Part shown: one piece after another, positions 1 to 32,000 of the stretch
How the letters are laid out: every line of letters starts with the position of its first letter
How positions within the stretch are numbered: the stretch's first letter is position 1
Source of the DNA: an uncultured Oligoflexia bacterium
GTDB lineage: Bacteria; Bdellovibrionota; UBA1018; UBA6935
Direction: 5' to 3'
NCBI GenBank assembly: GCA_964013565.1
Contig: CAXGWU010000008.1
Coordinates: 30,950-62,949, forward strand
Length of the DNA: 32,000 nt
Translations under genes and position numbers: made by a program
The notes under the pieces: generated by a model
Told to the model about the DNA's origin: nothing
The model's database searches: none
The model's input: the letters and a program-made list of their open reading frames with translations, nothing else

Positions 1-160
1 GTTGAGTTTCGTTGAGTTCAAATGGTTTTCTTTCTTTTTGATATTTTTGTCTTAATCCAATGTCTTGAAAGAAAAAGTAACATTTTTCCTTAAATGAAGG
101 TTTTCCAGCAAGTACTGGAGTTGAAAAAACAAGTAAAAACAACAGAGTTAGGATACGCAT
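1..160 (-). CDS. Partial ORF (N-terminal part only; runs off the window) encoding a hypothetical protein with a signal-peptide-like N-terminus
   Basis: Hand translation of the minus strand from ATG at 160 (alternative in-frame ATG at 172): MRILTLLFLLVFSTPVLAGKPSFKEKCYFFFQDIGLRQKYQKERKPFELNETQ..., open to the window edge. Hydrophobic N-terminus. Not in the supplied ORF track because it is truncated. Confidence 0.35.
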   Translation of the reverse strand, partial: MRILTLLFLLVFSTPVLAGKPSFKEKCYFFFQDIGLRQKYQKERKPFELNETQ

Positions 161-207
161 GACTTCATTCATGTAATTTTTAATGCGCGATGTCAATTTA
201 AAATAAT

Positions 208-1521
208 TTAAGCGTGCTTCCCAAAAATTAAACAGGCATTGGTTCCACCAAAACCAAAACTATTAGAGAGAGCGTACTCGACTGTTTTTTGAATCGATTG
301 ATGTGGGGTAAAGGAAACTCCAAGTTTCTCACATTCAGGATCGAGGTGATCTAAATTGATTGTAGGAGGAATTTGGTTATCTCTTGTTGCTAACAATGCA
401 AAGACTCCTTCAAGTGCACCAGCAGCTCCAAGTAAGTGCCCAGTCATTGATTTTGTAGAGCTAATATGAAGGTGCTCTTTTGCTTCTGGAAAAAGTTTAC
501 AAATAGCTTTGGCTTCCTCTACATCTCCTGCAGGAGTGGATGTTCCGTGAGCGTTTACATAATGTAATTTTTGCTTAGAAATTCCAGATCGTTCTAAGGC
601 CATTTTCATGGCTCGGTAACCTCCTTCGCCTTCAGGAGCAGGCGAAGTCATGTGGTAGGCGTCTCCGGAGAGTCCATAGCCGACGATCTCACCATAAATT
701 TTAGCGCCTCGCTTTAGAGCGTGTTCTCGTTCTTCAAGAACCATCATGGCAGATCCTTCACCCATGACAAACCCATCTCGATCAACATCAAAAGGACGAG
801 AGGCTTTTTGAGGTTCTTCAACTCGTGTTGAAAGGGCTTTCATTGATGCAAAACCACCAAGACCGAGAGGAGAAATGACTGATTCGGCACCTCCTGCTAA
901 CATGAGGTCGGCCATACCAAGTTGGATGTGATGAAAGGACTCTCCAATGCTATGGGCACTTGAAGAGCATGCAGTCACATTGCAGACATTGGGGCCTTTT
1001 AAATTCAGTAAAATTGAAAGTTGCCCGCTAGCGAGATTTGGAATGACTTGTGGTATGAAAAAAGGAGTGATCCGTTTATACCCCTTGGTCCGATAGGTTT
1101 CGTGAACCGCTTCAATTTCAGGAAGTCCACCCATTCCAACGCCGACATTGACACCGAAACGTGTTGAATCTAAAGAGTCTCTCAAAGAATCTAATCCAGA
1201 GTCCTCATAGGCTTCTATTCCTGCTGCTAGTGAGAGTTGAATGAAGCGTCCCATTTTTTTGAGTTCTTTTTTATCTGAAACTTGGGTGATGACTTTAGCG
1301 TCCGGGCTTTGAGATCCATAGGGACGAAGCGGGGGGCGGGGGGTGGTTAAATCCAACCCCTTTACCTCTCCTGCGAAAGGAACAGGACAGTCCTGAGAAT
1401 CAAAAAGTGAAATTGAATCAATTCCAGATTTTCCTAAAAGTGCGTTTTTCCAGGTGTCTTGGGCATTCAATCCTAAGGGAGAGACTGCACCAATTCCTGT
1501 CACAACAACTCTTCGGTTCAT
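208..1521 (-). CDS. fabF: Beta-ketoacyl-ACP synthase II (FabF)
   Basis: Active-site motifs are present: NVTACSSSAH (Cys), HGTSTPAGD and KSMTGHLLGAAG (His/His). N-terminus MNRRVVVTGIG is typical. I prefer the ATG at 1521 (GGA 6 nt upstream) over the track start at 1536. The gene sits in a fab cluster. Confidence 0.9.
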   Translation of the reverse strand: MNRRVVVTGIGAVSPLGLNAQDTWKNALLGKSGIDSISLFDSQDCPVPFAGEVKGLDLTTPRPPLRPYGSQSPDAKVITQVSDKKELKKMGRFIQLSLAAGIEAYEDSGLDSLRDSLDSTRFGVNVGVGMGGLPEIEAVHETYRTKGYKRITPFFIPQVIPNLASGQLSILLNLKGPNVCNVTACSSSAHSIGESFHHIQLGMADLMLAGGAESVISPLGLGGFASMKALSTRVEEPQKASRPFDVDRDGFVMGEGSAMMVLEEREHALKRGAKIYGEIVGYGLSGDAYHMTSPAPEGEGGYRAMKMALERSGISKQKLHYVNAHGTSTPAGDVEEAKAICKLFPEAKEHLHISSTKSMTGHLLGAAGALEGVFALLATRDNQIPPTINLDHLDPECEKLGVSFTPHQSIQKTVEYALSNSFGFGGTNACLIFGKHA

Positions 1522-1551
1522 GAGGTGTCCTGTCATTAGAAATGTAAAAAC

Positions 1552-1797
1552 TTAGTTAAGTTTCGCAGCAATGTACTGAGTGACGTCGCCTACTGTTTTT
1601 ATTTTTTCTGCATCTTCATCAGGGATATCTAAGTCAAACTCTTCTTCCATCGTCATGACGAGTTCAACAATATCTAAGCTGTCTGCACCTAGGTCTTCGA
1701 TAAACGAAGCTGCTGCAACTACTTTTTCTGATTCTACCGCGAGTTGGTCACAAATAATGTTTTTCACTCGTTCTTCAACTGCACTACCTTCTGCCAT
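1552..1797 (-). CDS. acpP: Acyl carrier protein
   Basis: 81 aa and acidic, with the phosphopantetheine attachment motif [13 protein letters not shown]. Located between fabG and fabF. Confidence 0.95.
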
Positions 1798-1844
1798 CTT
1801 TTACTCCTTTAAGATCTTCTATTTTCTATGAAGTCTAAATTCAT

Positions 1845-2588
1845 TTACATATACATTCCACCATTAACACCAATGGTCTGCCCCGTAATATAGCGGCTTT
1901 CATCAGACGCAAGAAAAGAGACCAAAGATGCAATGTCTTGAGGTTCTCCCAGTGTTCCTAGAGGAATGCTGCGTAGAATCGCCTCTTTTTGGTCTTCAGT
2001 CAAGGCTCCTGTCATATCTGTTTGAATATATCCTGGGGTCACCGTGTTGACTCGTAATCCTCGTGAGGCAAATTCTTTGGCAACTGATTTAGTGAACCCA
2101 ATTAGTCCGGCTTTTGCGGCTGCGTATGCAGACTGTCCAGGATTACCCATTTCACCTACGACTGATGAAATTTGGATAATACTTCCTTTGCGTGTTTTCA
2201 TCATCGATTTAGCAACAGCTTTGGTGCAATAAATTGCTCCTTTGAGGTCGATGTCTAAAGTGGCATCTAAATCTTCAGGTTTCATGCGAATGAGTAAACT
2301 GTCTCGCGTGATTCCAGCGTTATTCACAAGGACATCTAATGGCCCCATCTCTTTTTGTAGTTTTCCTAAAACTTCTTCTACCGCTTGAAAATCCGAAACA
2401 TCGAGTTGAATTGCTTGAGCCTGTCCACCCGATTTTGAAATGTCATCAACGACTTCAATTGCTTTTTCTTTATTTGATGTGTAGTTCACAAATACAAAAA
2501 AACCATCTTTTGCGAGTCTTTTAGATATTTCAGCTCCAATTCCACGGGATCCCCCAGTGACGAGTGCTTTTCTTATTTGTTCAGCCAT
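1845..2588 (-). CDS. fabG: 3-oxoacyl-ACP reductase (SDR family)
   Basis: TGGSRGIG cofactor-binding motif, catalytic YAAAKAG (YxxxK) and NNAG motif. fab cluster context. Confidence 0.9.
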   Translation of the reverse strand: MAEQIRKALVTGGSRGIGAEISKRLAKDGFFVFVNYTSNKEKAIEVVDDISKSGGQAQAIQLDVSDFQAVEEVLGKLQKEMGPLDVLVNNAGITRDSLLIRMKPEDLDATLDIDLKGAIYCTKAVAKSMMKTRKGSIIQISSVVGEMGNPGQSAYAAAKAGLIGFTKSVAKEFASRGLRVNTVTPGYIQTDMTGALTEDQKEAILRSIPLGTLGEPQDIASLVSFLASDESRYITGQTIGVNGGMYM

Positions 2589-3559
2589 TCTTCAATTCCC
2601 TTTAAATCTTCAGGTTTACCCATGGATCGAACTTCGAATTCCTTCCCAGCAGATTTCGAAATTCTTTTGATGAGACCTGAGATTACTTTTCCATGTCCAA
2701 ATTCAATTCCTCGATCAATTCCTTCATTCATCATTGCATGAACTGATGGCTCCCAAAGAACGGGATGATCAATTTGCTCTCCAAGGAGTTTAAGAATGGA
2801 TCCTTTTTCTTGAGTTAAGCGACCTGTTCGGTTTGCAAAATAGGGGTGACTAGGAGTATTGACTTCAATTCCTTTTTCATTAAAAAGTGCTTCCATTCGA
2901 ATACGTGCAGGCTTCATTAAAGAGCAATGAAAGGGAGCGCTAACTTCTAGTTTTTTTGCTTTTCCTGTAATTTCACCAGACTTTAGAAGTTCAAGAGCGA
3001 CATCAATTGCGTCCGTTGATCCAGCAATAACAATCTGTCCTGGAGCGTTAAAGTTTGCAGGTTCAACGATTGGTTCGACTGAGTAGTGTTCTTTACGGTC
3101 TGATTTTGCTTTTTCTGTTGCTCTTTTACACAGTTCTTCTACCGATTCTGGAGACATTCCTAGTGTTGCAGCCATAGATCCTTCTCCTGAGGGAACGGCT
3201 TCTTGCATAGCTTGACCGCGCGCTTTCACCCACCGAGTTGCTTGGGCTAGGGGAAGTGCGCCAATGGCGACTAAAGCACTATATTCACCTAAAGAATGGC
3301 CCGCAGCATGTGTCGGGGTAAAATCGAGTTCTTTTTGGGCGACTCGAAAGGCCGCAATTGAATTCACTAAAAGACAAGGTTGTGTGTTTTCTGTTTGCAT
3401 CAAAACATCTGCAGGTCCTTCAAGACAGAGTTTTTTTAGATTGACCGAAATGGCGTCAGAAGCCTCTTCAAAGATTTCTTGTGCAATTTTAAACTCGGTA
3501 AGAAGTTCTTTTCCCATCCCCACTTGTTGGGACCCTTGTCCCGGAAAAAACGCAATCAT
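2573..3559 (-). CDS. fabD: Malonyl-CoA:ACP transacylase
   Basis: FPGQGSQ N-terminus and GHSLGEYSAL nucleophile elbow. Overlaps the fabG start by 16 nt. Confidence 0.9.
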   Translation of the reverse strand: MIAFFPGQGSQQVGMGKELLTEFKIAQEIFEEASDAISVNLKKLCLEGPADVLMQTENTQPCLLVNSIAAFRVAQKELDFTPTHAAGHSLGEYSALVAIGALPLAQATRWVKARGQAMQEAVPSGEGSMAATLGMSPESVEELCKRATEKAKSDRKEHYSVEPIVEPANFNAPGQIVIAGSTDAIDVALELLKSGEITGKAKKLEVSAPFHCSLMKPARIRMEALFNEKGIEVNTPSHPYFANRTGRLTQEKGSILKLLGEQIDHPVLWEPSVHAMMNEGIDRGIEFGHGKVISGLIKRISKSAGKEFEVRSMGKPEDLKGIEEWLNK

Positions 3560-3562
3560 GAT

Positions 3563-4570
3563 TCACCACCGTAAAAGAGCAGATCCATAAGTGAGTCCAG
3601 CTCCAAAAACGTCAAAGAGTACGAGGTCTCCTCGTTTTATTTTTCCTGTTTTTACTGCTTCAGCAAAAGCTGTAGGAACCGTTGCAGCAGAGGTATTGCC
3701 AAATCGATCGACATTGACGATGACCTTGTCCATTGGAACATTTAATTTTTTAGCAACATTTTCAATGATTCGTAAATTCGCTTGATGAGGGACAATCCAA
3801 TCAACGTCTTCGACAGAGAATTCGTTCGATTCAATCGCTTTTTTTGCGTAGGTCGCAAGGGTATTACAAGCTACTTTGAAAATCTCGCGTCCTTTCATTT
3901 TCATTTTGTGTTCTTGTCTTTCGTATACTTCCGGAGTGACTTCTTGGTTGGATCCTCCTGCAGGAATATAGAAGAGGTCCCAAAGGTTTCCGTCCGAGCC
4001 GACGTGTGTAGAGAAGAGACGGGAGGATTGATCTGAATGAGTCCTTTGAACCACAGCCGCTCCAGCACCATCACCAAAAAGAATTGAAGAAGTTCGGTCT
4101 CCCCAATTGAGATATGGACTGAGAACCTCTCCACCAATCACTAAAATGGTTTTGTGTGCTCCTGTTTTAATCATTTGGTCTGCGAGGTGAAGTCCATAGA
4201 CGAAGCCAGAACAGGCGGCATTGAGATCAAGTGCACCTGCTTGTAAAGCACCTAGCTTTTTCTGTAACCAGCAAGCAGTACTAGGAACTAAAGTATCTGG
4301 AGAACAGGTGGCGTAGAGAATTAAGTCAATGTCTTGAGGCTGAATATTCGCCATTTCCATCGCTTCAAGAGAAGCACGTAACCCAAGACTAGAATTTCTC
4401 TCATCCTCTTTTAGAGAAGAAATTCTTCGCTCACAGATACCGGTACGTTCACGAATCCATTGATCGTTTGTCTCAGCTCCGTGTTGAGCAATTTTTTTTG
4501 CGAGTTCTTCGTTGGTAACAATACCTTTGGGATGGGCAGATCCTATCCCTGAAATCCAAGAATGATGCAC
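3563..4570 (-). CDS. fabH: Beta-ketoacyl-ACP synthase III
   Basis: Catalytic triad contexts AACSGF (Cys), VPHQANLRII (His) and GNTSAAT (Asn). 335 aa. Confidence 0.9.
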   Translation of the reverse strand: MHHSWISGIGSAHPKGIVTNEELAKKIAQHGAETNDQWIRERTGICERRISSLKEDERNSSLGLRASLEAMEMANIQPQDIDLILYATCSPDTLVPSTACWLQKKLGALQAGALDLNAACSGFVYGLHLADQMIKTGAHKTILVIGGEVLSPYLNWGDRTSSILFGDGAGAAVVQRTHSDQSSRLFSTHVGSDGNLWDLFYIPAGGSNQEVTPEVYERQEHKMKMKGREIFKVACNTLATYAKKAIESNEFSVEDVDWIVPHQANLRIIENVAKKLNVPMDKVIVNVDRFGNTSAATVPTAFAEAVKTGKIKRGDLVLFDVFGAGLTYGSALLRW

Positions 4571-4580
4571 GTGATTTGAA

Positions 4581-4769
4581 TTAACTTAACGAAGTCGATA
4601 CAACTGGTTTTCCGTCGTAGTGTCCGCAATGAGAACAAACTCGGTGTGGACGAGTGAGGCTTTGACAGTTTTTGCATTGATGAGCTTCAACTGCAGATAA
4701 GCCACTTGCACTGTTGTGACGTCTTCGATCTCTTCGACCACGTGATGTTTTTTTCTTCGGTTGAGACAT
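4581..4769 (-). CDS. rpmF: 50S ribosomal protein L32
   Basis: 62 aa with a basic N-terminus (KKKTSRGRRDRRR) and a CxxC...CxxC zinc-ribbon (CKNC...CSHC). Conserved yceD-rpmF-fab synteny. Confidence 0.9.
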   Translation of the reverse strand: MSQPKKKTSRGRRDRRRHNSASGLSAVEAHQCKNCQSLTRPHRVCSHCGHYDGKPVVSTSLS

Positions 4770-4788
4770 AGGTCTTCTCCTTAGGCAT

Positions 4789-5466
4789 TTAGGACTTCTT
4801 TTTGTCCCTGACTTTAAAGTTTTTTAGCGAAGCAAAAGGTTGATGTTTTTCAAAACCTTCATCTTCTTTTGTTTTCTCCCCGAGGGCAGATTGCGGGTAG
4901 TTTGGGCACTTGCCTTCTCTGCAATCATCACTTTTCAGGGGTTGAAAGGGAACTTCTAGCTGAATTTGTTCATAAAGTACAGCACTTAAGTCAATAAAAT
5001 CTTCCTGGATAAAAATCATCTCAATATCAGCGTCTGGAGAGCCTAAGCTATCTTTATTTAAGTCGTTTCTACGAATCTGATGCGCTTGAACAGCTTTCCC
5101 AGAGGTCCCTCTGGCTCCCCCTAATTTTGCTTCTTCAGGGGAAAGCCCAGCCATCATTGGGTCTTTAGTGAAGAGACTCATGAATCGGCGTCCTACTGGC
5201 TTTGGAAAAGGATCGCCACACAGGCTACATAAAAGGTGAAGGCGTGTTTCAATTTCCCCTTTTAATTCAAATATTTCTCCTAGTTTTCTGATGTGAAACT
5301 GAATGGACGCAGATCGATTTCCTTTCATCAGATCAATCCTGCGCTTATCGACTATTGAATTACTGGTTTCGTCGTTTTGATTGAGAACCTGAGCGACCCA
5401 AGGTGTTTTTTCATTAAAATCAAGGATTTGTTCTTCTTCTTTGATTTGTTTCAAGTAGATTTTCAT
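4789..5466 (-). CDS. yceD: YceD/DUF177-family protein (large-subunit ribosome-associated accessory protein)
   Basis: Lies immediately upstream of rpmF, as in many bacteria. Has an internal CSLCGDPF motif and a C-terminal Cys pair. At 225 aa it is longer than the usual ~170 aa. Confidence 0.6.
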   Translation of the reverse strand: MKIYLKQIKEEEQILDFNEKTPWVAQVLNQNDETSNSIVDKRRIDLMKGNRSASIQFHIRKLGEIFELKGEIETRLHLLCSLCGDPFPKPVGRRFMSLFTKDPMMAGLSPEEAKLGGARGTSGKAVQAHQIRRNDLNKDSLGSPDADIEMIFIQEDFIDLSAVLYEQIQLEVPFQPLKSDDCREGKCPNYPQSALGEKTKEDEGFEKHQPFASLKNFKVRDKKKS

Positions 5467-5589
5467 GAAAAACGAGTCCTTTGGTCAATTGAGAAATTGG
5501 CCTGACTGTACCTGAAGGTTGAATGGAGAGTCAATACTGGACTGACTGCTGAATTCTTCTTGGATTTTCGTTGACTTAGGTACAGTGCA

Positions 5590-6321
5590 GTGGCAATCCA
5601 TAATTCTATGGCAAAAAAGAAAAAAGCAGCGAAGAAAAAGACAGCAAAGAAAAAAGTAACTAAGAAAACAACAAAGAAGGTTGCTAAAAAAACTGCAAAA
5701 AAAGCAGCAGCAGCTTCTAAAAAGAAGAAAGTTGCTAAAAAAACTGCAAAAAAAGCAGCTTCTAAACTCAGTAAGTTGAAGTCATTGGTGAAGGCTGCTA
5801 CCTCTACCACTCCTAAAAAAGCCAAAAAAACACCTGAAAAATCAACTAAGGCGAAAAAAACAGCCCCTCAGGTGGACGATTCAAAAGAGGTGAAGAAGAA
5901 GAAGCTGGTTACTTCTGATAAAGCGGCAAAAAAAGCACCTTCGAAAAAAATGCCTGTGATTGATTACGATAGCGATGATCATTACGATGATGTCTGTCGC
6001 GAAATTGGTTGCGAAGCAGATAGTATTTCTGCAGGATATTGCCGGCCTCATTACATTAAGAATTGGAAAAAAATTAAGCGTAAAGAAATTATCTTAAAAG
6101 AAGGAAAATTAAATCGATATATCGAGGAGCTGGTTGCAAAATACCCAGATAAATATATCGATGCGATTCGAAATGATATTTCTTCAGAGAAAGCTTTCTC
6201 TCAGGTGGTTACTGAACTGGAGTTAGGTGAATCGATTGATGATATGGATATGGAGGGAGATGATATTGACTCCCTCATTAGCAATATCCGTCAGGATATG
6301 GATGAGGAGAGCGAATTCTAA
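5590..6321 (+). CDS. Lys/Ala-rich histone-H1-like repeat protein with a C-terminal Cys/His motif and acidic tail
   Basis: The N-terminal ~120 aa is AKKxAKK-type low complexity. A C-x4-C-x9-C-x2-H motif (CREIGCEADSISAGYCRPH) lies at nt 5995-6051. The tail is acidic (DDMDMEGDDIDS...DEESEF). The track start is GTG at 5590; ATG at 5608 (MAKKKK) is an equally plausible start. Confidence 0.7.
   Translation: MAIHNSMAKKKKAAKKKTAKKKVTKKTTKKVAKKTAKKAAAASKKKKVAKKTAKKAASKLSKLKSLVKAATSTTPKKAKKTPEKSTKAKKTAPQVDDSKEVKKKKLVTSDKAAKKAPSKKMPVIDYDSDDHYDDVCREIGCEADSISAGYCRPHYIKNWKKIKRKEIILKEGKLNRYIEELVAKYPDKYIDAIRNDISSEKAFSQVVTELELGESIDDMDMEGDDIDSLISNIRQDMDEESEF
5680..5759 (+). repeat. Perfect 29-bp direct repeat (2 copies, 51-bp period) inside the Lys-rich gene
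   Basis: gttgctaaaaaaactgcaaaaaaagcagc occurs at 5680-5708 and again at 5731-5759. The period is 17 codons (VAKKTAKKAA unit). Confidence 0.85.
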
Positions 6322-6349
6322 ATTTTTTTGAAAATAAATTTAGGACTCC

Positions 6350-6931
6350 TTATTTTAACCGAATCGAGGCTTTTCTTTTCAACCATATTTTTTTTGTTTT
6401 TAGGGTGCGGGCAGAAATTTCACATCCAATTTTGGTTTTGTATCTACGAAATACAAGATTACTTCCCTTGAATGTATAGTCGGTGTCAGATTCGGAAATG
6501 ATGAGATCGACTTCTACTGCCCTTTCAAAATACGTGAGATTCATCCACTTTGATTCTTTTTTTGTACACTCTCCCTCGTAGACTTCATGAACGACAATAG
6601 AGTATCCACGTCTCCAAAGAAGTTGGATGGAGGATTCAGGTTCACAAGTTTGAGATTCGTATTCCCATTTACCTAATAAAAAGGAATTTTCTTTTGATGC
6701 TCGATCTCGGATCCAAATTTCGTGATTACCCAAAAGAACAATTTCAAATTCTTCACTTTCAAATGCCGTTGTTTCGGTATTATGAATCACGGAACCTATA
6801 GGCAGAACGTAAGAAAAAGAATTGGATTCACAAGGAGTCTGATTATATTCAAGCTCAAGTTTCCAATCCATGAGTTGAGCAAAGCTCGGTGTTGTGGAGA
6901 GGAAAAAAAGAAATGAAAACAAAGTGTTCAT
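6350..6931 (-). CDS. Secreted hypothetical protein (4 Cys)
   Basis: 193-aa ORF with signal peptide MNTLFSFLFFLSTTPSFAQ. I recognise no family motif. Confidence 0.55.
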   Translation of the reverse strand: MNTLFSFLFFLSTTPSFAQLMDWKLELEYNQTPCESNSFSYVLPIGSVIHNTETTAFESEEFEIVLLGNHEIWIRDRASKENSFLLGKWEYESQTCEPESSIQLLWRRGYSIVVHEVYEGECTKKESKWMNLTYFERAVEVDLIISESDTDYTFKGSNLVFRRYKTKIGCEISARTLKTKKIWLKRKASIRLK

Positions 6932-7007
6932 CTTTAATATCCTTTTTTATCGGTTATCTAGGGAGTAGCATAAGATGAATCAGTGTGTCAATCAGAAGGG
7001 AGGGGGC

Positions 7008-7622
7008 TTAGTGAACGTTCCCATCTCCTGAGTCGAATTTTCCTTTCTCAAGTTCAGCCTCAATTGCTTCCATTTGCTCTTCTTCGAGCTTTTGTAACTC
7101 CTCTTGATATTGAGGGTCGTTTTGAGAAAGCCACTCTTCTGTTTTTTTCTCTATCTCAGGATGAGTCCGGTCGACTCGAACAAAAATTTTCTTTTTGTTC
7201 ATTTCTGTCTCAGTCCATTCAAATGGAATGTCCTCAAAAGAAGAAAGAGAAGCATCTAAAATAGCTTTTCGGTGTTTGATTTCAAAAAGAACTTGAAGGA
7301 GAGCGCCTGAAGCATCAAGGCAAATAGACAGAAGGTCTTCTGCTGTAGGACGACTGGCATGCGGATCATAATCAATGCTTGTGTGAATGGTGGTTGCATT
7401 CATTTTGTCCTTAAATAAAAGCGAAACCGATAAAACGATTTCATCTAGAAAAATATTTCCGTGAACTGAGAAATAAGGTCCTTCCAAAAGCGAATTGAGA
7501 GTTGTGAGTTCTTGGTCAAAATTTTTTTCTAGTACCGATTGAACCATTCGAGTGTAGTCTGCAGGAACAGGTTGTTTTTTTTGTACCGAGTGGTCTTTTC
7601 TTTTTCTTTTCTCAATGATCAT
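7008..7622 (-). CDS. Hypothetical cytoplasmic protein with an acidic coiled-coil-like C-terminus, translationally coupled to the upstream protease gene
   Basis: 204-aa ORF whose start overlaps the protease stop (ATGA at 7619-7622). No signal peptide. C-terminus is EELQKLEEEQMEAIEAELEK. Confidence 0.55.
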   Translation of the reverse strand: MIIEKRKRKDHSVQKKQPVPADYTRMVQSVLEKNFDQELTTLNSLLEGPYFSVHGNIFLDEIVLSVSLLFKDKMNATTIHTSIDYDPHASRPTAEDLLSICLDASGALLQVLFEIKHRKAILDASLSSFEDIPFEWTETEMNKKKIFVRVDRTHPEIEKKTEEWLSQNDPQYQEELQKLEEEQMEAIEAELEKGKFDSGDGNVH

Positions 7623-8677
7623 AAAATTCCTTCTTGAGTTCCTTCGAGACGATGAGGCAATTCTTCAAGTTTTACTTTTGTTTTCTTTTTCTTTTTTCCA
7701 CGAAGATAAGTCATTTGTACTTCACTGCCTGGTCGAAATTTTCCTAAAATTCGATCAATATCGTGGAGTTCACTTACTTTTTTTCCGTTAATAGAAAGAA
7801 TGACATCTCCAAGATTAACTCCCGCTTTACCTGCAGGACCAGATTTTCTCATTTCGTAAATAATGACTCCTGATTTTGTCCCTAATCCGTAATACTGAGC
7901 AAGTTGAGGCGTCAAACGTTGGCCTAAAATTCCTAACCAAGGACGAGGAACTCTTCCATATTTTTTTAAATCAGGAATGACCTTCATGACATCTGCCATT
8001 GGAATCGCAAATCCAAGTCCTCCACTTTGTCCTGTTTTTGAGTAAATGACCGTGTTCACCCCAACAACTTCTCCGTTTTCATTGATGAGAGGGCCCCCCG
8101 AATTTCCAGGGTTAATTGAAGCATCTGTTTGCAAAAAGTTATCAAAAGGACCAATGCCAATCGTTCGATGTTTTGCGGAGATAATTCCTTTTGTTACGGT
8201 GTGTTGAAGTCCAAAAGGATTTCCAACTGCAACAACTGTCTCTCCAATTCGAATCTTTTCAGAATTTCCAGTGGGGAGTGAGACCCACTGAGCGTTCTTT
8301 TTTGGCTTCATTTTTAAAAGGGCGAGGTCGAGTTTTGCATCGCTTCCAATGATTCGGGCCGGAAATTCAGATTTATCATTCAAGATGACAACAACTTCGG
8401 TCGCCTGATTGACCACATGATGATTCGTGATCACGTATCCATTTTTAGAATCGATCACAAAACCAGAACCCAGCGTGCTTTGTTTTCTCTGTTGCGGAAT
8501 TCCCCAGCGTCTAAAAAATAAATCCATCGCATACACAGTACGCTCAACAATTGTGGTTGAACTAATATTAACAACTCCTGGAAGTGCTTTTTCAAGCATA
8601 TCTGGAAGAGAAGGAGCAGCTAGAGTCGTTAAACTCCAAAATAAGACGAACAAAGCAGGGAATCGAAATTGGATCAT
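7619..8677 (-). CDS. HtrA/DegS-like periplasmic serine protease (trypsin domain plus one PDZ)
   Basis: Catalytic contexts TNHHVV (His), DLALLK (Asp) and GNSGGPL (Ser). Hydrophobic N-terminal anchor/signal, and a C-terminal PDZ-like segment (GDVILSINGKKV). Confidence 0.85.
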   Translation of the reverse strand: MIQFRFPALFVLFWSLTTLAAPSLPDMLEKALPGVVNISSTTIVERTVYAMDLFFRRWGIPQQRKQSTLGSGFVIDSKNGYVITNHHVVNQATEVVVILNDKSEFPARIIGSDAKLDLALLKMKPKKNAQWVSLPTGNSEKIRIGETVVAVGNPFGLQHTVTKGIISAKHRTIGIGPFDNFLQTDASINPGNSGGPLINENGEVVGVNTVIYSKTGQSGGLGFAIPMADVMKVIPDLKKYGRVPRPWLGILGQRLTPQLAQYYGLGTKSGVIIYEMRKSGPAGKAGVNLGDVILSINGKKVSELHDIDRILGKFRPGSEVQMTYLRGKKKKKTKVKLEELPHRLEGTQEGIL

Positions 8678-8735
8678 GGGACCTTTTACGTCATTTGAAA
8701 GAAAAAGATCAAGAAAATCTTATGAATATGGAGAA

Positions 8736-8764
8736 TTGACCCTGTTCATACTTTTGTGTAGAAA
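8736..8764 (+). promoter_or_regulatory. Candidate sigma-70 promoter for the thiolase-scoAB operon
   Basis: TTGACC (8736-8741), a 17-nt spacer, then TAGAAA (8759-8764), about 45 nt upstream of ATG 8810. AAAGGA Shine-Dalgarno just before the start. Pattern match only. Confidence 0.3.
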
Positions 8765-8809
8765 AATCAAATGATTGGGAAAACCTCGATTCCTCAGAAA
8801 GGATAATTC

Positions 8810-9991
8810 ATGAACCATTCCGTTGTTTTTTTATCGGCTGTTAGAACTCCCTTTGGTGCATTTCAAGGAGCCTTATCTTCTCTTCCAGCACATCAGTTAG
8901 GGGCTCGTGCAATCGATGGAGCATTGAAACAAGCACAGCTTTCTCATGATGTCGTGAGTGAGGTGGTGATGGGATGTGTCCTTCAAGCCGGACAGGGGCA
9001 AGCCCCCGCTCGTCAAGCTGCCTTAGGAGCTGGACTTCCTCAGTCGGTTCCTGCAGTCACGATCAACAAGGTGTGTGGTTCAGGAATGAAATCGATCATG
9101 CTGGGAGCCCAATCCATTCTTTTGGGTGACAGTGATGTCGTAGTTGCTGGAGGAATGGAAAATATGAGTCAAGCTCCCTATCTTCTGACTCAAGCACGAG
9201 ATGGATTTCGTATGGGAAATCAAACAACTTTAGATTCAATGGTTCATGATGGATTGTGGGATCCGTACAATGATCAACATATGGGAAACTGTGGAGAACT
9301 CTGTGCTCGAGAGAATCAGTTTTCTCGAGAAGCTCAAGATCAATTTGCAATTGAAAGTTTTCAAAAAGCTCAAAAAGCACAGAATGAAGGTCTTTTTAAA
9401 AATGAAATGATTTCTGTAGAGGTTCCAGGACGGAAAGGTCCAACAGTAGTGGATATGGATGAAGGGCCGGCAAAAGTGAAGTTTGAAAAAATTCCAACGC
9501 TTCGACCTGCATTTCAAAAAGATGGAACCGTCACTGCAGCAAATGCATCTTCTTTAAATGATGGTGCTGCTGCTGTTGTTTTAGCAAGTGCAGAAAAGGC
9601 GAAAGCACTTGGAAAAAAACCCCTTGCTCGTCTTATTTCTTATGGAACACATGCTCAAGCACCAGAGTGGTTTACGACAGCTCCGGCAACGGCCATGAAA
9701 AATGCAATGGATAAAGCAGGGTGGAGTGTTTCTGATGTTGATCTCTTTGAAATTAATGAAGCCTTTGCAGTCGTTGCTTTAGCTGCGGAATCAGATCTTT
9801 CGATTCCAAGAGAAAAGATCAATGTTCATGGTGGTGCGATTTCAATTGGTCATCCTATTGGAGCGAGTGGAGCTCGAATCGTAGTCACTTTGATTCATGC
9901 GCTTCGAGCAAGAAATCTTAAAAAAGGGGTTGCTGGAATTTGTATTGGTGGTGGAGAAGCCACTGCTGTTTGTGTAGAAATAGAGGACTAA
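8810..9991 (+). CDS. Acetyl-CoA C-acetyltransferase (thiolase II)
   Basis: [10 protein letters not shown] (acyl-Cys), [17 protein letters not shown] and [10 protein letters not shown]-terminal signatures. 393 aa. Confidence 0.9.
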
Positions 9992-9992
9992 G

Positions 9993-10688
9993 ATGGCCAA
10001 TAAGAGAGTAAATAACGCAAGAGAAGCTGTTTCCGATATCTTCGATGGAGCAGTCCTGGCTGTTGGTGGATTTGGGCTTTGTGGAATTCCTGAAAACAGT
10101 ATTGCAGCACTTGTAGAACAAGGGGCGAAAAACCTTACTTGTATTTCAAATAACGCAGGTGTTGATGATTTTGGAATTGGTTTAATGCTTCAAAAGCGGC
10201 AGGTAAAAAAAATGATTTCTTCATATGTTGGAGAAAATAAACTTTTTGAAGAATTGATGCTTTCTGGTGAACTTGAAGTGGAATTGAATCCACAAGGAAC
10301 ACTAGCAGAAAGACTAAGAGCTGGAGGGGCCGGAATTCCTGCTTTTTTTACTCCTACCGGGGTTGGAACAAAGGTTTCTGAAGGAAAAGAAGTCAGAAAT
10401 TTTGATGGGCGAGACTATGTTTTAGAGCGAGCGCTGAAAGCAGATTTTGCTTTAGTGAAAGCATGGAAAGCAGATGAAAAAGGAAATTTGGTTTTTAGAA
10501 AAACAGCAAGGAACTTTAATCCACTTTGTGCAACTGCAGGTAAAGTCACCATTGTAGAAGTCGAAGAAATCGTTCCTGCAGGTGGTTTGGATCCAGATCA
10601 GATTCATCTTTCTGGAATTTATGTGGATCGGTTATTTGTTGGACCTTCTTATGAAAAAAGGATTGAAAAAAGGACGGTGAGAGCATGA
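9993..10688 (+). CDS. scoA: 3-oxoacid (succinyl-CoA:acetoacetate) CoA-transferase subunit A
   Basis: [40 protein letters not shown] and [23 protein letters not shown] are strongly family-typical. Starts 1 nt after the thiolase stop. Confidence 0.9.
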
Positions 10689-11311
10689 GTCTTTCTCGAG
10701 ATGGCATTGCAAAAAGAATAGCTCAAGAGTTGGAAGATGGCTTCTATGTCAATTTAGGAATCGGAATACCTACATTGGTTGCAAACTATATTCCCGAAGG
10801 AATGGATGTGACCCTGCAAAGTGAAAATGGGCTTCTTGGAATCGGTCCTTTTCCAACAGAAGATCAAGTCGATCCTGATTTAATTAACGCTGGAAAAGAA
10901 ACCATTACGACTGTTCCTGGTTCTGTCTTTTTTTCAAGTGCTGAATCATTTGCAATGATTCGAGGAGGACATGTTGATTTGACTGTTCTTGGTGCAATGG
11001 AAGTTTCTGAGTCTGGAGATATTGCAAACTGGATGATTCCTGGAAAAGTAGTCAAAGGAATGGGGGGAGCAATGGATCTAGTTGCTGGAGCAAAAAGAGT
11101 CATCGTCGCCATGGCTCATTGTTCAAAATCTGGAAAGAGCAAAATTTTAAAAGAATGCACGCTTCCTCTTACTGGTAGAGGTGTCGTGGATCATATTGTC
11201 ACTGATCTTGCAGTCTTTGATGTAGTTCCTGGTGGACTAAAGCTCGTAGAGTGTGCTCCCGGAGTAGAAGAATCTTATGTGAGGTCAGTGACTGAGGCAA
11301 CTATTCTCTAA
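10685..11311 (+). CDS. scoB: 3-oxoacid CoA-transferase subunit B
   Basis: LQSENGLLG (catalytic Glu motif) and [13 protein letters not shown] overlap with subunit A. Confidence 0.9.
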
Positions 11312-12353
11312 AAGGAGTCCATGTTTCTACGGGTTCTTTTTTATGATGAATCGTTTTAATTTGCAGTAGATCATGTTTGATTTTTGAAAGCGGATTTTTA
11401 ACACTATATCCCTCGATGGATTCGATTTGAGTGGGAATGGGTGGTGCAGTCTCGTTGGGTGTGAATATTCTTTTTAGGAAGGCTTGTATTCGATGAGGAG
11501 TCGTTTTTGTTTCTACGACAGAATGGATTCCTGTTTGAATGACTGGAAGAGGGAGATATTGAGAAAACTCAAACCATTTTCTTTTTTGTTCTGCTTTTCT
11601 AAATGCTCCCCTTAATTCGGTATAAGAATTTTTTCCTAAAAATAAAGAGGTGAGATGGACAGGAATACGAGCTGTTTCTATTTTTTCTCTTTCAGAGAAA
11701 AGATGAAACTCAGGTAATAAAATCATCGGAAAAATTCCTGCTAATTTAAGATAGACTCGGTCTACATTCCAGCTCTGAAAGGAAGGATATCCATGTTCTT
11801 GGTGAACTGAATTGATCCAAGCAAGACTGAGTGAAACAAGAGAGAGAATGACATGGGTTTTTCCATAGCTAAGGCGAGGAATGGTATTTTCGTCTTCTAA
11901 GTCTAATTCTAAAGTGGGTTTAAGTTTCTCTATAATTCCTTCAATGGTAAAAAGTCCCATTTTTAAATCACGTTTTTTTGATCGAGGAACTTCTTGAGAG
12001 TTTTCTAAGGTTTGTAGTTGATGAAAAACTTTTTTGAATTCAATAAGAAGTTGTCGTTGAAAAGGCGCAAATGCAGGACCTAGTGATGTTTTAAAAGCCT
12101 GATCGAGTCTTCCGTCTTTTATAAAATGACTGATCATAGAAGCCCATAGATCAAATCGAATCGAGCTTTTTGGATGAGCTGTGTTTTTATAACGATCGGT
12201 CATTTTTTCCATTCGCAACAGGATTTCTCTTCTTTCAGTTTCATTAACGAGTTCTGGAAAGCTCATTTCAAAGACACTTTCACACGCAGGTCCATGTGCG
12301 TAACTTTTGTGAAGAGATATCGATAGGATGAGAGAAATAAAAAAAATCTTCAT
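11301..12353 (-). CDS. Secreted hypothetical protein, second gene of a tandem pair (weak paralog of the upstream gene)
   Basis: 350 aa with signal peptide [23 protein letters not shown]-coupled to the 12350-13543 ORF. The post-signal Cys and the segment [21 protein letters not shown] resemble HIEIWKRMVQRFITNELDQN in the neighbour. Confidence 0.55.
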
Positions 12354-13543
12354 TGAATATCTCCATATTTTAAAATTAGATGAGATTTTTTAACGGCTTG
12401 ATTGATCTTTTGAGAGGGCTTAAATAACCACTCATACGCTCGTTGTGATAAGGGTTCATCATTTGAGGGAATCCATTTTTTTGGAATTGCATTTTTAATT
12501 TGGAGACGACTAATAAATTGAGGAGTAAATAATTTAGGATTTAAATCTCCTGTGAAGAATGAGTAATGTTGTTTACCTTCATGACGAAAGATTGCAAGTC
12601 GAAGCATCAGTCGAAGTTGATCTTGTTCAGAGAGTTTGTTTTTTTCTGAATCTAAGACTTCAAACCACTCTAAAAAAAGATCAATTTGAGTAAGTAGAGT
12701 ACTCATTTCTTTCAGAGTAAAATAGTCTTTTCTTATGTTTCCATAGAAAAAGTTGAGGTTATTATTGTGTAAAAAGTCATGTTCTAAATTTTCTGATGGT
12801 CGAGCAAGGGTTCCATCGACTTGTTTTGTTGTGCTTTCTACAGCGTTCACGTTTAATAACGTAGGAGTCATATGATAAAAATCGACCCAGGAAATGTTTT
12901 GACGAATGATTGGGATTTGAAGAAAGGGAAAGTTTTCTATTATTCGTTCTTTTTTTCTTATCTTTTTATCTTTATAAAATCCAAAAATATATCGAATTTC
13001 AGGATGATTCAATCGATAGTTTCTTGCACTTTCGTTTTCAAAATGAATTAAAAAGTCTGATAGATGGGTATAAAACTCTGAAAGAGTATGAATTAAAAAA
13101 TAAGTAATCTTTTTTTCTTCTTTTATTCTAAAAATCCATTGATGCGTTTGATCTTCAATATCCTCAATATCATTTAAAATTTGTAGTTTTATTTTATCTT
13201 TCTGATTTGCTTTAAAAAAAACTTTTAACTCATTGAGTTTAGATAATGCTTGTTTGAGAGCAGAATCAATTTTTTTTATTTTATCTTTCCATTCTAAGAC
13301 AAGTACGTGAGGAATGGTGTTTTGATCCAGTTCATTTGTAATAAATCTTTGAACCATTCGTTTCCAAATTTCAATGTGAGTTTTCTGTGATGATGGAGAT
13401 AAGGTTTTCATCGATTGAGTCACTGTTTCTAGTTTCTCAAGGAGGTGTGATTGTGAAGCCTGTTGATACAAGGAGGCGCACGTCTGGGAGTGAGAGTAAG
13501 CACTCACAGAGAAAAGAAAAATAAAAATAAGAAGACCACGCAT
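12350..13543 (-). CDS. Secreted hypothetical protein, first gene of the tandem pair
   Basis: 397 aa with signal peptide MRGLLIFIFLFSVSAYS. Very AT-rich coding sequence. I recognise no family. Confidence 0.55.
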   Translation of the reverse strand: MRGLLIFIFLFSVSAYSHSQTCASLYQQASQSHLLEKLETVTQSMKTLSPSSQKTHIEIWKRMVQRFITNELDQNTIPHVLVLEWKDKIKKIDSALKQALSKLNELKVFFKANQKDKIKLQILNDIEDIEDQTHQWIFRIKEEKKITYFLIHTLSEFYTHLSDFLIHFENESARNYRLNHPEIRYIFGFYKDKKIRKKERIIENFPFLQIPIIRQNISWVDFYHMTPTLLNVNAVESTTKQVDGTLARPSENLEHDFLHNNNLNFFYGNIRKDYFTLKEMSTLLTQIDLFLEWFEVLDSEKNKLSEQDQLRLMLRLAIFRHEGKQHYSFFTGDLNPKLFTPQFISRLQIKNAIPKKWIPSNDEPLSQRAYEWLFKPSQKINQAVKKSHLILKYGDIQ

Positions 13544-13778
13544 ATTTAATCCTTAAATAACGCGCCATTTATAACATACTTGTTTTGAATCATAAAATAG
13601 GGGTGTTGTTTTTATTTTCTTTAAATAACAAAAGGTTATGTTTTTATTCTCCCGGATTCAGGTCTAGTAGTTGTATAGATCGATCTTGAATCGAGTATAG
13701 GGTTAATTAAATATCCTTATTTCTAATTTTTGAGGGCATTTAATTATAGGGATAAAACATTTTTCCCGAAAAGCAGAT

Positions 13779-14495
13779 GTGGTTTTTTATCTTTCTTTTT
13801 TCATCTTTTTGATCGTGGGTGAGCCGCTTCAAGCGGATTCGTTGAACTGTCTTTTGCTACCCGGAGAAAACGAAATTTCTCAGGAACTCTTAAGCAGTTT
13901 TGATGAGCCTTATTTTAAGGGCGTTCTTATGCCTGATCCTGAAAACTTGGTCAAAGAGTGGGGAGAGGTTTTTGGAGCTTCTCGTGTTTCTGAAGTTCAT
14001 CGGTTAGGATCTGGTGGAATGGGTGGAGATGTCTACCGAGTTCGAGTGAGTACCTCAAATCACGCTGATCAAGAAATCGTTTTAAAAAAATATTATGCAA
14101 ATACAGATGCTCAGGCGGATTTTACATCGATGAAGCTATTGAGTGACTTTGATGACTCTCACTTAAAAATTGCAAAGGTAGAGTGGTATAATCGAGAGGA
14201 ATCAATCGTAGAAATTCAGAATATTCAAGGGTGGGAGCTTAGATCTATTCTAAAAAATAAAAGAATATCTGAAAAAGCAAAAAAACGAATATTTACTCAA
14301 TATACTCTCAGTATGAATCTGCTTGATCAGTTTTTGAAAAAAAAAGGCTTTAAAAAAGTTGCGGTCATTCAAAAAAATGGTCTTTACTCTTGGATTCGAA
14401 CCAGTGGAGGGAAGGTTGAAGAAATTGTGATTCACCCTGGACAAGTGATCGTAGATCCTCAGACTTTAAAAATCACCATTATTGACCCCAGTTGA
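13779..14495 (+). CDS. Short kinase/APH-fold-like protein with a hydrophobic N-terminus (probably degenerate)
   Basis: GTG start. Gly-rich loop LGSGGMGGDVYRV (nt 14007-14042) is followed by VLKK (VAIK-like Lys). The C-terminal IHPGQVIVD...IIDPS resembles HGDlhpgN...IDw/DFG of aminoglycoside/choline-kinase-type phosphotransferases. The catalytic Asp position is not conserved and the ORF ends right after IIDPS. Confidence 0.45.
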   Translation: MVFYLSFFIFLIVGEPLQADSLNCLLLPGENEISQELLSSFDEPYFKGVLMPDPENLVKEWGEVFGASRVSEVHRLGSGGMGGDVYRVRVSTSNHADQEIVLKKYYANTDAQADFTSMKLLSDFDDSHLKIAKVEWYNREESIVEIQNIQGWELRSILKNKRISEKAKKRIFTQYTLSMNLLDQFLKKKGFKKVAVIQKNGLYSWIRTSGGKVEEIVIHPGQVIVDPQTLKITIIDPS

Positions 14496-14542
14496 TTCAG
14501 TTTCAATTTTGCAATTAGAGCAATTATTGATAGCTTTGAAAT

Positions 14543-16342
14543 ATGAAATCAAAATACCTTCTAGTTGGAATGAGTCTTTTAGTGGGATGTCAGACGGGGA
14601 AACCTCTTTACAGAGAAACTAAAGCGAAAAAAGAACATTTAAAATTTATCAAACAGCTGAGCTCCGATCCTAAGGTGGATTTTGATCGGAGTAAAATTTT
14701 GCCAGTGGTAGGAACCCGGGGAATGGTTGCTGTTGATAGTCGAGAAGCGGCGCTCTGGGGTGCGGAAATTTTAAGAAGAGGCGGAAATGCGATCGATGCA
14801 GCTGTCGCTACTGGATGGATGATGGCTGTAACAAGACCACAGCATGGAACTATTGGAGGAGGGGGATTTATGATTTATTGTCCTGCTTCTTTTAAAAAAG
14901 GAAAGTGTCGAGCTTTGAATTTTAGAGAAAAAGCTCCACAAAAAGCGCATCGGAATGTCTATGTGGTTGATGGAAAACCAAGAACAGATCTCTCTCAGAA
15001 TCATCCAATGGCTTCCGGAGTACCTGGAATCGTTGACGGGTACTTTTATGCCTTAAAAAAATGGGGAACTCGATCCCATTCGGAATTGATGAAAAAACCC
15101 ATTGAAGTCGCAGAAAACGGTTTTGTATTTACGGGTGAACTTGAAAGTTCCGCCTTAGATCGATGGTCTTCGATGAATCCTGAAGCAAAGAAAATTTTTG
15201 GATGTAATCACGGAAAAGTTTCATCAAAGCCCTGTCGTCCAGGTAAAAAAGTGATTCAAAAAGACTTATCTCGAGTTTTAAAAACAATTTCTCAAAAAGG
15301 AAGAAAGGGTTTTTATGAGGGATGGGTTGCTCAAAAAATCGTAAAAGGACTTCGGAGAAAAGGCGGGATGATGTCTTTAAAGGACTTGCAGTCTTACCGT
15401 TCAGTTGAGATGGATCCGATTCAAGGAGATTATTTAGGGTATCAAATTTTTTCAATGCCTCCTCCATCTGCCGGTGGTGCAATGATTGCTCAAATGTTTC
15501 AGTATGTGAAACATGCGGATGAAAATAAGGCATTTGAGAACGGAGATCTTTCCTCTCAGACGGTGCACGCTCTTAGTCATGCCATGAATTTATCTTTTGC
15601 AGATCGTGCTGTACATTTTGGAGATCCGGATTTTTATCCGGTTCCTTTAAAAAAGTTAATGGATCCGGCTTATCTGAAAGAAAGATGGGAATCGACATAT
15701 CATCCAAATTCAGCTTATTTTCCACAAGCAGGTGGGATCCATGTCAGTGAAGGACAGCACACGACTCACTTTGCTGTGATTGATAAAAAAGGAAATGCAG
15801 TGAGCATTACCATCACTCAAAACAATAACTATGGATCAGGGTTTGTTCCTCCCGGAACGGGAATTGTAATGAATAATGAAATGGATGATTTTAGTATTCA
15901 ACCAGGAACCCCCAATCTCTTCGGTTTGGTCGGATCGGAAGCAAATGCAGTCGCTCCAGAAAAAAGACCTCTGAGTTCGATGTCTCCAACGATTGTTACC
16001 GACTCTCAAGGGCGTCCTCGAATTGCTCTGGGAGCAGCAGGAGGACCCACGATTACCACTTCTGTGTTTTTAACATTGGTTCGAAGAATGAGACTTGGAC
16101 TCACTCTGCCTGATGCAATGATGGCAACTCGTTTTCATCAACAGTGGAAGCCTAAAACTCTTTTTGTTGAAAGAAATGGATTCTCAGATGAGACTTTAGG
16201 TCGACTTCAACAGATTGGGTATTCTCTTCGTGAGAAAGGTCACATTGCTCGGATGCATGCCATTGAAAGATATCCAGACGGAACTCTTTGGGGAGTCTCA
16301 GATCGTCGTTCAGAAGGAGCAGCGGTTCCTGAGCCGTTATGA
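14543..16342 (+). CDS. ggt: Gamma-glutamyltranspeptidase, lipoprotein form
   Basis: Lipobox LLVGC. Autoprocessing/nucleophile site GQHTTHFAVIDKKGNAVS. PLSSMSPT and GAAGGPTI motifs. 599 aa. Confidence 0.9.
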   Translation: MKSKYLLVGMSLLVGCQTGKPLYRETKAKKEHLKFIKQLSSDPKVDFDRSKILPVVGTRGMVAVDSREAALWGAEILRRGGNAIDAAVATGWMMAVTRPQHGTIGGGGFMIYCPASFKKGKCRALNFREKAPQKAHRNVYVVDGKPRTDLSQNHPMASGVPGIVDGYFYALKKWGTRSHSELMKKPIEVAENGFVFTGELESSALDRWSSMNPEAKKIFGCNHGKVSSKPCRPGKKVIQKDLSRVLKTISQKGRKGFYEGWVAQKIVKGLRRKGGMMSLKDLQSYRSVEMDPIQGDYLGYQIFSMPPPSAGGAMIAQMFQYVKHADENKAFENGDLSSQTVHALSHAMNLSFADRAVHFGDPDFYPVPLKKLMDPAYLKERWESTYHPNSAYFPQAGGIHVSEGQHTTHFAVIDKKGNAVSITITQNNNYGSGFVPPGTGIVMNNEMDDFSIQPGTPNLFGLVGSEANAVAPEKRPLSSMSPTIVTDSQGRPRIALGAAGGPTITTSVFLTLVRRMRLGLTLPDAMMATRFHQQWKPKTLFVERNGFSDETLGRLQQIGYSLREKGHIARMHAIERYPDGTLWGVSDRRSEGAAVPEPL

Positions 16343-17596
16343 GCCGTTTTGAACTCCTTCGGGGGAGGCTTCTACTGTCGCAGTTTCATTTCCAATGAGT
16401 CGCGCAACACCATTGAGTCGAATCAGATAACCAGTCACTAAGTTCATTTCAGCAGGATAATCAACTGAATATTCTGTTGTTTTTCCTAAGTAAGTCCATC
16501 CGTTGGTTGCACTGGGTGGAACAATAAATGTACCGTCTGCAGTGTGCTTTAAAACTCGAATCGAATCTACTTGAGGAGGGTAATCGATTTTTAAGATCAC
16601 TCGTCTCATTTTAAGGATTTGATCAGTTAAGTGTCCTCTCATATCGTCTAGAACTGCGTTAATCGGGGTAGAGCAAACATCGTAACTTCTTCCGTTAAAG
16701 TGGGATGACATTTGAATGTATCGATTACCTCTTCTTGAATTTGAACCAAGGCAATTACTTTGTGTATTGGCTGCAACCGCTGAATAAAATCGAAGCTTGT
16801 TTGAGTCCCCTTTGTTCTTTGCAAACTGAGTTGTGTAATACTCAAAAGAAGAAGCTGAAGTGCAGTCTTCAGCGCTACATCCATCATACGGAACTTGTTC
16901 ACAGGGAGCCATCGGTCCTCCAGGAACTCCTGGATATTGAGGACAGAGAGTCACTCCTGAAGTATCTTCTCCATTACTGACAGCAAGGACAACGGTCAAA
17001 GCATCTTGCCTTAACATTCGGTAAATTGCGCTTCCGGAATTCAGTCCAGCATCAGTGGTGTAAGGAGGACGTTGAGAATGGAGACCTCTTCGAATCATTT
17101 CAAGTCCTGGCTCTTGAGCTCCAGCAGCATAATTAATATCCCCTGAATTTAAAAAATGAGAATAGTTTGATGCCGTTCTAAAATAAGTGGGGTTAACTCG
17201 AGTGTAGTTACCGTTTACAAATCCAAAAGGGTCTGCGCCTGGAAAAGGAGGGATCCATCCACCAATGGTGGTCCAGTTCCCATCATACCGTGAAGCAGCG
17301 ATCTGAGTAATTGATCGTTCTTGAGTGAGTTTGACTGTTGCAAAACGATAGTCCCACTTCTCGGCATCTAAGCTTTGTAAAAATCCTCGTACTTGAGTGT
17401 CGATTTCTCCATAAGCACTCGTGATTGATCCAGAGTCATCCGTAGCTAAGATGACATCGACTTTTGGGGGAACAGCAAGGAGGCCCGCAGCGGATTGTTC
17501 GTTTTCTCCAATTCCAACTCGAATTGCTTCTTGTCCACATCCAGATAAAAAAATAATCAATGTGAGCACACTAAAAAACTTGTTTGAATTCTTCAT
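16337..17596 (-). CDS. Lipoprotein with an N-terminal VWA-like (MIDAS DxSxS) domain
   Basis: Lipobox FLSGC. DVILATDDSGSI matches the VWA MIDAS start. Cys-rich and beta-rich remainder. Its stop overlaps the ggt stop (TTATGA, 16337-16342). Confidence 0.65.
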   Translation of the reverse strand: MKNSNKFFSVLTLIIFLSGCGQEAIRVGIGENEQSAAGLLAVPPKVDVILATDDSGSITSAYGEIDTQVRGFLQSLDAEKWDYRFATVKLTQERSITQIAASRYDGNWTTIGGWIPPFPGADPFGFVNGNYTRVNPTYFRTASNYSHFLNSGDINYAAGAQEPGLEMIRRGLHSQRPPYTTDAGLNSGSAIYRMLRQDALTVVLAVSNGEDTSGVTLCPQYPGVPGGPMAPCEQVPYDGCSAEDCTSASSFEYYTTQFAKNKGDSNKLRFYSAVAANTQSNCLGSNSRRGNRYIQMSSHFNGRSYDVCSTPINAVLDDMRGHLTDQILKMRRVILKIDYPPQVDSIRVLKHTADGTFIVPPSATNGWTYLGKTTEYSVDYPAEMNLVTGYLIRLNGVARLIGNETATVEASPEGVQNGS

Positions 17597-17663
17597 TCAC
17601 TTCTTCCTCGGTAAACCACTTTCACAGGGGGCTCTGAGAATAAGAGAGCCTCATGAGAGATAT

Positions 17664-17679
17664 CGCAAAAGGAGTGCCA
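17664..17679 (-). promoter_or_regulatory. Sigma-54 (RpoN) -24/-12 promoter core upstream of the VWA lipoprotein gene
   Basis: The minus strand reads tTGGCAC-tcctt-TTGCg, exact at all 10 fixed consensus positions. The GC element is ~69 nt upstream of ATG 17596 (predicted TSS near 17653). Confidence 0.65.
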
Positions 17680-17690
17680 ATCGTGACACA

Positions 17691-17698
17691 GGGGGGGG
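17691..17698. repeat. G8/C8 homopolymer tract in the divergent control region
   Basis: gggggggg at 17691-17698, 12 nt upstream of the -24 element of the sigma-54 promoter and ~118 nt upstream of the GTG at 17816. Confidence 0.9.
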
Positions 17699-17815
17699 AG
17701 AATGAAATTCAACTATTTCAATAAGTTAAAATGTTTGTTGAGAAACAAAAACAAAGGGAGTGAGAGAGAATCTCACAAGTGTCAATAAGTTTGTCACTCT
17801 AAGAAAACCGTTGAT

Positions 17816-19012
17816 GTGAATCTTTTGACGAATGAGGAGCAAAAATTAAAGAGAAATATTCTGGATTCCGAACAGCTCTATGAGATGAAAGTATTGGATT
17901 CATTCAAATCACTGTTAGGAAAGTTTAAAAAGGAAAAGTCTGAAGACTCTACAGACGCTCCTGTATCTAAAAAACAAAAAATAAAAAAGGTTTTTTGGGT
18001 GACTGGAAGTTTTGTGGTAGCGATTACTTCTGGGGTTTTTGTTTATTCAATGTTCTCTAAAACTCCTCCTACCGTTTCTTCTGAAGAGCATGATGAGCTT
18101 TTAGTAGATCATCGCGGGGATCATTCAAGAGACCTTGCTTCTCATAAAGAACAGCACCCCACTTTAATGGGGCGTTTTGCGAATGCCTTTCTTTCTATTC
18201 AGTCCAAAGTGAATATGATGCAAACAGCTTTGGAAGAAAATCGTAAACTTCAAATTGAGAATATGAACCTGAGACGTTGGGCAGAGGGGATGCGATACGA
18301 GTGTACGGCACAGACCTCTGAAAGTGAAACTCATCGGTTAGGAACTCGTTTGAATCATGAGACAGGGATGAGAATTGGGAGAGCAATTGCGAGTATTCCT
18401 TATACAGCTCCAGGTCATTTATTACCTGAACAGCTTCAAACGTTAGCAGTTTCTTATTTTAAAGCTTCAGAGTTTGAAAAATCTGCAGTGATTTTTTCAT
18501 TTTTAACGGGGATGGACGAAAACGACGACTTTAAAACGACTAAAGAGTTTGTGATGACTGCTGTTTCTTGGTATCGGTTAGATAATTTTAAAATAGCTGA
18601 CTATTATCTAGAACAAGCGTTAAAAACAGAGACTACAAAAGAAAATTTAAAATATAAAGCTCATGCTCGTTTGTGGAAAGCACTCGTCATGGAGAAGCTC
18701 GATGATCATGAACAATCTCAGTTTTGGTTAAGAGAGTTGATTGATTATCATCCAAGATCGGTTGAGTCTTCTTGGGTCAATTCCTTTGCGTCTGGAAAAC
18801 GATCTCCTGCAAGTCATTCAGAATCTAAGAAAGAAGAGCATTCAAAAGATGCACATCCGTCAGAGGAGAAAAAAATAGTCACTGAAGAGCGGCATATGGA
18901 GCCTGACTCTCATCATAGTCACCAAGAAAAGATGAACACTCATTCTTCACATGAAGTGAAGGAGAGTTCAAATTCACACCACGGAGAAGGTCATGAAAGT
19001 GCTCATCACTAA
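17816..19012 (+). CDS. Membrane-anchored TPR-like protein with a His-rich C-terminal tail
   Basis: GTG start. One TM segment (VFWVTGSFVVAITSGVFVYSMF), a coiled-coil segment (ENRKLQIENMNLRRW), then TPR-like helices (WYRLDNFKIADYYLEQALK). The last ~70 aa carry many His (SHHSHQEK...SHHGEGHESAHH). Confidence 0.55.
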   Translation: MNLLTNEEQKLKRNILDSEQLYEMKVLDSFKSLLGKFKKEKSEDSTDAPVSKKQKIKKVFWVTGSFVVAITSGVFVYSMFSKTPPTVSSEEHDELLVDHRGDHSRDLASHKEQHPTLMGRFANAFLSIQSKVNMMQTALEENRKLQIENMNLRRWAEGMRYECTAQTSESETHRLGTRLNHETGMRIGRAIASIPYTAPGHLLPEQLQTLAVSYFKASEFEKSAVIFSFLTGMDENDDFKTTKEFVMTAVSWYRLDNFKIADYYLEQALKTETTKENLKYKAHARLWKALVMEKLDDHEQSQFWLRELIDYHPRSVESSWVNSFASGKRSPASHSESKKEEHSKDAHPSEEKKIVTEERHMEPDSHHSHQEKMNTHSSHEVKESSNSHHGEGHESAHH

Positions 19013-20042
19013 TGTAATTTGTTTTCTTATTGGGGTGAGTGTTTACGCTTCTGAACCTTTGACCCCCCAGCAAAGAAAAGTGAACTGTGCAACTCTTAAA
19101 GCATTTCAGGGAGATGTTCAGATTTTAGATGCTGGTCGGCAAAATTTAATTGATACTGATGTGAATCAATCGATTCCATGTGGAGGATGGATTTCTGTCC
19201 GAAAGGGTTCAGCGATTCTTCATCATCGACAAGGATTTGATCTTAAGCTTTCTCCTCAAACTTTTATTGAAATTTTTGATAATGAAAAAAACGTTCATAA
19301 AACTTCGGATGACCATGTAATTGTCTACAAGGGAAAGGTTTATGTCGTTTCGAAAGGTCACTCTGGAGAGGTTAGGCTTCTTTCTCCAAATGCTCGTATG
19401 CGTATTGAAACTGGAGAAGGAATTTTTCTTTATAGTCAATGGAACGAAGAGTCTCAGCTTTTAATGTTGAAAAATACCGCTACTATTGAGAATCGATATG
19501 CGGGTGATGTAAAAATTAAAGTTTCTCCAGGGGAAGCTTCTTCTTTGAATTTTAAAAACATGAGAGTTGTCCCTTCTGATCCAAAAGCAGTTCAAGTTTC
19601 TTCGATTAAAGATCAGCTTCTTGACTTGCCTCTAGATTTTGAAGAGATGGAAACCGCTCTTAATGTTGTGAAAAAAAGAAGTCAAAGAAAGTTTGCAGCG
19701 AAACTTTACGAAAGAAAAAAAGGAAAACGTTTTTCTTGGGCAGCTCAGAAAAAAGGTCCAAAAGACTTTACTATGAAATATGGGAGACAAAGAGTTATTA
19801 AAAAAGACCGCTATGCGGAGAATTTATTAATTCAGAGACTGACTGGAGGAAGAAAAGATGGAAAAGAATATATCTATCCTTCAGTTGAGCATGGAAGTAA
19901 AAAGACAAAAATATCGAGACTACCTGCTTCCGTAAAGGTAAAAGATCCTTTAGAGCGAATTAAAAGAAAAGATCAAATTGAAGAAAGTGAAGAAAAGAAA
20001 AGGCTGATGAAAGAATTATCAGCAATTAAGTTTGAACGTTAA
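18993..20042 (+). CDS. Secreted FecR-domain-like protein with a Lys-rich C-terminus
   Basis: Signal peptide MKVLITNVICFLIGVSVYA. GDVQILDAG...GGWISVRKGSAILHHRQGFDLKLSPQTFIEI resembles the FecR/LipL45-type beta-sandwich pattern. Overlaps the upstream gene by 20 nt. Confidence 0.45.
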   Translation: MKVLITNVICFLIGVSVYASEPLTPQQRKVNCATLKAFQGDVQILDAGRQNLIDTDVNQSIPCGGWISVRKGSAILHHRQGFDLKLSPQTFIEIFDNEKNVHKTSDDHVIVYKGKVYVVSKGHSGEVRLLSPNARMRIETGEGIFLYSQWNEESQLLMLKNTATIENRYAGDVKIKVSPGEASSLNFKNMRVVPSDPKAVQVSSIKDQLLDLPLDFEEMETALNVVKKRSQRKFAAKLYERKKGKRFSWAAQKKGPKDFTMKYGRQRVIKKDRYAENLLIQRLTGGRKDGKEYIYPSVEHGSKKTKISRLPASVKVKDPLERIKRKDQIEESEEKKRLMKELSAIKFER

Positions 20043-20066
20043 AAAAGCCCTCAAGGAGAGAGAGCA

Positions 20067-20639
20067 ATGAAAATAAAAAAACTGTCTTTATGGATAGGAA
20101 TAGTTCTATTATTTGAATCAGTTTCTGCCAGTGCAGGAATATTCGAGTATTCTGTCGGATTCTCTTTTTATAAAAGTCGATTTTCTGAAGAGTCATTTAA
20201 TTGGACACGCGCTTGGAGAACGTCTGTAGGGTACCATTTTACAGATTTTTCAGGGATAGAGCTTTCGTTTCAAGATTTAACCAATCGAACAAAAGTTTTT
20301 AACTCCGAAGATATTATGACTCATGATTTAGTTTATAGTTTGAATTGGATTCAACAGTTTGTTCCCAGTGACTGGATCTTTAGACCTTATGGAAAATTAG
20401 GATTAGGGCAGACAAACCGTCAAGTTGAAGGAACGGTGATTGACTCAGGAACCTCACAGAGTATTGCTTTTAGGCAAAAGATCAATGCTGTGACTATTGT
20501 CATGAGTCTGGGTTTTAAGTTATTCTTACTTAAAAATATTGCGATTCGAAATGAATTTAGCAGTCAATTAGTAAAAGGAAGCATCCGAAATTGGGACGAC
20601 AATATCAACTTCACCATTGGGGCATCGGTCTATTTTTAG
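20067..20639 (+). CDS. Small outer-membrane beta-barrel protein (OmpA-N/OmpX-like)
   Basis: Signal peptide ending SASA, alternating aromatic/hydrophilic strands, and a C-terminal GASVYF (terminal Phe OMP signature). Confidence 0.6.
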   Translation: MKIKKLSLWIGIVLLFESVSASAGIFEYSVGFSFYKSRFSEESFNWTRAWRTSVGYHFTDFSGIELSFQDLTNRTKVFNSEDIMTHDLVYSLNWIQQFVPSDWIFRPYGKLGLGQTNRQVEGTVIDSGTSQSIAFRQKINAVTIVMSLGFKLFLLKNIAIRNEFSSQLVKGSIRNWDDNINFTIGASVYF

Positions 20640-21655
20640 TTTTTCAGACCTCTTGCACAACAACTCGTTATTTAATTCAAGCAACACATGGACAGTTTGC
20701 TTTGATGAATCGAGCTCGTCCTATTAATGAAGTTTTAAAAGATGAAAAAACTTCTCCACGTATTCGAAACTTTTTAAAAGAAGTTCCTCGAATTAAGCAA
20801 GCGAGTGAAGACTTTGGATTAAAGCCTACTTCAAATTATAGAGATTATGTTCAGCTTGATCGAGATTCTGCTAATTATGTCGTTTCTGCTTCAGAACCTC
20901 TTCGATTTAAGCCCATGATTTGGAGTTTTCCGATTGTGGGTTCGTTTTCTTATTTAGGGTGGTTTAGTTTAGAAGATGCGAAAAGTTTTGCTGAAGACAT
21001 AAAGAAGGATTTTCCTGAGTGGGATGTCTCTATTCGAGGAGCGGGCGCTTATTCGACTTTAGGTTGGTTTACAGATCCCATTCTTTCAACGATGTTTTCT
21101 CAAGGAGAATATGCGATGGGAGATCTTGTGAACGTTGTTTTTCATGAATCAGTTCATGCGACTCTTTATATGAACGATCAATCTTATTTTAATGAAAGCA
21201 TCGCTTCTTTTGCTGCTGATCATATGACTCCACAGTACCTTTCTCGAAGATACGGACAAGATTCAAAAGAGTTTACTTCATATCAAAAACAACAAAAAAA
21301 AAGGCAGATGATCAAAAATCAATTATATGAAGCTTACCGTTCTTTAGAAGCTCTCTATAGTAGCTCTAAAAATGATGAAGAAAAAAAAGAAGAAAAGTTA
21401 AACATTTTAGAGCAATTAAAAAATAAATTAAAAAGTAAGAAAAGTTATAATAATGCTTCTTTAATTCAATATCGAACCTATGGAGTAGGTATGGATTCTT
21501 TTGAGAAGTTGTTTGATACTTGTCAAAAAAAATGGAAAAACTTCTGGCGAGCAATGCATTCTCTAAAAGAAAGTTCTTTTGAGAAAAAGCAAATGGAAGA
21601 CTTTAAGTCTGTGATTCATCCTTATATAATGAATGGGTGTCAAAAAATAAAGTAA
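20591..21655 (+). CDS. Putative zinc aminopeptidase-family lipoprotein (HExxH; DUF-type 'putative aminopeptidase' family)
   Basis: VVFHESVHATLY carries the HExxH motif. The N-terminal C-TTTRYLIQATHGQFALMNRARPINEVL resembles this family's conserved start. TTG start at 20591 with AAGGAAG 9 nt upstream. Overlaps the OMP gene by 49 nt, so the start is uncertain. Confidence 0.6.
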   Translation: MGRQYQLHHWGIGLFLVFQTSCTTTRYLIQATHGQFALMNRARPINEVLKDEKTSPRIRNFLKEVPRIKQASEDFGLKPTSNYRDYVQLDRDSANYVVSASEPLRFKPMIWSFPIVGSFSYLGWFSLEDAKSFAEDIKKDFPEWDVSIRGAGAYSTLGWFTDPILSTMFSQGEYAMGDLVNVVFHESVHATLYMNDQSYFNESIASFAADHMTPQYLSRRYGQDSKEFTSYQKQQKKRQMIKNQLYEAYRSLEALYSSSKNDEEKKEEKLNILEQLKNKLKSKKSYNNASLIQYRTYGVGMDSFEKLFDTCQKKWKNFWRAMHSLKESSFEKKQMEDFKSVIHPYIMNGCQKIK

Positions 21656-21687
21656 ACAGGGCAGACCTGACCATCAGACCTACCCTG
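21641..21687 (-). terminator. Rho-independent terminator for the minus-strand lipoprotein gene
   Basis: The minus strand reads CAGGGTAGGTCTGA-tgg-TCAGGTCTGCCCTG. This is a ~14-bp stem including 3 G-U pairs, so it is strand-specific. It is followed by TTTACTTTATTTTTT and lies 53 nt after the stop at 21740. The U-tract overlaps the 3' end of the convergent peptidase gene. Confidence 0.5.
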
Positions 21688-21739
21688 TGAGGATGAGATA
21701 GCACTCTTTAAAAACTAATCCTAAAATCAGTATTTAAAC

Positions 21740-22480
21740 TTATAAAGGGGTATGAGCGTCCGTTTGGATATGAATCGTCGCTGCGTTTGGCAGTGTGTCT
21801 ACGATAGTTCCATAACGTAGGCTTCGGTAAGCACATCGGTCAGATCCAGCAAGGTTGGTGAATCCACTTGGATAGAAGTTTACAATATAGTTAATATTAC
21901 ACTGATAATTTGTTCTAAATTGATCGACGACCACCTTGATATTCGATCCGCCTCCTGCTCCTAGAGTAGAACTAAAATCAAAAACCGCTTCTGTTGGATA
22001 GTCAGCACAAGTATTTGCCCATGGAGATCCAAGGTAGTTTCCATAACCAGTCACCTGATAAGCAGTTCCATCAGAAACATTTGGGGATTTTAGAGTTACG
22101 GTATGACTTTGACCATTCACCGTTACACGGTACTGATAACATCCGACCTGCTTGTCGGCTCCACCAGAGGTTCCAGTAAAATTAATGGTTCCACTTCCTG
22201 CAGTGATCTTTACTTTGAATGTACTGTCGCTTGAGAACCCTGGGGAAGTCCATTTTGCACCAACAGCAACCCCTTTAATATTGTTAAGCGAATAAGAAGC
22301 AGGTGATAGACCTCCTCCTGTATCTCCACCTCCTGGATCCGTAGGAACGCTTCCAGAGCCTCCAGGGAGGCTATTTTGGTCAGTGGAGCCGAGTTCGGAT
22401 CGAACGGCTCCTCCACATGCCGATAAGGCGATTGTGAGTAATAAAGTAACGATTGGGGTCTTTGTTTTTTTAAAATTCAT
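21740..22480 (-). CDS. Lipoprotein with a Gly-rich linker and a Cys-containing beta-rich domain (hypothetical)
   Basis: ATG at 22480 (MNFKKTKTPIVTLLLTIALSACGG; lipobox LSAC) with AGAGAGGA Shine-Dalgarno upstream. The track's longer start at 22516 is a TTG without an SD. Linker is GGSGSVPTDPGGGDTGGG. Four Cys in the mature domain. Confidence 0.65.
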   Translation of the reverse strand: MNFKKTKTPIVTLLLTIALSACGGAVRSELGSTDQNSLPGGSGSVPTDPGGGDTGGGLSPASYSLNNIKGVAVGAKWTSPGFSSDSTFKVKITAGSGTINFTGTSGGADKQVGCYQYRVTVNGQSHTVTLKSPNVSDGTAYQVTGYGNYLGSPWANTCADYPTEAVFDFSSTLGAGGGSNIKVVVDQFRTNYQCNINYIVNFYPSGFTNLAGSDRCAYRSLRYGTIVDTLPNAATIHIQTDAHTPL

Positions 22481-22583
22481 TTTGCTATCCTCTCTCTTAT
22501 GAGTTGGTTTCCTCAAATCAACTCATTTTCATCTTTCTGTGATGATCTCTCTTTGCTGTCCTTGCCTCTTGAAGGATGTAAAT

Positions 22584-22599
22584 TGCAACCTAGGTGCCA
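22584..22599 (-). promoter_or_regulatory. Sigma-54 -24/-12 promoter core upstream of the Gly-rich lipoprotein gene
   Basis: The minus strand reads aTGGCAC-ctagg-TTGCa, an exact consensus core. Predicted TSS is near 22573, ~93 nt upstream of ATG 22480. Confidence 0.65.
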
Positions 22600-22795
22600 T
22601 ATGACGCACTTGATTTAAAAAAAAGAGATCAAATGCTAGCAATGTAAGGAGAATCTTTATAAGATCAGGACGTTAGTTGGCGGTTTTTTGACAAAAATTC
22701 GTCAGCAAGGAGAGAGAGAGCCTGATTTTTTGTAAATAAATTTGAAGAGCTCTCAATCACCTGTCCAAAGATTAGACACTCTGAGGGGGGTTCTT

Positions 22796-24145
22796 TTGAA
22801 AAAATCATTTGTTCTAGATACCAATGTCATTCTTTTTGATCCGCAAGCAATTCATAAGTTTGGAAGCAATGAAATAGTGATTCCGATGGTCGTTATTGAG
22901 GAAGTGGATCGATTTAAGAGAGATATGAGTGAAAATGGTCGTCATGCACGTCAATTCTCTCGAGCGATGGACGGTTTAAGAGCAAGTGGAGATTTAGCTA
23001 AAGGAGTACAGCTTCCTAATGGTGGGAGTCTGGTTGTTGAGCTGGGAACGTCTGAGTCTATTCTTCCGAGTGAATTGGATATGCATAAGGCAGACAATCG
23101 AATTCTTGCAGTGATTCTTACCTTAAAGAAAGAAAATCCGAGACGACCAGTTGTTTTTGTTACAAAAGATATCAATTTAAGAATCAAAGCAGATGCCCTT
23201 GGAATGCAGGCTCAGGACTACGAGCCTGAAGATCGAGAGCCGGATGAGCTTTATGCTGGTCATCGAACACTTCAAGTCGATGGGGCTTTAGTTGATGAGT
23301 TTTATTCAAATAAACGCTTGTCTTTAAGTGAAGAAATTTGTGAACAAAACTCGGTTAAAATGGCTCATATTTTACCGAACGAATATATGATCATTAAGGA
23401 CAGTGCAAATCCAACCCACACCGCTCTTGCACGATATTCGAAAGAGCTTGAATCCATGGTTCCAATTTATAAACCTGCTGAAGGATTATGGGGGATTTTC
23501 CCGAAAAACGTAGAACAAAGTTTTGCTGTAGATGCGTTGATGAATGATGACATTAAGTTGGTGAGTCTTTTAGGAATGGCCGGTACAGGAAAAACACTTC
23601 TTGCAATTGCTGCAGGACTTGTAAAAACAGTTGATGAAGGTTTTTATCATCGGCTTTTAGTGTCTCGACCTGTTTTTCCTTTAGGAAAAGATATTGGTTT
23701 TTTGCCTGGAGATATTGAAGAAAAGTTGAATCCATGGATGCAACCGATTTACGATAACATTGATTTTTTATTTGGAGCTACCGGATCTAAAGGAAGAAGA
23801 GGGGCAGGAAAAGGGGGCCAAGAGCTGATGAATCAAGGGCTCCTTCAAATTGAACCCTTAACTTATATTCGAGGTCGATCGATTCCCCAGCAGTACTTAA
23901 TTGTAGATGAGAGTCAGAACCTGACTCCACACGAGATTAAAACGATTGTGACTCGAGCTGGAGATGATACTAAAATCGTTCTTACTGGTGATAGTTATCA
24001 AATCGATAATCCATATGTAGATTCAAATAATAATGGATTAGTGTATTTGGTAGAACGTTTTAAAGCAGAATCAATTTCTGCTCATATTTCACTTAAAAAA
24101 GGAGAGCGTTCGAAACTATCAGAACTCGCCAGTCAGCTTCTCTAA
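22796..24145 (+). CDS. PhoH2-type protein: N-terminal PIN domain fused to a PhoH-like ATPase
   Basis: PIN motifs VLDTNVIL, EEVD, DNRIL and TKDINLRIKA. Walker A is GMAGTGKTLLA and Walker B is LIVDESQN. Preferred start is TTG 22796 (MKKSFVLDTNV) with GAGGGGGG 5 nt upstream. The track start TTG 22742 would add 18 aa. Confidence 0.85.
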   Translation: MKKSFVLDTNVILFDPQAIHKFGSNEIVIPMVVIEEVDRFKRDMSENGRHARQFSRAMDGLRASGDLAKGVQLPNGGSLVVELGTSESILPSELDMHKADNRILAVILTLKKENPRRPVVFVTKDINLRIKADALGMQAQDYEPEDREPDELYAGHRTLQVDGALVDEFYSNKRLSLSEEICEQNSVKMAHILPNEYMIIKDSANPTHTALARYSKELESMVPIYKPAEGLWGIFPKNVEQSFAVDALMNDDIKLVSLLGMAGTGKTLLAIAAGLVKTVDEGFYHRLLVSRPVFPLGKDIGFLPGDIEEKLNPWMQPIYDNIDFLFGATGSKGRRGAGKGGQELMNQGLLQIEPLTYIRGRSIPQQYLIVDESQNLTPHEIKTIVTRAGDDTKIVLTGDSYQIDNPYVDSNNNGLVYLVERFKAESISAHISLKKGERSKLSELASQLL

Positions 24146-24450
24146 CGAGAAGCTGCATTGGTCATTTCTTCGAGCTCAAAATGAAGGTGTCTCAGATAGG
24201 AGCGACTCAAAATTTGAAGTTCTTCTGTTTCTGCACTTTCGGATAAAAATTCAAAAAGAATTTTTCCTCGAACAATGAGATCAATTGTGAGTTCACCGAT
24301 TTTTGAACGTTCTTCTTGAAATCGAACCATTTCCTCTAAGAGAGCGACTTTGTCCATTTGGGCGACACGGTCGTAGTACCCCGGGTTGGCTAACGAGGCT
24401 TTTTTGATTTCACGGATGGCTTGCAACGAGATGATGTTTAAGTTCGTCAT
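24142..24450 (-). CDS. Small helical hypothetical protein (102 aa)
   Basis: ORF with ATG at 24450 and a sigma-54 core immediately upstream. The stop overlaps the PhoH2 stop by 4 nt (convergent). I recognise no family. Confidence 0.45.
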   Translation of the reverse strand: MTNLNIISLQAIREIKKASLANPGYYDRVAQMDKVALLEEMVRFQEERSKIGELTIDLIVRGKILFEFLSESAETEELQILSRSYLRHLHFELEEMTNAASR

Positions 24451-24465
24451 GTCAGGCGCCTTATG

Positions 24466-24481
24466 AGCAACTCATGTGCCA
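24466..24481 (-). promoter_or_regulatory. Sigma-54 -24/-12 promoter core upstream of the 102-aa ORF
   Basis: The minus strand reads tTGGCAC-atgag-TTGCt, an exact core preceded by an A7 tract. The GC element is only ~17 nt from ATG 24450, implying a ~5-nt leader. Confidence 0.55.
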
Positions 24482-24654
24482 ACTTTTTTTAAAAGACACT
24501 TCAGAAAAATACTTTGATTTTAAGAAGTTCTGAGTGTGGTTTCACTTTGACTCTGGCTAGCTTTTTAGGAGGTGTCTAAGGTGTGGGCGAATTGAAAGGT
24601 TCCCGTAAATATAGTTGATGTGGATTAAAGAGACATAGGTAAGGACATACAGGC

Positions 24655-24780
24655 TTAGCGCTTTTCGTATACATCCTTCCGATGGCCGATTTTAATGATT
24701 AAGATTTTCAGTTTGCCGCCGTCTCTTTTTTGACGATATCTACGATCTGAGCCATCTTTTTGAAAAAACTCAACTTTCAT
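24655..24780 (-). CDS. Untracked 41-aa ORF with a RelE/ParE-like C-terminal signature (possible toxin remnant)
   Basis: Hand translation gives MKVEFFQKDGSDRRYRQKRDGGKLKILIIKIGHRKDVYEKR. GGAAGG lies 6 nt upstream of the ATG. The ILIIKIGHRKDVY ending resembles the conserved RelE/ParE C-terminus. It is far too short for an intact toxin, and there is no adjacent antitoxin. Confidence 0.3.
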   Translation of the reverse strand: MKVEFFQKDGSDRRYRQKRDGGKLKILIIKIGHRKDVYEKR

Positions 24781-24821
24781 TTGAAACCTTCCGATAGTTC
24801 TTATGAGAAGGAGCGTTCGCT

Positions 24822-25472
24822 ATGGAAAAGGCAAAATACACTCATTTAAAAATCTATTGGACTGTTATTTGGACTGCGTTTTTTATTGGGAGTCCATTAG
24901 CTTTATCTGATGTAGTGATGATGGAGTCGGATACGAAAGATCCACGAGAAGATTTTTATCCTCAAAGTTACTTTGGAAAATCTCCTGCAAAACCTTTAAA
25001 GAGAAAAAGGTTTACTGCTGATCCGGATGTCATTCATATTGAAAAATCAAAGAGTGAACCGGGAAGAGGGCTTGCAAGTATGCAAGGAACGGGAAACTCT
25101 CATGCAACTCCTGCAGAGTCTCGTATGGAAAATTACATTTATGGATTTAAGAATCCATCTCAAGGCCCTGATGCAGGTTTGAGTGGAACAGATGTTCGAA
25201 AAGGAGTTCAAGAAATTTCTTTAATCGCAAATGATTCAGGGTTTTTTCCGAAAACAATTTTTGTAACAAAAGATGTCCCTGTGAGAATGTTTGTAACAGG
25301 AGCATCAACGAATCAATTATGTTTAATGATGGATTCGTTTTCGGTACGAAAGCAAGTGAAAGAAAATCAAATTGAAGAAGTTACTTTTACCCCTAAAACT
25401 TCCGGAAAATACCGATACTATTGTCCAATAAATGGTGCAGAAGGAACAATTGTCGTAAAAGAGCCAAGCTAG
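24822..25472 (+). CDS. Signal/anchor-bearing protein with a C-terminal cupredoxin-like domain
   Basis: GAAGGAG Shine-Dalgarno. N-terminal hydrophobic segment IYWTVIWTAFFIGSPLALS. The C-terminal ~95 aa (FFPKTIFVTKDVPVRMFVTG...EVTFTPKTSGKYRYYCPINGAEGTIVV) fits the Cupredoxin_1-type pattern. Confidence 0.5.
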   Translation: MEKAKYTHLKIYWTVIWTAFFIGSPLALSDVVMMESDTKDPREDFYPQSYFGKSPAKPLKRKRFTADPDVIHIEKSKSEPGRGLASMQGTGNSHATPAESRMENYIYGFKNPSQGPDAGLSGTDVRKGVQEISLIANDSGFFPKTIFVTKDVPVRMFVTGASTNQLCLMMDSFSVRKQVKENQIEEVTFTPKTSGKYRYYCPINGAEGTIVVKEPS

Positions 25473-25480
25473 GGAATACC

Positions 25481-26611
25481 ATGGGCGTTTTTGAAGACTC
25501 AGTCAGTACTTTTTTAAGACCAATTGTGAGTTATCTTGAAGATGACAGTGTCTCTGAAGTTTTAGTAAATGGACCGGATGAAATTTTTATCGAACAAAGA
25601 GGTCTTTTACAAAAGGTTGATGCGACTTTTGGTGATGAGCAAGCTCTTCAAGCTGCAGTTAGAAATATCGCGCAATTTGTAGGAAGAAGAATTGATGCGG
25701 AAAACCCGATTTTGGATGCTCGACTTCCAGATGGTTCCCGAGTTGCAGCTGTTCTTCCTCCATGTTCAAGAAAAGGTACGAGTTTATCAATTCGAAAATT
25801 TAATGGGGGAGTTCCTTCTTTTGGGGATTTAATTAAAAGAGGTTCTATTACGAAAGATGCAGCTCGATTTATCGATATCTGTGTTTATCTCTCTAAAAAT
25901 ATTATTATTTCAGGTGGTACGGGATCGGGTAAAACAACTCTCCTCAATGTTATTGGTTCTCGTATTCCAAAGACTCAAAGAACTTTGGTGATTGAGGATT
26001 CTTCTGAACTTCAAATTCAAAGTGATCATGTCGTCTTTTTTGAGAGTCAGCCTCCAGATGAGCATGGAAAAGGAGAAGTTTCTATTCGAGATTTAATTCG
26101 ATCTGCACTTCGTCTTCGTCCTGACCGAATTATTGTTGGTGAGGTTCGTGGATCTGAAGCGATTGATTTAATCACAGCGATGAATACTGGACATGGAGGA
26201 TCCATGGGAACCACTCACGCAAATACTCCTGTGGATGCGTTGGTTCGTCTTGAAACACTAGCGATGATTGGAGGGACTCAGGTTCCTGTAGCAGCAATTC
26301 GTAGACAAATTGCTTCTGCGATTCACTTAGTTGTTCAAATTAAGAGGATGAATGATGGATCTAGAAAAGTTGTTCAAATCAGTGAAGTGATGCCTGAAGT
26401 TGATGAGTTTGGAAAATACCAGGTAAAAGCTATTTTTGAGTTTGTACAAAAAGGAAGAAATGAAGCAGGTGAAGTTGTGGGGGAAATGGTCCCTACAGGG
26501 TACTTACCAAGCTTTTTTAGAGAGATTCAGCTTAATCGCATTCCTTTTCCTAAAGAGAAGTTTGAACCCCCTTCGTGGTATATCGAGCATCAAAAGAAGA
26601 CTGCAGCCTGA
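25481..26611 (+). CDS. CpaF/TadA-type (VirB11-like) type II/IV secretion-family ATPase
   Basis: Walker A GGTGSGKTTLLN, Asp/Walker B region LVIEDSSEL, RPDRIIVGEVRG, and His box GHGGSMGTTHAN. Preferred ATG is 25481 (MGVFEDS), 8 nt after the upstream stop. The track start 25421 overlaps the upstream gene. Confidence 0.85.
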   Translation: MGVFEDSVSTFLRPIVSYLEDDSVSEVLVNGPDEIFIEQRGLLQKVDATFGDEQALQAAVRNIAQFVGRRIDAENPILDARLPDGSRVAAVLPPCSRKGTSLSIRKFNGGVPSFGDLIKRGSITKDAARFIDICVYLSKNIIISGGTGSGKTTLLNVIGSRIPKTQRTLVIEDSSELQIQSDHVVFFESQPPDEHGKGEVSIRDLIRSALRLRPDRIIVGEVRGSEAIDLITAMNTGHGGSMGTTHANTPVDALVRLETLAMIGGTQVPVAAIRRQIASAIHLVVQIKRMNDGSRKVVQISEVMPEVDEFGKYQVKAIFEFVQKGRNEAGEVVGEMVPTGYLPSFFREIQLNRIPFPKEKFEPPSWYIEHQKKTAA

Positions 26612-26615
26612 TTCT

Positions 26616-27218
26616 TTATTTTTTTTGAAATGTTAAATGAAAGCAGGTTTCACCTCGTTCTCTATACTTTTTCTCAAAAAGAGTAAGAGGGAGTTCTTTA
26701 GAGGTTTGATTGAGTGCCTTTTCTTCAACAAGGTCTAAGTTCCACGTGTGAATATATCTTTGTTTTGCTAGATCAGCATAGTCATCTAGGTTTGTTGCAA
26801 GGACTAAAGTCCCTTTCGGTTCGAGACGTTCGATGAGAAATTCCATAAACGGCATATTTGGCCATCGGTTATTTTGCTGAGAAGGCTTTGGGTAAGGATT
26901 GGGATATAAAATGAAAATTCGACTCAGGCACTCTGGTGGAAGATAATGTACGGTAAATCCAATGGCATTGGCATGAATAGGGATGAGGTTGTCTGGCTTA
27001 TTTTGGTTCCACTTGTTCTTAAATTTTCTGAATCTTTCGTGAGTATGTTCGACTGAAAGAAGAGTCCGTGAAGGATTTTGTTTTGCGTAGGCGAGTGCAA
27101 AATCTCCTGTTCCCGCACCAATTTCAAGATCGACAGTTCCTTTGGGAAGCTCAAAGGTAAGTCTTTTGGGTTTTGGAATTTTTGTTTTCTGAAAAATTCT
27201 CTTTGGGTTTTGAGCCAT
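26616..27218 (-). CDS. trmB: tRNA (guanine-N7)-methyltransferase-like SAM-dependent methyltransferase
   Basis: VDLEIGAGTGDF SAM motif, a LSVE segment, and YPNPYPK corresponding to the TrmB FPDPWpK motif (divergent). 200 aa. Confidence 0.6.
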   Translation of the reverse strand: MAQNPKRIFQKTKIPKPKRLTFELPKGTVDLEIGAGTGDFALAYAKQNPSRTLLSVEHTHERFRKFKNKWNQNKPDNLIPIHANAIGFTVHYLPPECLSRIFILYPNPYPKPSQQNNRWPNMPFMEFLIERLEPKGTLVLATNLDDYADLAKQRYIHTWNLDLVEEKALNQTSKELPLTLFEKKYRERGETCFHLTFQKK

Positions 27219-27384
27219 ACTGGGGCAATTTACCCTTTTTTTTTAGAAAAGAAAGGATCTTCGTTTGACCTAGAAACTATTTTATTTTCAATAGGTTGCA
27301 TTTTGTTCTTCAAGTTGATTTTTTATGAAAACGTCAGGTTTTTAATTCCCAAAAAGTATTCGTTTTTGTTTAAAATGAGAACCA

Positions 27385-28821
27385 ATGACTGAAAAAAAAT
27401 ATGACCTCATTGTAATAGGATCAGGACCCAGTGGGCATCATGCCGCAATTCAAGCTGCAAAAGCCGGCTTTAAAGCACTTGTCATTGAAAAACAAGTTTT
27501 GGGGGGCGGTTGTATTTACTCAGGTACTATCCCATCAAAATCTTTAAGAGAGAGTGTTTATCGATGGTCTATGGGATCTAAGGGAACCATGGGAAGGGAA
27601 CAGGAGCACTACTCTGATATCACTGACCTTCCAGATTTTCCGGATATGTCTAGACTCTTAAGAAGAAAGAATAGAGTGGTTCAAGAAGGGTCAGAGATTT
27701 TTGAAGCCCAATTAAAACGAAATCATGTCGATTTTTTAATGGGTGAAGCTCAGATTCTTTCTCCTCATTCTGTCAAAGTTGTTCAATCCTCGGGTGATCA
27801 AGTCGTTCATGGAAGTCATCTTGTGATTGCAACGGGGTCTTCCCCGGTTCAGCATCCTCATCTTCCGGTCGATGGAGAGTTGGTGGTTGATAGTGATACT
27901 GTGTTTGACTTAAAGAAAGTCCCAAAACGAATGGTTGTTTTGGGGGCAGGAGTGATCGGTTCAGAATATGCCGCCATGTTCTTAATGGCAGGAACTCAAG
28001 TCACTCTGATTGATCGCCATCAAAGAGTATTAGATTTTGTGGATCGAGAAATTGTCAGTCATTTACTCGAACGTTTTGATCACTATGGTTTAGAGCTTAA
28101 GCTTGAAACTGAATGCGAAAAAGTAGAAGTGAGAAAAACAAAAAAGGGATCTGTAGTCGATGTCTTTTTAAATGATGGGACTGTGCTTGAAACAGATGTG
28201 GTTCTTGTTGCTTTAGGTAGAAAAGGAAATGTTGAAGGTTTGGGTTTAGAGAACATCGGGTTAAAACCAACTGATCGAGGTTTGATTGAGGTTGAAAAAT
28301 CTTATGAAACATCCGTTCCTGGAGTTTATGCAGTTGGAGATGTGATTGGTTTTCCTGCTCTGGCTTCAACCAGTAAAGAGCAAGGAAGGGTCGCTACTTG
28401 TCATGCTCTAGGACTTGATGATGCGTGTTCTAAATCAAAAAATTACCCCTATGGGATTTATACGATTCCTGAGATTTCAACGATTGGATTAACTGAAGAA
28501 CAGGCGATTGCAGAAGGAAAAGATTTTGTGATTGGTCGCGCTCCATACAAAGAGCTCGCAAGAGGACAGATTGTTGGAGATCAATGGGGAATGCTGAAGC
28601 TTGTCGTTGAAAAAGGATCTCTCAAAATTCTGGGTGTTCATATTATCGGAGAGAGTGCCGCAGATATTATTGGAATTGGGCAAGCAGTCATGGATCTCGG
28701 TGGAGATGTTAATTACTTCGTTGGGACTGTTTTTAACTACCCGACCTGGGCGGAAGCCTATAAAGCAGCAGCGCTGCACGCGATGAATTGTTATCTGGGG
28801 CGTCATGACTCTGAGAACTAG
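27385..28821 (+). CDS. sthA: Soluble pyridine nucleotide transhydrogenase (SthA/UdhA-type flavoprotein)
   Basis: GSGPSGHHAA (FAD), GGGCIYSGTIPSK (single Cys as in SthA, not the CxxxxC of Lpd), GAGVIGSEYA (NAD), YAVGDVIGFPALAS, and C-terminal FNYPTWAEAYKAAAL. Confidence 0.85.
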   Translation: MTEKKYDLIVIGSGPSGHHAAIQAAKAGFKALVIEKQVLGGGCIYSGTIPSKSLRESVYRWSMGSKGTMGREQEHYSDITDLPDFPDMSRLLRRKNRVVQEGSEIFEAQLKRNHVDFLMGEAQILSPHSVKVVQSSGDQVVHGSHLVIATGSSPVQHPHLPVDGELVVDSDTVFDLKKVPKRMVVLGAGVIGSEYAAMFLMAGTQVTLIDRHQRVLDFVDREIVSHLLERFDHYGLELKLETECEKVEVRKTKKGSVVDVFLNDGTVLETDVVLVALGRKGNVEGLGLENIGLKPTDRGLIEVEKSYETSVPGVYAVGDVIGFPALASTSKEQGRVATCHALGLDDACSKSKNYPYGIYTIPEISTIGLTEEQAIAEGKDFVIGRAPYKELARGQIVGDQWGMLKLVVEKGSLKILGVHIIGESAADIIGIGQAVMDLGGDVNYFVGTVFNYPTWAEAYKAAALHAMNCYLGRHDSEN

Positions 28822-28864
28822 ATTCTAATCTTTTTTTCCAAAAGACCTATGGTAGAGTGCCTGC

Positions 28865-30208
28865 ATGTCACAAATGGTAAAAGTCAAACAGGTCGTTGCA
28901 CGAGAGGTTTTAGATTCTCGAGGTTTTCCTACAGTCGAGGTTGAAATTTCTGTTCAGCATTCAGATTCTCAAGAGCTTTTTTTAGGACGAGCAATTGTCC
29001 CCTCAGGGGCCTCTACAGGAGAGTTCGAAGCACTTGAATTAAGAGATGGAGACAACTCCAGGTTTTTAGGAAAAGGTGTTCTTAAAGCCGTACAGCATGT
29101 TCAAGAAAAAATTGCCCCAGCGATTGTCGATCGTGAGTTTGCAAGACAATCGCTTTTGGATGATCTTCTGATCGAATTAGATGGAACCTCAAATAAAGGG
29201 AATTTAGGTGCGAATGCAATACTCGGGGTAAGCTTAGCGTTTGCAAGAGCTGCTTCGCAAGCTGAAGGACTTTCTACTTTTGAGTCGATTTCTCAATTAT
29301 TTGAATCTACTGGAGTCACCTTACCTGTTCCATTGATGAATATTATCAATGGAGGAGCTCATGCTGATAACTCCCTTGCCATTCAAGAGTTCATGATTGT
29401 TCCGGCAGGTTTTGATCGATTCAAGGATGCTTTACAGGCTGGAGTTGAGGTCTTTCACCAGCTACGAGTTTTATTGAAAAACGAAGGAGCTGTCACTGCT
29501 GTGGGAGACGAAGGCGGGTTTGCTCCTGATTTTGGAAATGAAGATCCTCATGAGCGAGCCATTGAGATGATTCAGAAAGCAATTACTTCTGCAGGTTATA
29601 AACCCGGAAAACAAATTTTTATTGCTTTAGATGCGGCTTCAAGTGAATTTGCCTCCCATCCTGAAAATCCAGACGATCCTATTCTTTATCGCTTTGAAGG
29701 AAAAGAACGAACAGCAGAAGAGATGATTGATGTTTATGAAAACTGGATTCGAAATTATCCAATTATTTCTATTGAAGATGGCCTTTCAGAGCATGATTGG
29801 AAGGGCTGGACTTTGATGAATGATCGATTGGGAAAGAAGTGTCAGCTCGTGGGAGATGATCTTTTTGTAACAAATATTGAGTTTTTGAAAAAAGGAATAG
29901 AATTACGTGCCGCTAATTCTATTTTGATTAAACTCAATCAAATCGGAACTCTCACAGAAACTTTAGAGACGATGAGAATGGCTGCGCAAAATGGATTCTC
30001 TGCAATTACTTCTCATCGAAGTGGTGAAACTGAAGATGTATTTATCGCTGAGCTTGCAGTGGGGACCGACTGTGGTCAGATTAAAACAGGTTCAGCCTGT
30101 CGTACTGATCGGATTGCGAAATATAATCAACTTCTTCGAATTGAGGAGCTCTTAGGGTCTCGAGCTCGATTTGCTGGTAAATCTACTTTTCGCGGTTTAG
30201 AATCGTAG
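28865..30208 (+). CDS. eno: Enolase
   Basis: VLDSRGFPTVEVE, SGASTGEFEALELRD, NIINGGAHADN, SHRSGETED and KYNQLLRIEE motifs. Confidence 0.95.
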   Translation: MSQMVKVKQVVAREVLDSRGFPTVEVEISVQHSDSQELFLGRAIVPSGASTGEFEALELRDGDNSRFLGKGVLKAVQHVQEKIAPAIVDREFARQSLLDDLLIELDGTSNKGNLGANAILGVSLAFARAASQAEGLSTFESISQLFESTGVTLPVPLMNIINGGAHADNSLAIQEFMIVPAGFDRFKDALQAGVEVFHQLRVLLKNEGAVTAVGDEGGFAPDFGNEDPHERAIEMIQKAITSAGYKPGKQIFIALDAASSEFASHPENPDDPILYRFEGKERTAEEMIDVYENWIRNYPIISIEDGLSEHDWKGWTLMNDRLGKKCQLVGDDLFVTNIEFLKKGIELRAANSILIKLNQIGTLTETLETMRMAAQNGFSAITSHRSGETEDVFIAELAVGTDCGQIKTGSACRTDRIAKYNQLLRIEELLGSRARFAGKSTFRGLES

Positions 30209-30209
30209 G

Positions 30210-30608
30210 GTGTCTTTTCAAAAATCGAAAAAGCTAAAATCTAGAAAAAAGAAACCCATTGATCAGATGTCTGATCCTGTAGAGTCTTTTAAGCGCTATC
30301 AAAAACATTGGCTGTGGGTCGCGTTTATTTGTATTTGGCTTGTTTTTGTTTCTGGCGTTTTTGGAGAGAAAGGAAGATCTCCGGGCCTTTTACAAGCCTT
30401 TCGTTTAAAAAGTTTACTTAAAAATAAAAAAAGAGAACTCGCGTCTCTTGAGGACCAAGTCAAAGAACTTTCTGTGCGTGTAGATAAACTGACTAAAGAC
30501 CCTGTGACTCAACAAAAGGTCATTCGAGAAGTTCTTGGATACGCAGCTGAAGATGAAATTGTCTTTGATTTTCATGAAAACTCTTTAAGAACTTTACACC
30601 GTCAATAA
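30210..30608 (+). CDS. ftsB: Septum formation initiator (FtsB/DivIC family)
   Basis: Conserved eno-ftsB synteny. One TM segment (WLWVAFICIWLVFVSGVF), a coiled coil (ELASLEDQVKELSVRVDKL) and a REVLGYAAEDEIVFDF ending. GTG start at 30210; ATG at residue 20 is an alternative. Confidence 0.7.
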   Translation: MSFQKSKKLKSRKKKPIDQMSDPVESFKRYQKHWLWVAFICIWLVFVSGVFGEKGRSPGLLQAFRLKSLLKNKKRELASLEDQVKELSVRVDKLTKDPVTQQKVIREVLGYAAEDEIVFDFHENSLRTLHRQ

Positions 30609-30686
30609 ATTGATTTCTTTACATTGACTGATATTTTCGACAGAATAATAAAAGAACAGATCGTTCAACTGGAGGAATGATCCGAT

Positions 30687-30890
30687 ATGGCATCAGGAAA
30701 AGTCAAATGGTTTAATGACGCAAAGGGTTTTGGTTTTATAGAAATGACCGATGGACAAGAACTCTTTGTTCACTTTTCAGCGATACAACAAGATGGACAT
30801 AAAACATTGTCTGAAGGACAAAGAGTACGTTTTGATGTTTATGACTCTCAAAAGGGCCGTCTCGCTCTCAATGTTATGCAAGATGAATAA
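30687..30890 (+). CDS. Cold-shock protein (CspA family)
   Basis: 67 aa. RNP1 is KGFGFI and RNP2 is VHFSAI. N-terminus is [15 protein letters not shown]. Confidence 0.95.
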
Positions 30891-31575
30891 GTTTATTATT
30901 ATCATCGGATTGATTTTTTCGATTCAGTCTCATGCAACAGAACGGCATTTCAATCCTCTTTTTAGTCAGTCCCATTTACTTCCAAGTCCTTATACTTTGT
31001 CTGCAGGTCAGTTTGTTTATGGTAGTCAACTTGCTCTAGGCATTACTGACTTTTTACAAATCAGCACTGATTTTTTAAGAGATCTTTTTCAAATTTATAA
31101 CGCTCAACTTAAAGTTAATCTTGTTGATACTTCCTTGTTTGCTTGGACATTGTCTTTGGGGTTTCAAACATTTAATTATCAAGACATTGATTCGTCAAAC
31201 CCTGCTATTCAAATTACTTCATATCGACCTGGAACCGTTTTTGCTTTTGGATTGGGATCAAGAGTCGCATGGTTTTTAGGGGGATCTGCAGATCTTTCAA
31301 ATCAGAAAAAATCTACAAATGTGCAAACTTCGGGGTTTGTTCAAGGACATGTGATCGAAAGTGATTGGTCTTTTGCTTATAAAACAAAAGACGACGAACC
31401 TGAATATGGGTATGCGATCGCTGTCGGTGGGTCTTATGATTTGACTTATAAATTGATCGGGGTCGGATTAAGTCACCACTGGCCTTCTTTTAGAATCGGA
31501 GTTCATTATTACATCAATGCTGATCGATCTCGAATCTTGCCTTTGATTACCGGAGGAGGAACTCTTTTCTTTTAA
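30883..31575 (+). CDS. Outer-membrane beta-barrel-like hypothetical protein
   Basis: Preferred start is ATG 30883 ([18 protein letters not shown] signal peptide), overlapping the csp stop (ATGAATAA). Alternating strand pattern and a C-terminal GGGTLFF. Confidence 0.55.
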
Positions 31576-31590
31576 AGTGAAAAGATGAAA

Positions 31591-31995
31591 TTACGCTTCG
31601 GAGTGTCGATGCTCTGCAGTTACCACTGTTTTAATATTTCCACGAACATTAAAGTCCCCTTTGATTTCCATAAACCATGGGTCCAGTAATTCTACAAACT
31701 CATCAAGGAGGACGTTAACAACGTCCTCATGGAAGATTCCTTTGTTTCTGAATTTGTTCAGATAAAGTTTGAGGCTCTTGAGTTCAACACACCATTCTTT
31801 GGGTTCATATTGAATATACAGAGTTGCAAAATCCGGGAATCCAGATTTAGGACAAATGCAAGTGAACTCAGGACAAGTGAATTCTACTCGGTAGCGCCTT
31901 ACAGGGGTTCGATTAGGGAAGCGTTCAAGTTGCGCTTCTTCAATGATTTTTAAGCCATCTGGGCGTTCATTAGATAGAGTGATATTGTCAGACAT
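31591..31995 (-). CDS. queF: NADPH-dependent 7-cyano-7-deazaguanine (preQ0) reductase, unimodular type
   Basis: EFTCICPKSGFPDFATLYIQYEP (catalytic Cys/QueF motif) and ELKSLKLYLNKFRNKGIFHED. 134 aa. Confidence 0.9.
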   Translation of the reverse strand: MSDNITLSNERPDGLKIIEEAQLERFPNRTPVRRYRVEFTCPEFTCICPKSGFPDFATLYIQYEPKEWCVELKSLKLYLNKFRNKGIFHEDVVNVLLDEFVELLDPWFMEIKGDFNVRGNIKTVVTAEHRHSEA

Positions 31996-32000
31996 GTGTT

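Follow-up and report, generated by a model that had tools for sequence, protein, structure and literature searches.

Three sigma-54-type promoter sites and their genes

The window (the whole stretch of 32,000 nucleotides that was analysed) comes from an uncultured marine Bdellovibrio-like bacterium. Both of its strands were searched for the sigma-54 pattern TGGCAC-N5-TTGC (TGGCACNNNNNTTGC), and three exact copies were found, P1 to P3, all on the minus strand and clustered within 7 kb (Table 1). At each copy 10/10 fixed positions are matched and the distance from GG to GC is exactly 10 nt. The expectation obtained by shuffling is 0.05 exact sites, and none of 100 shuffles reached three. The relaxed pattern TGGYAY-N5-TTGY revealed no further site anywhere in the window; when one mismatch was allowed, only two extra sites appeared, at 11197(+) and 31230(+), both within ORFs, the former with a broken GG. 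According to the sequence and the ORF list, every exact copy is intergenic and aimed at a minus-strand ATG, with a gap between TTGC and ATG of 68 nt for P1 (ATG at 17596), 104 nt for P2 (ATG at 22480) and 16 nt for P3 (ATG at 24450). These gene starts agree with independent calls in the NCBI MAG contig PBMP01000081.1. The number, location and orientation of the three cores thus stand as given in a sequence-only reading of the window, whose description of the products (a VWA-type lipoprotein, a Gly/Cys lipoprotein of 246 residues and a helical protein of 102 residues) is also broadly right.

If the usual 12-nt rule is applied, transcription from P1 would start near 17653 and give a leader of about 57 nt, in which the Shine-Dalgarno sequence GAGGAAG is present. 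For P2 the predicted start lies near 22573; the corresponding leader would measure 93 nt and contains a hairpin at 22499-22526 (z = -2.35). For P3 the start is predicted near 24455, about 5 nt ahead of the ATG. A leader of this length is unusual for a sigma-54 promoter. We found no good sigma-70-like promoter upstream of the three target genes, and no Rfam family within the window.

The first target overlaps, by its 3' end, a convergent gamma-glutamyltranspeptidase gene. Among 30 homologues its lipobox LSGC, with C20, is nearly invariant; D53 of the MIDAS motif DxSGS (D53-x-S55-x-S57) is invariant, as are D211 and S213 of the stretch GEDTS at 209-213, T212 being nearly so. In the AF2 model (pLDDT 85), residues 30-42 form N-terminal strands, 45-322 a core in which beta and alpha elements alternate, and 326-410 a beta region at the C-terminus. 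Foldseek matches this model best to integrin beta headpieces (E about 1e-8, probability 1.0). As modelled, the protein is an integrin-beta-like MIDAS domain inserted in a beta-sandwich. The VWA relationship is visible from motif and fold only: the target itself matches no Pfam family, Pfam VWA matches none of the 30 family members, and a PDB sequence search with the 419-aa profile returned nothing.

The second target contains 13% Gly and five Cys. The four Cys other than that of the lipobox are invariant in the family alignment, and the lipobox is conserved. A word-index search found only the protein itself; a full HMMER search found 10 remote relatives of similar length, and one locus (L082) carries a family member at the same syntenic position. 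Judged from this alignment, the family is a small, divergent one of putative lipoproteins with conserved cysteines, which yielded no usable match in Pfam, NCBIfam or PDB sequence searches. The third target overlaps a convergent phoH-like gene by 4 nt at its 3' end. It has 42 homologues without annotation (mean column identity 52%) and an AF2 model of five helices (pLDDT 87), and we found for it no significant PDB sequence match, no significant fold match with Foldseek and no Pfam or NCBIfam family.

Table 1. Targets, predicted promoters and candidate activator sites in the window
Feature	Position	Strand	Sequence	Remarks
Target 1	16337..17596	-		419-aa lipoprotein with MIDAS (VWA) domain; monocistronic
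P1, predicted sigma-54 promoter	17665..17679	-	TGGCACtccttTTGC	exact match
UAS1, candidate palindrome	17780..17796		TGACAAACTTATTGACA (minus-strand read)	matrix score 12.6, third-best in window
Terminator-like hairpin (intrinsic) after target 2	21656..21688	-		15-pair stem, then T-rich tail
Target 2	21740..22480	-		246-aa lipoprotein; lipobox LSAC, Gly-rich linker; monocistronic
P2, predicted sigma-54 promoter	22585..22599	-	TGGCACctaggTTGC	exact match
Possible second, degenerate activator site	22690..22705		TGACAAAAATTCGTCA	16-mer palindrome read from sequence; 91-106 nt upstream of P2
UAS2, candidate palindrome	22762..22778		TGTCCAAAGATTAGACA	matrix score 20.4, best in window
Target 3	24142..24450	-		102-aa cytoplasmic all-helical protein (predicted)
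P3, predicted sigma-54 promoter	24467..24481	-	TGGCACatgagTTGC	exact match
UAS3, candidate palindrome	24573..24589		CGCCCACACCTTAGACA (minus-strand read)	matrix score 13.2, second-best in window
UAS3, alternative	24619-24635		TGTCTCTTTAATCCACA	153 nt upstream of P3

Conserved promoters and an upstream palindrome

In other contigs, many of them from genomes which differ greatly in G+C, homologues of all three targets have a -24/-12 promoter immediately 5' of the gene. Aligned, 24 such sites give the pattern T24 G24 G24 C24 A19 Y24-N5-T21 T23 G24 C20, with no variation in GG or in the G of GC. In the 419-aa family, promoters are present 5' of homologues at the loci L082, L087, L089, L091, L092 and L093 and are more degenerate at L085 and L083; the homologues which carry sites of the type TGGCAY-N5-TTGC are only 31-40% identical and stand in differing contexts. 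In the 102-aa family, the promoter is kept at L005, L007 (a GC-rich genome), L008, L094 and L095, weaker (TTGT) at L004 and L038, degenerate at L006 and absent at the homologue locus L011. For the 246-aa family we scanned the loci of a narrower alignment (A4), the wider one (A3) being too divergent: sigma-54-type promoters precede six genes in L096-L099, and the positional orthologue adjoining phoH in L007 has one too. An exact match inside a coding sequence of the relative L051 is clearly due to chance.

The sequence-only reading had reported no shared upstream activator-site motif. On this point it has to be corrected: a conserved 17-bp palindrome, TGTCnAAAnTTTnGACA (TGT-N11-ACA), stands 5' of each of the three promoters and also of the corresponding promoters in other contigs. 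When motif discovery, which was a seed-and-best-match search, was limited to the three window regions, its result was not significant, and the palindrome emerged from homologous loci only, with a de novo score of 93 (20 shuffles reached 85 at most). At seven homologous loci it is placed at -116 to -133; in a leave-one-out test it ranked first in six of these loci and second in the other. The spacing between palindrome and promoter ranges from 64 to 178 nt (median about 123, usually 100-180) and has no helical phasing. A matrix built from sites outside the window has its three best matches in the window precisely 5' of the three promoters, where scores of at least 12 are expected 1.5 times per 32 kb and scores of at least 20 are expected 0.005 times per shuffled window. 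The string TGTC-N9-GACA, with at most one mismatch, is not enriched window-wide (15 occurrences against 10.9). This means that the palindrome signal is carried only by position and by the fuller matrix.

We also counted how often the palindrome accompanies sigma-54-like sites, defined as those which keep GG and GC and have at most one other mismatch. It occurs 60-200 nt upstream of 21 of 130 such sites, against one occurrence in the mirrored downstream control, a count which is partly circular because 16 of the 21 belonged to the training set; the other five are newly identified. A small sigma-54 matrix was dropped, as its spacer columns were overfitted and exact sites were under-scored.

In the window, UAS1 is found upstream of P1 at a distance of 116 nt; on its other side, 20 nt away, a divergent gene starts with GTG at 17816. 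UAS2 lies 178 nt upstream of P2, a spacing which recurs at the orthologous position in L007 (179 nt), and a divergent phoH-like gene has its TTG start (22796) 18 nt beyond UAS2; this start agrees with an independent 449-aa gene call. Being 18-20 nt from divergent start codons, UAS1 and UAS2 could equally serve the divergent genes. UAS3 lies 107 nt upstream of P3 and has just one good half-site. The palindrome calls upstream of P3 are half good, with scores of 11.6-13.2, and UAS3 is the weakest of the three. At other loci of the 102-aa family the palindrome is found at -142 (L094, exact TGTC-N9-GACA), -141 (L095, weak), -167 (L005) and -127 (L006), and there is no convincing copy at the homologue loci L004, L007, L008 and L038. 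The DNA which separates the palindromes from the promoters has no match to the IHF consensus.

A predicted sigma-54 regulon and its rivals

The module of predicted promoter, palindrome and gene is conserved for all three families in Bdellovibrionota-like metagenomic relatives. We consider it very likely that P1 to P3 function as sigma-54 (RpoN) promoters and are probably served by one enhancer-binding protein. Taken separately, the dependence of the three promoters on sigma-54 seems highly probable, and the sharing of a single activator fairly probable; the palindrome would be its site. In the mechanism we propose, sigma-54 RNA polymerase would form a closed complex on TGGCAC-N5-TTGC. The activator, an enhancer-binding AAA+ protein whose gene would lie beyond the window, would occupy the palindrome about 105-180 bp upstream, would contact the polymerase through DNA looping and would use ATP to open the promoter. 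Transcription of three monocistronic genes would follow; one encodes the surface lipoprotein with the integrin-like MIDAS domain, one the lipoprotein that contains Cys, and one the small helical protein of the cytoplasm. Searches of the window and of every fetched locus revealed no RpoN box, no GAFTGA signature and no Walker A motif of an enhancer-binding protein, so that rpoN and the activator are indeed not in the window, as the sequence-only reading had stated. We infer their presence in this genome from the lineage alone: rpoN is present in B. bacteriovorus (bd0843; PMC3464611) and in Bacteriovorax marinus (PMC3526173). That reading had also proposed a local sigma-54 regulon of lineage-specific surface or unknown proteins and suggested looking for the motif in related genomes; the promoters kept in all three families, at the 24 sites described above, support it. 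Since both elements are conserved in distant relatives, we regard the regulon as real and mechanistically ordinary.

The promoters could be genuine while the palindrome is not a common enhancer. It would then be the operator of an HTH regulator for the divergent or the same genes, and each promoter would have a separate activator or one acting without a specific site. The closeness of UAS1 and UAS2 to the divergent start codons (of the g398 operon and of phoH) speaks for this, as do the variable spacing to the promoters and the weakness or absence of the palindrome at several 102-aa loci; moreover, palindromes of the form TGT-N(10-11)-ACA also serve other dimeric regulators. However, the palindrome stays with the sigma-54 promoter when the divergent neighbour is another one (a PilZ/GYF gene in L087, L089 and L093), the tandem paralogues of L096 and L098 each have their own copy about 115 nt upstream, the upstream excess over the downstream control points the same way, and a distance of 100-135 nt, which is typical here, is what one classically sees for enhancer sites. 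We therefore hold this explanation to be unlikely.

It is far less likely still that the three matches arose by chance, or are relics without promoter activity here, for instance after a loss of rpoN. One can cite in favour of it that no rpoN was found in the window and that an exact match does occur within a coding sequence in L051. Against it stand the excess of exact sites over shuffled sequence, the intergenic position and correct orientation of all three, and the persistence of the motif 5' of homologues in genomes whose G+C differs widely; a relic would not keep 10/10 core positions at three places. An origin of the three regions from one dispersed repeat or mobile element that contains the motif might be suggested by their clustering within 7 kb on the same strand, but is hardly credible. 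A repeat search across the three regions rejected the idea: no extended direct or inverted repeat links them, which means that they are not copies of one element, their flanks do not align outside the two short motifs, and in other genomes these motifs accompany particular gene families.

Significance and relation to known systems

Regulation in Bdellovibrio-like bacteria is poorly mapped. According to a genome-wide study of transcription starts, two thirds of attack-phase promoters carry a FliA motif and the remainder no strong motif (PMC3627812), and our literature search found no sigma-54 regulon described for the phylum; the present regulon is previously undescribed. What the locus offers is a testable regulon: consensus sequences for the promoter and for the activator site, together with three target families that are conserved, one of them with the architecture of an adhesin that is required for entry into prey. 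Both matrices can be used on complete genomes to find further members, and the palindrome can serve as bait for the activator and, through the activator, for the signal. As the mechanism is standard sigma-54 biology, its value is the new content that it adds on a predatory lineage so far little studied, not a new principle. A wider reading, which we regard as speculative and rather doubtful, is a clade-wide regulon of uncultured Bdellovibrionota-like bacteria, in which a single enhancer-binding protein would control surface lipoproteins including integrin-like MIDAS adhesins, a small cytoplasmic partner and, in the Bdellovibrionales, an ECF sigma factor as well. If true, it would be the missing transcriptional switch for cell-surface remodelling on prey contact, its MIDAS adhesins being of the type that Bdellovibrio needs for prey invasion.

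The predicted promoters have the same -24 GG, -12 GC and TGGCAC-N5-TTGC form as canonical sigma-54 promoters (glnAp2 with NtrC, nifH with NifA), likewise with a palindromic site 100-180 bp upstream, and likewise in single, tightly gated units without an obvious sigma-70 promoter. In contrast with these, the predicted promoters here precede genes for lineage-specific lipoproteins and for a small helical protein, not nitrogen or flagellar genes, and P3 lies so near the ATG that its mRNA would be nearly leaderless. When the literature was searched for the motif strings, only papers on NifA and CbrB came up. The NifA UAS is TGT-N10-ACA, whereas the palindrome is a 17-mer with N11, so that NifA-type spacing is not present, and its inner positions C-n-AAA-n-TTT-n-G are specific to it. 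In Desulfovibrio, the motif groups of enhancer-binding proteins have TGT/ACA half-sites 9, 11 or 12 bp apart, and the 11-bp separation of our palindrome is that of one of these groups (PMC4641369).

The first target resembles in architecture the invasion adhesins Bd0875 and Bd1483, MIDAS-family lipoproteins of B. bacteriovorus (PMC11003981), also from a Bdellovibrionota lineage: a lipobox is shared (Cys20 here, Cys22 in Bd0875), and an acidic MIDAS residue follows DxSxS by about 150 residues. It is not an orthologue of these adhesins, because its match to NCBIfam NF052240 ('MIDAS family adhesin', the Bd0875 equivalog) is weak, local (residues 44-89 only) and, with 22.5 bits, far under the cut-off of 700. 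The integrin beta headpiece, a beta-I domain within a hybrid domain, has the same inserted-domain topology as the model, at about 10-13% identity and with full-length TM-scores of only 0.3-0.37; unlike integrin beta, the target is a bacterial lipoprotein without an alpha-subunit partner.

In the Borrelia Rrp2-RpoN-RpoS pathway, sigma-54 and an enhancer-binding protein likewise govern surface lipoproteins. There, however, Rrp2 works without a defined enhancer site and the lineage is unrelated, whereas here the lipoprotein genes themselves bear the predicted sigma-54 promoters. Related Bdellovibrionales loci include an ECF sigma gene with a sigma-54-type promoter, hinting at a possible cascade. 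The control by sigma-54 of genes for the cell exterior, lipoproteins included, is a recognised theme (PMC3162934).

Exact sigma-54 promoter cores in the window

Within the 32 kb of the window, the sigma-54 core TGGCAC-N5-TTGC is matched exactly three times, each time on the minus strand: P1, P2 and P3, upstream of the genes for proteins of 419, 246 and 102 aa respectively (see the table). All three are intergenic and each is aimed at a minus-strand ATG; the start codons at 17596, 22480 and 24450 also agree with the independent gene calls of the NCBI MAG contig PBMP01000081.1, identical in sequence to that part of the window. Hence the pattern count, the reading of the ORFs and the independent gene starts confirm the claim of the sequence-only reading that three exact, intergenic and gene-oriented cores exist here and that no exact copy lies inside a gene. 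That reading expected about 0.06 matches by chance; dinucleotide-preserving shuffles of the window give a mean of 0.05, and 0 of 100 shuffles reached three. A looser form of the pattern adds no site in the window, and one-mismatch variants add two, both within ORFs, with the GG broken in one of them. The predicted transcription starts are 17653, 22573 and 24455. Within the 93 nt predicted as leader of the 246-aa gene lies a stable hairpin at 22499-22526 (GAGUUGAUUUGAGGAAACCAACUC), with a folding z-score of -2.35 (2 of 200 shuffles fold as well).

Promoter matches in the window and in loci fetched from other genomes and metagenomes (L numbers), with the palindromes (candidate UAS) of the window
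Feature	Position or locus	Strand	Sequence or score	Remarks
P1	17665-17679	-	exact TGGCAC-N5-TTGC	68 nt from TTGC to ATG 17596
P2	22585-22599	-	exact TGGCAC-N5-TTGC	104 nt from TTGC to ATG 22480
P3	24467-24481	-	exact TGGCAC-N5-TTGC	16 nt from TTGC to ATG 24450
UAS1	17780-17796		matrix score 12.6	third in window; 116 nt upstream of P1
UAS2	22762-22778		matrix score 20.4	best in entire window; 178 nt upstream of P2
UAS3	24573-24589		matrix score 13.2	second in window; 107 nt upstream of P3
419-family promoter	L082		ATGGCATctggcTTGCT	
419-family promoter	L089/L090		CTGGCATcacctTTGCC	
419-family promoter	L091		CTGGCACctatcTTGCG	
419-family promoter	L092		TTGGCCTcggccTTGCT	
419-family promoter	L093		CTGGCATctcctTTGCG	
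419-family promoter	L087/L088		TTGGCACtggctTGGCA	
419-family promoter	L085/L086		CTGGCACttggcTTGAA	
419-family promoter	L083/L084		TCGGAATatggaTTGCA	weak
102-family promoter	L007		CTGGCACctgccTTGCT	clear; GC-rich genome
102-family promoter	L005		ATGGCACtttcaTTGCT	clear
102-family promoter	L008		ATGGCATtttctTTGCT	clear
102-family promoter	L094		ATGGCATtatgcTTGCT	clear
102-family promoter	L095		CTGGCATtggacTTGCT	clear
102-family promoter	L004, L038		TGGCAT-N5-TTGT	weaker
102-family promoter	L006		degenerate -12 element	weaker

Conservation upstream of three gene families

The homologous upstream regions in relatives, whose comparison had been proposed as a check, carry -24/-12 sites before members of all three families. 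The 419-aa protein has about 30 homologues (31-40% identity), and the element stands just upstream in every homologue locus fetched, these loci representing at least three distinct gene neighbourhoods. For the 246-aa protein, a word-index search suggested an orphan; a full HMMER search gave remote relatives of equal size, in whose alignment the lipobox and the Cys pattern are conserved. A metagenome scan with a sub-alignment provided four further loci of this family (L096-L099), where TGGC(A/C/T)(C/T)-N5-(T/C/A)TGC precedes all six family genes, including two tandem paralogues. L007 has, divergent from phoH as in the window, a lipoprotein gene of that superfamily behind the promoter TGGCCCtatgcTTGC, and L082 retains the order 246-family gene, aminopeptidase/OMP/two unknowns, 419-family gene.

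The 102-aa gene is kept, convergent with phoH, in seven related loci, to which two further contigs are added; upstream of the homologue in L011, a sigma-70-like TTGACT-N17-TATAAC was found in place of a sigma-54 promoter. Conservation of the N-terminal peptide (NIISLQA...) identifies the ATG of the 102-aa gene as the true start. As the distance from the -12 TTGC to this ATG is only 15-17 nt in the window (24450-24481, minus strand), L007 and L095, the leader is predicted to be about 3-5 nt long and devoid of a Shine-Dalgarno sequence, which would make this mRNA a near-leaderless transcript from a sigma-54 promoter. In L005, L008 and L094 the leaders measure 45-80 nt, with a Shine-Dalgarno sequence.

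The 24 sites collected give the core T24 G24 G24 C24 A19 Y24-N5-T21 T23 G24 C20. Both strands of about 1.5 Mb of fetched DNA contain 130 sigma-54-like sites, that is about 0.009 per 200-nt upstream region. This means that promoters before most members of three unrelated families cannot be due to chance. The conserved core suggests that P1, P2 and P3 depend on sigma-54.

A shared palindrome and the rival explanations

A 17-bp palindrome (for example TGTCCAAGGTTTCGACA, TGTCTAAACTTTTGACG, TGTAAAAGCTTTTGACA) emerged from a seed search upstream of the 419-family promoters, at -116 to -133 from the promoter; its score of 93 exceeds the maximum of 85 seen with 20 shuffled sets. The sequence-only reading had found no shared activator motif; this no longer holds, as a symmetric matrix trained on seven non-window sites only has its top three matches of the window upstream of P1, P2 and P3. 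Shuffled windows give 1.5 matches scoring at least 12 and 0.005 scoring at least 20. When each training site was left out in turn, six of the seven scored highest within their loci (6.6-9.3 kb) and the other came second. The palindrome lies 64-117 nt upstream of the 246-family promoters of L096-L099; in the window and in L007 this distance is 178-179 nt. Before the 102-family promoters there is an exact TGTC-N9-GACA at -142 (L094), a weak copy at -141 (L095) and moderate copies in L005 and L006; no convincing one was found in L004, L007, L008 and L038. In all fetched DNA, the palindrome stands 60-200 nt upstream of 21 of the 130 sigma-54-like sites (16 already in training, 5 new); in the mirrored control, on the downstream side, 1 of 130 has it. 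Twenty sites give the consensus TGTCnAAAnTTTnGACA, or TGT-N11-ACA. The classical NifA site is TGT-N10-ACA, and this difference in spacing led us to reject a NifA site.

Several other repeats can be noted. An imperfect 16-bp palindrome at 22690-22705 (TGACAAAAATTCGTCA, TGAC-N8-GTCA), 91-106 nt upstream of P2, stands at the distance where most relatives have their putative activator site, and may be a second, weaker one. An exact TGTC-N9-GACA at 24351-24367 (TGTCCATTTGGGCGACA), within the 102-aa coding sequence and about 100 nt downstream of P3, is probably due to chance, given its low score with the fuller matrix. In L008, about 115-150 nt upstream of the 102-aa gene promoter, where other loci have the palindrome, an 11-nt unit (GCCACGGCTAT) is repeated in a short tandem array of about five copies, one or two of them 12-nt variants with an extra C. 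Among the tandem 246-family paralogues (L096, 1516-2340 and 2341-3139; L098, 2358-4154), each copy is preceded by a palindrome and a sigma-54 promoter of its own, with about 105-117 nt between the two.

The palindrome could also be an operator for the divergent genes, g398 (for a 398-aa protein) and phoH, as it lies 18-20 nt before their start codons; however, it accompanies a sigma-54 promoter where the divergent neighbour differs, and it is present between tandem paralogues. That P1-P3 are chance matches or relics is contradicted by the match statistics and by the conservation, and a dispersed repeat is excluded, no extended repeat common to the three regions having been found. We favour an enhancer site for P1, P2 and P3 as the probable role of the palindrome. 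Promoter conservation in all three families and the shared palindrome support, at the level of sequence, the local sigma-54 regulon of surface or uncharacterised proteins that had been proposed. Sigma-54 holoenzyme would form closed complexes on the three promoters, and an AAA+ activator on the palindrome, probably the same for all three, would open them through looping and ATP hydrolysis; two surface lipoproteins and one cytoplasmic helical protein would be induced together.

Elsewhere, orthologous ECF (RpoE-like) sigma factor genes of two Bdellovibrionales loci stand behind sigma-54-type promoters: an exact TGGCACcaagaTTGC in L026 (3901-3915, plus strand), and TGGTATcggtcTTGC in L021 (2002, plus strand) with a good palindrome, TGTCAAATCTTAATACA, 160 nt further upstream. 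A cascade from sigma-54 to an ECF sigma factor could exist there. Candidate members of the regulon are the genes for a 115-aa secreted protein in L008 (exact core at 19163-19177, minus strand, and weak palindrome) and for a 307-aa protein without known function in L035 (TGGCACggcaaTAGC at 10819, minus strand, and palindrome TGTAAAAAACTTTTACA).

Genomic setting, products and known systems

The window proteins are present in a Tara Oceans MAG labelled 'Bdellovibrionaceae bacterium' by NCBI. The nearest genome loci by the phoH-like gene belong to MAGs labelled Oligoflexia, Bacteriovoracaceae or Bdellovibrionales (71-77% PhoH identity; about 58% to Bdellovibrio proper). The window has the gene content of ordinary chromosome, including fab, enolase, thiolase and CoA-transferase genes, one for a DegP-like protease and one for a CpaF-like ATPase. 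Neither an RpoN box nor a GAFTGA signature was found in it, in agreement with the earlier statement that the window has neither rpoN nor the activator. At 11301-13543 (minus strand), its lowest-G+C stretch (about 33%), adjoining genes encode secreted proteins of 350 and 397 aa without Pfam match and with faint mutual similarity (E 0.016); the pair may be lineage-specific or acquired. Between the two sigma-54 lipoprotein genes, a conserved four-gene operon (17816-21655, plus strand) comprises genes for a protein of 398 aa whose C-terminal tail is His-rich, for an unknown protein of 349 aa, for an OMP beta-barrel and for a PF10023 aminopeptidase. As L082 and L091 have the same arrangement, the operon may have a functional link with the lipoproteins on either side.

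The three products had been described as a VWA lipoprotein, a Gly/Cys-rich lipoprotein and a helical protein, and these descriptions broadly stand. The 419-aa protein has a lipobox (C20), the MIDAS motif DxSxS (D53, S55, S57) and a conserved GEDTS motif; its AF2 model (pLDDT 85) has an alternating beta/alpha core with N- and C-terminal strands on either side. Among PDB folds, the model is matched best by integrin beta-subunit headpieces (E ~1e-8, probability 1.0), whose beta-sandwich contains an inserted MIDAS beta-I domain; the NCBIfam Bdellovibrio 'MIDAS family adhesin' model gives a weak local match, far under cut-off. The 246-aa protein has a lipobox LSAC, a Gly-rich linker and four conserved Cys, and a strong terminator-like hairpin lies 3' of its gene. 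The 102-aa protein, modelled as five helices, has no signal peptide and is well conserved, with 52% mean column identity; no significant fold or family match was found for it.

The mechanism is standard. In the literature that could be searched we found no description of the regulon, of the activator-site consensus or of the targets, and to that extent they are new; a Bdellovibrio TSS study gives a FliA motif only (PMC3627812). rpoN is reported in B. bacteriovorus (bd0843; PMC3464611) and in Bacteriovorax marinus (PMC3526173). The 11-bp spacing of the palindrome is one of the classes (9, 11 or 12 bp between TGT/ACA half-sites) recurrent among the motifs of Desulfovibrio enhancer-binding proteins (PMC4641369). 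In the Bdellovibrio adhesins Bd0875 and Bd1483, the lipobox precedes a beta-rich domain made of N- and C-terminal segments, into which a MIDAS domain is inserted (PMC11003981); this common architecture, as modelled, would place the 419-aa protein with their class, not as their orthologue. Efficient prey invasion needs Bd0875, and bd0875 is induced about threefold on mixing with prey (PMC11003981), which suggests, by analogy, that the regulon may be linked to prey contact.
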